In this document: positions 1 through 64,000 of the stretch, piece after piece | Position numbering within the stretch: position 1 is the first letter of the stretch | How the letters are laid out: every line of letters begins with the position of its first letter | DNA from: Candidatus Fervidifonticultor secundus | Lineage (GTDB): Bacteria; Sysuimicrobiota; Sysuimicrobiia; Sysuimicrobiales; Humicultoraceae | Assembly (NCBI GenBank): GCA_031459385.1 | Contig: JAVKIP010000017.1 | Coordinates: 1-64,000, forward strand | Length of the DNA: 64,000 nucleotides | Direction of reading: 5' to 3' | Translations under genes and position numbers: made by a program | Notes under the pieces: generated by a model | Told to the model about the DNA's origin: nothing | The model's input: only the letters and a program-made list of their open reading frames with translations | Databases searched by the model: none

Positions 1-807
1 CAGGAGGCCGTCGGGCTTTTTCTTGAAGAGCTGCTGGTAGACCTCGTAGACGGTGGGGAGGTCGGGCACGGCCGGGTCGCGGACCATCTCGCCCTTCTCA
101 TTGATGAAGCCCAGCGTCATCAAGGGGATCGCTTTGCCCTCGCGCACCAGCCCGGCGATCTGCGCGTGGTAGACGAACGACGCCTGGAAGTCCAGCGTGA
201 GCTCGCCGCGCTCGAAGGCCAGGCGGATCGGGCCGCGCGACTCGAACCCGAAGACGACCTTGGGGCTCAGGCCCAGCAGCTCGAACGCCAGCAGCGCCGG
301 CACCGTGGCACCCGGCGGGGAGTTGCTGCCGAAGGTCAGCTCCGCCGCCCTGGGCAGGTCCACCGCCCGTCGCACGCCAGCCCGCGGCGCCGCGTAGAAG
401 ACGCCGCCGCTGCCGTTGATCGCCACCAGTCGCATGCGCCGGAAGTCATAGCGCACCGCGGGGTTCTCCATCATATACGCCACTTTGGACGACACCGTGC
501 TGGCGAACAGCACCAGCCCGTCGGGCTTGGCGTTGGCCGCGAACCAGTTGCCGCCCAGGATGCTCCCGCCCCCCGGGATGTTGCGGATGCGTACGGTCGG
601 GTTGCCAGGGATGTGCCGCTCGAGGTAGGGCGCCAGGAACCGGTTGAGGATGTCCGTGGCGCCGCCCACAGCGCTGGGCACCACCAGCTCGACGGCCTTC
701 CCGGCGTAGTACGGTGTCTGTGCCTGGGCCGCAGCCAGGGCCGCCACCAGTCCCGCCCCGGCCAGCACCAGCCCCGCCCCGGCCACCAGCATCCGTGCTC
801 GTGCCAT
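1..807 (-). CDS. Tripartite tricarboxylate transporter substrate-binding protein (TctC/Bug family), 3' end runs off window
   Basis: Hand translation from ATG at 807 (RBS GGAGGAGG): signal peptide, then YYAGKAVELVVPSAVGGATDILNRFLAPYL...NIPGGGSILGGNW...KPDG, typical Bug/TctC motifs. Confidence 0.8.
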   Translation of the reverse strand, partial: MARARMLVAGAGLVLAGAGLVAALAAAQAQTPYYAGKAVELVVPSAVGGATDILNRFLAPYLERHIPGNPTVRIRNIPGGGSILGGNWFAANAKPDGLVLFASTVSSKVAYMMENPAVRYDFRRMRLVAINGSGGVFYAAPRAGVRRAVDLPRAAELTFGSNSPPGATVPALLAFELLGLSPKVVFGFESRGPIRLAFERGELTLDFQASFVYHAQIAGLVREGKAIPLMTLGFINEKGEMVRDPAVPDLPTVYEVYQQLFKKKPDGLL

Positions 808-906
808 GGTCGCCTCCTCCGGCTATCGTGTATATACTGGGCATGCCGGGCGCATCGCCCACCAGCTGAACCGGCACGTCCCGCAGAGGATCAAAGGGGT
901 GGATGC

Positions 907-3402
907 ATGCCGCATCAGACCACGCACGCCGACGAGTTTCGCGCGCGCCACCGGGTGGCCGCCGACCGGGTGCGGTGGACCTGCGCGCCGGAGGACCTGC
1001 CGTTCGAGACCACGGCCGGCCTCAAGATCGAGGACAGCATCGTGGGGCAGGACCGAGCCGTCCGCGCCCTGGACTTCGGCCTGTCGGTGCCCCAGCCCGG
1101 GTACAACATCTTCGTCTCGGGGCCCACCGGCACCGGCCGGACGACCTACACGCTCAGCCAGGTCACCCGGGCCGCCGCGGCACAACCCGCGCCCTCCGAC
1201 TGGGTCTATGTCCATAACTTCCAGCAGGCCGACCAGCCCCTGGCCATCAGCCTGCCGCCCGGGGAAGGGACCCAGCTCCGGCGTGGCATCGACCGGCTCA
1301 TCGACGAGCTGAAGGACAGCATCCGCAAGCTCTTCGCCAGTGAAACGTTCGAGGCGAAGCGCAGCGGCCTCCTGCACAGCTTCGAGCAGCGCGCGGGGGC
1401 CATCTGGCGGGACCTGGAGCAGGAAGCCCGGCGGCTGGGGTTCGCTCTCCAGCGGACGCCCATGGGCATTGTGACGATTCCGGTGGGGCCGTCGGGCGAC
1501 CCGCTGGTGGACGAGCAGTTGCAGCAGCTGGGGAGCGCCCACCGCGAGGAGCTCGAGCGCCGGGCCCGGGAGCTGCAGGAGTCGGTGGCCGAGGCCACCC
1601 GCAAGGTCCGGACCATCGAGCGCGAAGCGCGCGAGGCCCTGCAGGAGCTGGAGCGCTCGGCCGTCCACAGCGTGGCCAGCGTGGCCATCGAGCCCCTGCG
1701 TCAGCGCTACGCCGACCACCCGAAGCTCGTGAGGTGGCTGGATGCGTTCCTCACCGACGTGGTCGAGCGCCACGACGACTTCAAGGAAGACGGCGAGCCG
1801 CAGGTGCCCCTCCCGCTGCCCCTCCGGCGCCCCGACTTCACCCGGTATCGGGTCAACCTGTTCATCGACCACAGCAAGACCACTGGCGCGCCGGTCGTCT
1901 TCGAGTCGAATCCGACATACTACAACCTGCTGGGGAAGGTCGAGTATCGCGGCGAGTTCGGCGCCCTGGTGACCGACTTCACCATGATCAAGCCCGGCGC
2001 GCTGCACCGGGCCAACGGTGGATACCTGATCCTGCAGGCGCGGGACCTGCTGCTGGCGCCGCTGGCCTGGGAGGCCCTCAAGCGAGCGCTCAAGAGCCGC
2101 GAGGTCCGCATCGAGAACATCGCCGAGCAGTACGGCCTGGTGCCCACGGCGAGCCTGCGGCCAGAGCCGATTCCGCTGGACGTAAAGGTGGTAGTCATTG
2201 GAGGCAGTCTGATCTACCATCTCCTCTACCTGCTCGACGACGACTTCGCCAAGCTGTTCAAGATCAAGTCCGACTTCGACGTGGACATGGAGCGGACGCC
2301 CGAGACGATACTGCAGTACTGCCAGGCCCTGGGGACCATCTGCCACCGGCAGGGGCTGCTGCCCTTCGACCGCAGCGCGGTGGCCCGCACCCTGGAGCAG
2401 AGCGCGCGGCTCGCCGAGCACCAGCGCCGGCTCTCGATGCGCTTCAACGACCTGGTGGACGTCCTCTACGAGGCCTCCGCGTGGGCCCGGCGCGACGGTG
2501 CCGCAGTGGTCTCGGCCAAGCACGTGCGCCGGGCCATCGAGGAGCGCATCTACCGCAGCAACCGCGTCGAGGAGCGCATCCGGCAGCTGATCCGCGAGGG
2601 GCAGATCCTGGTCAGCGTCGACGGCGGCGCCGTGGGACAGGTCAACGGGCTGTCGGTGCTCCAGCTGGGCGACTACGCCTTCGGCCGGCCGACCCGGATC
2701 ACGGCCCGCACCTTCGTGGGTGGCCGGGGTGTCGTCAACATCGAGCGGGAGACCCAGCTGTCGGGCCGCATCCACACCAAGGGGGTCTTCACGCTGGCGG
2801 CCTACCTGGGCGGGAAGTACGCCCAGCAGCGGCCGCTGTCCATGTCCGCCTCGATCACCTTCGAGCAGACCTACGAGGAGGTCGAGGGTGACTCGGCCTC
2901 GTCCACCGAGCTGTACGCCCTGCTCTCCGATCTGGCCGGTGTGCCCATCGACCAGGGCATCGCCGTGACCGGTTCGGTCAACCAGAAGGGCGAGGTCCAG
3001 CCCATCGGGGGCGTGAACGAGAAGATCGAGGGGTTCTACTACACCTGCAAGGCGCTGGGGCTCACCGGCCGCCAGGGCGTCATGATCCCCCACCAGAACC
3101 TGCTCAACCTGATGCTCAACGAGGAGGTGACCGAGGCCGTCCGCCAGGAGCGGTTCCACATCTGGGCGGTGCGGACCATTGATGAAGGTCTGGAGGTGCT
3201 GACCGGCGTGCCGGCCGGCGCCCCGGATGCCGCCGGCGCCTACCCCGAGGGCACGCTCAACGCGCTGATCAGCAGGCGCCTGGGCGAGCTGGGCGACCGC
3301 CTGCGGCGGTTCGCGCCGATGGCCCGCACCCGCGAGGAGGGCCGCGAGGAGGCCCGCGAGGAGGGAGAGCGCAACACGCCCGAGGCGGCGCCCGGTCCAT
3401 GA
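907..3402 (+). CDS. Lon-like S16 protease, LonC/AAA_32 type
   Basis: IVGQDRA, GPTGTGRTT, KPGALHRANGGYL, catalytic EGDSAS and PIGGVNEKIEG; real start MPHQTT at 907 after AAAGGGG. Confidence 0.9.
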   Translation: MPHQTTHADEFRARHRVAADRVRWTCAPEDLPFETTAGLKIEDSIVGQDRAVRALDFGLSVPQPGYNIFVSGPTGTGRTTYTLSQVTRAAAAQPAPSDWVYVHNFQQADQPLAISLPPGEGTQLRRGIDRLIDELKDSIRKLFASETFEAKRSGLLHSFEQRAGAIWRDLEQEARRLGFALQRTPMGIVTIPVGPSGDPLVDEQLQQLGSAHREELERRARELQESVAEATRKVRTIEREAREALQELERSAVHSVASVAIEPLRQRYADHPKLVRWLDAFLTDVVERHDDFKEDGEPQVPLPLPLRRPDFTRYRVNLFIDHSKTTGAPVVFESNPTYYNLLGKVEYRGEFGALVTDFTMIKPGALHRANGGYLILQARDLLLAPLAWEALKRALKSREVRIENIAEQYGLVPTASLRPEPIPLDVKVVVIGGSLIYHLLYLLDDDFAKLFKIKSDFDVDMERTPETILQYCQALGTICHRQGLLPFDRSAVARTLEQSARLAEHQRRLSMRFNDLVDVLYEASAWARRDGAAVVSAKHVRRAIEERIYRSNRVEERIRQLIREGQILVSVDGGAVGQVNGLSVLQLGDYAFGRPTRITARTFVGGRGVVNIERETQLSGRIHTKGVFTLAAYLGGKYAQQRPLSMSASITFEQTYEEVEGDSASSTELYALLSDLAGVPIDQGIAVTGSVNQKGEVQPIGGVNEKIEGFYYTCKALGLTGRQGVMIPHQNLLNLMLNEEVTEAVRQERFHIWAVRTIDEGLEVLTGVPAGAPDAAGAYPEGTLNALISRRLGELGDRLRRFAPMARTREEGREEAREEGERNTPEAAPGP

Positions 3403-4373
3403 ACGTCACGGTCGTCGGCGCCGGGGGGCTCGGTGGCTACTACGGCGGTCTCCTGGCGCGAGCCGGATGGGTCGTCACGTTCGTGGCCCGGGGCGCCCAT
3501 CTCGAGGCGCTGCGCCGGCAAGGCGGGGTGCGCATCCACGCGACCCACGGCGAGTTCCTGGCCCCGGCGCGGGCGGTGGCCACCCCTGCCGAGGCGCCGC
3601 CGGCCGACCTGGTGCTCTTCACCGTGAAGTCGTTCGACACCCGTGCGGCCGCCGAGGCGCTGGCCGCCACCCTGACACCGCAGACCGCGGTCCTGTCCCT
3701 GCAGAACGGCGTGGACAACGAAGAGGTGCTGGCAGAGGTCTGCGGCGCCGGGCGGGTGCTCGGCGGGGCGGTCTACATCTTCGCGACCATCGCGGCCCCG
3801 GGCGCGATCGCGCAGACCGGTGGGCCGCGGCGCGTCGTCTTCGGCGAGTGGCCAGCCGGGACGAGCGCCCGGGTCCAGCGGCTGACCCAGGCCCTCCGCG
3901 ACGCCGGATGGATCGTCGAGCCGACCGACGACATCGCCCGCGAGAAGTGGATCAAGTACACGTTCATCTGCGCGCAGGCCGGCATGACCGCGTTGACCCG
4001 GTTGCCGATCGGCGCCATCCGCGACTGTCCGGCCACGTGGGCGATGTTCCGCCAGATCCTGGAGGAGGTCGCGGCCGTGGGCCGCGCCCGTGGCGTGCGC
4101 CTGCCCGACGATCTGATCGAGCGCCACCTAGCCTTCGCGCAGCACCTCGAGCCCCACGGGTCCTCCTCGCTGGCCGCCGACCTGGCCCAGGGCAAGCGCC
4201 TGGAGATCGAGGCCCTGCACGGCACCGTGGTGCGCTACGGGCAGGCGCTGGGGATTCCGACGCCGGCCTGCGCGGCGGTCTATGCGGCGCTGCTGCCGCA
4301 CGATGCGCAGGCCAGGAGTGCTACAGGGCGCGCGCCCGCGCGCCGATCCAGTCACCTCCGCGCGAGCAGATGA
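3399..4373 (+). CDS. panE: 2-dehydropantoate 2-reductase (ketopantoate reductase)
   Basis: GAGGLGG Rossmann motif, VKSFD, LQNG, SSLAADL, LEIEALHG; ATGA overlap with the upstream gene. Confidence 0.88.
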   Translation: MNVTVVGAGGLGGYYGGLLARAGWVVTFVARGAHLEALRRQGGVRIHATHGEFLAPARAVATPAEAPPADLVLFTVKSFDTRAAAEALAATLTPQTAVLSLQNGVDNEEVLAEVCGAGRVLGGAVYIFATIAAPGAIAQTGGPRRVVFGEWPAGTSARVQRLTQALRDAGWIVEPTDDIAREKWIKYTFICAQAGMTALTRLPIGAIRDCPATWAMFRQILEEVAAVGRARGVRLPDDLIERHLAFAQHLEPHGSSSLAADLAQGKRLEIEALHGTVVRYGQALGIPTPACAAVYAALLPHDAQARSATGRAPARRSSHLRASR

Positions 4374-4380
4374 CGGTACT

Positions 4381-4650
4381 GGCCGTGCACCCCCCGTCGA
4401 CGACCGTCCCCCGGGCGGTATCCGCGTCGCTGGCTCGGACCAGGTATCCCTGCGGCACACGGGAACGCTGACGTACCGTTGCTCCCTTCCGGGCCTGGCG
4501 GGGTTGGTCAGTTCCCGTTGCACAGGACCCGGCCGTCGTCGCTGCGCGCGCAGGCCTGACCCCACGAGACGGCGCCTCTGGGCGGGAGTTCAGCCCCGCT
4601 GTAGCGGATTGCGGGTACAGGGAACCGCTAGCTCCCCGCCTAGCACGGCC
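4381..4650 (-). ncRNA. ffs: Large bacterial SRP RNA (Bacillus-type scRNA with Alu domain)
   Basis: Minus strand begins GGCCGUGCUAGGCGGGGAGCUAGCGGUUCCCUGUACCCGCAAUCCGCU (Alu), contains the Ffh-binding CCAGGCCCGGAAGGGAGCA helix, and ends GUGCACGGCC, which pairs with the 5' end; about 270 nt. Confidence 0.92.
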
Positions 4651-4657
4651 AACGTCA

Positions 4658-4666
4658 TCATAGCAT
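4658..4666 (-). promoter_or_regulatory. Extended -10 promoter of the SRP RNA
   Basis: TGCTATGAT lies 7 nt upstream of the RNA 5' end. Confidence 0.6.
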
Positions 4667-4770
4667 GCCCCCCGGCAGTTTCGGGCAGGTGGCAGGAGGC
4701 GTGTCGCGAACACTCGCGACGGGCGGGATCTTTCCCGTGGCAGTACCGATAGGGTCCGCAGGAGGCGAGC

Positions 4771-6498
4771 GTGGCCCAGCACGAGGGGACGGCGCCGGCA
4801 CACCGCTGGTACCGCTGGTACGAGCCTGGCGTGCCGCGGGTCATCGACGTGCCCGGTCATCCCCTCCACGGCTTTCTCGATGCCAGCGCCCGGCGGTTCC
4901 CCCGGCACGTGGCGCTGATGCAGGCCGGACCCAGGTTCGACCGCCGGCTCACCTACGCCGACCTGGACGCGCTGACCGATCGCTTCGCCCGCGCGCTGCT
5001 CGACCGCGGCCTGCAGGCCGGCGACCGCGTGGCCGTGATGCTGCCCAACTGCCCGCAGTACGTGATCGCGGCATTCGGGGTGTGGAAGGCCGGCGGGACG
5101 CTGGTGCAGGTGAACCCGCTCTACAAGGGCCGCGACCTCGCCTTCGTCCTGCAGGACGCCGGCGCGCGGTTCGCGGTGGGACTGTCGCGGCTGTACGCGC
5201 AGCTCCACGAGGTACGCCCGCACACCCCCCTGGAGGCGGTCATCCTCACCAACCTGCACGACTTCTTCCCGCTGCGGTGGCGGCTGCTGTACGGGGCGCT
5301 GCGGGCGAAGAAGGAAGGGGACGTCATACCGGCTGCAGCGGGCGTCGTGTCGTTTGCCAGGGCCCTGCGGGCGCCCCGGCTCCAGCACCGCCCGGTGGTG
5401 GGCGCCGACGACGTGGCGGTGCTGCAGTACACCGGCGGTACCACGGGCATCCCGAAGGCGGCCATGCTCACCCACCGCAACCTGGTGGCCAACACCCTGC
5501 AGGCCCGCGCCTGGCTCAGCGACCTGCGGGAAGGCGGCGAGCGCATCCTGGCGGTGGTCCCGTTCTTCCACGTCTTCGGCCTCACCGTGTGCATGAACGT
5601 GGCGGTGGCCATCGCCGCCACCAGCATCGTACTGCTCATGCGCATGTTCGAGGTGAAGACCGTCGTGGAGGCGGTGGCGCGCTACCGGCCGACGATCTTC
5701 CCCGGCGTGCCGGCGATGTACGTGGCCATCAACCAGATGCGCGATGTGGAGAAGTACGACCTCAAGTCCATCCGGGCCTGCGTCTCGGGCGCGGCGCCGC
5801 TGCCCGTCGAGGTCCAGCGGCGCTTCGAGGCGCTGACCGGCGGACGCATCGCGGAGGGGTACGGCCTGTCGGAGGCCTCACCGCTCACCCACGCCAACCC
5901 CATCCACGGCACGCGCAAGGTGGGCTCCATCGGCCTCCCCGTGCCGTCCACCGAGGCGAAGATCGTCGACGTCGAGACCGGCACACGCGACCTGCCGCCC
6001 GGCGAGGTGGGGGAGCTGGTCATCCGCGGCCCGCAGGTGATGAAGGGCTACTGGCGCAACCCCGAGGAGACCGCCGGCGTGCTCCGCCACGGCTGGCTGT
6101 ACACGGGCGACATCGCCCGCATGGACGAGGACGGCTTTTTCTTCATCGAGGACCGCAAGAAGGACATGGTGAACATCGGGGGGTTCAAGGTCTTCCCGCG
6201 CGAGGTGGAGGAGGTGCTCTACGCGCACCCGCGCGTGAAGGAGGCGGCCGTGGTCGGCGTGCGCCACCGCATCCGGGGCGAGATGCTGGTGGCCCACGTC
6301 GTCCCCCGGGACGCGGTGGACGCGCGGGCGTTCGTGCGCGAGCTCCACGACCACTGCTCGCGCCACCTCTCGGCCTACAAGGTGCCCCGACGCTTCGAGA
6401 TCGTCGCCGAGATTCCCAAGACGCTGGTGGGGAAGGCGCTGCGGCGCACCATCCGCGAGCAGGAAGAGGCACGGCCGGCTGCCGGGCAGGAGGAGTAG
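4771..6498 (+). CDS. fadD: Long-chain-fatty-acid--CoA ligase
   Basis: AMP-binding motifs LQYTGGTTGIPKAAMLTH, EGYGLSE, GWLYTGD, DRKKD, PKTLVGK. Confidence 0.88.
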   Translation: MAQHEGTAPAHRWYRWYEPGVPRVIDVPGHPLHGFLDASARRFPRHVALMQAGPRFDRRLTYADLDALTDRFARALLDRGLQAGDRVAVMLPNCPQYVIAAFGVWKAGGTLVQVNPLYKGRDLAFVLQDAGARFAVGLSRLYAQLHEVRPHTPLEAVILTNLHDFFPLRWRLLYGALRAKKEGDVIPAAAGVVSFARALRAPRLQHRPVVGADDVAVLQYTGGTTGIPKAAMLTHRNLVANTLQARAWLSDLREGGERILAVVPFFHVFGLTVCMNVAVAIAATSIVLLMRMFEVKTVVEAVARYRPTIFPGVPAMYVAINQMRDVEKYDLKSIRACVSGAAPLPVEVQRRFEALTGGRIAEGYGLSEASPLTHANPIHGTRKVGSIGLPVPSTEAKIVDVETGTRDLPPGEVGELVIRGPQVMKGYWRNPEETAGVLRHGWLYTGDIARMDEDGFFFIEDRKKDMVNIGGFKVFPREVEEVLYAHPRVKEAAVVGVRHRIRGEMLVAHVVPRDAVDARAFVRELHDHCSRHLSAYKVPRRFEIVAEIPKTLVGKALRRTIREQEEARPAAGQEE

Positions 6499-6550
6499 CG
6501 GCCGGCTGCCGGGCAGGAGGAGTAGTGGCCGGCTACCGGGCGCGCAGTAG
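6472..6550 (+). repeat. 27-bp tandem repeat (2 exact copies + 1 degenerate) duplicating the fadD stop region
   Basis: CGGCCGGCTGCCGGGCAGGAGGAGTAG at 6472-6498 and 6499-6525; degenerate copy at 6526-6550. Confidence 0.85.
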
Positions 6551-7099
6551 CCGCATTCGGTGCGGCGGCCAGTAGATGAGCATCGCCGGGCCGACGATCT
6601 GCTCCCGCCGCAGGAAGCCGAACGCCCGGCTATCTTCGCTGTTGTTCCGGTTGTCGCCCAGGACGAAGTAGTTGTCGGCCGGCACGACGTCGGGTCCCCA
6701 GTCGCCCGTCGGCTGGCCGTTGACGTAGACTTCCTGCACCGGGACGTCGTCGATCAGCAGCTGCCCGGCCCGGATCTCGACCCGGGTCCCGGGGCCGGCC
6801 ACCAGCCGCTTGATGTAGCTGCGTCCGGGATCGCGCGGGTAGCGCAGCACGACGACGTCGCCGCGCCGCGGCTCGCGCAGCCGGTAGATGAACTTGTTGA
6901 CCAGCACGCGGTCGTGCGGCAGCAGGGTGGGCTCCATCGAGGACTGCTCGACCTGGTAGGCCTGCGCCACCGAGGTCATGACCAGCTGGGCCAGGATCAC
7001 GGCGACGACCAAGACGCCCAGCATGTCGCGCACATTGCGCCCGCCGCGGCGGAGCGCGCCCCACGCCCGGATGATCTCCGTGCGAATCTCCGTCTTCAC
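6533..7099 (-). CDS. lepB: Signal peptidase I
   Basis: SSMEPTL, IKRLVAGPG, YFVLGDNRNNSEDSR; GTG start at 7099 chosen because the longer ORF overlaps the tRNA. Confidence 0.92.
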   Translation of the reverse strand: MKTEIRTEIIRAWGALRRGGRNVRDMLGVLVVAVILAQLVMTSVAQAYQVEQSSMEPTLLPHDRVLVNKFIYRLREPRRGDVVVLRYPRDPGRSYIKRLVAGPGTRVEIRAGQLLIDDVPVQEVYVNGQPTGDWGPDVVPADNYFVLGDNRNNSEDSRAFGFLRREQIVGPAMLIYWPPHRMRLLRAR

Positions 7100-7143
7100 C
7101 CCTTGCCCGTCCTCACCATGCGCCCGTGCAGTGCGCCGCACGC

Positions 7144-7238
7144 TGGCGGAGGGGGTGGGATTCGAACCCACGAGGCAGGCTCAACGCCCACCTACACGCT
7201 CTCCAGGCGTGCCGATTCAACCGCTCTCGCACCCCTCC
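7144..7238 (-). tRNA. tRNA-Ser(GGA)
   Basis: GGAGGGG/CCCCUCC acceptor stem, CACGC-CU-GGA-GA-GCGUG anticodon arm, long variable arm, GGUUCGAAUCC, CCA end; upstream -10 TATACT at 7252-7257. Confidence 0.95.
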
Positions 7239-7339
7239 GCGGCCATCTCTCAGTATACCGTGGGCGGGGGCCCGGGCCCAGAGACGATCAGGCATGCAGG
7301 TTCGAGCGGGATCAGGTACGAGGGACGTTTCCCGCGCCG

Positions 7340-8065
7340 TCAGTCCCGCGGCGCGGGCGGCCCGGCCGGCCCCGGTCCCGCAGCCGCCGCCGTCCCGGGC
7401 GGCGCGAAACGGTAGCCGAAGCCCCGCACCGTCAGGATGATCCTGGGCTGCCCGGGGTGCGCCTCGATCTTGGTCCGCAGCATGTGGACGTACTTCTTGA
7501 CGTCCTCGGCGGCCGCGGCCTCGCGGTCGGGCCAGACCGCCCCGACGATCTCGTCGGTGGAAAAGACCTTCCCCGGACGGGAGGCCAGCAGCCGCAGCAG
7601 CTCGTACTCCTTGGGGGACAGCGCCACCGGCCGGCCCCGCACCACGACCTCCTTGCGCTCGTCGTCCAGGGTCAGGTCGCCGGCCCGGATCACCCGGGGG
7701 ACCGCCGCGTAGGCGCGCCGGGCCACCGCGTTGATCCGTGCGTCCAGCTCCCGCAGGTCGAAGGGTTTCGTGATGTAGTCGTCTGCGCCCAGATCCAGCC
7801 CGGCTACCTTGTCTTGCGGGGTGTCGTGCACCGTGACCATGATGACCGGCACCTGGCTGAACTTCCGCACCGCCTCCAGCACGCCCCACCCGTCCATCGT
7901 CGGCAGGTTCACGTCCAGCAGCACCAGTTCCGGCTCGTCGGCGGCGACGGCCGCCAGGGCCCGACCCCCGTCGTCCGCCGTGGCCACCTGGTGCCCCTTG
8001 GCGGTGAGGTAGCGCACCAGGAGGTCGCGGGAGCGCGCGTCGTCCTCGACCACCAGGATCTTCAT
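7340..8065 (-). CDS. OmpR/PhoB-family response regulator
   Basis: REC domain (LVVEDD, LLDVNLP, KPF) plus winged helix (LSPKEYELL, ILTVRGFGY). Confidence 0.92.
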   Translation of the reverse strand: MKILVVEDDARSRDLLVRYLTAKGHQVATADDGGRALAAVAADEPELVLLDVNLPTMDGWGVLEAVRKFSQVPVIMVTVHDTPQDKVAGLDLGADDYITKPFDLRELDARINAVARRAYAAVPRVIRAGDLTLDDERKEVVVRGRPVALSPKEYELLRLLASRPGKVFSTDEIVGAVWPDREAAAAEDVKKYVHMLRTKIEAHPGQPRIILTVRGFGYRFAPPGTAAAAGPGPAGPPAPRD

Positions 8066-9501
8066 ACCGCCCTCCCTTCGGGCAGGGTGAAGTAGAACGT
8101 CGTGCCGCCCTGGGGGCCATTCTCGAACCAGATGCGGCCGCCCAGCAACTCGACGTAGCGGCGGACGACCGCCAGGCCCAGGCCGATACCGTCGGCCTCG
8201 CGCCTGGCGGCGTCGCCGGCCCGCCGGAACGGCTCGAACACCGTGGCGGCATCCTCGGACGCGATGCCGGGGCCGGTATCGGCTACGCTGAAGACCAGCT
8301 GTCCCACATCGGGCGCCACCGCCACCGTGATGCGTCCGGCGGCCGTGTACTTGATGGCGTTGTGGAGGAGGTTGATGAGGATCTGCCGCAGCATCGTCTC
8401 GTCGGTGCGCGCCGTGGCCGTGCCGTTGGCCTGGGTCTCGATGACGAGGCCCTTGGCCCGGGCCAGGTGGGCCACGTTCTGGCGTGCCTGCTCGATCACC
8501 TCGGCCGCGCGCACGTCGGTGAGCTGTGGCGTGATGCCGCCGGCTTCCAGGGCCGAGTACCGGAGGATGGCCTCGATCAGGTGCAGCAGGTGGTCCCCGG
8601 CCGCGTGGATCGCCTCCAGGTCCCGGCGCTGGGCCTCGGTGAGCGGGCCGTCGATGCCCTCCAGCATGAGCTGGGCGTAGGCGCGAATGGCGTGCAGTGG
8701 CGTCTTGAGCTCGTGGCTCATGGCCGCGGAGAACTCGTCCTTGATGCGGTTGGCCCGGCGCAGGGCTTCGTTGACGCGGGCCAGCTCGCGGTCGCGTGCC
8801 TCGATGGCGGCGGCCATGGCGTTGAACTCGTCCGCCAGCAGCCGCAGCTCGTCGCCGGTCTTCGCCTCCACACGCGCGGCGTAGTTGCCGCGGCGCAGGT
8901 CGCGGATGCCCGCGGCCAGCCGCTCCACCGGGCCCAGGATGGCGCGCGAGAGCCCCACGGCTGCCAGCGTGCCCGCGGCCAGCAGCAGCACGCTGGCCAG
9001 GGCGATCATGCGCGTCTCGCGTCGGATGGTGCGGGCCACGTCGGAGAGCGGGAACCCCACGCGCACGAAGACCTGCCGCTCCAGCGGGAACTCCGGAACG
9101 GCGCGGAGCAGGTCCAGGTAGGGCGTGCCCGACGGCGAGCGGCGCGCGTAGATCGCCAGCGGCTGGTCCAGGGGCGGGACGACGACGGCCAGGTCGGCGC
9201 GCCCGTCGGTGAACTGCAGCCGGCCGTCCCGGTAGATCTGGGCGTAGAGGATCGTGCCGGCCACCAGCCGGCGCGTGAGCCGGCTGCTGGTGGGCCCGGG
9301 CACGAGCCCTTCGGGCGTGCGGAGGAACGAGGACGCCTCCCGTGCCAGTTCCTCGGCCACGACCTTGGCCCGCAGGCGTACCTGCTCGCTCAGGGCGGTG
9401 CGCAGGCGCGAGGCGGCCAGGACGCCGAAGATGGCCGCGAACAGCACGGCCAGCCCGACGAAGGCCAGGAGGAACTTGCGCCGCAGGCTGAACCCGGTCA
9501 C
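8062..9501 (-). CDS. HAMP-domain sensor histidine kinase
   Basis: Two TM segments, HAMP, H-box MSHELKTPL, N-box NLLHNAIKY, G1 DTGPGI, G2 GIGLGL. Confidence 0.92.
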   Translation of the reverse strand: MTGFSLRRKFLLAFVGLAVLFAAIFGVLAASRLRTALSEQVRLRAKVVAEELAREASSFLRTPEGLVPGPTSSRLTRRLVAGTILYAQIYRDGRLQFTDGRADLAVVVPPLDQPLAIYARRSPSGTPYLDLLRAVPEFPLERQVFVRVGFPLSDVARTIRRETRMIALASVLLLAAGTLAAVGLSRAILGPVERLAAGIRDLRRGNYAARVEAKTGDELRLLADEFNAMAAAIEARDRELARVNEALRRANRIKDEFSAAMSHELKTPLHAIRAYAQLMLEGIDGPLTEAQRRDLEAIHAAGDHLLHLIEAILRYSALEAGGITPQLTDVRAAEVIEQARQNVAHLARAKGLVIETQANGTATARTDETMLRQILINLLHNAIKYTAAGRITVAVAPDVGQLVFSVADTGPGIASEDAATVFEPFRRAGDAARREADGIGLGLAVVRRYVELLGGRIWFENGPQGGTTFYFTLPEGRAV

Positions 9502-9537
9502 GTCGAGTCTATAGTACCCGAAACGCCCGCAAAGACG

Positions 9538-9569
9538 CCGGGCGGCGCGCCAGCTGGCGCGCCGCCCGG
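9538..9569. terminator. Perfect 32-bp palindrome, probable terminator hairpin downstream of the 9591 gene
   Basis: CCGGGCGGCGCGCCAG|CTGGCGCGCCGCCCGG, followed on the minus strand by CGTCTTT. Confidence 0.55.
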
Positions 9570-9590
9570 GAGGGCGCGCGGCTTGCGGTT

Positions 9591-10508
9591 TTAGCGGTCG
9601 ATCGCGATCTGGACGATCTTCTTCGCGGTCTCGAGCGTCCGCACCACGGACTGCATGATCTGCGCGGCCTCGTCGGAGACGCGCGGGGTCTGGGCGTCGC
9701 CCTCCAGCCCGGCGCCGCCGCCGGTCGGCTGGGTGCGTGCCGCGAGTGCCAGGGCCTCAGCCGCCTGCCGGATGGCGCGGTCGATCAGCTGCTGCGCCTG
9801 CTCCTCGGGCCGAACCCCGCGGGTGCCCAGCACGCCGCTGGGGCCCACCGTGGCGGAGAGGTCGAGAGCCGGCTGCGCCGGCTGCGGGGTGGGGGTGTCG
9901 GTGCCGTTCCCCGCCTGGGCGAGCTCGGCCAGCCGCTTCGCGGCCTCCTCCGACCGGCGCTGGACCGCGGCGATCCACTGGACCTCGGCTGCCTCGCGCA
10001 CGACCCTGGCCTGGATCAGCAGGGGCCGGACGCCCTTGTAACTGTCGGGGCTCCCGGCGATCAGCCGGAAATTGGGCTCCCCGGCCCCCGCCAGCAGGTT
10101 GACCGACTCCTGGATGTGCCGACGCTGGGCGGAGGCGTCGACCGCCACGACCGCCAGCTTGGCCTCATCCAGCGCGCGGTCCAGCTCCGCCATGGCCTGC
10201 ATCAGCGGCGTCTTGTCCACGACCAGCTCGGGCAGGGGCTCTTCCTTCTCTTCCGTGGCGACCTGTACCGTGCTCTCTTCCTGCTGCTGCCGCGGCTTCT
10301 GCGGCTCGCTCTGCGCCACCACGGTCTTGCGCACCTCGGGAGCAGGCGCGGCGGTCGTCGCCACGTCCTCCTCGGCCGGCTTGACCGCGGCCGCGTCCTC
10401 GGCAGGCGGAGCGATCTCTTCCAGGGGGTTCTTGTAGATCTGTGTGAACGCCAGTGACGCTGTCGCCAGGATCGCCACCGGCACGAGCGCCAGCAGGATT
10501 CGCTTCAC
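9591..10508 (-). CDS. Hypothetical exported or membrane-anchored helical protein
   Basis: GTG start after GGAGG; signal-like VKRILLALVPVAILATASLAF; acidic Pro/Ala linker; strong GC3 bias. Confidence 0.7.
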   Translation of the reverse strand: MKRILLALVPVAILATASLAFTQIYKNPLEEIAPPAEDAAAVKPAEEDVATTAAPAPEVRKTVVAQSEPQKPRQQQEESTVQVATEEKEEPLPELVVDKTPLMQAMAELDRALDEAKLAVVAVDASAQRRHIQESVNLLAGAGEPNFRLIAGSPDSYKGVRPLLIQARVVREAAEVQWIAAVQRRSEEAAKRLAELAQAGNGTDTPTPQPAQPALDLSATVGPSGVLGTRGVRPEEQAQQLIDRAIRQAAEALALAARTQPTGGGAGLEGDAQTPRVSDEAAQIMQSVVRTLETAKKIVQIAIDR

Positions 10509-10667
10509 CGTGCCCACCTCCAGGGAATGTCGTCGTGCTCTGCCTGCCAATGTGCCATTCCTGGTCGCCAACGGGCCATACCAGGGCCGTCCAGGGAAGG
10601 TGGAAATTCGGTCAACCCGGCGGGCGGCCCCCCGGTCCGCGCGCCGGGCAGGGGCAGCACCGGCCAG

Positions 10668-10757
10668 TGGCGGAGGAGGTGGGATTTGAACCCACGAGGC
10701 GCACAAGCGCCCAACGGTTTTCGAGACCGTCCGGGTACCGGGCTCCCGAACTCCTCC
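10668..10757 (-). tRNA. tRNA-Ser(CGA) with atypical D-arm
   Basis: GGAGGAG/CUCCUCC acceptor stem, ACGGU-CU-CGA-AA-ACCGU, long variable arm, GGUUCAAAUCC, GCCA end; extended -10 TGCTAGGAT upstream. Confidence 0.88.
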
Positions 10758-10935
10758 AACTCCGTATCCTAGCATGAACGGCGCCTTGCGGTGGGGTCCG
10801 CGTACCTGGAAGCGTCGGTCCCCAGGGGTGACACGACGACCCGCGCGCGCTTCAGACGCCGTCTCCCCGGACCCTCCATGACGACGCCCCCAGCCCGCGA
10901 CGTCCGGACGACCGCGGACTCTTCCTCTGACCTGA

Positions 10936-11056
10936 TACTGGCAGGGCCTCACGCCCCAGCAGCGGGATGGGATCGAGGGGGATCGCCATAGACATGTGGG
11001 GGTTGTATTGCCAGTCCACCTGTGAGCCCGTGCCGGAGGTCGAGAAGAAGATCGTG
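10936..11056 (+). mobile_element. ISL3-family transposase remnant (frameshifted fragment)
   Basis: YWQGLTPQQRDGIEG /+1 in G-run/ IAIDMWGLYCQSTCEPVPEVEKKIV resembles the ISL3 DDE segment 'IeaVamDMw..y......vP.a..kIV'. Confidence 0.65.
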
Positions 11057-11119
11057 CCGGCCAGGCAATGACGGCTATCCCCACAGCCTTTCACCGTTCC
11101 GACGCCGGAGGGACATCGT

Positions 11120-11520
11120 TTAACGCAGCGGTGGTCCAACGATCTCGATGCCGTGAGCACGCGCCATCTCGCTCAACCGTTGAACAGCTTCGGGCGTCGG
11201 CTCGCCGGCCGGAGGTGGTAATGTTGGCTGGTCCGCCGGACGCGCCAATGTGCGCACAAAACGCTCAAAGTCGCCGCGAGTCGTTACCGTCAGCCAGCGT
11301 GCCCCTGCTGACGACTCCACACGGTAGGTATGTGGGAGCCCCTTCGGGGCCAAGAGGGTTTGACCAGGGCTAAGCCGTCGTTCTTCGTGTCCGACCTGGA
11401 AGCGCAACGCTCCTTCTAACAGATAAAAGGCTTCATCTTCGGTGTGATGGATATGCAGAGGAGGGGAGTCGGCAAACGGGGCGCGATGCTCGATGAGCGA
11501 GATGTCGTCCTTTCCCAAGT
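11120..11520 (-). pseudogene. Cupin-domain protein (quercetin dioxygenase-like), apparently 5'-truncated or frameshifted
   Basis: PPLHIHHTEDEAFYLLEG...APKGLPHTY cupin motifs; no in-frame start with a good RBS. Confidence 0.65.
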
Positions 11521-11642
11521 GTCCTGCTGGTGTTGCCGTCAGGTTTGGGACAGGGGGTACGCTTTTTTCATGGAGGTCTCCTCCGGAGGGGACCTCATGA
11601 AAGCACACAGATGCCCGTACACTAGCTGCGACAGGCCGCACG

Positions 11643-11672
11643 TTGACAAGTTGCAGTCCCGCGCAGTAGTGT
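11643..11672 (+). promoter_or_regulatory. Sigma70-type promoter upstream of fluoride riboswitch 1
   Basis: TTGACA-N18-TAGTGT. Confidence 0.6.
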
Positions 11673-11689
11673 GAAGTTGTCAATCGCAT

Positions 11690-11736
11690 AGCGATGGAGC
11701 TCGCAGAGTTGCCCGCCGCGGGCTGATAGCTCCTAC
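11690..11736 (+). ncRNA. Fluoride (crcB) riboswitch 1
   Basis: GCGAUGGAGCUCGC...GCCCGCCGCGGGC UGAUAGCUCCUAC: conserved GAUG, P1 GCG/CGC, P2 hairpin, pseudoknot GGAGCU/AGCUCC, terminal CUAC. Confidence 0.85.
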
Positions 11737-11761
11737 TGGGCGAGACCAGTGGGAGCTTTTT
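11728..11761 (+). terminator. Riboswitch-controlled intrinsic terminator
   Basis: AGCTCCTACTGG-GCGAGA-CCAGTGGGAGCT-TTTT overlapping the pseudoknot strand. Confidence 0.85.
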
Positions 11762-11785
11762 GTATCGGTGGAGGGGGAACCCGAG

Positions 11786-12277
11786 ATGCCCGGACCGTGC
11801 TGGGTTGATGTGACGTTCCTAGAGGATGACCTATGCGAGATCACAGCCCTCCTGCCTGCCGGGCTGGCCGAACAGGAGGGGCTGGAGCGCGTGTTGTCCG
11901 AGGCGATGACGCTCTACCGCAACGACGAGGTGGCCTGGCGGCGGCTGCAATCGCAGCACGATGCCGAGGCGGAGGCTGCGCGGACGGAACTGAAGCGGAG
12001 AGAAGCCGCGGCCTTACTGGTCTCCATGCGCGCTCGCACGGTCCAGAGCGAGGTGGAGATGTATGAACTTCGGGAGCGCGTGCGAGAACTGCAGGAGCGG
12101 CACGCCGGGCAGCGGGCCCGGGCCGAGGTGCTGCAGCGCTCTGTGGTGAAGCTGCGTCGGCGCGTTGCGCAGCTGGAGGCGCGGTTGGCCAATGCGTCAC
12201 CCCGGCCGGGATCCAGCAGGTCACGCCCATCGCTGCTTGAAAAGTTCACCGACCTCTGGAGGAAGCACGATGTCTGA
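11786..12277 (+). CDS. Hypothetical coiled-coil protein A (fluoride-riboswitch-led)
   Basis: GGAGGGGG RBS before ATG 11786; heptad-rich C-terminal half; overlaps the next gene. Confidence 0.75.
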   Translation: MPGPCWVDVTFLEDDLCEITALLPAGLAEQEGLERVLSEAMTLYRNDEVAWRRLQSQHDAEAEAARTELKRREAAALLVSMRARTVQSEVEMYELRERVRELQERHAGQRARAEVLQRSVVKLRRRVAQLEARLANASPRPGSSRSRPSLLEKFTDLWRKHDV

Positions 12278-12758
12278 AGCCGTCCGGATGGTCTTCCCTC
12301 CCATGCGCAGCATCCGCCTGCGTCTCGATGGCGAACTGCGCCAGGAGCTCGAGGTGGTGATCCGGGAAAGGGGGTGGAGTGTGGAGGAGGGCGTGAAGAT
12401 CCTTCTGGGGTATGCGGCGGCTGCGTCTCGCGCCGCACATCCGTCCCCCGAAGAAACCCGGAACGAGCTGGGCGCGGCGCGGGGAGAACTCGCTGTGCTC
12501 CGACACCGCGCCTTCATGGCAGAGGACGGCATCCGGACGCTCAGGATGAACATCACGGGATTCGAGAAGTCCCTGGAGCAGTTCGAGAAGTCGCTGCCGC
12601 GACTGGAGCGCGAGCACCAGGACCTCCAGGCGCACCTGGCCAGCCTGCTGGCGGAAGCCACCCGGCGCGGCATCGATATCGCGCCTGAGGAGCCAGACGT
12701 GGTTCCTGCTCACCGCAGGCTCATCGATCTCTACCGCAAGAGGAGCGACTGGAGATAG
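12270..12758 (+). CDS. Hypothetical RHH-like + coiled-coil protein B (paralog of A)
   Basis: GGAGGA RBS, ATG 12270; SIRLRLD-GELRQELEVVIRERG-WSVEEGVKILL followed by heptads. Confidence 0.75.
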   Translation: MSEAVRMVFPPMRSIRLRLDGELRQELEVVIRERGWSVEEGVKILLGYAAAASRAAHPSPEETRNELGAARGELAVLRHRAFMAEDGIRTLRMNITGFEKSLEQFEKSLPRLEREHQDLQAHLASLLAEATRRGIDIAPEEPDVVPAHRRLIDLYRKRSDWR

Positions 12759-12842
12759 GGTATCTGCGGTGGCTGAACAGATCCGGGCGCGGACGCCGCC
12801 ATCGAACGGTTCGTTGGGAAGCCTGCGTAACTGAAGCCACCG

Positions 12843-13577
12843 TCAGTACCCGGAGCTGATGCCGCCGCGCTCCTCCAGCGGGTCGCGGCCGACCAGGAAC
12901 TCGATGGCCCGCGTCCAGGAACGGCCCTCCTCTGGCGTGAGGCCCTCTCTGCTGAAACGGTAGTCGTGCTTGCGGATGAGCTCACCGAGATCACGCACCA
13001 CAACGGCGAGGGCGGCGAGCTCGGCACCGAGCAGCCGGTGCGCTGTGGCGGAATCCCGGGCCAGCGCCAGGCCGGCCGTGAAATGCGGCAGGCACAATCC
13101 GGATGGACCGCTGAGGCGTTCCCACACGTCTCGCCGCTGGATCCGCCTGATCAGGGCGTCGAGCGCGGCGGTCTCAACCTCTTTGACCTGCTGGCAGGCC
13201 GGGCATTCCTGCGAGGGTGTGAGCGCCTTGCGTAGCTGTGCGGCAAGCGCGGGGCCCCCGCGCCAGATGGTCTTTTCCGTACCAACCCGTGCGATGTTTC
13301 GTTCCAGGTCCTGTACGAGATGGCAGTAGACGATGGCGACGCCCAGGGCATCGTGGAACTGACCCAGCGCCCAGGCATGCCGGGCGCAGAAACCGCGCGA
13401 GGCCAGCAGTTCCTCTCGGGTCTGCGGATCATTGACCCGTTCGTAGAGGAATCCCCAGAGGTAACGTCGGGTGCGTTTGTACGCGACACGACAGACGGGA
13501 CAGCCTCCTTCGGCCAGGGCATCCTTGACCGCGAAGAAGACGATGTCGTCGTCGGGAACCGGTGCAGGCGCGCTCAT
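12843..13577 (-). CDS. DUF6062-like Cys/His-rich (probable Zn-binding) protein
   Basis: GCPVC...ERVND...SRGFCARH...CPAC...GLCLPH...HDYRF; ATG overlaps the MFS stop. Confidence 0.7.
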   Translation of the reverse strand: MSAPAPVPDDDIVFFAVKDALAEGGCPVCRVAYKRTRRYLWGFLYERVNDPQTREELLASRGFCARHAWALGQFHDALGVAIVYCHLVQDLERNIARVGTEKTIWRGGPALAAQLRKALTPSQECPACQQVKEVETAALDALIRRIQRRDVWERLSGPSGLCLPHFTAGLALARDSATAHRLLGAELAALAVVVRDLGELIRKHDYRFSREGLTPEEGRSWTRAIEFLVGRDPLEERGGISSGY

Positions 13578-14815
13578 CGTCTCACCGCCCGTACCCGCCC
13601 AAGGAGCGCCGCCCCGCCCAGCGTCAGCACCGCCGCGTACACGAATGCGGGACGGGCGCCGAACGCCGTCCATAAGCCGCCGACCGCAAGGCCGCTCACT
13701 AAGTCGCCGATGCCGTTGACCGCGGCCAGGACGCCGTAGCCCGTGCTGCGCACTTCGGGCGGCAGCAGATCCGCGGCCATCGCCCCTTCCATTGCGTCCA
13801 CGAGCGCGATGTAGATGCCGGCAAGCACGAAGGCAAAGACGAGGTGCATCAGCCCGGCGCCCGGAGCGATGAGCACAAGGTTCATGGCGGCGAAGAGCGC
13901 GTAGCCGGTGACCAGCAGCCCGCGTTTCCCGAGCCGGTCGGCGATGAAGCCCGCAGGGAAGGAGCCGACGGCATAGAGGGCGTTGTGCAGCGTGTAGAGG
14001 CCGACGGCAACGGCGGCGGCACGGGCGGCGCCCAGCGACGGGGTGAGCACGGTCTGGGCGTAGAGGACAAGAAACGTGTGGGCGTAGTTGCCCATTCCGA
14101 AGACCCCCGCGCTGCCGAGGAACCAGCGGAACTGCGCGGGAAGACGTCGCAACGAGGTCCGGAAGCGAAGCGTGGGGTCCGGGTGGCGCGGCGGTTCGCG
14201 CACCAGGATGGCCACGCAGAGCACGGAGAGGGCGCCAGGAATCGTGGAGATCCAGAAAGCGTGTCGGAGTCCCAGCACCGGGAGGAGTAGGGTCCCGGTT
14301 AGCGGTCCGAGCACGGCGCCCAGGGTGTCCATCCCCCGGTGGAAACCGAACGCCCGGCCGTAGGCGGTCGGCGGCGTGGCGTCGGCGAGCAGGCTGTCGC
14401 GAAGGGGATTGCGCAGGCCGCGGCCGGCCCAGGCCACAGTGCGCAGGGTCACCACCTGCCACCAGGCGGTGACGATGGCGAAGAGGGCCATGATCGGCGT
14501 GGCCAGATACCCGAGAACGAGCAGGGGTTTTCGGTTGGCAATGCGATCGCCGTAGGCGCCTCCGGCGAGCTTCATGCCAGTGCTCGCGGCGTCGGACAGT
14601 CCCTCGACGACCCCGAGGGCGATCGGCGGTGCACCCAGCGATGTCAGAAGAGCGGGCATCAGCGACGTGGCCAATTCGTGTCCCCAGTCGGAGAACAGAC
14701 TGGTCAGCCCGACGCCCAGCAGGGTGCGGTTCAGCCAGCCTGGGGCGGCTGCGGCCGCCGGGCTCGCAGCTACCGCTTCTGTTGCTGTTGGGGCCCGACG
14801 ACCAGGACCATGCAT
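13574..14815 (-). CDS. MFS transporter
   Basis: About 12 hydrophobic segments; GAYGDRIANRK and GFIADRLGKR MFS motif A; start position uncertain. Confidence 0.88.
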   Translation of the reverse strand: MHGPGRRAPTATEAVAASPAAAAAPGWLNRTLLGVGLTSLFSDWGHELATSLMPALLTSLGAPPIALGVVEGLSDAASTGMKLAGGAYGDRIANRKPLLVLGYLATPIMALFAIVTAWWQVVTLRTVAWAGRGLRNPLRDSLLADATPPTAYGRAFGFHRGMDTLGAVLGPLTGTLLLPVLGLRHAFWISTIPGALSVLCVAILVREPPRHPDPTLRFRTSLRRLPAQFRWFLGSAGVFGMGNYAHTFLVLYAQTVLTPSLGAARAAAVAVGLYTLHNALYAVGSFPAGFIADRLGKRGLLVTGYALFAAMNLVLIAPGAGLMHLVFAFVLAGIYIALVDAMEGAMAADLLPPEVRSTGYGVLAAVNGIGDLVSGLAVGGLWTAFGARPAFVYAAVLTLGGAALLGRVRAVRR

Positions 14816-15213
14816 GGCGCGTGATCCACGACGCGGTCGGCGACGCTGCCGACAAAGAACCGCTGCAGGTTCGACATCCCGCGGTGCCCCATGACGATAA
14901 GGTCGACCCCCCGGGCGCGGGCGTAGTCAACGATGGCCTCCGCCGGGTGTCCGGCGACGATCTCCACGCGCGGGTCGATGCCGTGCAGACGCGCATACTC
15001 GACGGCCTCGCGCTGGAACCGCTCCACCACCTGCCGCTGTTCCTGCCGCGTCTCCTCCACTTCGCCCACGGTGGCCGGGAAGGCCGGCCCGTGGATCGCC
15101 GTGAGCAGGGTCACCGAGGCGCCGTAGCGGACGGCGAGGTCCACGCCGACCTGGACGGCACGCCGCGCCTGCTCCGAGCCGTCATGAGGAATCAGGATCT
15201 GCCGGATCGTCAT
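14770..15213 (-). CDS. Universal stress protein (UspA family)
   Basis: ILIPHDGS...DLIVMGHRG...GSVADRVVDHAPCMVLVV. Confidence 0.92.
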   Translation of the reverse strand: MTIRQILIPHDGSEQARRAVQVGVDLAVRYGASVTLLTAIHGPAFPATVGEVEETRQEQRQVVERFQREAVEYARLHGIDPRVEIVAGHPAEAIVDYARARGVDLIVMGHRGMSNLQRFFVGSVADRVVDHAPCMVLVVGPQQQQKR

Positions 15214-16382
15214 CCCAACTCCTCCTCGGTGGGTACGGGCTGCCAGGCACCCTCCGGACGAGACCGGGCGACCGCCGCTCGGCGAGGATCAAACCATCGC
15301 TGAGCGATCATCGTGGGCAGGACGGCGCTGGCGATGACCGTGGTGACCAGCAGCGAGAACTGCGTGCGATCGATGATGCCCGCATGAAGGCCATACAGCG
15401 ATGAGATTGTTCCGAAGGTGAGCCCGGTGCTCATCAGGAGCGTGGTGTAGATCGGCCCATCGGCCGCGTACCAGCGGGCCAGGGGCAGTACCCCGGCGAC
15501 CTTGGTGGCCATCTTCACTCCAAAGAGTACGGCCAGCACACCCAGATTAGCATAGACGGCGGGCAGCGCCACGTTCATCCCGGCTTTGACGAAGAAGAAC
15601 GGCGTGAGCAAAGCAAAGGCGACCACCCGGAACCGCTGTTGTTCCGCGCGGTGCGCGGCGAAGACCCGCGACACGGCCAGCCCGAGCACGAAAGCCGGAA
15701 GCACGGCGTGGCTGTCGGCGAGGCTGCCGACGTACATGAGGACGAGTAACGCCGCAAAGGCGCCCTTGATCTCCGGCTCGATGACCCGATTCCCGTAGCG
15801 GCGGAAGAACCAGGGATGCAGCCGGGGCATGGCCACGATGATCGCGGCGGAGACTGCCAGGAAGCCCGCGATCCACCACGTCGGATGGATGAAGAGGATG
15901 CTCAGTGCCGCGGCGGTGCCGAAGTCGGTGATGAATGTACTGGCCATGATGAGCTTGCCCAGCGGGGTGCTGGTCAGCCCGGTTTCCACGAGCACGGCAT
16001 AGACGACGGCGAGCGAGGTGGTGGACAGCGCCACGCCGGCGATCTTGGCCGCCTCCGGCGACCAGCGCAGTCCCCACCGCGCGAACGCCCAGGCGCCGAC
16101 GAACGGCAGCAGGAAGGAGACGCCCCCGATGAGGGCGCTCGCACCCAGCTTCTCGCGCAAGAGGTCGACGTCGACCTCCGCGCCGGCGAGAAACGTCAGG
16201 ACGATGCTGCCGAATCCCGCCAGGTAGTCGATCCAGGGCGTAGTGTGCAGGCCGAGGAAGTTCCCGCCGATCACTCCGAGTACGATCTCGATGAGCGCGA
16301 CCGAGATGCCCAACTCGACAGAGAGGATTGCCGCCACGAAGACGAGCAACCCCATCCCGACCGCGACCTGTGCCTCCACCAT
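15210..16382 (-). CDS. Cation:proton antiporter (CPA2/Kef-type)
   Basis: FLAGAEVD, ALSTTSLAVV, FITDFG, LTPFFF; ATG 16382 after GGAGGAG. Confidence 0.85.
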   Translation of the reverse strand: MVEAQVAVGMGLLVFVAAILSVELGISVALIEIVLGVIGGNFLGLHTTPWIDYLAGFGSIVLTFLAGAEVDVDLLREKLGASALIGGVSFLLPFVGAWAFARWGLRWSPEAAKIAGVALSTTSLAVVYAVLVETGLTSTPLGKLIMASTFITDFGTAAALSILFIHPTWWIAGFLAVSAAIIVAMPRLHPWFFRRYGNRVIEPEIKGAFAALLVLMYVGSLADSHAVLPAFVLGLAVSRVFAAHRAEQQRFRVVAFALLTPFFFVKAGMNVALPAVYANLGVLAVLFGVKMATKVAGVLPLARWYAADGPIYTTLLMSTGLTFGTISSLYGLHAGIIDRTQFSLLVTTVIASAVLPTMIAQRWFDPRRAAVARSRPEGAWQPVPTEEELG

Positions 16383-16451
16383 GCCACCGCTCCTCCCGGC
16401 CGCAGAAACAGAACGGCCCCGACGCTCCGTTGAGCCGGGGCCGGATTTCGT

Positions 16452-16483
16452 AAAAAAAGCCCCTGCCCGCAACGGGTAGAGGC
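16452..16483 (-). terminator. Riboswitch-controlled intrinsic terminator
   Basis: GCCTCTACCCG-TTG-CGGGCAGGGGC-TTTTTTT. Confidence 0.85.
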
Positions 16484-16524
16484 TATCAGCCGGGGGTCCG
16501 GCGGTTCAGGCGAGCCTCATCGCC
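16476..16524 (-). ncRNA. Fluoride (crcB) riboswitch 2
   Basis: GGCGAUGAGGCUCGCC UGAACC GCCGGACCCCCGGC UGAUAGCCUCUAC, near-canonical Thermotoga-like fluoride aptamer. Confidence 0.93.
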
Positions 16525-16532
16525 TGGCGACG

Positions 16533-16560
16533 ATTATAGTGGAGGCCGTACCGCTGTCAA
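16533..16560 (-). promoter_or_regulatory. Consensus sigma70 promoter for the riboswitch 2 operon
   Basis: TTGACA-N16-TATAAT, 8 nt upstream of the aptamer. Confidence 0.8.
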
Positions 16561-16611
16561 TCCGGGCTGCCCTGCGTCCACTGGAGAAGCGTCGCAACGC
16601 GCCGCGTAGTT

Positions 16612-17388
16612 CTACCCGATCACATCAGGCGGTGCGGGCCCGCCATCTGGAAAACCACCATGGTCCTCCGTGCGAGGAGCGATGGCGCCGATGTCCAGAG
16701 TGCACCCCCCAGGCAGTGGCGGCGGACGCAGCATGAGATCGGCGAAGTAGAACCCGTCGCGTTCCAACACCTCGCCCACTGCTACGTGCAGCCGTCCGCG
16801 GAACATCGGCCCGGCGAGGACACAGGTGTGGAACTCACCGTTCTCGCCGCACGGATCGACGCCTGCCGGCAGTTCCGCGAGGAAGGCGTGGTCGAACGTC
16901 CGACCGGCGAACGACGGCGAGAGCTTGTTCGGATCGACGCAGGTGAGGATCGCCTCGACACCGGCGTCGATCATGCGCCGCGCAAGTACCCCGGTCGGCT
17001 CGTGCCAGATCGGAAAGAGCGGCTCGAGGCCGGTGCTTTTGAGCTGCCTGATCCGGTACGCGCGGATGTCCTCCAGGAAGAGATCGCCAAAGGCGACGTG
17101 CGTTGCGCCCCGCTCGAGCCCGTCTGCCAGCGCTTTGCGCATGGTGCGCTCGTAGACTTCGTTGGAGCAAGGCCATGGGAGCGGGACGATGTGGAGCGGG
17201 AGCTCGACCGCGTGCGCTTGCGCCTGGAGGATCTCGAGACGGGTCGAGTGCATCGCGACGCGTCCGTGCGTGGTGTTGACCGTCGTGAGGAGGCTGACGA
17301 CCTCGACGTCCGGATCCTGCCGCAGCATGTGCAAGGTCCAGGCGCTGTCCTTGCCCGAGCTCCATGAAAGCAAGACGCGGCGCGGCAT
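16612..17388 (-). CDS. PP-loop ATP-binding protein (diphthine-ammonia ligase/MJ0570-like)
   Basis: SWSSGKDS PP-loop, FGDLFLED, DPCGENGEFHT. Confidence 0.85.
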   Translation of the reverse strand: MPRRVLLSWSSGKDSAWTLHMLRQDPDVEVVSLLTTVNTTHGRVAMHSTRLEILQAQAHAVELPLHIVPLPWPCSNEVYERTMRKALADGLERGATHVAFGDLFLEDIRAYRIRQLKSTGLEPLFPIWHEPTGVLARRMIDAGVEAILTCVDPNKLSPSFAGRTFDHAFLAELPAGVDPCGENGEFHTCVLAGPMFRGRLHVAVGEVLERDGFYFADLMLRPPPLPGGCTLDIGAIAPRTEDHGGFPDGGPAPPDVIG

Positions 17389-17855
17389 CAGACAAACACC
17401 TCGGAGCGCAGTTCGGCACCGCGCATTTGTTCACGCGAAGGGGCGGAGGCAATCCGCCGGTAGAGGAAGCCGGAGCTCGGGTAGCGGCATGACGGCAGAA
17501 CTCCTCGCCGCCGAGGGCGGTCGGGCGCGATGGCGGGTGAGGCCGCTGGTTCTACGGCAGTGCGGCCGGTTGCAGCCCCGTTGGTGAGAAAGGAGATCCC
17601 GCGCGCCCGAGACGACCCCCCGTCGTCGCCCAACAAGAATTCGACAGAACTGTACAGGCACATCCAACACAGCGCTCGCTGCAGACCGACCCGAGCGTGC
17701 CACCATCGCCATCAGAGCGGAGCAAGAGTCGGGTCTCGTGTCCATGGTCTCCCCGCCCAAGCGGCCGTCGCTCCCGGTGTCCCATGCCCGCCCGATGCGC
17801 AGCGCTGACACCTCCTGTCCGCCGCCGCGGCCGCGGACTGCTATAATGCTGAACC

Positions 17856-18947
17856 GTGCCTTTCGCGATCGCCGCCAACCTGGTCATCCTCGCCGTGGTC
17901 CTGGCCGGACCGTTCCTCTCCCACCGGGTCGAACGGAATCTCGAGGGGTTCCTGTTCGTCATGGGCCTGGGGTCGGCGCTGGCCTCGGGTGCGCTGTCAG
18001 CACCGCTGGCGCGCGAGGCGTTGCGCCATCCGCTGCCGATCACTGCGGCGGTCTTCGTTTTCGGCCTGCTCTTCCTGTGGGCGCGCACCCACGTCGGCCA
18101 GGCCGTGGGCTGGGCGCAGGCCCGGATCGGGCTGGGGCCCCTGGTGGCCGTGACCGTCATGGTCCTGGGGCTGGCGTCGAGCGTCATCACCGCCATCATC
18201 GCCTCGTTGGTGCTCGTGGAGTTCATCTCGGTCCTCCCTCTGCGCCGGGACGTCGAGACCCGCATCGTCGTGCTGGCCTGCTTCGCCATCGGCCTGGGCG
18301 CCGCGCTCACGCCGGTCGGCGAGCCGCTGTCCACCATCGCCACGGCCAAGCTCCGGCAGGACTTCTGGTTCCTGCTGCGGCTGCTGGGCCCCTACGTCGT
18401 GCCGGGGGTCGTCGTGCTCGGGTTGCTGGCGCGCGCCGCCGGCGCGGGAGCCCCGGCCGCATCGCCGGCCCCCGGCTCCGCCGCAGCGCCCGGTGGCCGC
18501 GGCGCCGCGGCGCCGGTGGGCGCCTCCGGCGGGTCGCTGACTGCCTCCCCGGTGGTCGAATCGCTGCGGACCGTGGTGGCCCGCGCGGCCCGTGTCTACG
18601 TCTTCGTGGTGGCCCTGACGCTGCTGGGGGAAGGGTTCAGGCCGGTGATCGAGACCTATGTGATCGGCCTGGACGCGCGGCTCCTCTACTGGATCAACAT
18701 GATCTCCGCCGTGCTGGACAACGCGACGCTGACGGCCGCCGAGGTGGACCGGCGCATGCAACCGCAGCAGGTCCAGGCCGTGCTGATGGGCCTGCTGGTC
18801 AGCGGCGGGATGCTGATCCCCGGCAACATCCCCAACATCGTGGCCGCGGGACGCCTGGGGATCGGCAGCCGCCAGTGGGCGCGCGTCGCGGTGCCCATCG
18901 GCGCCGCGCTCCTCGTGCTGTACTACATCGTGCTGTTCCTCCCCTAG
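17856..18947 (+). CDS. DUF1646-family membrane protein (predicted cation transporter)
   Basis: VERNLEGFLFVMG, IGLGAALTPVGEPLST, SAVLDNATL, GGMLIPGNIPNI; TGCTATAAT lies just upstream. Confidence 0.75.
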   Translation: MPFAIAANLVILAVVLAGPFLSHRVERNLEGFLFVMGLGSALASGALSAPLAREALRHPLPITAAVFVFGLLFLWARTHVGQAVGWAQARIGLGPLVAVTVMVLGLASSVITAIIASLVLVEFISVLPLRRDVETRIVVLACFAIGLGAALTPVGEPLSTIATAKLRQDFWFLLRLLGPYVVPGVVVLGLLARAAGAGAPAASPAPGSAAAPGGRGAAAPVGASGGSLTASPVVESLRTVVARAARVYVFVVALTLLGEGFRPVIETYVIGLDARLLYWINMISAVLDNATLTAAEVDRRMQPQQVQAVLMGLLVSGGMLIPGNIPNIVAAGRLGIGSRQWARVAVPIGAALLVLYYIVLFLP

Positions 18948-19137
18948 CTCCTCCCGTCCTCGCGGGTCAGAGATGGCGTGCGGCCGCTGGGGCGACGGTC
19001 CCGGCCGCCGCGCGCGGCAGCCCCGCCTGCGGACGGCCGGAGGCCCGCTCCGGTCGCAGGCCGAAACCACCCGGTAGCGCTCTGTGAAGCCATGGCGCGG
19101 CGCATTCCAGGTGGCGCCGCGGCGGGGAGGGACGACG

Positions 19138-20175
19138 ATGCGGCGGACGGTGTGGGTTGCGGCGGGCGCAGCGCTCGCCGCCGGGGCACTGGCGGGCGCG
19201 GCGGCGCTGGGCGGCGTCGCAGGATTCCTGTGGGGTGCCCGGGCAGGGGACCTCGCTCGCTGGGGCAGACCGGCGGAGCGCTACCTGAGCGGCGAGGGGC
19301 CGGATAGGATCGCGGTGGTGCGAGTGGTCGGGCCCATCTCGCGCGAGGGGCGCGGCATCGCGCTGCTCGGCGCCGGCGCGTCCAGCCGCGCGATCATCCG
19401 GCTGCTGGATCACGCGCGGCGCGATCCGGCGGTCAAGGCGGTGATCGTCGAGCTGGACACGCCGGGCGGTTCGGTCGTGGCTAGCGACGAGGTGTATCAA
19501 GCGCTGGTGGCGCTGCGCCGGGCCGGCAGGCCCGTCGTGGCCCTGATGACCGAGGTGGCCGCCTCGGGCGGCTACTACGTCGCGGCGGCCGCCGACCACA
19601 TCGTCGCGGATCCGACCACCGTGACCGGCAGCATCGGTGTCGTCGTGGCGCTGGCCAACACCGAGGCGCTGAGCCGCAAGATCGGCATCCGGACCATCGT
19701 CTTCAAGAGCGGTGCCTTCAAGGACCTGGGTAACCCCAACCGCCCCGTCACGCCCGCGGAGGCCGCGATCGTGCAACGCCTGGTGGACGAGGCGTACGGG
19801 CGCTTCATCGGCGTGGTGGCACGCGGCCGCCGCATGGACCCCTTGCGCGTACGGCGCCTGGCCGACGGGCGCATCTACACCGGGCTCCAGGCGCACCGCC
19901 TCGGGCTGGTGGACAGCCTGGGCCACCTGCCCGAAGCGGTGGCCGTCGCCATGCGTCGGGCGGGTCTGCACCGGGCCACCGTGGTGGAGTACGGCAGCGC
20001 CGGCGTCCTCGACGTCTTGCTCGGCCCCCTCGGGCGCTGGCTGCCCTTCGGGCGGGAGGCGCTCGAGCCGCTGGCGTCGGACGCCCTCGGGGTGCCGATA
20101 CCGGACGCCGCGTGGGCCGCAGGCGCCGCGCCGCCGGTGCGGGCCGTCAGCGCGCAGTACCTGCTGGTACCCTGA
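19138..20175 (+). CDS. sppA: Signal peptide peptidase (S49)
   Basis: DTPGGSVVAS, AASGGYY, TGSIGV, KSGAFKD, DGRIYTG. Confidence 0.9.
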   Translation: MRRTVWVAAGAALAAGALAGAAALGGVAGFLWGARAGDLARWGRPAERYLSGEGPDRIAVVRVVGPISREGRGIALLGAGASSRAIIRLLDHARRDPAVKAVIVELDTPGGSVVASDEVYQALVALRRAGRPVVALMTEVAASGGYYVAAAADHIVADPTTVTGSIGVVVALANTEALSRKIGIRTIVFKSGAFKDLGNPNRPVTPAEAAIVQRLVDEAYGRFIGVVARGRRMDPLRVRRLADGRIYTGLQAHRLGLVDSLGHLPEAVAVAMRRAGLHRATVVEYGSAGVLDVLLGPLGRWLPFGREALEPLASDALGVPIPDAAWAAGAAPPVRAVSAQYLLVP

Positions 20176-20186
20176 CGGGTCCGACC

Positions 20187-21815
20187 GTGGCCACGCGCAT
20201 CGCGCTGGTGCTCTCGGGCGGGGTCTCGCTTGGCGCCTACCAGGCCGGCGCCGTGTACGAGCTGCTGTGGGCGCTCGACCACCGCGCCCCGGACGCCGAG
20301 CGCGTCGTGCTCGACGTCATCACCGGCGCCTCCGCGGGCGCCATGAACGCCGCGGTGCTGGCGCGCGCCGTGATGGTGGACCGCGCGGCGGCAGCCGATC
20401 TGCACCATGCGTGGGTGACCGGCATCTCGTTCGCGCGCCTGGCCGAAGGCTCACCTTCGGCCAGTTTCTTCTCCGACCAGCCTATCTGGGACCTGGCCCG
20501 GGCAATCCTGCTTCGGCCTCCGGCGGCGGGTCCGCACCCGGCCGCGCCAGCGACGTTGCGCGTGGCGTTCGCGCTGACCAACCTGAACGGCGTGCGCTAC
20601 TCGCTGGGGTATGCCAACACCCCGGGCCGGTTCGACACCGCGGTCTTCACGGACTGGATCGCGTTCACGGTGCGGGCGGGTGCGGCCGCCGACTGGCCGG
20701 CGATCGCGCGGGCGGCGGTCGCCTCCGGCGCGTTCCCCTTTGCCTTTCCCACCGTGCGCCTGGAGCGCCGCCTGGCCGACTACCGCCATGCGGACATCTA
20801 CGCCCCGGAGGGGACGCGCGCGTTCGCCTACACTGACGGCGGGCTCTTCAACAACGAGCCGGTCGGCCTGGCCCGCGATCTCGTGGAGTCGCTCGAGGAC
20901 GAGGAGCCGGCCGCGGCGGCCGACCGCCGGATCTACCTGCTGGTGGACCCCTATCCGGGCGCGGCCGCCGTCGAAGCCGACTTCGGCGACGCGCCGCTGC
21001 CGGCGCGCCGGCTGGCCGACCGGCTTGTGAACGCCGTGCTGGGCGAGGCGTCGAAGCGCGACTGGATCCGCGCCTCGCGCATCAACACGCGGCTGCGCTG
21101 GCAGGAGCGCCTGCTCGACTGCCTCGCGGCGCTGGCCGCGGAGGTCCCGGCGCCGTCGCGCGCGGTCGCCGCCGCGCATGCGACGCGCCTGGCTGCCGAG
21201 ATCGCCACGTTCAAGGGCGCCCGCGAGACCGACGGCGCCCTGGAGCCTGCCGAGGCGCGCCGCCGGCACCTCGACGAGAACCTGCGCCGCCTGGGCCCGC
21301 TGCTGGCGCGCGATGGAGCGGCATTCGCGCGGCTGCGCGAGGCCCCCGAGCTCGCGGGGCTGTTCCTCGACCTGGCCTACGCCCTGGAGAACGTGGCCGG
21401 GTTGCGCAACAAGGTGGACCTGGACCTGCACCTGATCGCGCCGGCACCCGGTGTGCTGGCCGGCGACTTCCTCGGGAACTTCGGTGGGTTCTTCGACGAG
21501 GCGTGGCGCGAGCACGACTACCGCCGCGGGCGTGCGGACGCCCGGCGGGTGCTCGAGGCGCTGGCGGCTGCGGTCCCGGCGCTGGCGTACGCGCCCGATG
21601 TCCCCGACGCCTATGTGCCCTCGCAGGACCTGAGCCAGGTGAGCGGGGCTGACGTGCCGCCCGGCGCCATGGCCCTCCTGGCGCGGCAGCTGGGCCGCCA
21701 CCTCGCCCGCGCGGTGGTCCCGCCGACGCGGCCGCGCCTGTGGCGCGCGCTGGCCGCGCTTGCCGCGCGCATCGCTGCGCGCCGCATCGTGGCGGCACTG
21801 CAGAGGAAACAGTGA
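20187..21815 (+). CDS. Patatin-like phospholipase
   Basis: LSGGVSLGAYQAG, GASAG nucleophile, ASGAFP, DGG. Confidence 0.85.
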   Translation: MATRIALVLSGGVSLGAYQAGAVYELLWALDHRAPDAERVVLDVITGASAGAMNAAVLARAVMVDRAAAADLHHAWVTGISFARLAEGSPSASFFSDQPIWDLARAILLRPPAAGPHPAAPATLRVAFALTNLNGVRYSLGYANTPGRFDTAVFTDWIAFTVRAGAAADWPAIARAAVASGAFPFAFPTVRLERRLADYRHADIYAPEGTRAFAYTDGGLFNNEPVGLARDLVESLEDEEPAAAADRRIYLLVDPYPGAAAVEADFGDAPLPARRLADRLVNAVLGEASKRDWIRASRINTRLRWQERLLDCLAALAAEVPAPSRAVAAAHATRLAAEIATFKGARETDGALEPAEARRRHLDENLRRLGPLLARDGAAFARLREAPELAGLFLDLAYALENVAGLRNKVDLDLHLIAPAPGVLAGDFLGNFGGFFDEAWREHDYRRGRADARRVLEALAAAVPALAYAPDVPDAYVPSQDLSQVSGADVPPGAMALLARQLGRHLARAVVPPTRPRLWRALAALAARIAARRIVAALQRKQ

Positions 21816-21855
21816 TACGGCCGGCGAACCCCCGGAGTGCACTTCTGTGCGAGAA

Positions 21856-21869
21856 TGAACATTTGTTCA
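21856..21869. promoter_or_regulatory. Palindromic operator, candidate site for the SorC-family regulator
   Basis: TGAACA-TT-TGTTCA immediately after a TGnGAGAAT -10-like element and 8 nt before the operon start. Confidence 0.55.
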
Positions 21870-21877
21870 CACTGCAG

Positions 21878-23221
21878 ATGGGGCTGCTGACGCGCCTGCA
21901 GGCGCTGGAGCGGGAGGGCCGGCCGATCCGCGTGGCGGTCATCGGTGCGGGCCAGATGGGTGCGGGCCTGTGCCGCCGGTTCGGACGGCTCCCGGGCTTC
22001 GCCCTGGTGGGGGCGTGCGACGTGGTGCCCGCCAGAGCAGCCGAGGTCCTGGCGTCCGCCGGCGTGCCCGGTGACGTCGCCGAGCACGGTGCCGAGGCCC
22101 GGCGCCTGGTGCGCGAGCGGCGGGCGGTGGCGACGACCCGCGCGGAGGTGCTGCTCGACCTCCCCGAGGTGGACGCGGTCGTGGACGCGACCGGCGATCC
22201 CGACGCCGGCGCGCGCCTTGCGCTGGCCGCCACCGGTCGGCGCAAGGCGATGATCACCCTGAACGTCGAGGCCGAGGTGACGGTGGGGCCGGTGCTGGCC
22301 TGGACCGCCCGCGCCGCGGGCCTGGTCCACACGCTGGCCGCCGGCGACGAGCCCGCGGTGCTGGCTGACCTAGTCGAGTTCGCCCGCCTGGTCGGGCTCG
22401 AGGTCGTTTGCGCGGGCAAGGGCAAGAATAACCGGTTCGACCGCACCGCCACCGCGGCGTCGGTGGCGCTGGAGGCGGCGCAGCGCGGCATGAGCCCGCG
22501 CATGCTCGCCGCCTTCGTGGACGGCACCAAGACCATGGCGGAACTTGCCGTCCTCGCCAACGCCACGGGGCTCGTGCCCGACCGCCCGGGGCTCCACGGC
22601 CCGCGCGCGGACCTGGCGGACCTGCTGCGGGTGTTCGTGCCCGTCGCCGACGGCGGGATCCTGCAGCGCAGCGGTGTCGTGGACTTCGCCCTGGGCGACG
22701 TCGCGCCGGGCGTGTTCGTCGTGGGCCGCGCCGAGGATGCGGCGCTGGCGCGCGACCTTTCCTACTTGCGGATGGGCGCAGGGCCGTACTACCTCCTGTA
22801 CCGCCCGTATCACCTGGCCAGCCTGGAGGCGCCCCTGGCGGTGGCACGGGCGGTGCTGTTCGGGGACGTCACGCTGGCGGCGGCCGGCGCGCCGGTGGCC
22901 GAGTGCGCTGCGGCGGCCAAACGTGACCTCCGGCCGGGGGACGTGCTCGACGGCATCGGCGGCACCACGGTCTACGGCGTGACCCTGGCCGCGGACGAGG
23001 CCCGGGCGCACGACGCCGTGCCGGTGGGCGTCACTGCGGGCGCGCGGGTCCGGCGCGCGGTGGCGCGCGATGCGCTGCTGACGGCGTCCGACGTCGACCT
23101 CGAGGAGTCCCTGGCCGTCGTGCACCTGCGCCGGCTGCAGGACGCGCTCGTCCGCGACGGCACCCTGGCGCCGGTCGCCGCCGGAAGCGGACGGCTGCCG
23201 GCACGGGCAGGGTTCGCATGA
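21878..23221 (+). CDS. NAD(P)-dependent oxidoreductase with C-terminal SAF domain (COG4091-like)
   Basis: IGAGQMG, NVEAEVTVG, GDEP, GKGKNN, FVDGTKT, AKRDLRPGDVLDGIGG. Confidence 0.82.
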   Translation: MGLLTRLQALEREGRPIRVAVIGAGQMGAGLCRRFGRLPGFALVGACDVVPARAAEVLASAGVPGDVAEHGAEARRLVRERRAVATTRAEVLLDLPEVDAVVDATGDPDAGARLALAATGRRKAMITLNVEAEVTVGPVLAWTARAAGLVHTLAAGDEPAVLADLVEFARLVGLEVVCAGKGKNNRFDRTATAASVALEAAQRGMSPRMLAAFVDGTKTMAELAVLANATGLVPDRPGLHGPRADLADLLRVFVPVADGGILQRSGVVDFALGDVAPGVFVVGRAEDAALARDLSYLRMGAGPYYLLYRPYHLASLEAPLAVARAVLFGDVTLAAAGAPVAECAAAAKRDLRPGDVLDGIGGTTVYGVTLAADEARAHDAVPVGVTAGARVRRAVARDALLTASDVDLEESLAVVHLRRLQDALVRDGTLAPVAAGSGRLPARAGFA

Positions 23222-24270
23222 CGCGCCACGGGCACCAGGGACAGGGGCGAGAAGCGTCCGGGTCCGCGCCGGCGCGCGGGCGCGGCGCCGCCGCGCTGCT
23301 GGCCAAGGTGGCCGACCTGTACTACCTGCGCGACCTCACGCAGCAGGAGATCGCCGGGCGCCTGGGGCTCTCGCGTCCCACGGTCTCCCGTCTCCTCCGG
23401 CGCTCGCGCGACCTCGGCGTGGTGCGCATCGAGATCGTCGCCCCGCCGGACAGCCACCACGATCTCGAACGCGCGCTCGAAGAGTGCTTCGGCCTGCGCG
23501 AGGCCATCGTCGTGACCGGTGATGCCGACGATGCTGCGGCGACGCGGCGTGCGCTGGGGCGGGCGGGGGCGCGCTACCTGGAACGCGCGCTGCACGGCGG
23601 CGAGCGCCTGGGCGTCTCATGGGGCACGACGCTGCGGGCTGTGGTTGACCACCTGCGGGGGCGGCCGCTGCGCCTGACGATCGTGCCGTTGGTGGGCGGC
23701 GTCGGGCAGGTCGCGCCGGGTATCCACGCCAACGACCTGGCCGCCGGCCTGGCGGCCGCGTTCGCGGGGCAGGCCCACCTGCTGCACGCGCCGGCGATCG
23801 TGGCCAGCCCGGGCCTGCGCCGGGCCCTCCTGGCCGACGTGGGCATCCGCCGTGTGCTGGCTCTGGCCCGGCAGGTGGACGTGGCGCTGGTGGGGATCGG
23901 CGCGCTGGTACCGTCGTCTACGCTGGTGCGCAGCGGCTACTTCTCCGCGGGGGACCTGGCGCAGCTGCGGCGCCGGGGCGCGGTCGGCGACATCTGCACG
24001 CGGGCCTATACCGGCACCGGCGCGTCGGTGGACGGTGCCCTCGACCGCCGCATCCTGGCCGTGAGCCTGGACGATCTCCGGCGCATCGGTACGGTCGTGG
24101 CGGTGGCCGGGGGGCCGGAGAAGGCGGCGGCGATCGCCGGCGCGCTGCGCGGCGGCCTGATCGACGTGCTGGTGACCGACCACCTGGCCGCCGCCGCCCT
24201 GCTGGAGATCGAGCGCGCCTCGTGGGAGCTACGGGCGGCCGCGGTGGCGCGCGCGGAGGCGGTGCGGTGA
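23218..24270 (+). CDS. SorC/DeoR-type sugar-binding transcriptional regulator
   Basis: [46 protein letters not shown]. Confidence 0.9.
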
Positions 24271-25340
24271 AGGCGCTGGCGCTGCCCACCGAGCGCCTGA
24301 TCGGGCTGCTGCGCACCATGCTCCTCATTCGCGCCTTCGAGGAGCAGGCGGAGCTGCTGTTCACCCAGGGGCGCGTCCACGGCACCATGCACCTGAGCGT
24401 CGGCCAGGAGGCCGTCGCGGCCGGCGTCTGCGCCGCCCTGCGGCCCGACGACTACATCCTGAGCACCCACCGGGGCCACGGCCACTGCCTGGCGAAAGGC
24501 GCCGACGTGCGCGGCATGATGGCCGAGTTCCTCGGCAAGGCCACAGGGCTGTGCCGCGGCCGGGGCGGCAGCATGCACATCGCCGACGTCGAGGGCGGCA
24601 ACCTGGGCGCCAACGGCATCGTGGCCGGCGGACTGCCGATCGCCACCGGCGTCGGGCTCTCGATCCAGCTGCGTCGAAGCGGGCAGGTGTGCGTGGCGTT
24701 CTTCGGCGACGGTGCCGCCAACGAGGGCGCCTTCCACGAGGCGCTGAACCTGGCCGCGATCTGGCGGCTGCCGGTGGTCTTCGTCTGCGAGAACAACCAG
24801 TACGCGATGTCGATGCCGGCCGGCCGCAGCATGAACGTCGAGCGCGTCAGCCAGCGCGCCTGCGCCTACGGGATCCCCGGCGAGACGACCGACGGCATGG
24901 ACGTCCTGGCGGTCCACGCGGCCGCGGCCGCCGCCATCGCCCGCGCGCGCGCGGGCGATGGCCCGACCCTGCTGGAGTGTCTGACCTACCGTTATAAGGG
25001 GCACAGCAAGAGCGACCTCCAGCGCTACCGGACCCGCGACGAGGTGGAGGCCTGGCGGCAGCGGGATCCCATCGTGCGCTTCCGGCAGTGGCTCCTGGCC
25101 GAGGGGCTGCTGACTGCCGAGGCGGCGGATGAGCTCGCGCGCGAGGCCCGGGCCGTCATCGAGGACGCGCTGCGCTTCGCCGAGGCGAGCCCTGAGCCCG
25201 ATCCGACCACGCTCCTGGACGACGTCTACGCGGAGGACGGCAGCACCGGCACAACGGCCGCCGGCGACGGCGGGGCCGGCTCCGACGTCCCCGGGACAGG
25301 GCCGGGGCCCGGCGCGGCGGCCGGAGCGGTTTTTCGATGA
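24267..25340 (+). CDS. TPP-dependent dehydrogenase E1 alpha subunit (AcoA/PdhA-like)
   Basis: [28 protein letters not shown]...ENNQYA, YRYKGHS. Confidence 0.9.
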
Positions 25341-26368
25341 CGGCGGCGCACGAGCCAGGCACAACGGTGCACGAGCCGATGACGGGGGCGCGCGAGCTCA
25401 CCTACCGCGAGGCGCTGCGCGAGGCGCTGCGGGTCGAGATGCGGCGCGACCCGCGCGTCGTGCTGCTCGGGGAAGACATCGGCGTCTACGGCGGGGCGTT
25501 CGCGGTCACCGACGGCCTGCTGGCCGAGTTCGGCCCCGAGCGGGTGCGCGACACGCCCATCTCGGAAGCCGCCATCACCGGCTGCGCCATCGGGGCGGCG
25601 CTCACCGGGCTGCGGCCCGTGCTGGAGATCCAGTTCATGGACTTCATCACGCTGGCCATGGAGCAGCTGGTGCTGCAGGCTGCCAAGATCCGCTACATGT
25701 TCGGCGGCAAGGCCCGCGTGCCGATGGTGGTCCGGACGCCGGCGGGGTCGGGCACGGGCGCGGCGGCCCAGCACTCGGAGAGCCTGGAGGCCTGGTTCGC
25801 CCACGTACCCGGGTTGAAGGTTGTGGCCCCGGCCACGCCGGCGGCCGCGGCCGGGCTGCTGCTGGCGAGCATCCGCGACAACAACCCGGTGGTGTTCGTG
25901 GAGCACAAGCTGCTCTACAGGGAGCGCGGTCCCGTGCCCGAGCCGCTGGCACCGCTGCCGCTCGGTCGGGCCGCGGTGGTGCGGCCAGGCCGCGACGTGA
26001 CCGTGATCGCGACGTCGGTCATGGTCGCCCGCGCGCTCGCCGCGGCCGAGCGGCTGGCGCAGGAGGGAATCAGCGTGGAGGTGGTAGACCCGCGCACCCT
26101 GCGGCCGCTCGACGTCGAGACGCTGGCGGCCTCGGCCCGGAAGACCGGCCGCGTCGTGATCGTCTACGAGGGCACCAAGACCCTGGGCATCGGCGCCGAG
26201 ATCGCGGCGCGGCTGGCCGAGCACGAGACGTTCTACCACCTGGATGCGCCCATCGTGCGGCTGGGCGGGCAGGAGTGCCCGCTACCGTACAACCGCACCC
26301 TGGAGCGCGCCGCGGTCCCGCAGGAGGACGACATCGTCGCCGGCGTCCGGCAGGTGCTGGCCGGGTAG
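25337..26368 (+). CDS. TPP-dependent dehydrogenase E1 beta subunit (AcoB/PdhB-like)
   Basis: GEDIG, DTPISE, EIQFMDF, AQHSE, EHKLLY; alternative start at 25379. Confidence 0.9.
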
Positions 26369-26399
26369 AGGCGGAAGCAGGCCGGGGCCGTCGCGGAGG

Positions 26400-27602
26400 G
26401 TGAAGGTGCCGACCGTCGAGGAGCGCTACGAGGTCGAGCTCTACTGCGGCCGCTGCCGGCGGGCGACCGCGCACCTGGTCGCGCCGGGGGCCGGCGGGCT
26501 GTCACGGGTGCTGTGCGCGGTCTGCGGTCGTGCCGTGGCCGTCGACACGCTCCACTTCATGGAGCAGTACGTCAACAGCGTGGCGCGGCGGCTGCTGGCC
26601 AAGCCCTTCGAGATCACCACCGAGTTCCGCCGCAGCCCACGCGAGTTCATCAGCACGCTGCCGGGCCGGATGATCACCAAGCCCTTCCGCGTGGCGGCCG
26701 AGCTGCGGGCGACGATGGACATTGTGCGGCCGCGCGCCCGGCCGCGGCGCCGCCACCGGCCGGTGCTGACCACGGGGCCCGGCGAGCTACCGCCGGCCCA
26801 GCGTCACTGCCAGGTGCTGCTGAGCGCGCCGCTGCTGTGGGCGCACAACCCCGCCGATGTCCTCGACGCCGCCGTGGAGTTTGGCTACGACGGCGTCGAG
26901 CTGTGGGCGTACCACCTGCTGCGCGACGGGGCCGATCCCGCAGCGCTGGGCGAGGCCGCGCGCCGCCGGGGCCTGGCGCTGGTGCTGCACGCCCTCAGCT
27001 GGGACCTCAATGTCACCTCGACGCTCGACGGGATCCGCACGGCATCGCTGGAGGCGCTGCGGACCTCGGTGACCATGGCCGCGGACGTGGGCGCCCGGCT
27101 GGTGGTGATGCACCCAGGCCGCACCACCGCGCCCTACGACGACGCCGAGGCGTACTGGCCCCGTCTGGTGGCTGCGGTGCGCGCGCTGGCCGATCAGGCG
27201 GCCGGCCTGGGGCTGGTCGTGGGCGTCGAGCACATGGAGCCACGCCAGGGCGAGTTCGTCGTCACGCCCGCGCACGCGAACCGGCTCGTGCGCGAGGTGG
27301 ACCGTGCCAACGTCGGCACCGTGGTGGACGTCGCCCACATTCCCTGGGGCGAGGACGAGGTGGCCTTCATCGCGCAGATCGAGCGCCTGGTGCACGTGCA
27401 CCTGAGCGACGCGGACGAGGCGCGGCTGCACCTGCCGCTGGGGCAGGGGGGCCGCGACCTGGCGCGCATTCTGGCCGGCCTGCGCGACTACCGGGCGGCC
27501 ATCGCCCTGGAAGGGTTCTCGCAGGGCGCTGGCCGCGATCTGGCCCGCTGGAACAAGGCCCGGTTCGAGGAGCTGTGGCGCGAGGCCCTGGCGCCCGCAT
27601 GA
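26400..27602 (+). CDS. Zn-ribbon domain fused to a xylose-isomerase-like TIM barrel (sugar isomerase/epimerase)
   Basis: N-terminal CGRC...CAVC; C-terminal GYDGVELW, VMHPG, EHME, DVAH, HVHLSD, HLPLGQG, LE. Confidence 0.75.
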   Translation: MKVPTVEERYEVELYCGRCRRATAHLVAPGAGGLSRVLCAVCGRAVAVDTLHFMEQYVNSVARRLLAKPFEITTEFRRSPREFISTLPGRMITKPFRVAAELRATMDIVRPRARPRRRHRPVLTTGPGELPPAQRHCQVLLSAPLLWAHNPADVLDAAVEFGYDGVELWAYHLLRDGADPAALGEAARRRGLALVLHALSWDLNVTSTLDGIRTASLEALRTSVTMAADVGARLVVMHPGRTTAPYDDAEAYWPRLVAAVRALADQAAGLGLVVGVEHMEPRQGEFVVTPAHANRLVREVDRANVGTVVDVAHIPWGEDEVAFIAQIERLVHVHLSDADEARLHLPLGQGGRDLARILAGLRDYRAAIALEGFSQGAGRDLARWNKARFEELWREALAPA

Positions 27603-27693
27603 CCGGCGATGTGCCAACGACGGTCCGGGCGCCGGGAGCGGCGCGGGGGCTGCGGGTGACGCGTCGAGACCACGTAGTGGAGGAGGGTGGAGC

Positions 27694-28695
27694 ATGATCC
27701 GTGGGATGCTGGTAGCGATCCTGGCCTACGTCTTGGCAGCGGTCGGGATGGGAGCGGCGGGCGCCGCGCCGGCGGTCGGCGGCGCGTTCACGCTGTACAC
27801 GTCCGAGTCCGAAGACGACATCAACCTGCTGGTGGGCGACTTCACGCGGCGCCACCCCGGCGTGCAGGTGAAGATCTTCCGGGCCGGCTCGGGGCCCGTC
27901 GTCGCCAAGCTGCAGGCCGAGCTCCAGGGCGGCCGGATCCAGGCCGACGCCATCTGGTTCGCCGACATCGCCTTCTTCCAGGACCTGGCGCGACGGGATC
28001 TGCTGCTGGCCTACGCCCCGCCCACCGGACGGCGGGCGGATCCCAAGCTGCACTACGACGGCAACCGCTACCACGAGGTGCGGCTGATCTTCAACGTGGT
28101 GGCGTTCAACACCAACCACGTCCGGTTCCGGCCGGCGTCGTGGTGGGACCTGACGCTGCCGCGCTACCGGGGCCGCGCGGGCATGCCCAACCCGTTCGTG
28201 TCGGGCGCGGCCTTCGCCCACGTGGGCACCTTCGCCAGCATGCGGGAGTTCGGGTGGGACTACTACCGCAGGCTCCGCGAGAACGACGCCCGCATCCTCC
28301 GCGCCAACGGCGACGTGCTGCGGGGGCTGGCCGCGGGCGAGATCAGCATCGCCCAGATCGTGGACTTCTTCGTGCGGGCGGCGAAGGCCCAGGGCTCGCC
28401 GGTGGATCACATCTGGCCGCAGGAGGGCGCGGTGCTGGTGCCCACGCCCATCGCCATCATCAAGGGCACGCCCAACGAGGCGCCGGCCAAGGCGTTCGTT
28501 GACTACCTGTACACGCCTGAGGCGCAGCGCCTGTTCGTGCAGCGGGCGTACGTGCCGGTGATTCCCGGGATTCCGCTCCCGCCGGGGGCGCCCGATCCGA
28601 GCGACCTGAAGATCATCCAGACCAACCTGGGCTACATCGAGAAGAACCGCGAGGAGATCAAGCGGACCTTCGCGGAGCTGTTCGGCATCCAGTAG
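27694..28695 (+). CDS. ABC substrate-binding protein (AfuA/FbpA-like family)
   Basis: Signal peptide, TLYTS, RAGSGPVVAKL, MPNPFVSG, WPQEG. Confidence 0.85.
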   Translation: MIRGMLVAILAYVLAAVGMGAAGAAPAVGGAFTLYTSESEDDINLLVGDFTRRHPGVQVKIFRAGSGPVVAKLQAELQGGRIQADAIWFADIAFFQDLARRDLLLAYAPPTGRRADPKLHYDGNRYHEVRLIFNVVAFNTNHVRFRPASWWDLTLPRYRGRAGMPNPFVSGAAFAHVGTFASMREFGWDYYRRLRENDARILRANGDVLRGLAAGEISIAQIVDFFVRAAKAQGSPVDHIWPQEGAVLVPTPIAIIKGTPNEAPAKAFVDYLYTPEAQRLFVQRAYVPVIPGIPLPPGAPDPSDLKIIQTNLGYIEKNREEIKRTFAELFGIQ

Positions 28696-28704
28696 CCGCC
28701 GCCC

Positions 28705-30429
28705 ATGGAGGAGGCCGCCGTCTTGCTGCGCCGGACGGGCTGGCCGCGGGCCGCCCTGCGGTCAGGGGTAGCCGCGGCCGCCGCGGCGCTGGGCGCGGTC
28801 GTGCTGGTGCTGGTGCTCTACCCGTCGGCGGTGTTGGTGCTCCAGTCGTTCGTCGCCGACGGGCGCCTGTCCCTGGCGCACTACGCGCGCCTGGCGCGCG
28901 ATGGCGCCGCGCACCGGGTGCTGGCCAACAGCCTGGTCACCTCCGCCTGGGCCACGGTGGGGGGCACGGCCCTGGGCACCGCGCTGGCCTGGCTCGTGGT
29001 CCGTACCGACCTTCCCGGCCGGGCGCTCTGGCGCACCCTGCTGCTGCTGCCCTACATGATCCCGCCCTTCATCGGTGCGATCGCGTGGGTCTACCTCGCC
29101 GGGCCGGTCGGATACCTGAACCAGGCCTGGCGCGCGCTCACCGGCGCCGAGGGGCCGCTGCTCGTCATCTACGGCCAGGCCGGGATCGTCCTGGTCCTGA
29201 TCCTCTACGGCTACCCCATCGCCTACCTGGCCGCGCTCGGCGTGCTGGAGCGCATGGATCCTTCCCTGGAGGCGGCCGCGCGCCTGGCGGGCGCCGGCCC
29301 CTGGCGCGTCCTGCGCGACGTGACGCTGCCGCTGGCGCTGCCCGGCGTGCTGGCCGGCGCGCTGCTGTTGTGCATGTCGTCCCTGGCCAACTTCGGGATT
29401 CCCGCGGTGCTGGGGTTCCCCGCCCGGTACTTCGTGCTGCCCACGCGCATCTATACCACCATCCTGAACTTCGACCTGCGCGACAACCTGCGCATCGCGG
29501 CCGCGCTCTCGATGTGGCTGGTCGCCGTCGCCACCGTGCTGCTGGTGTTGCAGCGGGCGGCCCTGCGTCGCGGGCGGTTCACCGTGGTGGGGGGCCAGGC
29601 GGCCCAGCGCCATCTAGTGGCGCTGGGCCGGTGGCGCGCGCCGGTGGCGGCCCTGCTGGGGGTGTTCGTGCTGGCAAGCGCCGGGTTGCCGTTCCTGGCG
29701 GTACTGCTCACCTCCCTGATCCGCGCCTACGGCCTCCCGCCCCACTGGGAGAACCTGACCCTGCAGCACTACGCCACGGCGCTCTTCGGTATCCCCAAGG
29801 TGCACCGCGCCCTGCTCAACAGCCTGGCGCTGGCCGCCGGCGGCGCCACGCTGGTGGTGGCGATGGGCGCGGCGATCGGCTACCTGCGCACCCGCGCGCG
29901 CCTCCCCGGCGCCAGCGCGGTGGACCTGCTGGTCATGCTGCCCTACGCGATCCCCGGCACCGTGGTGGCCCTGGCGATGATCCTGGCCTGGGTGCGGCCC
30001 GTGCCGCTGTTGGGGATCCGGCTGTACGACACGATCTGGATCCTCCTGGTCGCCTACGTGGCGCGGTTCCTGGCGTTCGGCGTGCGCACCGTCACGGCGG
30101 GCCTGGCGCAGGTGCACGAGTCCCTGGAGGAGGCCGCGCGGTGCAGCGGCGCGCGCCCGCTGGAGGCGTTTCGCGACGTGGTGCTGCCGGTCATCCGCCC
30201 CAGCCTGGTCGCGGGGTGGCTGCTGGCCTTCATCCCCGCCGTGGCCGAACTGACGCTGTCGATCCTGCTCTTCTCGGTCGGCAACGAGACGCTGGGCGTC
30301 GTGATCTTCGGCCTGCACGACGAGGGCAAGATCGCCCTGAGCGCGGCGCTGGCGGTGCTGGTCACCACCCTGCTGGTGGCCTTCAACCTGCTGGCGCGGC
30401 GCGTGCTGCGCGGCGAGGTGGGTCTGTAG
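28705..30429 (+). CDS. ABC permease (AfuB/FbpB type, duplicated TMD)
   Basis: Two EAA loops (LEAAARLAGA, LEEAARCSGA). Confidence 0.88.
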   Translation: MEEAAVLLRRTGWPRAALRSGVAAAAAALGAVVLVLVLYPSAVLVLQSFVADGRLSLAHYARLARDGAAHRVLANSLVTSAWATVGGTALGTALAWLVVRTDLPGRALWRTLLLLPYMIPPFIGAIAWVYLAGPVGYLNQAWRALTGAEGPLLVIYGQAGIVLVLILYGYPIAYLAALGVLERMDPSLEAAARLAGAGPWRVLRDVTLPLALPGVLAGALLLCMSSLANFGIPAVLGFPARYFVLPTRIYTTILNFDLRDNLRIAAALSMWLVAVATVLLVLQRAALRRGRFTVVGGQAAQRHLVALGRWRAPVAALLGVFVLASAGLPFLAVLLTSLIRAYGLPPHWENLTLQHYATALFGIPKVHRALLNSLALAAGGATLVVAMGAAIGYLRTRARLPGASAVDLLVMLPYAIPGTVVALAMILAWVRPVPLLGIRLYDTIWILLVAYVARFLAFGVRTVTAGLAQVHESLEEAARCSGARPLEAFRDVVLPVIRPSLVAGWLLAFIPAVAELTLSILLFSVGNETLGVVIFGLHDEGKIALSAALAVLVTTLLVAFNLLARRVLRGEVGL

Positions 30430-30472
30430 CGCCCGGACGCGCTGCGGGGCGGGCCCCGGACGCCAGCCGCGC

Positions 30473-31279
30473 TCAGGCGCTGGCAGGAGGCCGCGGCCCG
30501 TCGCGCCCGGTGTGAGCGCCGGCGCCGGGCGGCCGCCGGAGACGGTCCACCAGCGCCACGACGTCGGCCGGCTGCGCGGCCTCGTAGTCGGGGCCCGCGG
30601 CGCGCAGGCGGCCGGCCTCGCGCGTGCCCCACAGCGCGGCCACGGCCGTGGTCCCGGCGCGCTTTCCCGCCTCGATGTCGAAGACGCCGTCGCCCACCAT
30701 CAGCGCCTCGGGGGGCGTCGCGCCCAGCGCGCGCAGCGCCTGCCAGATCGGATCGGGGGCCGGTTTGGGCCGCGGGACGTCCTGCTCGGTGACCACGGCG
30801 GCCACCCAGCGGTGGAGGCCGAACGCATGCATGGCCAGCTCGGTGGTGCGCCGCCGCTTCGAGGTCACGATCGCCATGCGGCAGCCGCGTGCCCGCAACG
30901 CATCCAGCATCTCGGGCACGCCGGGGAAGAGCGTGGCCAGGCGGTCGTGCTCGGCCTCGTAGGCGGCCAGGTAGGCGTCCATGAGCCGCCGCACCTGCTC
31001 CGGCCGGACGCCGGGGACGCGCTCGAACCGCCACCGCAGCGGCGCGCCCCACTCGGCGGTGACCTCGGCGTCGGTGAGGTCGCGGCCCAGCACCTCCTGG
31101 CAGGCGCGACGGAACGCGTGGCTGATCAGCCGGTACGAGTCGAGCAGCGTGCCGTCCAGGTCGAAGAGCACGAACCGCGCGCCGCCGTCTGCGGACACCG
31201 GGGCGGGTGCGCCGCCAGACGACGCCGGCCACGAGCGGGGAGCGTCGTTCGACCCGCCGGCGCGGGGCGGCGCGCTCAC
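30473..31279 (-). CDS. HAD-family hydrolase (PpaX/Gph-like)
   Basis: FDLDGTLLDS, VTSK, KPAPDP, MVGD; GTG overlaps the tctA stop. Confidence 0.88.
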   Translation of the reverse strand: MSAPPRAGGSNDAPRSWPASSGGAPAPVSADGGARFVLFDLDGTLLDSYRLISHAFRRACQEVLGRDLTDAEVTAEWGAPLRWRFERVPGVRPEQVRRLMDAYLAAYEAEHDRLATLFPGVPEMLDALRARGCRMAIVTSKRRRTTELAMHAFGLHRWVAAVVTEQDVPRPKPAPDPIWQALRALGATPPEALMVGDGVFDIEAGKRAGTTAVAALWGTREAGRLRAAGPDYEAAQPADVVALVDRLRRPPGAGAHTGRDGPRPPASA

Positions 31280-32778
31280 GCCGGCGCCGCCCGCTGGCGC
31301 CACCGGCGGTAACGGGCGATCAGGGACGGCGCGGCCAGCGAGACCGCGGCCAGCGCCAGGATCACGGCCGAGATCGGCCGCTGCACGAACGTCGCCGGGT
31401 CGCCGTTGCTGATGATGAGCGCCTGGCGCATCGTCTGCTCCATCCGGTCGCCCAGCACCAGGCCCAGGATCGCCGGCCCGAGCGGGTAGTCGTGCCGCCG
31501 CATGTAGTAGCCGAGCATGCCCAGCAGGATCATCAGCGTGAGGTCTACCTGGCTGCGCCCCACTACGTAGACGCCGACGACGCAGACGGCCATGATCAGC
31601 GGGTAGAGGTAGCGCTCGGGCGTGCGCAGGATCTGGACGAACAGGCCCACCAGCGGCAGGTTCATCACCAGTAACACGGCGTTGCTGACGTACATGCTGG
31701 CGATCAGCCCCCAGACCACGTCGGGGTGCTTCTGGAACAGCGTCGGCCCGGGCAGGACGTTGAGGATCAGCAGGGCGCCCATCATCACGGCGGTGGTCGA
31801 CGAGCCGGGCAGGGCCAGCGTGAGCATGGGGATCATGTTGCCGACGGCCGCGGCATTGTTGGCTGCCTCGGGCGCGGCCACCCCCCGGATGTCGCCCTTC
31901 CCGAACGTCGAGGGGTCCCGAGCGAGGCGCTTCTCCAGGCCGTAGGACAGGAACGACGCGATGGTGGCGCCGGCCGCCGGCAGGATGCCGATGTAGAAGC
32001 CGACGACGGTGCCGCGGATGATGGCCCAGAACGCGTCGAGGAAGTCGCGCATCGATAGCCAGATGCGCTGCACGGCCAGCAGCCGCGGCCGGAGGGCGAC
32101 CTCGTTGACCACCAGCATGACCTCCGAGACGGCGAACAGGCCCACGGCCACCGTGACCAGGTCGATGCCGTCCAGCAACTGGGGAATTCCGAAGGTGTAG
32201 CGGTCGATGCCTGTGACCAGGTCGGTGCCGATCGTGGCCAGCATCAGGCCGAAGCAGGTCGCCAGCAGCGCCTTCACCAGCGACTCGCCGGCCAGCGTCG
32301 AGACGCTGGACAGCCCCAGGACCATGAGCGCGAAGTTCTCGGCCGGGCCGAAGGCCAGCGCGTAGCTGGCCAGCGGCACCGAGAACAGCATGAGCGCCAC
32401 GATGCTTAGCGTGCCGGCGATGAACGAGCCCACGGCCGCGATGGCCAGCGCGGGCCCGGCGCGGCCCTGGAGGGCCATCTGGTAGCCGTCGAAGGTGGTC
32501 GCCACCGATGAGGCCTCGCCGGGGACGTTCATCAGAATCGACGTGGTCGAGCCGCCGTACATCGTGCCGTAGTAGACCGCGGTCAGCATGATCATCGCCG
32601 AGGCCGGGTGCAGGCCGATGATGAGCGGGATCAGCAGCGCGATGCCGCTCACCGGCCCGATGCCGGGGAGCACGCCGATCATCGTGCCCACGAAGGCGCC
32701 CACGAAGGCCAGCAGCAGGTTCACCGGCTGCAGCGCCACCCCGAAGCCGTACCACAGGTTCTGGAGGATCTCGCTCAT
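31276..32778 (-). CDS. tctA: Tripartite tricarboxylate transporter large permease
   Basis: GVLPGIG, NVPGEASS, DGY, APEAANNA, LALPGS. Confidence 0.92.
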   Translation of the reverse strand: MSEILQNLWYGFGVALQPVNLLLAFVGAFVGTMIGVLPGIGPVSGIALLIPLIIGLHPASAMIMLTAVYYGTMYGGSTTSILMNVPGEASSVATTFDGYQMALQGRAGPALAIAAVGSFIAGTLSIVALMLFSVPLASYALAFGPAENFALMVLGLSSVSTLAGESLVKALLATCFGLMLATIGTDLVTGIDRYTFGIPQLLDGIDLVTVAVGLFAVSEVMLVVNEVALRPRLLAVQRIWLSMRDFLDAFWAIIRGTVVGFYIGILPAAGATIASFLSYGLEKRLARDPSTFGKGDIRGVAAPEAANNAAAVGNMIPMLTLALPGSSTTAVMMGALLILNVLPGPTLFQKHPDVVWGLIASMYVSNAVLLVMNLPLVGLFVQILRTPERYLYPLIMAVCVVGVYVVGRSQVDLTLMILLGMLGYYMRRHDYPLGPAILGLVLGDRMEQTMRQALIISNGDPATFVQRPISAVILALAAVSLAAPSLIARYRRWRQRAAPA

Positions 32779-33215
32779 CGGCCCAGCACGCCCGCCGGGA
32801 GCGCCAGGCCCAGGGTGCGGTCGAAGACAAGCCACAGCGCGGCGGTGATGCCCGCCGCCAGCAGCACGGCGCGCGCCGGCCGGCGCTCGCCCAGCCACAG
32901 ATGCGACCCCGCCAGATAGAGGAAGGTCGAGGCAATGAACCCGAGGGGTTCGAGCGCCCGGGTATAGGCGAACAGGCTCACCGCCAGCAGTATGGGTCGG
33001 CCGTGCTGCCGCCAGAAGGGCTCGCCGGCGGCGCCGGCGCGCGGGCGGATGAACTGGACCGCCGCCAGCGCGGCCGCGAGGCCGCCCACCAGCACCGGGT
33101 AGGCCGAGGGCCCCACGACGTCTGCCACCGTCGCCCCGCGGAAGGTGGTGGCCTCGCGGGCGTAGAGGACCGCGACGACGAAGATGACGAGAGCGGCCAG
33201 GCGGTCGGACGTCAC
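32775..33215 (-). CDS. tctB: Tripartite tricarboxylate transporter small permease
   Basis: 4-TM protein with VGPSAYP, LGF, LGLALPAG, located between tctC and tctA. Confidence 0.85.
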   Translation of the reverse strand: MTSDRLAALVIFVVAVLYAREATTFRGATVADVVGPSAYPVLVGGLAAALAAVQFIRPRAGAAGEPFWRQHGRPILLAVSLFAYTRALEPLGFIASTFLYLAGSHLWLGERRPARAVLLAAGITAALWLVFDRTLGLALPAGVLGR

Positions 33216-33327
33216 GGGCGGGAGGGCACGCGGGCGGCCGTCGCGACGACCACGGGCCGCGCCATCTCGGCGGCGTGCAGGCAGCAGCGGGCGGCGCGGT
33301 GCCCCGCGCGCTGCGCGCCCGGCGTCG

Positions 33328-34308
33328 CTACCGGATGAGGCCGAGCTCGCGCAGGACGCCCTGGGTCGTGGTCAGGTCGCGGTCGAGGAACTGCCGCAAC
33401 CGGTCGCCTGTCAGGACGAACGGCTCCCACCGCGTCTCCTGCAGGATCTTGGCCCAGCTGCGGCTCGCCACCATCTTGCCGAACGTCTCTTCCCAGAACT
33501 TCACCACCTCGGCCGGGGTCTCGGGCGGCATGTAGAAGCCGCGCCAGTTGGCGAACACGAAGTCCACGCCCTGCTCGCGCGCGGTCGGGACGTCCTTGAG
33601 CCCGCCGCTCAGGCGCTGGGGCGCCGTCACGGCCAGCACCCGGATCTGCCCGGCCTCGATGTTCGCCAGCGTCTCCGACAGGCTGCTGGAGAGGACGGTG
33701 GTGGTGCCGCCCAGGACGGACGCCATGGCTGCGGCGCCGTCGCCGAAGGGCACGTAGCGCACCTTCGTCACGTCGACGCCGACCATCCCGGCCAGCTGCG
33801 CGAAGGTCAGGTGGTCCAGCGCGCCCGGGGCCGAGCCGCCGCCGACGGTGATCGCTCCGGGGTCGCGCTTGAAGACCTCGAGCAGCGTCCTGAGGGTGTT
33901 GAAGGTCGAGTCCCTGCGGACCGCGATGACCTGGAAGTCGGCGGTAATGGCGATGATGGGCGTCACGTCGCGGAACGTGTAGGGCACCGCCCGCCGCGCC
34001 AGAGTGCCGGTGAGGGCCGAGCCCATCACGGCCAGCACGTGCGTATCCCCCCGCCGCCGCGTGATCATGTGGGCGATCCCCACTGCCCCGCTGCCGCCCG
34101 GCATGTTGATCACCGAGATCGGGACCGTGACCAGCCGCTCCTCTGCCAGCGCCCTGGCGCTCATGCGCGCCGTCGTATCCCAGCCGCCGCCGGGGCCGGC
34201 CGGGGCGATGAACTCGAGCGCCTTGCTCGGATAGGCGGGCGCTGCGCCGCCCGGTGCGATTCCCAGAAGCAGCACCAGGCCTGCCAGGAGTCCCACAGTT
34301 CGCCTCAT
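33328..34308 (-). CDS. tctC: Tripartite tricarboxylate transporter substrate-binding protein
   Basis: YPSKALEFIAPAGPGGGWDTTAR, NMPGGSG, DVPTAREQG, NWRG. Confidence 0.92.
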   Translation of the reverse strand: MRRTVGLLAGLVLLLGIAPGGAAPAYPSKALEFIAPAGPGGGWDTTARMSARALAEERLVTVPISVINMPGGSGAVGIAHMITRRRGDTHVLAVMGSALTGTLARRAVPYTFRDVTPIIAITADFQVIAVRRDSTFNTLRTLLEVFKRDPGAITVGGGSAPGALDHLTFAQLAGMVGVDVTKVRYVPFGDGAAAMASVLGGTTTVLSSSLSETLANIEAGQIRVLAVTAPQRLSGGLKDVPTAREQGVDFVFANWRGFYMPPETPAEVVKFWEETFGKMVASRSWAKILQETRWEPFVLTGDRLRQFLDRDLTTTQGVLRELGLIR

Positions 34309-34358
34309 CGCCGTCACCTCCACGTGCTTCCTCGCTTCTCTTTGTCGCGGCGGTCTTC

Positions 34359-35813
34359 CTACGCCCCGGCCGCAGCCGCCCCGGGGCGGACCAGCAGCGA
34401 GATGACCTCCCGCACGGACGCGCACCGCTCCAGGGTGCGCAGCGCGCGGAGCGCCGTGTCGGTCCGCAAGCCCAGCACCGGGTGCGCCAGCCGGCGGAAC
34501 TTCTCCTCGAGCTGCGCGTCGCTCAGGGGGTTGCGCGCGTGACCGGGCGGGAAGTCCACCCGCGCCGTCCACGCGCGGCCCGAGCGCTCGTGCACCTTGA
34601 CGACGGTCGGGATGCCCGACGGGTAGGCTGCCGTGAGGTCGGCCTGTTCGACCACCTCGGTGCGGGCCAGGAGCGCGCGGATCTCCTCGCGCTGGATGCG
34701 GTCCGGCGCGAACTGGCGCGCCGTGATCTCGCCGTCCAGCAGGGCTGCGGCCACCAGGTAGGGCATGCTGTGGTCTGCCGTCTCGCGGGTCGTCGGGGCC
34801 CACTTCTCGGCTTCGCCGCCGATGATCTCGACCGCGACCCGGAAGGTGCGGATGACCACGCGGTCGATCGCCTCCGGCCGCAACCCCTGCCGGCGCAGGT
34901 CGAGGGCCGCCGCGATGGCGGCCTGGGAGTGATACTCGGCCGGCCAGTACTTGATGGCGGTCTCCAGGAGCTTGAACGTGGCCGGGGGCGGCGGGGGCGG
35001 CTCGTCCGCTGGCCGGCCGCCCTCCTCCTCCCACCGGAGTTCGTCCACGGTCGGCTGTGGCTGCTCGCCGGCCATCGGGGGGATCTCCAGCGGGCCCGAC
35101 ACCTGGGCCATGAAGCCGCGGCGCCCCTCGAACACCGGAGACGGCCCGGTGATACCCTCGGTGGCCAGGTACGCGGCGAAGACGGCGTTGTGGCTGGCGC
35201 CGCCGTAGGCCGCGCCCTTCCACATGGAGAGGTGGCCCACGCGGGTCTGCCGCAGGTTGATGCCCGTGGCGGCGGCGATGTTGATCGCCTGCTCGATGGC
35301 ATCGACGCCGCCGCCCAGCAGGCGCGTGGCTCCGGCGGCCACGGCGATGCCGCCGTAGGTGACGTGGTCCCAGCCGCGGTCGCGGATGCTGCTGGCGTCC
35401 GCGAGCCGGCAGACGATCTCGTACGCGGCGACCAGCGCGGCGAGGAGGTCGCGCCCGGAGGCCCCGGCGTCTTCGGCTGCGGCCAGGAGCCCGGCCAGGT
35501 TGTCCGAGGGATGCAGCGCTTCCCTGGAGAGGTAGGTGTCGTTGTAGTCCAGGTAGCGCACCATGTAGCCGTTGACGAACGCGGCGGCATCGGGCGCGAC
35601 CCGCTCGCCCGACGCGAGGACCGTCGCGCGTCCGCCCCCGCTCAGCCGGCCGGCGGCCCGTCGGGCCGCCGTGATGGGCGCCTCATCCGCCGCGCCCATG
35701 GCGCACGCGACCGCGTCGATTGCGCGCCGCTTGGCCTCGTGAATCACCTGGGCCGGGATCGCCTCGTATGCGAGGCCCGCCATGTACTCGGCCAGGCGGC
35801 GGGCCAGCGTCAC
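34359..35813 (-). CDS. prpD: MmgE/PrpD-family dehydratase (2-methylcitrate dehydratase-like)
   Basis: RYLDYNDT, HPSDN, GWDH, WKG, ETADHS, PGH. Confidence 0.85.
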   Translation of the reverse strand: MTLARRLAEYMAGLAYEAIPAQVIHEAKRRAIDAVACAMGAADEAPITAARRAAGRLSGGGRATVLASGERVAPDAAAFVNGYMVRYLDYNDTYLSREALHPSDNLAGLLAAAEDAGASGRDLLAALVAAYEIVCRLADASSIRDRGWDHVTYGGIAVAAGATRLLGGGVDAIEQAINIAAATGINLRQTRVGHLSMWKGAAYGGASHNAVFAAYLATEGITGPSPVFEGRRGFMAQVSGPLEIPPMAGEQPQPTVDELRWEEEGGRPADEPPPPPPATFKLLETAIKYWPAEYHSQAAIAAALDLRRQGLRPEAIDRVVIRTFRVAVEIIGGEAEKWAPTTRETADHSMPYLVAAALLDGEITARQFAPDRIQREEIRALLARTEVVEQADLTAAYPSGIPTVVKVHERSGRAWTARVDFPPGHARNPLSDAQLEEKFRRLAHPVLGLRTDTALRALRTLERCASVREVISLLVRPGAAAAGA

Positions 35814-36709
35814 CGGGCGGCCTCCCCGCGCGAGGCCGTGCCGTAGCGGCGCTCGCGCTCTTCCCATGCGGCCAGGCCCACGAGGCGGTCTCGTTCCGCG
35901 AACGACGCCAGCCGGTCGCCCATGCCGGTGGCCGTGCCGGTGGCGCGCACCAGGGCCGCGGCTTCCTGCATGGCGGCGATGGCGGCGCGCTGGAGGTCGG
36001 AGGGCACGATCATGATGCGATACCCCAGGGCCTCCAGGCGCGCCGGCGCCACCAGCGGCGTCTTCCCCCCGGCGAACATGTTGACCAGCAGCGGCCCCGG
36101 CAGAGTGCGCGCGATGCGCTCGAGCTCCTCCTCGGATTCGGGGGCTTCCACGAAGAGCACGTCGGCGCCGGCCTCGGCGTAGCGACGGGCCCGCTCGATC
36201 GCCGCGTCCAGCCCGAGGACGGCGCGGGCATCGGTGCGGGCGATGATCACCAGGTCGGGGTCGCGCCGGGCATCGAGCGCCGCCCGCAGTTTGTCCACGA
36301 ACTCGTCGGCCGCAACCAGCTGCTTGCCGGGGTAGTGCCCGCACTTCTTGGGCGTGACCTGGTCCTCCAGGTGCAGGGCGGCCACGCCGGCGCGCTCGAA
36401 CTCCCGCACCGTGCGGATGACCGAGAGCGCGTTGCCGTAGCCAGCGTCGGCGTCGGCGATCACCGGCAGCGCCGTCGCGTCCACGATCTCCCGTATCCGG
36501 GTCACCACCTCGGTCAGGCTCAGCAGACCCAGGTCGGGCAGACCGGCGCTGCGCGCGATGGCACCGCCGCTGGCATAGAGCGCCTCGAAGCCGGCCTCGG
36601 CCGCGATGCGCGCCGAGAGCCCGTCGAACACCCCTGGGGCGACCAGCAGGCCGCGGGCCCGCAGCCGCTCGCGCAGCCAGCGGGCGGGAGATGACGAGAT
36701 GTGGGGCAT
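35810..36709 (-). CDS. Isocitrate lyase/PEP mutase family C-C lyase (PrpB-like)
   Basis: GLPDLG, DADAGYG, EDQVTPKKCGH, IARTDA; alternative start at 36754. Confidence 0.85.
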   Translation of the reverse strand: MPHISSSPARWLRERLRARGLLVAPGVFDGLSARIAAEAGFEALYASGGAIARSAGLPDLGLLSLTEVVTRIREIVDATALPVIADADAGYGNALSVIRTVREFERAGVAALHLEDQVTPKKCGHYPGKQLVAADEFVDKLRAALDARRDPDLVIIARTDARAVLGLDAAIERARRYAEAGADVLFVEAPESEEELERIARTLPGPLLVNMFAGGKTPLVAPARLEALGYRIMIVPSDLQRAAIAAMQEAAALVRATGTATGMGDRLASFAERDRLVGLAAWEERERRYGTASRGEAAR

Positions 36710-36867
36710 CGTCGGGGCCTCCACAGCGTCAGCGATCCGTGCAGCCTGCAGCATACGGAATTCCCCGTCGCCTGGCAATGCGCGGCCACCGCACCCCGCA
36801 GGGCTCGAGGGCTCGTCTGGCGGTCGGGCACCCGGCGCGTCCGGCGGTCGCGCTGCGCGAGGTTCCG

Positions 36868-37674
36868 TCAGCCGCGGGAGGCGAGCGAGGCCGCAAACAG
36901 CCCCAGAAACTCCTGCATCGCCACCAGGTGCAGCACGTGCGCGCCAGGCAGCTCGTGCACCACGGCGTACGGGAACTCGTCGCCCAGCACGTCCACGATG
37001 GCCCGCAGGTAGTCCGGCGAGCCGAGCCCTTTGAAGAGCAACACCGGGTGCGGGAAGACGCGTACGCGGGCGAGGTCGTCGTCGTGCCGGAAGGCCGCAT
37101 CGCCCGTGCGCAGCGACTGCCGGTGCTGCGTCCACAGGGGCCACTGTGGGGCAGCCCGGGGGTCGGCGTCGGGTGGCACGATGCCTGCGAGACACAGGAA
37201 CTGGGCCAGCTGCTCTTCGCTGACGTCGCCGGGGCCGAACCGGCGCAGGACCTGCTGGAACGCGCGCGCCCCGGTGCCCAGCGCGCCTTCCAGGCGCCCG
37301 CGCGCCCGCAGCACCCAGAACGCCGGCGGCTCGATGAGCACCAGGGACCGCACGCGCCCGGGGTGGTCGAGGGCGAAGTCCAGCAGCACCTCCGCCCCAT
37401 AGGACCAGCCCGCGAAGTCCGCCCGCGCGATACCGAGGCGGTCGAGCGTGCCTGCCAGCGCGGCGCTCTCGGTGCTTACGCCGTACCCGTCGGGCAGTGG
37501 CGCGCCGCGCAGGCCGAACTCCACCGACAGCAGCTGGACGCGCACCACGCGGTGTGTCCTGGCCAGCTGCTCCGCGTGAGGGATCCAGCTGACCCAGCCG
37601 GTCAGGCCGCCCGGGACCAGGACGACCGGCTCACCGACACCCGTGACGTCTGCCGGCATCGCCAGAGTATCCAT
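36868..37674 (-). CDS. Alpha/beta hydrolase
   Basis: GWSYG nucleophile elbow, LVLIEP, C-terminal His; TGTCACAAT 6 nt before ATG. Confidence 0.85.
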   Translation of the reverse strand: MDTLAMPADVTGVGEPVVLVPGGLTGWVSWIPHAEQLARTHRVVRVQLLSVEFGLRGAPLPDGYGVSTESAALAGTLDRLGIARADFAGWSYGAEVLLDFALDHPGRVRSLVLIEPPAFWVLRARGRLEGALGTGARAFQQVLRRFGPGDVSEEQLAQFLCLAGIVPPDADPRAAPQWPLWTQHRQSLRTGDAAFRHDDDLARVRVFPHPVLLFKGLGSPDYLRAIVDVLGDEFPYAVVHELPGAHVLHLVAMQEFLGLFAASLASRG

Positions 37675-37723
37675 GGGTCCATTGTGACAGGGAGCGGCGG
37701 GAAGTCCAGAGCCGGTGCGGGCA

Positions 37724-37768
37724 CGGCCTGCGGGACCTCGGCCTGCGGGACCTCGGGCTGCGGGAGCT
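37724..37768 (+). repeat. 15-bp tandem repeat x3 in a divergent intergenic region
   Basis: CGGCCTGCGGGACCT twice, then CGGGCTGCGGGAGCT. Confidence 0.75.
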
Positions 37769-37851
37769 CCCTCGGCCAGCGAGCCCCGGGTTGCGGGGAA
37801 CTGCGCCGGCCGCAGGGGGGGGAGGCGTGCCGGAGGAGAAGCAGCAGCAGC

Positions 37852-38772
37852 GTGCTCCCGAAGTCCCGTCCCCAGGCTGCGCCTCGGCCGCCGGCGGCCG
37901 TGCCGTTCCTCTCGGCGCGCGCGCGCGCCTGGCGCGCCCTCGCTCGCGACCGCCTGGCGCTGGCCGGCGGCGTGGGCGTGCTGGCGTTCTTGGCGCTCGC
38001 GGTGCTGGCGCCAGTGCTGGCGCCATACGACCCGACGTTCCAGCACCCCGACGGCCTCTCCGCGCTGGGCGCGCCGCGCGGCCCGGACCGCCTCTTCCTG
38101 CTGGGCACGGACCTGCTGGGCCGGGACCTCCTCAGCCGGGTGATCTGGGGCGCGCGGATCTCGCTGGCCGTGGGTGTCGTCTCCACGGCGGTCGCGCTGG
38201 CGGCGGCCGCCGTCGTCGGACTGGCGGCGGGCTACCTCCCGGGCGCGCCGCGGACGGTGCTCCTGTGGGTCATCAACGCCGTGCTGAGCGTGCCCAGCCT
38301 GCTGCTGATGCTGGCCCTGGTGGCCGTGCTGCCGCGGGGACTGTGGGTCGTCGTGGTGGTGCTGACGGCGGTGGCGTGGGCCTATCCGGCGCGGGTCATC
38401 TACGGCGAGGTACTCTCGGTCACGCGCCGCGACTTCGTCGACGCCGCCCGCGCCATCGGCGCCGGTCCTCTGCGCGTGGTGGGGCGGCACGTGCTCCCGC
38501 AGCTGCTCCCGCTGCTGGTCGTCTACTTCACCCTGCGTGTGCCCGCGACGATCCTGGCCGAGGCCTCGCTCTCCTTCCTGGGGCTCGGGGTGCCGCCACC
38601 GGCGCCCTCGTGGGGCGCGATCATCCACGACGGGGCCCGCGCGTACCGCAGCGCGCCGTGGATCTTCCTGTTTCCGGGGGCGACCGTCGCGACCGCGGTG
38701 GTGAGCTTCAACCTGCTGGGCGACGGGCTGCGCGACGCCTTCGACCCGACGCGCGGAGGGCGCGGCCGGTGA
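37852..38772 (+). CDS. Peptide/nickel ABC permease (DppC/OppC type)
   Basis: LGTDLLGRD, FVDAARAIGA, LSFLGLG, GDGLRDAFDP. Confidence 0.9.
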   Translation: MLPKSRPQAAPRPPAAVPFLSARARAWRALARDRLALAGGVGVLAFLALAVLAPVLAPYDPTFQHPDGLSALGAPRGPDRLFLLGTDLLGRDLLSRVIWGARISLAVGVVSTAVALAAAAVVGLAAGYLPGAPRTVLLWVINAVLSVPSLLLMLALVAVLPRGLWVVVVVLTAVAWAYPARVIYGEVLSVTRRDFVDAARAIGAGPLRVVGRHVLPQLLPLLVVYFTLRVPATILAEASLSFLGLGVPPPAPSWGAIIHDGARAYRSAPWIFLFPGATVATAVVSFNLLGDGLRDAFDPTRGGRGR

Positions 38773-39695
38773 GCGCCCGGGCGCTGGCGGCGCGGCTGGC
38801 GGGCTTTTTGCTGCTCCTGTGGTTCGTCGCGACGGTGACCTTCCTGCTGATGTTCGCCGTGCCCCAGGATCCCGGCGCGGCCATCGCGGGGCCGCAGGCC
38901 ACCCCGGAGGTTACCGAGAACCTCCGGCGGCTCCTCGGGCTCGACCGGCCGCTGCACGTGCAGTACGGCCGCTACGTGTGGCGCCTGCTGCACGGTGACC
39001 TGGGGCGGTCGTACGTCTTCGGCCGGCCCGTGGGCGAGCTCCTGCGCATCCACCTCTGGCCGTCGGTGCAGCTGGCGCTGGCCTGTATCGTGGCCGAGGC
39101 GGCGCTTGGCCTGCCCGTCGGCATCATCTCGGCGACCCGGCCTGGCAGCCGGTTCGACCGCATCGCGATGGTGACGACCCTGGTGACGCTGGGCCTGCCG
39201 CACTTCTGGATCGGGCTGTTCCTGCTCTACCTGGTGGGCGCGCGGCTGGGCTGGCTGCCGCTGGGGGGCTACGGCGGGGTACGCCACCTCGTGCTGCCTG
39301 CGCTCGCGGTGGGCATCGCCTACGCCGGGTGGTACGCGCGCGTGATCCGTTCGACGCTGCTGGACGTGCTGGGCCGCGACTTCGTGCGCACGGCCCGCAG
39401 CAAGGGGCTCTCCGAGCGGGTGGTGATCACGCGGCACGCGCTGCGGAACGCGTTGATCCCGGTGGTGACGATGTGGGGCCTCGACTTCGCCAACTTCGTG
39501 GGCGGGCTGGTCGTCATCGAGGCCGTCTTCGGCTGGCCCGGGCTCGGCGCCCAGATGGTCGAGGCCGTGCTGCGCTTCGACGTGCCGCTGGCCATGGGGA
39601 CGGTGCTGGTGGGCGCGGCGGTGGTCGGCGCCGTGAACCTGCTGCTCGATCTGATCTACCCGGTGCTCGACCCGCGGCTGCGGGCCCACGGCTGA
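38769..39695 (+). CDS. Peptide/nickel ABC permease (DppB/OppB type)
   Basis: GDLGRS, DFVRTARSKGL, HALRNAL, FGWPGLG, LDPR. Confidence 0.9.
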   Translation: MSARALAARLAGFLLLLWFVATVTFLLMFAVPQDPGAAIAGPQATPEVTENLRRLLGLDRPLHVQYGRYVWRLLHGDLGRSYVFGRPVGELLRIHLWPSVQLALACIVAEAALGLPVGIISATRPGSRFDRIAMVTTLVTLGLPHFWIGLFLLYLVGARLGWLPLGGYGGVRHLVLPALAVGIAYAGWYARVIRSTLLDVLGRDFVRTARSKGLSERVVITRHALRNALIPVVTMWGLDFANFVGGLVVIEAVFGWPGLGAQMVEAVLRFDVPLAMGTVLVGAAVVGAVNLLLDLIYPVLDPRLRAHG

Positions 39696-39764
39696 CTGCG
39701 GCCGCGGCCCCGGGGCTGACTGCGGCTGTGGCCCCAGGGCCGACTGCGGCCGCCCCCAGGGCTG
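39691..39764 (+). repeat. ~24-bp imperfect tandem repeat x3 starting at the permease stop codon
   Basis: GCTGACTGCGGCCGCGGCCCCGGG / GCTGACTGCGGCTGTGGCCCCAGG / GCCGACTGCGGCCGCCCCCAGG. Confidence 0.7.
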
Positions 39765-39862
39765 CCCGGCCGCTCGCCGCGCCCGTACCAGGCTTCGCCC
39801 GGCGCGGGGGTCGAAGCGGCGGTCGGGCGGACGCCGGTTGGTCCTGGGCGCGTCTTGTGTTT

Positions 39863-41848
39863 CTACAGCAGGCGCCGCGGGATCGTCCGCTGCCAGCGGA
39901 ACTCCCGGTACGGCGCGCCGTCGCGGCTCACCGCCAGCCGCAGGTCCAGGTGGAACTCCGCGGCCGTGCCGCGCAGCTCGGCCTCCGCCGTCGCCTCCAC
40001 CTCGAGCCCCGGCCGGCGCAGCGTGCGGCGGTCCCAGCCCAGCGCGCGGGTTGCTGCCGGATCGTCGGCCGGGGTGCGCACCTCGGTGCGGTGGGCCGCG
40101 GTCAGCACCGTGACGCCGTCCGGATGATAGACGGTCTCGCCCTGCTCCCGCCGCGCGATCATCGTACGGCGGGCGATGTCGTACTCGACCGACAGTGCCG
40201 CCGGCCGGATCTCGTGTCGGAAGCGCGAGCGCCGCCGGGGCGGCGGCAGCGGGGCAGGCGCCGTGCGGTGCGGCGACGGCCCGATCACGACCGGCAGCGT
40301 GAGTTCGCTTGGCGCAGCGGAGCCCGTGTGCACACGCAGCACCCCCGGCTGCGGCGCGGGCCACACCTCCGGGAAGTCGGCCCCACAGATCGCCAGCCGG
40401 ATGCGGTGTCCCCTGGGGAAGGTCCACGAGGTGGCGTCCAGGTCGAGCGTGACCGGATGCGCGACGTCCGGCTCGACCGGGTCGGCGCGATCCATGCCGT
40501 GCCGCCGCGTCAGGTTGAGCAGGCCCTTCGTGACCAGGACCGACGCGCCGTCGGAGGCCACGTCGCACAGGCGCGCCGCCAGGTGCGCGACCTCCATCGT
40601 GGTCGAGACGTACAGCACGACGCGCGGGCACCCCAGGATCTCCACGGCCGTCATCAGGGGTTTCGAGGTGTAGACGAGGGAGAACGCCTCGTTGACCCCC
40701 TGCTCGCCCCACTGGATGCCGCCACCGGCGAAGCCCAGGTCGGCGATCCCGACAAAGGGCACGTAGGGCTTCTCGGCGACGACGTCGGCCACCGGTGGGC
40801 TCGCGGCCAGGTCGCCGCGCGCGCCCAGGTACCAGGTGCGCGGCCGCGCGCGGGACGGCGGGATCCCGTCCTCGAAGCGCCACGCTCCGGGCGCCACCGC
40901 CGCCACCGCGCCCGGCCGCCGGCTATGCTGCGCGTACACCGTGATCGGCGGTTCGTCCCGGATGCCCGTGGGCTCACCGGCCAGGAACTCGGTGAACCAC
41001 CGGGCGACCTCGCGCATGTAGTCGATGCGCGGGCCCGGGTGCGCCGCATCGGGCGGCACATGCGGCCAGGGTCCCATGATGAGCTTCTTGGGCACCTGCA
41101 GGTGCGCGAACCACCGCAGCGCCGCGTTCACGTAGAAGTCGGCCCACCCACCGATGATGAGCGTGGGCACCGTGACCTGGGCGTACCGCCGGCCGAGCGT
41201 CGACCGCCAGTAGGGCCCGTCGCACTGCTCCTCCAGCCACCGGATCAGCCAGGGGACGGTCCCGTCCAGCCGCTGCGCCCAGAGGGTCTCCCAGTCACCG
41301 TCCGAGCCCTCGGGGTACGGCGGCAGGGCGTTGCGCGTCACCATGCCCAGGGCGTACGGCCCGATCACGCTCCACCCGGCCAGCGCGCCCCCCCGGAAGT
41401 GCATGTCGTCGGTGTAGCGGTCGTCGGTGGCGTAGATCGGCGCGATGGCGCCCAGCGAGGGCGGCTGGCGCTGCGCGATCTGGAGCGCGGTGAACCCGGC
41501 GTAGGAGGTGCCCCACAGGCCCGTGCGCCCATTGCACCACGGCTGCGCTGCCAGCCACGCCAGCGCGTCGCAGCCGTCGTCCTGTTCCTGGGGAGACTGG
41601 TACTCGTCGGCGGCCAGGCCGCCGCTGCCGCCTGTCCCGCGGACGTCGAGCTGCACCGACGCGATGCCGCGCTCGGCCAGGTAGAAGTGGCCGAAGTCGC
41701 GGGCGGCCCCGCGGAAGTCATCAGCACGGTAGGGCGTGTACTCGACCACGGCGGGCACGGGCCGGTGGGTCACCGGCAGGAAGAGTACCGCCGAGAGGCG
41801 CACGCCATCGCGGGTGGGGATCAGCAGCCGCCGGACGTCGACGTCCAC
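39863..41848 (-). CDS. CocE/NonD-family (S15) serine hydrolase
   Basis: RDGVRL, YTPY, DVRGTGGS, WGTSY, GWAD, GPWPH, C-terminal PepX-like domain. Confidence 0.88.
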   Translation of the reverse strand: MDVDVRRLLIPTRDGVRLSAVLFLPVTHRPVPAVVEYTPYRADDFRGAARDFGHFYLAERGIASVQLDVRGTGGSGGLAADEYQSPQEQDDGCDALAWLAAQPWCNGRTGLWGTSYAGFTALQIAQRQPPSLGAIAPIYATDDRYTDDMHFRGGALAGWSVIGPYALGMVTRNALPPYPEGSDGDWETLWAQRLDGTVPWLIRWLEEQCDGPYWRSTLGRRYAQVTVPTLIIGGWADFYVNAALRWFAHLQVPKKLIMGPWPHVPPDAAHPGPRIDYMREVARWFTEFLAGEPTGIRDEPPITVYAQHSRRPGAVAAVAPGAWRFEDGIPPSRARPRTWYLGARGDLAASPPVADVVAEKPYVPFVGIADLGFAGGGIQWGEQGVNEAFSLVYTSKPLMTAVEILGCPRVVLYVSTTMEVAHLAARLCDVASDGASVLVTKGLLNLTRRHGMDRADPVEPDVAHPVTLDLDATSWTFPRGHRIRLAICGADFPEVWPAPQPGVLRVHTGSAAPSELTLPVVIGPSPHRTAPAPLPPPRRRSRFRHEIRPAALSVEYDIARRTMIARREQGETVYHPDGVTVLTAAHRTEVRTPADDPAATRALGWDRRTLRRPGLEVEATAEAELRGTAAEFHLDLRLAVSRDGAPYREFRWQRTIPRRLL

Positions 41849-41857
41849 GTCCTGAAT

Positions 41858-43465
41858 TTAGCGGGCCAGCGCCACCTCCTGGAAGATGGGCGCGTTGTAG
41901 ATCGGGTGCCAGACGAACTGCCCCACGCGGGGCGAGCGCAGGTGCATCGTACGCGTGATCACCAGCGGGATGATCGGCAGGTCCTCCAGCGCCAGCCGGT
42001 TGATCTGGCGGTAGTACCGGCACCGCACCGCGGGCGACGCGGTCCGCTCGGCCTGCCGGAAGAGGCGATCCACTTCGGGATTGGCGTAGCGCGCACGGCG
42101 GGCGTTGGCACCGTCGCTCACCAGCAGGGTGCCGACGTGGTCCACCGGGTCGAGGAACGAGGCACCCCAGCCGTTGAGGGCCAGCACGCTGGCGCCGTCG
42201 GCGAGCATGCGGTTGAGGATCCCGCCCGTGAAGCGGCGGATCTCGGCACGGATCCCGACCTGCGCGAACGCCTGCTGCAGCACCTGCTGCCACTCCGCAG
42301 AGAACGGGATACTGCCGGTCGTGGACGAGTCGAGGTTGACGCTGAAGCCACTCACCCCGGCCTCCGCCAGCAGGGCGCGCGCCCGCGCGGGGTCGTACGC
42401 GGGCACGGCAGAGGCGGGGTCGTGGCAGGAGATCTGCGGCAGCAGGTAGCCGTTCGCCGGCAGCCCCAGGCCGCCGGCCACCTGGATCAGCCGGTCGCGG
42501 TCGACCAGGTGCGCCAGGGCCCGGCGCACGCGCACGTCGTGGAAGGGCGCCGCCTGGGTGTTCATGAGCAGGAACGTCAGGTAGACGTTGTTGGCGACGA
42601 AGACCAGCGGGCCGAGCCGGGGATCAGTGCGGGCCCGCTGTACGTCCTGCGGGGCCACGCCGTCGGCCAGGTAGTCGACCTCGCCACGCTCGAACCGCAG
42701 CAGCCCCACGCTCGGGTCGACGCCGAACCGGTAGACCACCCGGTCCAGGTAGGGCAGGCCAGGGCGGAAGTACTCCCGGTGCCGGACGAACACGATCTCC
42801 TGTCCAGGGGTCCAGCGTTCCAGGCGGAAGGGCCCGGTGCCGACCGGGTGCAGCCGGAAGTCGGGACCCCACCGCTCCACCTCCTCGCGGGGCACCACGG
42901 CGTTGATGGACATCGAGAGGATCGACGGGAACGCCGCCTGCGGCTGCTCCAGCGTGATGCGCACCGTCTCGTCGTCGACCACCTCGATGCCGGGCATCTG
43001 GGTGGCCTGGCCGGCGATGACGTCCCTGGCGCCCACGATGTTCGCGGCGAACGACGGCCCCCACGACCGCGCCGAGGGATGCGCCTGCCGTTCCAGCGAG
43101 AACTTGACGTCCGCTGCGGTCATCTCGCGCCCGTGGTGGAAGCGGACTCCCCGGCGCAACGGCACGGTCAGCACGCGGCCATTGGGGCTGACCCGCGGCG
43201 GGCCCGCGGCCAGGTCGGGAACCAGGCGGCCGTCTGCGGTGTAGGCGTAGAGCGTGTTGTAGAGGAGCAGACCCACCATGCGCCAGTCGGTGCCGGCCGA
43301 CGCGCTGGGCGGGTCGAGGCTCTCCACGTTCCCGGCGCGGTAGACGGCCACGAACTCGCCGCCCCGGCGCGGCGTGGGGGCCCCGGCCACCGGCAGCGCG
43401 GCCGCCAGCAGCAAGACCCCCGCCACGACGACGGCCAGACGGTGGCCGGAACTGGTGGCACGCAC
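41858..43465 (-). CDS. ABC substrate-binding protein, family 5
   Basis: Signal peptide, [28 protein letters not shown]. Confidence 0.9.
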
Positions 43466-43587
43466 GACGTCGTCCTCCCTCCAGGGCGCTGGAGGAGGTG
43501 TTCCGCCCCGGTGCGGCCTTCTCCTGTGCGCGCCGCTGCCAGCGTCCCGCGGTGGCCCGGAGCATGTCCTGGTACAATAGTACGGAG

Positions 43588-45621
<2,034 letters not shown>

Positions 45622-45627
45622 GGGCGC

Positions 45628-47223
45628 ATGCCTTCGGACCTCTGGCGCGCGACAGCGGCGGCGCTGCCGCTCGTCGTGCTGCTCGTGGGCCTGCTGCGGT
45701 TTGGGTGGAGCGGCGCCCGGGCCGGGTCCGCGGCGCTGCTCGTGGCGACGGCGACCGCTGCCACGATCTTCGCCACGCCGCCGGCGGTGCTCGCCGTGGC
45801 CCTGGCGCGTGCGGGCGCGCTGGCCCTGCACGTGCTCTACATCATCTGGGCGGCGCTGCTCCTCTACCGGCTGGCCGAGGCCACGGGCGCCATCCGCAGC
45901 ATCGGCCAGGCCGTGGCGCACCTCACCGAGGACCACATCCTCCAGCTGCTCATCGTGGGGTTCGCCTTCAGCTCGTTCCTGCAGGGCGTGGCGGGCTTCG
46001 GTGTGCCCGTGGCCGTCACCGCGCCCCTGCTCGTGGGCCTCGGGTTCCGCCCGCTGGAGGCCGCGGCGGTGCCGCTCGTGGGGCACGCCTGGGCCGTCAC
46101 GTTGGGCGACATGGCGTCCTCCTTCCAGGCGCTGCGTGCGGTCACCGGCCTGCCGCCGCGCCAGCTCGGTGTCTGGATCGCCGCCCTGCTGGGCCTGGCG
46201 GCTGTCGCGACCGGCTTCGCCATCGCCCACCTGCACGCGGGCTCGCGGCCCTTCCGCCGGGCGTTCGGCGCGATACTGGTGCTGGGCGTCTCGATGGGCG
46301 GCGTGCAGCTCCTGCTGGCTGTAGCGCAGCGGTGGATCATCGCGTCGTTCGGGGCGGGCATGGTCGGGCTGGTAACGGGCATGGGCCTCGCGCGGCTCGC
46401 GCGCCGGCGCGGGCCCGGGCTCTTCGGTGTGCTCCCGGCCTGGCCGCCGCCGGAGGGCCGTCGCGAACCCCCGCGGCCGGCGCCGCCGGGGGAACCCGCC
46501 CTGTCGTTCCACGCGGCGTTCCTTCCCTACTATGTGCTCATCGTCGTGGTGGGTGCGGCCACGCTGGTCTCGCCGCTGCACCGCTGGCTGGAACGCGTGG
46601 TACTGGCGGTGCGCTTCCCGGCCACGGTGACCGGGCTCGGCTGGCAGACCGCCGCCGCCGTCTTCGACCTGGCCGTCATCGGGCATCCCGGCGCGCTACT
46701 GGTCTATACGACGGTGATCGCCGCGCTGCTCTTTCGGTGGCTGGGCCACCGCCTGCCGTCGCGGCGGGACCTCTGGGACGGCGTGGCCGCCCAGGGCGTG
46801 CCGACGACGTGGACGATCCTCGCGCTGGTCGGTGTGGCGATGGTGATGACCTACAGCGGGATGACGTTCCTGCTGGCGCGGACCGTCGCGCGGGCGGTGG
46901 GTCCCGTGTACCCCTTCCTGTCGCCCTTCGTGGGCCTGCTCGGCACCGTGGTCACCGGCAGCAACACCAACTCGAACGTGCTGTTCGGCGCGCTCCAGCG
47001 CGACGCCGCGGGCCTGCTGGCGATGGATCCCGTGCTGATGGCGGCGCTGCAGTCGGCCGGCGGGGCGCTGGGCTCGATGGTCGCGCCGGCGAAGGTGGTG
47101 CTGGCCACGGCGACGACAGGGCTGACGGGGCAGGAGGGGGTCGTCATCCGCCGCACGCTGCCCTATGCCCTGGGCATGGCGGCCGGGCTGGGGGCCGCGG
47201 GTCTGGTGCTGGAGGTCTGGTGA
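45628..47223 (+). CDS. L-lactate permease (LctP family)
   Basis: FSSFLQGVAGFGVP, TGSNTNSNVLFGALQ; multi-TM. Confidence 0.82.
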   Translation: MPSDLWRATAAALPLVVLLVGLLRFGWSGARAGSAALLVATATAATIFATPPAVLAVALARAGALALHVLYIIWAALLLYRLAEATGAIRSIGQAVAHLTEDHILQLLIVGFAFSSFLQGVAGFGVPVAVTAPLLVGLGFRPLEAAAVPLVGHAWAVTLGDMASSFQALRAVTGLPPRQLGVWIAALLGLAAVATGFAIAHLHAGSRPFRRAFGAILVLGVSMGGVQLLLAVAQRWIIASFGAGMVGLVTGMGLARLARRRGPGLFGVLPAWPPPEGRREPPRPAPPGEPALSFHAAFLPYYVLIVVVGAATLVSPLHRWLERVVLAVRFPATVTGLGWQTAAAVFDLAVIGHPGALLVYTTVIAALLFRWLGHRLPSRRDLWDGVAAQGVPTTWTILALVGVAMVMTYSGMTFLLARTVARAVGPVYPFLSPFVGLLGTVVTGSNTNSNVLFGALQRDAAGLLAMDPVLMAALQSAGGALGSMVAPAKVVLATATTGLTGQEGVVIRRTLPYALGMAAGLGAAGLVLEVW

Positions 47224-47309
47224 ACCCCACGGCCGGCTGCCCTGCGGGGCACTCCCTGGTGGGCGGCAGCGCGCCGGGGCGTTCTCGGGTGGGCAGCGCG
47301 CCTGGGCGC

Positions 47310-48488
47310 TCAGAAGTTGACGGCCTTGAAGTAGTTCACCCGCCCGTACTTGTAGTACGTGCCGACTCCGGGCACGGCGTCGGTGTTTTGCTCGATCCGC
47401 GACCGCACGCACGAGGCCGAGGCGCACGCCGCGCGCGCCCGGGCCCACACCAGCCCGGCCAGCCCGGTCACGTGGGGCGTGGCCATCGACGTGCCGGCCC
47501 AGCCCTCGTAGCGGTCCGGCGGGACCGTCGAGACGATGTCGACCCCGGGCGCGACCACGTCGACCCAGCTGGCGCCGTAGTTGGAGAACCACGCCTTGTT
47601 GTCGTTCTGGTCGCTGGCCGCGACGGCGATGCAGCGGTCGTAGGCCGCCGGGTAGAGCTTCCAGTTCATGCCGTCGTTGCCCGCGGCGCACGCGAGCACC
47701 GCGCCCTTGTTCCAGGCGTAGTTCACCGCGTTCTTCAACGTGTTCGAGGGCAGGTACCCTCCCAGGCTGATGTTGATGCAAATCGCGCCCTGGTCCGCCG
47801 ACCAGGTGATCCCGCTGGCCACGGCGGCGTAGGTGCCCGAGCCGGAGCGGCTCAGGACCTTCGCCGCGATCAGCGCCACGGTCCAGTTGGCGCCGGCGAC
47901 GCCGCTCGTGTTGTTCGTCAGCGCCCCCACCGTCCCGGCGACGTGGGTGCCATGGCCGTTGTCGTCGGATGCGTCGTCGTCGTTGTTGACGAAGTCACGC
48001 TGCGCGACGGGCGCCGGGAGGTCAAGGTGCGGTCCCACCCCGGTATCCACGATGGCGCACCTCACGGTGCCGGACCCGGTGGTGAGATCCCAGGCCTGCG
48101 GCGCGCTCACCTTTGGCCAGGCCCACTGCTGGTTGTAGAGAGAATCGTTGGGCGTCCAGACGGCGTGCGCGATGCCGTTGGGCTCTGCGTACTCCACCAG
48201 CGGATGCCGCGAGAGCGCCTGCACCATGCGCTCGACGGTACCCGCCGGAATCCTGAAGACGTGCACGCCGATGGCATCCACGCTCCCGCCGACGGCGGCC
48301 CCGATGGAGCGTGCGAACACCTGGGGGTTGACGCGTGTGTCTGAGCGGAACTTCACGAGGATCTCGTCGGAGACGAACTGCGGGGGCGGACTGGCCGGCC
48401 GGGGCGCGGAGGGCGCGCCGCTGCTCCCCCCGAGCATGGCGACCAGCAGCACTGCCGCTGCGGTGACCGCGAGCATCCCGCGACGCAT
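47310..48488 (-). CDS. Secreted S8 subtilase (thermitase-like)
   Basis: Catalytic triad IVDTG, HGTHVAG, GTSMATPH; signal peptide and propeptide. Confidence 0.93.
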   Translation of the reverse strand: MRRGMLAVTAAAVLLVAMLGGSSGAPSAPRPASPPPQFVSDEILVKFRSDTRVNPQVFARSIGAAVGGSVDAIGVHVFRIPAGTVERMVQALSRHPLVEYAEPNGIAHAVWTPNDSLYNQQWAWPKVSAPQAWDLTTGSGTVRCAIVDTGVGPHLDLPAPVAQRDFVNNDDDASDDNGHGTHVAGTVGALTNNTSGVAGANWTVALIAAKVLSRSGSGTYAAVASGITWSADQGAICINISLGGYLPSNTLKNAVNYAWNKGAVLACAAGNDGMNWKLYPAAYDRCIAVAASDQNDNKAWFSNYGASWVDVVAPGVDIVSTVPPDRYEGWAGTSMATPHVTGLAGLVWARARAACASASCVRSRIEQNTDAVPGVGTYYKYGRVNYFKAVNF

Positions 48489-48698
48489 CGCCGTTCCCCC
48501 CATCTGGCCGGCCTGGACCTCGCGCCCGATCGCACGCAAGGCGCCCCTTCAACGCCGCCGACGCCGATCGCACGCCGGCCGCCCGTCCGGAGCCGCCCAC
48601 CCCGAGTCCGTAACGTCTATCGAATCACGACACGTCGGGCCTGTCAACGCCAGTTCGCCAGCGCTTTCCGCCAGTACAGGGTAGAATACGGGCAGGCT

Positions 48699-50129
48699 AT
48701 GGTGTGGGTTCTCCACGGCCGGCGGCGTGGCCCAGGGGCACCAGGGGCGGGAAGGGGAACCGCCCTCGTGGCGGTGCTCGTCGTACTGCTGCTGGCTACG
48801 GGGCTGTCGTCGTCGTTTGTGTGGTTCTTCCAGCGCCAGCAGACCCGCGCCGGTATCCGGTACCGGTCGGCTGTTGCGCTCGCTGCGGCCGAGGCTGGCG
48901 TCCATCGGGCGCTCGGGGTGCTGGAGTCGGTTGCGCCAGACGGCTGGTCCCCCGGTCACCTGTGGCGTCCCCACGCCCACGCCGAGGCGTACCGGATCGG
49001 GGCCCTGGAAGCCCGGTCGGTCGTCTCGATCAGCGAGGAGGCCGACGGTGCGCTCCTCGTGACCGGCACCGGCGAGGCCGGTGGGGTCACCAGGCGGCTG
49101 CGGGCACGCGTCCACCTGGCCTCACCAGCGCTGCTGACCGGCCTGTACGCGGCCAGCCTGGTGCGCCTGGAGGAGCGCCCCGCGGCCACGGTGGTCCTCC
49201 CCTACGGACGCGGGATCGGCGACCGCCCGTGGATCCACATCGCTGCCGGGCAGGGTGTCTGGTTCGCCACCGGCAACGTCTCCATCAACGATCCGTCGGT
49301 CAGGCTGTCGGTCGGCCCTGGCCCCATGGACCCGCCCGGCGAGCCGCCTGACGCCCCCCGCGCCGGACCCGTCCGGCTCCTGCTGGCGCGCCGCGCCGAG
49401 CTGACCCTCGGATGGGACCGACAGCGGGTCGAGTTGCCGTTCCTGCGCGCGGCGGGCATCCATGTGGAAGGCGTGGTGTTCCGCGGCGAGGCGCTGCCAG
49501 GGCTGCCGGAGGTGGACCGCGCCCACTACCGGGCGCGCGCCGGGGCCAACCGGCTGAACGCGCCGGTGCACCGGGCCGCGGGGGAGTTCCTGGGCGATGT
49601 GGCCCTGGCAGACAAGCCCGACAGCGTCTACACGCCCGACGAACTGCGCCGCCTGCTCACCTACTTCCGCGACGCGCGCGCGGTGCCGCGGCTGGCCGGT
49701 GTCATCTACCTGCAGGGGGGCATCGAGCTGGTCGGCGGCCAGCGCCTGGAGATCACCGACGGCACGCTGGTGGCGGAGAGCACGGTGCACCTCATCGAGG
49801 GCGCGTCGCTGGAGATCCTGCACTCGCCCGCGACACGCACGTGGCCCGGCCTGGTGGTGCTCGACGACGGTGCCCTGCTCCTGGCCCAGGGCGCGCGCCT
49901 GCGTGTGCACGGACTCGTCTACGTCAGCCGGCTCCTCGATGCGGGCGACGGCGTGACGGTGGACGTCGTCGGCGCGGTGCTCGCCGGGGATACCCGGCAC
50001 AGCGTGCGCAACCGCGCGGCGACCGTGGTGATTCGCTACGACCCCGCGGTGATGGGTACGCCGGGGCTGCGCCTGCCGCCGGGGACGCAGCCGGTGGTCT
50101 GGGTGGCGTCGTGGGAAGAGCTGCCCTGA
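48699..50129 (+). CDS. PilX-like protein (N-terminal prepilin-like segment)
   Basis: G|TALVAVLVVLLL hydrophobic start and ALAAAEAG motif; C-terminal beta-rich region ending WEEL. Confidence 0.55.
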   Translation: MVWVLHGRRRGPGAPGAGRGTALVAVLVVLLLATGLSSSFVWFFQRQQTRAGIRYRSAVALAAAEAGVHRALGVLESVAPDGWSPGHLWRPHAHAEAYRIGALEARSVVSISEEADGALLVTGTGEAGGVTRRLRARVHLASPALLTGLYAASLVRLEERPAATVVLPYGRGIGDRPWIHIAAGQGVWFATGNVSINDPSVRLSVGPGPMDPPGEPPDAPRAGPVRLLLARRAELTLGWDRQRVELPFLRAAGIHVEGVVFRGEALPGLPEVDRAHYRARAGANRLNAPVHRAAGEFLGDVALADKPDSVYTPDELRRLLTYFRDARAVPRLAGVIYLQGGIELVGGQRLEITDGTLVAESTVHLIEGASLEILHSPATRTWPGLVVLDDGALLLAQGARLRVHGLVYVSRLLDAGDGVTVDVVGAVLAGDTRHSVRNRAATVVIRYDPAVMGTPGLRLPPGTQPVVWVASWEELP

Positions 50130-50174
50130 GCCGGCGCGCAGGCGCGCTGGCTGCCGGCCCCGGCCCGCTGAGGG

Positions 50175-51197
50175 TCAGCGCGTGGGTGCCAGCGCGTCCA
50201 GCACGCGCTGGATCTGGTGGCGCGCGGCCGGCCGCAGCAGCGGCAGGCGCACGCCGGCGTCGCGGTAGGCCTGGATCCGCTGGGGCACATCGTCGGCGGT
50301 GCCGCAGGCGGTGAGCCCCTCCACGTAGGCCCGGGGCATCGCGCGGGCCAGCCCCACCAGTCCGCCCTGCGCGAACGCCGCCCGGAACGCCGGCAGGTCG
50401 GCCTCGTCGATGACCGGCTCACCCACCGAGGTGCGGATGCGGGCGTTGTACGCCATGCGGCCAGGGTGGAACTTGCTGGCGACCTCCCACCGGATCGCGT
50501 CGACCGCCGCTTCGCGGGTCGCCTCGATCGACGTCGGGATGAGGGCCGCCACCTCGAACCTCGCCCAGTCGCGCCCGGCCTCTTCGACCGCCTGCCGCAC
50601 GATGCGCACGGCGTTGGCGACGTAGGCCGGGGAGGTGACGGCGTTCAGCAGCACGCCGTCGCCGATCTCGCCGGCCAGACGCAGGCCGGTGCGGCTGGTG
50701 GCCGCGATCCACACCGGCACGGACCCCCGGGGCGGCGTCCAGGCCAGCCGCACGTTGTCCAGCCGCACCACCTGCCCGGCGAAGCTCACGCGCTCGCCGG
50801 TCAGCAGCAGCCGGACTGCCGCCACCCACTCGCGGAGGGCCACCGCGGGATCGGCCGGCAGCAGACCGTGCAGGCGCGCGTGGTGTCGAGTGCACGCGCC
50901 CGCAGCCAGCACCAGCCGTCCCTCGGCCAGCTCGTCGAGGGAGGCCAGCGTCTGCGCCATCACGATGGGAGTGCGCAGCCGGACCACCTGGGTGGCCCCC
51001 AGCCGCAGCCGCCGCGTGGCGCCGGCGAAGACTGCCAGAGCGCTCACCGAGTCGCGCACCAGGTTGATCGTCTCGGAGAAGAAGCCACACGCGTACCCGC
51101 GCGCGTCGGCTTCCTGCATCCAGTGCGCCATCTCCCGGAGGGGCATGGCCGAATCGTAGCCCAGGGCGAAGCCGGTCCGCACGGGCTCCGCGCGCAC
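50175..51197 (-). CDS. LLM-class flavin/F420-dependent oxidoreductase
   Basis: ATRRLRLG, TLASLDELAEGRLVL, PVWIAA, AGEIGDG, CGTADD. Confidence 0.85.
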   Translation of the reverse strand: MRAEPVRTGFALGYDSAMPLREMAHWMQEADARGYACGFFSETINLVRDSVSALAVFAGATRRLRLGATQVVRLRTPIVMAQTLASLDELAEGRLVLAAGACTRHHARLHGLLPADPAVALREWVAAVRLLLTGERVSFAGQVVRLDNVRLAWTPPRGSVPVWIAATSRTGLRLAGEIGDGVLLNAVTSPAYVANAVRIVRQAVEEAGRDWARFEVAALIPTSIEATREAAVDAIRWEVASKFHPGRMAYNARIRTSVGEPVIDEADLPAFRAAFAQGGLVGLARAMPRAYVEGLTACGTADDVPQRIQAYRDAGVRLPLLRPAARHQIQRVLDALAPTR

Positions 51198-52459
51198 TAG
51201 ATCAGGTCCTGTCCGTCCCACCGCACGATGCGGCCGGCGGCGATGATGCCGTCGATGCGCTGGGGCTCGCCCGGAGCCAGGACCTGCAGGTCTTGCAGCG
51301 GGTCGCCGTCGACCACCAGCAGGTCGGCGGCCAGCCCCGGGCGCACCGCACCGGTCACCCGCTCCAGCCGCAGCGCCCGGGCGGCCTGCGCGGTGGCCGC
51401 AGCCAGGACCTCGCGCGCGGTGTACCCGCACGCCGCCAGCAGGAGCATCTCAAGGCCGACCGATCCGTGGCGGAACAGCGCGTTGCCGCCGGCGTCGGTG
51501 CCGGTGACCACCGGCACCCCTGCCTCTCGGGCTAGACGCATCCGCTCCTGCATGCCGGGCACGACGAACCCCATCGCCTCCAGTTCCCGCTGGCGCGCGG
51601 CCTGAGCCAGCGGCACGTCGCCGCGGGCTTGCGCCTCCTGCAGGAAGTGGCCGACCGCCAGCGTCGGCACCAGCCACGTCCCCTGCCGGGCCATCTGCGC
51701 TGCCAGCGCGCCGTCGAGGAAAGTCCCGTGCTCCAGGGTGTCCACGCCGGCCTCCAGGGCGATCTCAATGCCAGCGCGGGCGTGGGCGTGGGCCGCCACC
51801 GGACGGCCCCAGCGGTGGGCCTCGTCAACCGCGGCCCGCACCTCCTCCAGCCGGTACTGGGGCAGGCGGGGATCCTGTCCCGGGGAGGCCAGGCCGCCAG
51901 TGACGCCCATCACCTTGATCCAGTCGACGCCGTGCGCGACGTGCTCGCGGACGGCGCGCCGCACGGCGTCCTCGCCGTCGGCGGTCAGACAGCGCCAGTG
52001 CACGTGCCCGCCGGTGGGCGTGATCCCCAAGCCCGCTGCGACGATCCGCGGCCCCGCCACCCATCCGGCGGCCACCGCCTCCCGCAGGTGCACGTCCAGG
52101 TACGCCCGGCACCCCAGGACGCGCACGGTGGTGACGCCGGCCAGCAGCGTGCGGCGCGCGGCTTCTACGGTGCGGAAGGCGTGCAACCCCTCGGGCTCGC
52201 CCAGGCGCCGCGAGGTCGGGTAGTCGCCGTAGGGGAGCGGCTCGCCGCCGATCAGGTGGGTGTGGGTGTCGATCAGCCCGGGCATCACCGTCCGACCACC
52301 GACGTCATAGCGCACAGCATACTCCGACGGCACCGCGAGCCCGGCCGCGGCCGCGACGATCCGGCCTGCGTCGACCAGAAGTGTGGCGCCGGTGACCTCA
52401 CCGCCTTCCCCGTCGAGCACGCGGGCGCCGGTGAGCGCGAAGCGCGGCGGCGCCATCAC
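51197..52459 (-). CDS. Metal-dependent amidohydrolase (Xaa-Pro dipeptidase-like)
   Basis: PGLIDTHTH, GGH, WIK, AAHAH, EHG, GTD, ADLLVVDGDP. Confidence 0.88.
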   Translation of the reverse strand: MMAPPRFALTGARVLDGEGGEVTGATLLVDAGRIVAAAAGLAVPSEYAVRYDVGGRTVMPGLIDTHTHLIGGEPLPYGDYPTSRRLGEPEGLHAFRTVEAARRTLLAGVTTVRVLGCRAYLDVHLREAVAAGWVAGPRIVAAGLGITPTGGHVHWRCLTADGEDAVRRAVREHVAHGVDWIKVMGVTGGLASPGQDPRLPQYRLEEVRAAVDEAHRWGRPVAAHAHARAGIEIALEAGVDTLEHGTFLDGALAAQMARQGTWLVPTLAVGHFLQEAQARGDVPLAQAARQRELEAMGFVVPGMQERMRLAREAGVPVVTGTDAGGNALFRHGSVGLEMLLLAACGYTAREVLAAATAQAARALRLERVTGAVRPGLAADLLVVDGDPLQDLQVLAPGEPQRIDGIIAAGRIVRWDGQDLI

Positions 52460-52477
52460 GGCCAGGGCCCTGCCCCG

Positions 52478-54055
52478 TCAGGGTGCCTCGACCAGGTGCA
52501 TCCACTGCAAGGCGTCGCGGATGCCGAGGTCGGGGTACCCTTTCACCCGCCGGTTTATGGCCAGGATCTCGGTCTGGTAGTAGATCCACACCACCGGGAC
52601 GTCCTGGTAGATGAGTTCCTGCAGCCGGTGGTAGAGCTCGATCCGCCTGCGCCGGTCGATGGTCTGCCGGGCGGCGGCCATGAGCCGGTCGACCTCGGGG
52701 TTGGAGTAACCGTAGTGGTTGTTGACGCCGCCCGTGGTGTACTCGGGGGTCTTGTCGGGGTCGGGCGGCGTGATGCGCCAGCCCGTGCGCGCGTCGTAGT
52801 CTCCCGGCAGGGCGTTGCCGCGCCGGATGTAGACGGACCACTCCTCGGCCACAAGCCGGATGTCGGCACCCAGCTGCTTCCACGCCTGCTGCGTGACCAG
52901 GGCCATCTGCTCCCGCACCGGGTTGCCCCGGTCGACCATGAGCTCGAACGCCAGCCGCCTGCCGTCCTTGATCAGGACGCCGTCGGGGCCCGGCCGGAAC
53001 CCCGCCTCGGCCAGCAGCTGCCGCGCCTTGTTCACGTCATAGGGATACGGCTTGAGGGCGGTGTTGACGAACGGCCCGAACGCGTTGGCGTAGGCGCCGG
53101 CGGCCAGGGGCGCAGTGCCCCGCAGGATCCGCTTCACCATCAGGTCGCGGTCGAGGGCGTACATCAGGGCCTGGCGGACCGGTCGCTCGGTGAACGGCCA
53201 CCGGGTGTTGTTGAGGGCGATGTAGAAGGCGCTGGGCAGCTCGGTGATCTTGAACTGCAGGTGCGGTACGCGCTCGAGGGCCTGCTTGTGTACGGCCTCG
53301 ACCACCGCCAGGTCCAGCTCGCCGGTGCGCAGTTGCGCCACCACCGTGTTGATGTCGGGAATCACCTTGAAGACGATGCTTCTCAACTTGGGCGCGCCGC
53401 CGTAGTAGTCGGGGTTGGCCTCGACGGTGATATGCGAGCCCTTGACCGCCTCCCGGTAGCGGAACGGTCCGGTGCCCACCGGGCGCTGCGCGAAGTCGCT
53501 CAGGTCGTTGAGGTCCTTGCCCTCCAGGAGGTGCCGGGGCGCGATGGGGATGTTCCATGCCAGCACGATGGGCAGCGACGGGTACGGCGCGTCGAACTCC
53601 AGGCGCACCGTGTAGTCGTCGACGGCGTCGACCTGGCGCAGGCCGCGCAGCGTGCTGCGGAACAGCGCCCGCACCCGCGGGTTGACGATGTTCTCGTAGG
53701 TGAACTTCACGTCGGCCGCCGTGAACGGCCTGCCGTCGTGCCAGCGGACGCCGCGCTTCAGCTTGAACACCCAGACGCGGCCGTCCTCGGCTGCCACCCA
53801 CGAGGTGGCCAGGTCGCCGACGGGCTGCAGGTCACCGGGACGGTAGCGCGTCAGCGTGCTGAAGACCACTTTGGCCACCATGGTGGTCGGCAGCTGCTGG
53901 GGCAGCGTGAACGGGTTCAGCGTCACGTCGCCGATGATGGCGATGCGCAGCACCCCGGACGGGGCCTGGGCCAGCGCCGGCGGGCTCCCGGCCGGCCCGC
54001 CGGCCAGCGCCGCAGCCACCACGGTCGCCACGGTCGCGATCAGCGCTCGTCGCAT
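52478..54055 (-). CDS. ABC substrate-binding protein, family 5
   Basis: Signal peptide, LKRGVRWHDG, PVGTGPF, VRQAL, YSNPEVD. Confidence 0.9.
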   Translation of the reverse strand: MRRALIATVATVVAAALAGGPAGSPPALAQAPSGVLRIAIIGDVTLNPFTLPQQLPTTMVAKVVFSTLTRYRPGDLQPVGDLATSWVAAEDGRVWVFKLKRGVRWHDGRPFTAADVKFTYENIVNPRVRALFRSTLRGLRQVDAVDDYTVRLEFDAPYPSLPIVLAWNIPIAPRHLLEGKDLNDLSDFAQRPVGTGPFRYREAVKGSHITVEANPDYYGGAPKLRSIVFKVIPDINTVVAQLRTGELDLAVVEAVHKQALERVPHLQFKITELPSAFYIALNNTRWPFTERPVRQALMYALDRDLMVKRILRGTAPLAAGAYANAFGPFVNTALKPYPYDVNKARQLLAEAGFRPGPDGVLIKDGRRLAFELMVDRGNPVREQMALVTQQAWKQLGADIRLVAEEWSVYIRRGNALPGDYDARTGWRITPPDPDKTPEYTTGGVNNHYGYSNPEVDRLMAAARQTIDRRRRIELYHRLQELIYQDVPVVWIYYQTEILAINRRVKGYPDLGIRDALQWMHLVEAP

Positions 54056-54092
54056 TCCTCTCCTCCCCTCTCCATGAGACATCCCGGAACGC

Positions 54093-54986
54093 TCAGGTTC
54101 CGGCGTGCCGCGGGTCCAGTGTATCCCGCAGCGCGTCGCCCACCGTATTGTACGACAGCACCGTGAGCATGATCATGGCCCCGGGGTAGACGGCCAGGAC
54201 CGGCGTCGTCCACACGTAATGCTGGGCACCGGTCAGCATGTTCCCCCAGGTCGGCATCGGCGGCTGGACGCCGAGCCCCAGGTAGCTCAGGGCCGATTCG
54301 GTGAGGATCGCATATGCCACGCCCAGGGTGGCCGCCACGATCATCGAGGGCAGCGCCTGCGGCAGCAGATGCCGGCCCAGCAGTCGCGCGTCGCTGGCGC
54401 CGAGGGCCCGCGCGGCGGCCACGAACTCCTGGGGCAGCGTCCGCAGGACCTCGGCGCGGACCACCCGGGCCACCACCATCCACCCCAGGCCGCCGATAGT
54501 CAGCACCACGTTGATGATGTTGGATCCGAACACGGCCAGGACCAGCAGTGCCAGGAAGAAGGTGGGGATGGTCAGCGTGCCGTCGGCGATGCGCATGACG
54601 ACGGTGTCGACCAGGCCGCCGTAGAACCCGCTGACTGCGCCCAGCACGGAGCCGATGGTCATGGCCACGGCCATGGCCGCCAGCCCTACCACCAGCGACG
54701 TCCGGGCGCCGAAGATCAGGCGCGAGAGGACGTCGCGGCCGGTCTCGTCGGTGCCCAGCGGGTGTTGGGGCGAGCGCGGGCCGAACTGGTTCAGCAGGTC
54801 GATAGCCTCCGGCGGATGTGGGGCCAGCGCCGGCGCGGCGGCCGCCACCAGGTGCAGCACCACCAGGTAGGCCAGCGCGACCAGGGCGAGACGGTTGCGC
54901 CGGAACCTCCGCCACAGGTACCCCATCCGGCGGTCGGCAGCGGCCGGCAGCGCCACGCCAGGTGTGACCAGGGCACGCTGCGCCAT
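54093..54986 (-). CDS. ABC permease (DppC/OppC type)
   Basis: LGTDETGRD, EFVAAARALGA, LSYLGLG. Confidence 0.9.
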   Translation of the reverse strand: MAQRALVTPGVALPAAADRRMGYLWRRFRRNRLALVALAYLVVLHLVAAAAPALAPHPPEAIDLLNQFGPRSPQHPLGTDETGRDVLSRLIFGARTSLVVGLAAMAVAMTIGSVLGAVSGFYGGLVDTVVMRIADGTLTIPTFFLALLVLAVFGSNIINVVLTIGGLGWMVVARVVRAEVLRTLPQEFVAAARALGASDARLLGRHLLPQALPSMIVAATLGVAYAILTESALSYLGLGVQPPMPTWGNMLTGAQHYVWTTPVLAVYPGAMIMLTVLSYNTVGDALRDTLDPRHAGT

Positions 54987-54997
54987 GCGCCCGTTCC

Positions 54998-55945
54998 CTA
55001 CCTGAGCGTGATCCGGGGATCGAGGACGACGTAGGCCAGGTCGGTCAGCAGGTTGCTGACGACCACCATGCCCGAGACCAGCAACGTAACGCCCATGATC
55101 ACCGGGTAGTCACGGGTGATGGCCGAGTCCACGGCCAGCCGGCCGAGCCCCGGCCAGGCGAAGATCGCCTCGGTGATGGCGGCGCCGCCCAGCAGCCGCG
55201 GCACGAGGACGCCGAGCACCGTCACCACGGGGATCAGCGCGTTGCGCAGCGCGTGGCGGCCCAGCACCGCCACCTCCGACAGTCCCTTGCTACGGGCGGT
55301 CCGGATGTAGTCCTGGGCCAGCACGTCGACCATGCTCGACCGCATGTACCGCACCAGCTGCGCCAGCGGGAACGTCGACAGCACCACCGCAGGCATCAGC
55401 AGGTGGCGCAGCAGGTCGACCCACGAGAAGGGCGTACCCACCGTGGTCATCCCCGCCGAGGGGAGCCACCCCAGCTGGACCGAGAAGAGGATGATCAGCA
55501 TGATCCCCAGCCAGAAGACGGGGATCGAGACGCCGAAGAAAGCCGCCACGGTGGCGGCATAGTCCACGAGCGAATACCGGTACACCGACGACACGATCCC
55601 TAGCGGGATGGCCACCAGGACCGCCAGGGCCAGCGCCGCGCCCGAGAGAAGGACGGTGTTGGGAATCCGGCCGGCCAGGAGCTGCACGGTGGGGATGCCG
55701 TGCTGGTACGACCGTCCCAGGTTGCCGCGCAGCACGTTGCCCAGCCACCGGGCGTACTGCACCGGGATGGGGTCGTCCAGTCCCAGGGCCTCGCGGTACT
55801 GGCGAGCCAGCGCAGGATCGACGTCGGGGCTGTTGAGGAGTTCGGGCCCGCCCGGTGCCGCGTGGACGATGACGAAGACGGCCAGGCTCACGAGCACCAG
55901 GAGGACGACGCCCTGGAGCAGGCGGCCCGCGATGTACCGGCTCAC
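54998..55945 (-). CDS. ABC permease (DppB/OppB type)
   Basis: GNLGRS, DYIRTARSKGL, HALRNAL, FAWPGLG. Confidence 0.9.
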   Translation of the reverse strand: MSRYIAGRLLQGVVLLVLVSLAVFVIVHAAPGGPELLNSPDVDPALARQYREALGLDDPIPVQYARWLGNVLRGNLGRSYQHGIPTVQLLAGRIPNTVLLSGAALALAVLVAIPLGIVSSVYRYSLVDYAATVAAFFGVSIPVFWLGIMLIILFSVQLGWLPSAGMTTVGTPFSWVDLLRHLLMPAVVLSTFPLAQLVRYMRSSMVDVLAQDYIRTARSKGLSEVAVLGRHALRNALIPVVTVLGVLVPRLLGGAAITEAIFAWPGLGRLAVDSAITRDYPVIMGVTLLVSGMVVVSNLLTDLAYVVLDPRITLR

Positions 55946-55950
55946 GGCAT

Positions 55951-57747
55951 CTACCCCAGGTCGGCCAGGAGCGTCTCCACGTGCGCGGCAGCCTGCGCCA
56001 GCGCGTCGGCCACGCGGTTGCGCTCGCGCACCAGCCGCGTCCGCAGGAAGCCGTAGTCGTCGCTGGCCGGATCCAGCCGGGCCAGCGCACGCACACGCTG
56101 CAGGCCGGGCAGCATCGGGACCTGCAGCGCCGGGTCGTGGTCATAGGGACCCAGCACGGTATACAGGACCGGGTTCAAGATCCGTGACAGGCGCATCAGG
56201 CCGTGGTTCAGGCGCGCGATCCGCGTCGCCGTCTTCCCCCGTGGCCGCGCCGGCGCGCTGGCCGCCGCCGCGGCACGCACGCCCTCCAGCTGCGCGGCCA
56301 GGCCCTGCAGCTGCGTCGCCCGGGCCACCAGGTCGTCCAGCGGCAGCGTCCCGGCCGCGGCCGCGTGCAGCTCCTGCAGGAGCGTCACGAAGTCACCCGC
56401 CGCCGGCACGAAGTTGAAGGGCAGCACCGGCGGCAGCACCAGACGTGCCGCGATGGTCAGGTACAGCGCGGTATCCTGGGCCAGAATCTCCGGGTCGGCT
56501 TTGTCCAGGGTATCGGCGGGCGTGTGCCACCACCAGCCCGCGCCGCTGCCGCCCACGGTGGCGCGGTCGGGGTGGTCCAGCGGCAGCATGCGAAACGCGC
56601 CCAGCGAGGGCAGGCCGATGCCCCAGAACGACTGGTCGCCCGCCTTGAACGGCCGCCGGATGTTCGGCGACTGTCCCGTGAGCTCGGGGACGACCTGCCG
56701 CATCAGATCCTCGACCTCGCCCATGTTGTAGCGGCAGTCGAAGATGGCGGTTTCGCGCACGCCGGGCGAGTCGATGTTCAGGTAGCCCAGGGCCCACCGG
56801 CGCAGCTCGTCGAAGGCGGCGTCGGCGTACCAGGTGGACCCGGCGTAGCGCCCGTGCGAGTGGCCCGGCCACCAGGCGAAGCGCAGGCCTCGCCGCAGCC
56901 GCCGGCGGTGCTGCTGCGCCACGCGCGCCATCTCCAGCAGGCAGGCGTCGCCGGTGGCGTTGTCGGTGATCCCCTCGTACCACGAGTCCAGATGGGCGCC
57001 CACCAGCAGGAACTCGGGCTCGGCGCCCGGCACGTCGGCCACCAGCAGCGGCAGCGTGCGCCAGGTGGTCTCGGTGCGGGCCTGGATGCGCACGCGGACC
57101 GGCCCCTGGGCCAGCCGCGCCCGGAGCCGCTCGCCGTCGGCCTTCGTGATCGACAGCGCCGGGATCGTCGGCAGCCGGCCGATCGACTCCGGCGTCGGCG
57201 TGCCCCAGATGCTGGTGACGATCATCTCGTGGATCGCGTCTTCGCCCGAGGGCCACATGTGGATGTAGGCGAGGGCCCCGTGCTCCATCGCCCGCTTCAC
57301 GCCGTCGGGGCCGCCCGCGGTGCCCAGCACGACCTTGCCGCGGGCGTCGACGCCCTCGTACTCGGACTCCTCACCGGTGCGGGCGAAGATCATCTTCGTG
57401 CGGTCCTCCTCGAGGGACCCCACGAAGACCAGGTCGCCCTCCAGCCCCTCGGGCGGCGTGCTGGCACCGAACGACCGGGGCCGGCAGGGCAGCAGCATGC
57501 GCTCGGGGGTCAGCACCTCCAGCGTGGCCTCGCGTGGGAAGCTCACGAACCCGCGGAACTCGTGCAGGCGCGGGGTGATCCCGTAGCCCTCGAGCGCGGC
57601 GGCGATGTAGTCGACGGCCGCGCGCTCGTCGGGGCTCCCGGTCTCCCGGTGCCACCGGGCGAACCGGCGGAGATGTCCGGCCAGCCGCCGGGCCGAGACC
57701 GCGGCGCGCAGCCGGGTCTCCACGTCGAGTTTCTGCGCCACGGTCAT
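55951..57747 (-). CDS. M28-family metallopeptidase with PA domain
   Basis: GAHLDSW, DNATG, NIDS, WHTPADT; ATG 57747 after GGAGG. Confidence 0.82.
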   Translation of the reverse strand: MTVAQKLDVETRLRAAVSARRLAGHLRRFARWHRETGSPDERAAVDYIAAALEGYGITPRLHEFRGFVSFPREATLEVLTPERMLLPCRPRSFGASTPPEGLEGDLVFVGSLEEDRTKMIFARTGEESEYEGVDARGKVVLGTAGGPDGVKRAMEHGALAYIHMWPSGEDAIHEMIVTSIWGTPTPESIGRLPTIPALSITKADGERLRARLAQGPVRVRIQARTETTWRTLPLLVADVPGAEPEFLLVGAHLDSWYEGITDNATGDACLLEMARVAQQHRRRLRRGLRFAWWPGHSHGRYAGSTWYADAAFDELRRWALGYLNIDSPGVRETAIFDCRYNMGEVEDLMRQVVPELTGQSPNIRRPFKAGDQSFWGIGLPSLGAFRMLPLDHPDRATVGGSGAGWWWHTPADTLDKADPEILAQDTALYLTIAARLVLPPVLPFNFVPAAGDFVTLLQELHAAAAGTLPLDDLVARATQLQGLAAQLEGVRAAAAASAPARPRGKTATRIARLNHGLMRLSRILNPVLYTVLGPYDHDPALQVPMLPGLQRVRALARLDPASDDYGFLRTRLVRERNRVADALAQAAAHVETLLADLG

Positions 57748-57876
57748 CGTGTGCACCTCCATGGACGCGGTCACGCGCCAGCGGCCACGCGGCGCGGGCG
57801 CCGTCCCGTGACGACGGGCGCCCAGCGGCCGCCGGAGGAGTCGGACCGCGAGTGTTCGGCGGCGCGGCGCGGGCCC

Positions 57877-58575
57877 TCAGGCCACCGCGACGCGCTCCGT
57901 TGCCAGGAACTCGTCGATGATGCGGGCCAGGATCGTGCGGGCCAGGATCACCGGCTTGCCGGTGACCTCGCGCACGACGGATCGCATCGCCTCGTCCATG
58001 CCCACGCACGTCATCCAGACCAGGTCCACGCCGGCCTGCCGCAGCGTCTCGGCCGCCGCGCGCACGTCGTGCAGGCGCTGCGGCCCGGTGTAGGGCGACG
58101 CGGCCGTCACTACCGCGTCGATGCCGCGCGCGGCGAACTGGCGCTGCGCCTGCGCGATCTGCCCGGGCGACGGCTTGATGACCCCGAGCCGCCAGCCCGC
58201 CGCCAAGGCGGAGATCACGGCCGGGTACACCTTCCCCGGGTTGACCACCAGGACCGGCGAACGGATCGCGGACCAGTCGGCGCCGCAGAGGATCACGATC
58301 AGGCCGACCCCGCGCGCGGCCGCCTGATCCACCAGGGCCTGCACGCGCGGCGTGATCTTCCGGTGCGACAGGAGCGTCGATGTCCCGTCGCGCAGCCGCG
58401 CGACGATCCCGACCTCCCCGGGCTCCGGGGCCAGCGCCGCCATGGCCTCCCGGGAGAGCCCGTCCAGCACCCCGGCCTCCCAGATCTCGACCCTGCGCGA
58501 GAAGACCGCGGCCATGTGCGGCACCAGATCGTCGCGGGGCGCCTGGCCCACGGTGAGCATCGCGATGGCGTCCAT
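57877..58575 (-). CDS. AroM-family protein
   Basis: LTVGQAPRDDL, GVLDGL, RLRDG, ILC, ASPY, CVG, GKPVIL. Confidence 0.78.
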   Translation of the reverse strand: MDAIAMLTVGQAPRDDLVPHMAAVFSRRVEIWEAGVLDGLSREAMAALAPEPGEVGIVARLRDGTSTLLSHRKITPRVQALVDQAAARGVGLIVILCGADWSAIRSPVLVVNPGKVYPAVISALAAGWRLGVIKPSPGQIAQAQRQFAARGIDAVVTAASPYTGPQRLHDVRAAAETLRQAGVDLVWMTCVGMDEAMRSVVREVTGKPVILARTILARIIDEFLATERVAVA

Positions 58576-58711
58576 TCCCGACTCCCTCCGGCGGCCGATG
58601 CGGGTGCGCATGCTACTTCCCGGCGCGTGCGATGAACTCCTCCGGAACCGGCGCCCGCCGCAGCCCGTAGTGGAAGAGCGGATGCGGGTCCGGCGTGGAG
58701 GAGGGGCGGTC

Positions 58712-59638
58712 ATGCGGCAGATGGGCCTGTGGGGGAGTGTGCTGGTCGTGGTGCTGGCGCTCGCGGGCGGCGTCCCGGCGGGCGCCCAGGGGGATCCGCC
58801 CGGCGCCGATGCGCCGCGGCCGCAGGACGAGCCGGTCGTCCCCGGTGCCGACCTGCAGGGCGCCCCGGCGGTTGTCGTGCCGCGGCCCGGCTATGCCATC
58901 TGGATCGACGGCGACGTCGTCCGCGTGCGGTGGTCCGGCCGGGGCGGCGTGCGCGTGTTCAGCGGAGCCGCCACGGCCGCCCGCGGGATCCTCGACGTGC
59001 GGGCCGTGAGCCTGGAGCCCGGCGACGTCCTGCGCCGCGCGGGCAACACGGTGGCGTGGACGGCGCGGGCCCGCGCCGGCGTGGACGGGTTCGACCTGGT
59101 GGTCACTCGCGCAGCCGGCTGGGTGCGCTTCGCGCTACTCATCGATGGCCGCCTGGCCTCGCGCGACGAGATCGTGCTGGGGCGGGGGCTGGCCCACCCG
59201 CCAGGCAATCCCTTCGTCCTGGGCCTCGGCACGGGAATCGGCCGGGACGGCTGGCCGCCGATCGTCCGCGGCCGCCCGGCCGCCGTGCCAGGGCCGGGGT
59301 ACCTGATCTGGCTCGATGACGGCGAGTGGCAGGTCCGCTGGGTGGGGGCGGCGCGCGAGACCTCCGGGCTGGTCACCACCGACGGCCGGTTCCACGACGT
59401 GCGGCGGGAGCGGCTGGAAGGCGGCGATCAGGTGGCGCGCGGGGCCGGGGTGGTGGCCTGGGCGACGCGCGGCTACGATCCGGACGGCGTGGCGTTCCGC
59501 ACGAGCGGCAGCCGGCTCACCTTCACGCTGCTGCTCGACGGCGCCCTGGCGGCCCCGTCGCAGATCTGGCTGGGCGAGCGCGGGGTGCATCCGCCCCGCA
59601 ACCCGTTCACGATCGGGCGGAGCGCCGTCATCTACTGA
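58712..59638 (+). CDS. Secreted hypothetical protein with two tandem ~110-aa beta-rich repeats
   Basis: Signal peptide; PGYxIWxD...VRW...LExGD...DG...FxLLxDG...HPPxNPF occurs twice. Confidence 0.72.
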   Translation: MRQMGLWGSVLVVVLALAGGVPAGAQGDPPGADAPRPQDEPVVPGADLQGAPAVVVPRPGYAIWIDGDVVRVRWSGRGGVRVFSGAATAARGILDVRAVSLEPGDVLRRAGNTVAWTARARAGVDGFDLVVTRAAGWVRFALLIDGRLASRDEIVLGRGLAHPPGNPFVLGLGTGIGRDGWPPIVRGRPAAVPGPGYLIWLDDGEWQVRWVGAARETSGLVTTDGRFHDVRRERLEGGDQVARGAGVVAWATRGYDPDGVAFRTSGSRLTFTLLLDGALAAPSQIWLGERGVHPPRNPFTIGRSAVIY

Positions 59639-59709
59639 CGGCCGCCCGCGGCCGGCGCGATCACCGGGCGTGGTCGCCCGGCTCTATCACCGCGCGCGGT
59701 CGTCGCCGG

Positions 59710-60813
59710 TCAGGCCCGCCGGCTGATGAAGCCCATGGGCTCCACCGGCGGCGGCGTGCTCGCGCTCTTCTCCTGGCCGAACGCCTCACGCTCGGTGGCC
59801 CGCTTCACCGCCGCCTCGGGGCTGATGCGGCGCTGCTTCACCAGGGTCTTGAGGTGCTGGTCGAGGCTCTGCATGCCCTCGCGGGCGCCGGTCTGAATCG
59901 CCGACGGTAGCTGGTGCACCTTGTTCTCACGGATCATGTTGCGCACCGCCGGCGTCGCCACCATGATCTCCACCGCGGCCACCCGGCCCTGGCCGTCCAG
60001 GGTGGGTATCAGCGTCTGCGCCAGGACCCCCAGCAGCGACTCCGCCAGCTGCGTGCGGATCTGCTCCTGCTGGTGGGTGGGGAAGACGTCCACGATGCGG
60101 TTGATGGTCTGCGCCGCGCTGTTGGTGTGCAGGGTGGACAGCACCAGATGGCCGGTCTCGGCCGCCGTGAGGGCCTGCTGGATCGTCTCCAGGTCGCGCA
60201 TCTCGCCGACGAGGATCACGTCGGGATCTTCGCGCAGCGCGCTGCGCAACGCGGCAGCGAACGACGCGGTGTGGCCGCCCACCTCGCGCTGATTGATGTT
60301 GCACTTCTTGGGCGCGTGTACGAACTCGATGGGGTCCTCAATGGTGATGATGTGGTGCTCACGGTGCTCGTTGATGTGGTCCACCATGGCGGCCAGCGTG
60401 GTGGACTTCCCCGAGCCGGTGGGCCCCGTCACCAGGATCAGGCCCCGCTCCTTCATGGCCAGGTCCTTGAGCACCGGCGGCATCTCCAGCTCGTCTAGCG
60501 TCCGGATCTTCTCGGGAATCAACCGCAGCACCATGCCTTCGCCGTGGCGCTGCATGAAGGCGTTGACGCGGAAGCGCCCGACCCGGGCCAGCTCCAGCGA
60601 GAAGTCGAGGTCGTGGGTGGCCTCGAACCGCGCCTTCTGCTCGTCGGTCATGATGTCGTAGAGCATGGCGTGCATGTCGTCGCGCGCCAGCGGCGCCGCG
60701 TCCAGGCGCACCAGCCTCCCGTGCACCCGCAGGCTGGGCGGCGCGCCGGCGGCCAGGTGGAGGTCGGAGGCGCCCCGCTCCTTGGTGAGGATCAGCAGCT
60801 CGGTGATGTCCAT
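59710..60813 (-). CDS. pilT: Type IV pilus retraction ATPase
   Basis: ASDLHL, GPTGSGKS, TIEDPIE, LREDPDVILVGEMRD, TLH, AVRNMIRE. Confidence 0.95.
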   Translation of the reverse strand: MDITELLILTKERGASDLHLAAGAPPSLRVHGRLVRLDAAPLARDDMHAMLYDIMTDEQKARFEATHDLDFSLELARVGRFRVNAFMQRHGEGMVLRLIPEKIRTLDELEMPPVLKDLAMKERGLILVTGPTGSGKSTTLAAMVDHINEHREHHIITIEDPIEFVHAPKKCNINQREVGGHTASFAAALRSALREDPDVILVGEMRDLETIQQALTAAETGHLVLSTLHTNSAAQTINRIVDVFPTHQQEQIRTQLAESLLGVLAQTLIPTLDGQGRVAAVEIMVATPAVRNMIRENKVHQLPSAIQTGAREGMQSLDQHLKTLVKQRRISPEAAVKRATEREAFGQEKSASTPPPVEPMGFISRRA

Positions 60814-62780
60814 CCGGTGCCTTCCAGGATGGTCGAGAGCTCGCCGGGCGCGACGAGCCCGTCATCGAGGAGCGCCAGGGCCTGCGCGCGGAGCTGCGCC
60901 TCGAGGGGGCCGGCCGCGCGCACGAGCGCCTCGGCGCGCTGCCCGGCGCGGAGCAGCGCGCGGGTCTTGGGGTCGGCGACCCACACCTGGGCCAGGGCGC
61001 GCTGCCCGCGGTAGCCGGTGAAGCCGCAGGCCTCGCAGCCCACCGGCGCGAAACGGCGCCGCCCGTCGCCTCCGGCCGGGCCGACCTGCTTGCAGGCCGG
61101 GCACAACAGCCGGACGGGATGCGCGGTGAGCACCCCGCGCAGGACCGATGCGGTGGCCGCCGGCCCCAGGCCGTCGGTCAGCTCCGCCAGCAGGTCGAGG
61201 GCGGCGGCCTGCGGATGGCCGACCAGGACGACCGCGCCCCGCGCGGCCTCCGCGGCCGCGGCCAGCGCGCCAGGCGTGCCGGCGTCGTCGACGCCGATGA
61301 GGTCGGCCCGCGCGGCGGCCACCAGGCGGATCTGCGCGGCCACCCCGTCGGGCGTCGTTAGGGTCTGGTTGATCGTTGGCCGTCGGAACACCGGCAGGGT
61401 CTCGACCGTCCAGACCTTGCCCTGGGGGGCGGCGGGCAGCAGCCCGTGCAGCAGGGTGGCGCGGGTGGCGCGGTCAGGACACCCGATCACGACCAGCCCG
61501 CGGGGTGCCCGCAGCGCCTCGTGCAGCGCGTCCAGCATCCCGGCCGCGATGCCCAGTACCCCCAGGTCTGGCGCGTCGGTGCGCTGCGGGTAGAGCGCGA
61601 CGGTGGCCGCAGGCCCCGCGGCGGTGGGGACGAAGGCCGCGACGAGGCACACGCCGACCCCGCCGGCGGACACCTCGGCCATCCCGACCCCAGGGCCCGG
61701 GTCCTGTCCTGTCAGCCGGTGCAGGTGGTCGAGGATCGCGGCGTGCAGCTCGCCGGGCGGTCCGGTCCGGTCCACCAGGGTCCCGTGAATGCGGTACCGG
61801 ATGCGGCCCTGCCCGTCGGGACCCGCGTCGAAGTGGATCTCGGTGGCGCCCTCCTGGAGCGCCTGCATCAGGTGGAACTGGAAGTACTGGACCTCGGGCG
61901 CCGCGGCCGGCGTCTCGCGCGCAGCCGCCTGTGGGCGCGCGAAGATCTGATCGAGCACTTCCGTGATGTTGGACGCGAGCGCCAGGGCCCGGTTGATGCG
62001 CAGGCCGGTACGCGCGGCCACCTCGTCGATCGTACCCTGGTCGGTGGGGTCGGCCATCGCCAGGGTCATCTCCTGGGCGAACTTCAGCACGGGTAGGACG
62101 CGCCGCTCGCGCAGGAACGACTCGGGCAGCAGCCGGACCGCCTCGACGTCCACCAGGTCTTGGGTGAGGAACACGTAGGGGTAGCCGAGTTGAGCGCTCA
62201 GCGCCCAGGCGATATCGTCTTCGGTCAGGACCCCCTGCTCCACCAGGATCTGCCCGAGGCGCTTGCCGCTGCGGACCTGCGCCTGGATGGCCTGGGCGAG
62301 CTGGTCGCGCGTCACGAGCCCGTTGGCGACCAGGATCTCGCCCAGCAGGTCACGGGGCCGTCGGGCGCCGGCGTCGTCCCCTTCCCGGGGCGCCCCGCCG
62401 CCCGGCAGGAAGCGCGAGATGGCGCGCGCGAACGTCGTAGGATCGATGGGCTTCTCGATCACGTCCGCGCATCCCGCCTGGAGCCAGAGCGCGCGGTCCT
62501 CGGGCGTAGCCATGGCACTGACCGCCACGACGGCAAGCGCGGCGCCCCACGGGCTCTCGCGCATCCGCCGCAGGACCTCGAGCCCGTGCATGTCGGGCAG
62601 GTGCATGTCGAGCAGCACCAGATCCGGCCGCGTCTCCTGTGCCAGGGCCAGGGCCTCGGCGCCCGAGCGCGCCTCCTTCACGTCGAAGCCTTCGGGCTCG
62701 AGAATGCGCCGGAGCAGCGCCAGGCTGGCAGGCTGGTCCTCCACGGCCAGAATCCGGGCGCCCGATCCCACGGGTTTCAT
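60792..62780 (-). CDS. REC + MshEN/T2SSE_N + degenerate PilB/GspE ATPase fusion
   Basis: Intact REC; LLGEILVANGL...RLGQILVEQGVL; ATEIHFD, RYRIHG; Walker A region reads GCPDRATR; CPAC..CEACGFTGYRG retained. Confidence 0.8.
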   Translation of the reverse strand: MKPVGSGARILAVEDQPASLALLRRILEPEGFDVKEARSGAEALALAQETRPDLVLLDMHLPDMHGLEVLRRMRESPWGAALAVVAVSAMATPEDRALWLQAGCADVIEKPIDPTTFARAISRFLPGGGAPREGDDAGARRPRDLLGEILVANGLVTRDQLAQAIQAQVRSGKRLGQILVEQGVLTEDDIAWALSAQLGYPYVFLTQDLVDVEAVRLLPESFLRERRVLPVLKFAQEMTLAMADPTDQGTIDEVAARTGLRINRALALASNITEVLDQIFARPQAAARETPAAAPEVQYFQFHLMQALQEGATEIHFDAGPDGQGRIRYRIHGTLVDRTGPPGELHAAILDHLHRLTGQDPGPGVGMAEVSAGGVGVCLVAAFVPTAAGPAATVALYPQRTDAPDLGVLGIAAGMLDALHEALRAPRGLVVIGCPDRATRATLLHGLLPAAPQGKVWTVETLPVFRRPTINQTLTTPDGVAAQIRLVAAARADLIGVDDAGTPGALAAAAEAARGAVVLVGHPQAAALDLLAELTDGLGPAATASVLRGVLTAHPVRLLCPACKQVGPAGGDGRRRFAPVGCEACGFTGYRGQRALAQVWVADPKTRALLRAGQRAEALVRAAGPLEAQLRAQALALLDDGLVAPGELSTILEGTGWTSPSC

Positions 62781-63307
62781 CGGTCGGATCGGCCGGGCCC
62801 GGGGACCGGCGGCGTACCGGGCCCCACCGCGCCGGCGCCGGGCGCCGGCGGCGTCCCTCGTCCCGCCCCGCCGGTGCGGCGCTGGAGTTCGTCCTCCGCG
62901 TACTTCTGGCGCAGCCGGGTGCCCACCCGCGCGGCCAGCTCGGCGGCGTCGAAGGGCTTCGTGATGTAGTCGCGCGCGCCCGCGTCGAACGCCCGCACCT
63001 TCGAGTCCACGTCGGTCAGCGCCGTCACGAAGATCACCGGGATTCGGGCCATGGCCGGATCGGCCTGCAGCGCCTCGCAGACCTCGAGGCCGCTCACGTC
63101 CGGCATCAGGATGTCCAGGAGGACCAGGTCGGGCGGGGCGGCGCGCGCGGCCGCCAGCGCCTCCGGCCCGGTCGACGCCGTCGTGACCGCACAGCGCCAT
63201 CGCCGCAGGTGCGCGGCCAGCACCGCCAGGTTGGCGGGGTTGTCGTCTACCACGAGGATGCGCGGGACGCGGTCCCCGATGAACGGCGTGAGTGGCGTCT
63301 CAGGCAT
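62777..63307 (-). CDS. Stand-alone receiver-domain response regulator
   Basis: ILVVDD, LLDILMP, VTA, KPF; Gly/Pro tail, no output domain. Confidence 0.85.
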   Translation of the reverse strand: MPETPLTPFIGDRVPRILVVDDNPANLAVLAAHLRRWRCAVTTASTGPEALAAARAAPPDLVLLDILMPDVSGLEVCEALQADPAMARIPVIFVTALTDVDSKVRAFDAGARDYITKPFDAAELAARVGTRLRQKYAEDELQRRTGGAGRGTPPAPGAGAVGPGTPPVPGPGRSDR

Positions 63308-64000
63308 GGTCCCCGTGCTCGCCGGCGCCCGGCTCCTCGCGCAGGAGGACCTGCACCACCGCCGGGTCCCACTGTCCACCGGCACCCTCGGCCAGCAGCC
63401 GCCGCGCGTCTTCGCGGGTCCGGGCGGGACGGTAGGGACGGTCGCTGGTGATGGCGTCGTACGCGTCGGCGACGGCCACGATGCGTCCGGCCAGGGGGAT
63501 CACCTCGCCCGCCAGCCCGCGCGGGTACCCTCGCCCGTCCCAGCGCTCGTGGTGGGTGTGGGCGATCTCCTCAGCCATCCGCATCAGCGGAAACCGCCCG
63601 CCGCGGAGCAGCCTGGCGCCGATGGTGGTATGGCGTTGCATGATCGCGGACTCGGCGGGGGCAAGCGGCCCCGGCTTCAGCAGGATCTGGTCCGGCATCG
63701 CGAGCTTCCCCACGTCGTGCAGGGGCGCGGTGCGCTCGATCAGCCACACGAACGGGTCCGTCAGGCCGAGCCCTCGGGCCAGCCGGGCCGCCAGCGCGCC
63801 CACGCGCCGCGTGTGCCGGCCGGTGGCGTCGTCGCGGAACTCCGCCGCGCTGGCCAGCCGATCCAGGATCTCCAGCTGCGCCTCTTCCAGCTCCAGCGTC
63901 CGCGCGCGCACCCGGTCCTCGAGCACCTCGTTCTGTCTGGCCAGCGCCTGGTGGAGGCGGCGCGTCCGCAGGAAGTTCTCGATGCGTAGCAGCACCTCCG
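63300..64000 (-). CDS. HD-GYP c-di-GMP phosphodiesterase (RpfG-like), 5' end outside window
   Basis: HTRRVG, LHDVGK, HHERWDGRGYP, VADAYDAI, RPYR. Confidence 0.9.
   Translation of the reverse strand, partial: EVLLRIENFLRTRRLHQALARQNEVLEDRVRARTLELEEAQLEILDRLASAAEFRDDATGRHTRRVGALAARLARGLGLTDPFVWLIERTAPLHDVGKLAMPDQILLKPGPLAPAESAIMQRHTTIGARLLRGGRFPLMRMAEEIAHTHHERWDGRGYPRGLAGEVIPLAGRIVAVADAYDAITSDRPYRPARTREDARRLLAEGAGGQWDPAVVQVLLREEPGAGEHGDHA

Follow-up and report, generated by a model that had tools for sequence, protein, structure and literature searches.

An ON-type transcriptional fluoride riboswitch very probably gates a two-gene operon, A-B, in Candidatus Fervidifonticultor secundus (contig JAVKIP010000017.1, positions 1 to 64,000; this 64,000-nucleotide stretch, analysed as a whole, is the window in what follows), and the two encoded proteins appear, on sequence comparison, to be members of an uncatalogued superfamily. 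Several uncultured groups of bacteria have members of the A/B family behind fluoride switches, which makes the family a probable, hitherto undescribed component of how bacteria respond to fluoride. Fluoride riboswitches mark genes needed under fluoride stress and in this way led to the recognition of the CrcB/Fluc and CLC-F exporters (PMC7266159); the same logic now points to this superfamily.

The fluoride riboswitch leader

The leader and the two genes behind it comprise the following features, in window coordinates:

11643..11672, + strand: promoter-like TTGACA (11643-11648), 18-nt spacer and TAGTGT (11667-11672), read from the sequence
11682..11742, + strand: fluoride riboswitch aptamer, RF01734 full-model match (23.0 bits, E 1.9e-4)
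11691-11693/11702-11704, + strand: aptamer P1, 3 pairs
11711-11715/11719-11723, + strand: aptamer P2
11696-11700/11729-11733, + strand: aptamer pseudoknot arms, GGAGC with GCUCC
11728..11762, + strand: intrinsic terminator (hairpin 11728-11757) with 12-bp stem, 6-nt loop and TTTTT, from scan and folding
11786..12277, + strand: gene A (ORF), 163 aa, predicted acidic RHH-like head, coiled coil and tail LLEKFTDLWRK
12270..12758, + strand: gene B (ORF), 162 aa, apparent paralog of A, predicted RHH-like head, coiled coil and tail

A first-pass annotation of this DNA had placed a promoter, a fluoride aptamer and a terminator directly before two overlapping genes of ~162 aa, and the aptamer, the terminator and the gene pair all hold up. 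The aptamer scores 23.0 bits in a search of 251 nt, below the RF01734 gathering cut-off of 34 bits, which is an operational criterion rather than a biological one, and for that reason it is absent from the gathering scan of the whole window. The loss of score is due to a short P1 (3 pairs, outermost pair A/A); the core, P2 and both pseudoknot arms are all intact. Against our own model R1 the same aptamer scores 63 bits, being itself a training row of that model. At the orthologous position in 15 loci from relatives, RF01734 reaches at least 34 bits in 9, falls below that value in 5 and is missing from 1.

Alignment of 53 aptamers backs P1, P2 and the long-range pseudoknot by covariation: 96.4% of cells are paired, compared with 38-51% in slid controls, and 9 of 14 pairs have changed on both sides. 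The pseudoknot, which was left out of the model to which this alignment was fitted (P1 + P2), is 100% paired across the set, with 2 covarying positions. The A/A pair at the outer end of P1 in the window is one of only 3 unpaired cells that this pair has in the 53 sequences.

The terminator hairpin has a folding energy of -22.8 kcal/mol and is the sole terminator-like site within 11400-13000. Its 5' arm (11728-11739) encloses the 3' arm of the pseudoknot, an arrangement that forms a competing expression platform, and a terminator-like stem and T-run also follow the aptamer in the leaders of relatives, as judged by eye. The promoter fared less well: its two hexamers are visible and TTGAC recurs at the corresponding position in 12 of the 15 orthologous loci (by eye), but the consensus rule of the scan tool recognises no promoter upstream of A.

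From the conserved, covarying aptamer and its terminator we infer that fluoride induces A-B. Without fluoride the hairpin would terminate transcription; with fluoride the pseudoknot would hold the 5' arm of the terminator, allowing A and B to be transcribed.

Genes A and B

Gene A starts at ATG 11786, with GGAGG upstream, and gene B at ATG 12270, overlapping the end of A by 8 nt, so placed that the two would be translationally coupled. The B protein carries the head motif GW..EEG..ILL and a conserved helix with LRHRAF...LRMN.TG. Pairwise BLASTP between A and B is insignificant (E 0.53). Profile-profile comparison (hhalign) returns a probability of 96.9% and E 1.5e-10 over 125 columns, a score that coiled-coil composition may inflate, as it may the complex score below; it pairs exactly the segments that the first-pass annotation had aligned by eye. 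In natural fusions, MAFFT likewise aligns the B half with A homologs, and at the level of profiles A and B are thus best described as diverged paralogs.

Neither protein matches a family at or above the curated cut-offs of Pfam or NCBIfam, which agrees with the earlier remark that they are not among the known targets of fluoride switches. Against PHROGs and PADLOC they return only coiled-coil noise, and searches of their profiles against PDB sequences reveal no relative (DARPin, ankyrin and coiled-coil noise, and RelB at E 0.067). No paper on the A/B family was found in a literature search, again in keeping with their having been called undescribed; the hypothetical proteins in the lists of Baker et al. 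2012 and Weinberg et al. 2010 could include the family.

Predicted structure of the A:B pair

The strand-helix-helix N-terminus, long heptad region and short tail proposed earlier reappear in the AlphaFold2 model of B (pLDDT 89.5), which has an extended N-terminus followed by helices at 21-34, 38-54, 60-132 and 147-159. Both chains share this predicted layout: the RHH-like head leads into a helix of ~73 residues, after which come a linker rich in Pro and, in most cases, a basic amphipathic tail. The models show a strand-helix-helix in which the strands of the two chains are paired. Foldseek comparison with the PDB gives top rows made up almost wholly of RHH proteins (NikR, Arc, CopG, ParG, MatP, VapB), with rmsd of 1.7-2.2 A over ~40 residues, although these matches are weak (E 0.4-2.7). 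Structure rows from the ESM Atlas are CopG-like for the head; its feature search was uninformative, returning clusters without names at scores of at most 0.91. The wide VIA-align search with the B model found generic coiled coils alone (Z about 7), and no curated Pfam RHH model reaches its cut-off, the best being RelB with E 0.18 and 12.2 bits against 22.4.

A and B likely form one parallel heterodimer, as the first-pass annotation had supposed in calling them heteromeric. Modelled together they give an ipSAE of 0.77 in three runs, against 0.00 for the best of 3 controls; of 157 solved complexes 116 attain that mark, as do 2 of 215 mismatched pairs. Between runs at least 93% of contacts are the same, and partner pLDDT is at least 82. 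The predicted interface brings A 4-16 together with B 8-21 and then continues in register along the helices. Natural A-B fusions also occur, namely L019 (290 aa) and P0020 (302 aa).

The tail is a modest signal. In 48 of 75 sequences a C-terminal stretch of 11 residues is net positive and has a hydrophobic moment of 0.55 or more, and a moment of 0.55 is reached by 67% of real tails and by 46% of shuffled ones.

Genomic context and distribution

Downstream of B lies a second, convergent set of genes, which ends next to the A-B operon and has a fluoride switch of its own:

12843..13577, - strand: DUF6062 gene, 244 aa, with two CxxC...CxxH sites (Pfam PF19538, 53.2 bits against a cut-off of 27)
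13574-14815, - strand: MFS gene of the facing operon
14770-15213, - strand: Usp gene of the facing operon
15210-16472, - strand: Na_H_Exchanger gene of the facing operon (ORF; ATG 16382 guessed as the true start)
13574..16472, - strand: the Na_H_Exchanger, Usp and MFS genes together, from ORFs and Pfam
16470..16533, - strand: second fluoride riboswitch aptamer (RF01734, 43.6 bits, E 9.1e-9, above the cut-off)

This second switch is stronger than that of A-B. The DUF6062 gene is the last gene of its operon, and with a cupin gene these make up the neighbours of A-B in the window. The DUF6062 protein is all-helical, with eight invariant Cys/His positions in two Cys3His sites; its model (pLDDT 89.4) has no convincing match in the PDB (Foldseek TM below 0.2; best VIA-align Z 5.3, for one hairpin). 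Elsewhere DUF6062 is the commonest neighbour of the family: in 10 of 14 loci from relatives it comes after B in the same orientation, and 35 of the 80 wider-family loci include a DUF6062-like gene, which shares the strand of the family gene in 34 of them. By this conserved gene order DUF6062 appears to be a third member of the A-B module. The first-pass annotation mentioned neither this third member, nor the switch at 16470-16533 (- strand), nor the reach of the family beyond this lineage.

A homolog of A is present in 16 of 41 related genomes, and in 14 of 15 loci the aptamer (the crcB motif) lies directly upstream of it in the same position. RF01734 is found in 15 of the 41 genomes, 14 of which are A-positive. 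The wider family is rare (90 matches among 1.84 billion representatives); outside this lineage the protein is single-copy and is itself a recurrent target of fluoride riboswitches. An upstream aptamer accompanies it in 52 of 80 metagenome loci: on the same strand and at most 250 nt away in 40, at 251-1000 nt in 4 and at more than 1000 nt in 8. Of the 80 loci, 21 have at least 200 nt of upstream sequence yet show no aptamer, some of them being operon-internal or at a contig end, and an Rfam scan of 20 of these 21 found none. Both surveys bear out the upstream linkage for which the first-pass annotation had proposed to look. At least two named lineages carry the family behind fluoride switches (Candidatus Sysuimicrobiota MAGs and one Dehalococcoidia record), and it recurs on many metagenome contigs.

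Fluoride-regulon genes, namely pyrophosphatase, enolase, CrcB, Usp and Na/H exchanger, are among the neighbours of the family, which is nearly always accompanied by other unexplained fluoride-linked genes (DUF6062, HEAT proteins, long pyrophosphatase fusions) and in P0074 is fused to HEAT repeats. The family occurs in an order with few canonical fluoride channels among the genomes searched: neither CrcB nor CLC was found in this genome, and each is present in 3 of 41 relatives. Whether a relative has CrcB or CLC does not track whether it has A, and there are therefore no grounds for calling the distributions complementary.

Proposed function and alternatives

We tentatively explain the whole as follows, at slightly below even confidence. 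From the riboswitch-gated operon, A and B would assemble by pairing of their N-terminal strands into an RHH-like head, followed by a coiled-coil stalk of ~70-75 residues, Pro-rich linkers and two short basic amphipathic tails, and this dimer would be a non-enzymatic adaptor or scaffold acting with DUF6062 in coping with fluoride. Gene neighbourhood suggests the partnership with DUF6062; we infer the adaptor role, and the membrane contact that the tails might make. If this is confirmed, two or three small soluble genes would offer a clonable handle on fluoride coping beyond export. Decidedly more speculative, and in our view rather unlikely, is the larger idea that A:B and a double-zinc DUF6062 protein constitute a fluoride-tolerance machine of a new kind, replacing the missing Fluc (CrcB) and CLC-F in hot-spring bacteria; membrane-tethered, it might switch riboswitch-controlled Na+/H+-exchanger-like or MFS transporters to fluoride/proton handling, or might capture fluoride or metal-fluoride complexes.

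That A:B is an adaptor rather than a DNA binder is a preference held at not quite even strength, and the main competitor, somewhat doubtful but deserving of weight, is a riboswitch-to-regulator cascade in which A:B is an RHH transcription factor. The beta-ribbon of the fluoride-induced dimer would then read operators, extending the response to genes without a riboswitch of their own, and oligomerisation or partner control would fall to the stalk and tails. The RHH-like head in models and structure searches is consistent with this, as are the mildly basic head of B (pI 8.3) and the precedent of MatP, an RHH protein with a coiled coil that is among the Foldseek rows. In the A-B profile alignment, moreover, the strand of B has Ser14, Arg16 and Arg18 at the DNA-facing positions of Arc, and with these residues it may bind DNA. 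The head of A, by contrast, is acidic (pI 4.1; 11 D/E against 4 K/R), and these same positions, which are variable, frequently carry Glu in A orthologs and the single-copy group, while the strongest conservation in A and B falls on helix 2 and the base of the stalk. The context also argues against a regulator: the adjacent effector operon is served by a riboswitch of its own, the gene is usually the first of an operon (enzymes, DUF6062) that is already under the same riboswitch, and the orthologous promoters share no operator-like repeat discernible by eye. We consider a classical operator-binding repressor less likely than the adaptor.

Two further readings would uncouple A and B from fluoride. 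The switch copy in the window might have decayed and be blind to fluoride, leaving A and B silent behind a constitutive terminator or otherwise expressed; its sub-threshold score and the 3-bp P1 with its unpaired outer cell are compatible with this, but no damage is seen in the core nucleotides, P2, the pseudoknot or the terminator, locus L009 has an equally short P1 ahead of intact A and B, and both genes are full-length and conserved, so that we consider decay very unlikely. Hardly credible is the reading of A and B as an RHH pair of toxin-antitoxin-like or mobile-element type that has nothing to do with fluoride and lies by the aptamer through chance: against the weak RelB-like matches of the B head (Pfam E 0.18, NCBIfam E 0.046, PDB 2k29 E 0.067) stand the lack of a toxin domain or adjacent toxin gene, the recurrence of the aptamer linkage in both surveys and the fluoride-regulon character of the neighbours.

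Comparison with known systems

The A:B pair resembles RHH proteins (Arc, CopG, NikR, ParG, MatP) in its predicted strand-helix-helix head and strand pairing of two chains, and MatP also in having a predicted dimerising coiled coil after the head. It differs in lacking a curated RHH match, in being a predicted heterodimer with one acidic head, in its variable and often acidic DNA-facing positions, and in the ~73-residue stalk and basic amphipathic tail. RHH antitoxins of the RelB, ParD and VapB type likewise combine an RHH dimer head with a flexible C-terminal part, which in antitoxins binds the partner; A/B differ by having no toxin gene, an inserted long coiled coil and fluoride riboswitch control. 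The short basic aromatic amphipathic C-terminal helix after a flexible linker is reminiscent of the MinD and FtsA membrane-targeting helices, a resemblance of pattern only.

Fluoride switches control CrcB, CLC-F, Na+/H+ antiporter, Usp, enolase, pyrophosphatase, MutS-like and HAD genes, and unlike these A and B match none of the classes at Pfam and NCBIfam cut-offs. Their leader nevertheless has the same aptamer class as known fluoride riboswitch operons (crcB motif, RF01734), with P1, P2, a pseudoknot and, in competition with this last element, a terminator (PMC7266159). The operon that faces A-B, with its Na+/H+ exchanger and Usp, contains classical associates of such switches.

Fluoride riboswitch upstream of the gene pair

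The first-pass annotation had placed a promoter, a fluoride aptamer and a terminator directly before two overlapping genes, here called A (ATG at 11786, GGAGG upstream; 163 aa) and B (ATG at 12270; 162 aa); the overlap measures 8 nt. A whole-window scan at the Rfam gathering level finds no fluoride aptamer upstream of A, yet a permissive covariance-model scan of 11600-11850 recovers the Rfam fluoride riboswitch RF01734 over the full model at 11682-11742(+), at 23.0 bits (E 1.9e-4) against a gathering cut-off of 34 bits. The low score is explained by a short P1, which has three pairs with A/A as the outer pair; the conserved core, P2 and both pseudoknot arms are kept.

Features of the leader (window coordinates, strand)
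11696-11700 and 11729-11733, plus: pseudoknot arms GGAGC and GCUCC of the RF01734 match
11711-11715 with 11719-11723, plus: P2 of the RF01734 match
11728-11757, plus: intrinsic terminator-like site, 12 pairs followed by TTTTT

This hairpin (-22.8 kcal/mol) is the sole terminator-like site within 11400-13000, and its 5' arm contains the 3' arm of the pseudoknot, an overlap typical of transcriptional ON switches. The aptamer and terminator are where they had been described. For the promoter, TTGACA, 18 nt and TAGTGT can be read from the sequence at 11643-11672, and transcription from this candidate would begin at the aptamer; a promoter scan returns none by its own consensus rule. A 10-nt inverted repeat (11643-11652 and 11674-11683, 9 of 10 positions complementary) flanks the promoter-like site and was not seen by eye in orthologous promoters.

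Conservation and covariation of the aptamer

Among 41 related genomes, the source genome included, 16 encode a homolog of A. Just upstream and on the same strand, 14 of the 15 fetched loci carry a fluoride match (9 at or above 34 bits, 5 below), the exception being L021, which has the weakest protein match; in leaders read by eye, a terminator-like stem and T-run follow the relatives' aptamers. A custom model trained on 20 of the aptamers served to align 53 from relatives and metagenomes, in which 96.4% of cells are paired, compared with 38-51% in slid-partner controls, and both-sided changes appear in 9 of 14 pairs. The pseudoknot, left out of this model, is paired in 100% of the 53 and covaries at two positions (AU 34 / GC 19; AU 28 / GC 18 / GU 7). 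Because of this upstream linkage and the covariation, including that in the unmodelled pseudoknot, we classify the RNA before A, as judged by sequence, as a genuine member of the fluoride riboswitch class, the window copy being a low-scoring variant.

RF01734 was found in 15 of the 41 genomes, 14 of them A-positive; in the remaining one, G019, the aptamer is paired with CrcB. In G029, A lies behind a 22-bit aptamer that falls below the stricter filter of this genome-wide count. Switch and A/B thus co-occur or are jointly absent in Sysuimicrobiales, among genomes that are kin rather than independent samples.

Two divergent paralogs with a predicted ribbon-helix-helix head

Neither protein reaches a curated family at cut-off in Pfam or NCBIfam, where matches are coiled-coil noise and a sub-threshold RelB-like hint lies within the first 50 residues of B; PHROGs and PADLOC added nothing. 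This agrees with the first-pass annotation, which had not recognised the pair as any known fluoride-target protein. A and B are not significantly similar by BLASTP; profiles of 14 A and 15 B orthologs align over 125 columns (probability 96.9%, E 1.5e-10), a span that begins at the N-terminal strand and takes in the coiled coil, and they pair exactly the segments previously aligned by eye.

In an AlphaFold2 model made for B from a 61-row alignment (pLDDT 89.5), the N-terminus is extended and helices span 21-34, 38-54, 60-132 and 147-159, as expected from the strand-helix-helix start and long heptad region that had been described. The model's top PDB rows in Foldseek are almost all ribbon-helix-helix (RHH) proteins (NikR, Arc, CopG, ParG, MatP, VapB, AtaR, CdbA, AmrZ), fitted at 1.7-2.2 A rmsd over about 40 residues but with E values of only 0.4-2.7, and an Atlas structure search has CopG-like clusters among its rows, below its bar. 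The N-terminal head is RHH-like by prediction, and stands outside every curated RHH family.

Complex prediction for A:B gave an ipSAE of 0.77 over three runs, against 0.00 for the best of three controls; of 157 solved complexes 116 reach this mark, as do 2 of 215 mismatched pairs, a calibration that is rough here given custom alignments. Contacts agree by at least 93% between runs and partner pLDDT is at least 82. Residues 4-16 of A are predicted to contact 8-21 of B, A 70-93 to pack on helix 2 of B, and the stalks to form an in-register parallel coiled coil, in which residue i of A meets residue i-4 of B. Natural fusions, with A and B in one frame at locus L019 (961-1830(-), 290 aa) and in P0020 (302 aa), independently support the predicted heterodimer, in line with the heteromeric factor first suggested. 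Two tandem fusions, P0049 and P0076, are double modules from another branch of the superfamily.

A wider, mostly single-copy superfamily

A B-profile HMM search of 1.84 billion representative proteins returned 90 matches at E <=1e-3 (24 at E <=1e-10), four of which are long repeat proteins that we regard as spurious. Beyond A- and B-types lies a wider group of 130-200 residues sharing one plan, in which a strand is followed by a helix pair bearing GW..EEGLRI, then by a conserved helix with YAVMKFRAY...LEMNVTGL and by a coiled coil, often with a basic, aromatic tail at the end. None of these superfamily proteins has a Pfam family; one, P0074, is joined to HEAT repeats. Every named record containing a B relative is a MAG; six bear Candidatus names (including Candidatus Sysuimicrobium calidum, of Candidatus Sysuimicrobiota) and the rest are labelled Armatimonadota, Chloroflexota or bacterium; one wider-group relative is labelled Dehalococcoidia. 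An aptamer lies upstream in all 10 scanned of the 11 named-record loci, which probably overlap the 41-genome set and are not independent of it.

A metagenome scan with the wider-group alignment gave 80 loci with exactly one superfamily domain each, so the A/B duplication is lineage-specific; the ancestral form was presumably a homodimer.

Fluoride aptamers upstream of wider-group genes (80 metagenome loci)
40 loci: within 250 nt, same strand
4 loci: 251-1000 nt, same strand
8 loci: more than 1000 nt, same strand
21 loci: none found in 200 nt or more of upstream sequence
7 loci: upstream sequence shorter than 200 nt

Rfam found no aptamer in any of the 20 aptamer-less loci scanned with it, and some such loci are operon-internal or cut by contig ends (L080, for example, is L078 without its start). 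The upstream crcB motifs that the first-pass annotation had proposed to seek beside homologs are present in 14 of 15 relatives' and 52 of 80 metagenome loci.

Genomic neighborhood and candidate exporters

Features downstream of A-B (window coordinates, strand)
12843-13577, minus: DUF6062 gene, opposite to A-B, last gene of the facing operon
12843-16472, minus: facing operon driven by the second aptamer, with Na_H_Exchanger, Usp, MFS, DUF6062 in that order
16470-16533, minus: second fluoride aptamer, RF01734 at 43.6 bits, the only one in the whole-window gathering scan

The facing operon and the A-B operon are two fluoride operons running towards each other. In genomes G002, G007 and G022, too, two aptamers face each other, at a distance of about 4.5 kb; at L015 (2331-2395) and at L029, L030 and L031 (near 5930-6000) a second aptamer of 54-56 bits follows A-B on the same strand. 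Aptamer, A, B and DUF6062 share one strand, in that order, at 10 of 14 relatives' loci, DUF6062 not being seen within the fetched stretch at the other four. CrcB and CLC were not found in the source genome (97.6% complete), and each occurs in 3 of the 41 genomes (CrcB in the unpublished G019 among them); candidate fluoride exporters here are the riboswitch-controlled Na/H-exchanger-like and MFS transporters. Elsewhere the window encodes a large bacterial SRP RNA (4383-4648(-), 181.9 bits) and, at 10671-10757(-), a tRNA of 87 nt whose variable arm is long.

Plus-strand neighbors in 27 longer wider-group loci
10 of 27: pyrophosphatase domains, often in proteins of about 500 aa
9 of 27: DUF6062
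7 of 27: HEAT-repeat proteins
6 of 27: prenyltransferase-like toroid proteins

Further neighbors are NUDIX, Na_H_Exchanger with Usp, MFS, enolase, phosphoglycerate-mutase-like His_Phos_1, CrcB and MutS_V. Six loci (L037, L042, L054, L062, L065, L067) share an operon of aptamer, superfamily gene, toroid protein (~280 aa) and a long (~500-aa) fusion protein with an N-terminal pyrophosphatase domain, then a weakly DUF6062-like protein, NUDIX or HEAT proteins.

A custom HMM from 14 DUF6062 sequences matches 35 of the 80 wider-group loci, 34 on the same strand. Eight invariant residues (C26, C29, C64, H67, C125, C128, C162, H165) give DUF6062 two CxxC...CxxH sites; no PDB structure convincingly matches the all-helical model of DUF6062 (pLDDT 89.4), and our literature search found no paper on this protein.

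Possible function of A:B

The riboswitch step follows from the leader anatomy and the known behavior of the class. Downstream of it, the annotation had left a choice between regulator and membrane-associated scaffold. The predicted fold of the head would suit an RHH DNA-binding regulator, as would Ser14, Arg16 and Arg18 of B, at what we take to be the positions where Arc reads bases; however, the A head is acidic (pI 4.1) and that of B near neutral (pI 8.3), the ribbon positions vary, with Glu common there in A orthologs and the single-copy group, conservation centers on helix 2 and the stalk base, and nearby effector genes already have their own switch, which together make a regulator the less likely reading.

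The long stalk, the Pro-rich linker that follows it, the recurrent basic amphipathic tail (48 of 75 sequences), the adjacency of DUF6062 and the HEAT fusion, lead us to prefer, tentatively and at somewhat under even chances, a putative non-enzymatic adaptor or scaffold that would work with DUF6062, possibly at the membrane. The tail signal is modest, a moment of 0.55 being attained by 67% of real and 46% of shuffled tails.

We found no paper on the A/B family, members of which older gene tables (Baker 2012, Weinberg 2010) may list as hypothetical. The original observation is borne out, and its reading supported: an uncatalogued pair of proteins, representing a new family, is driven by a known kind of switch.
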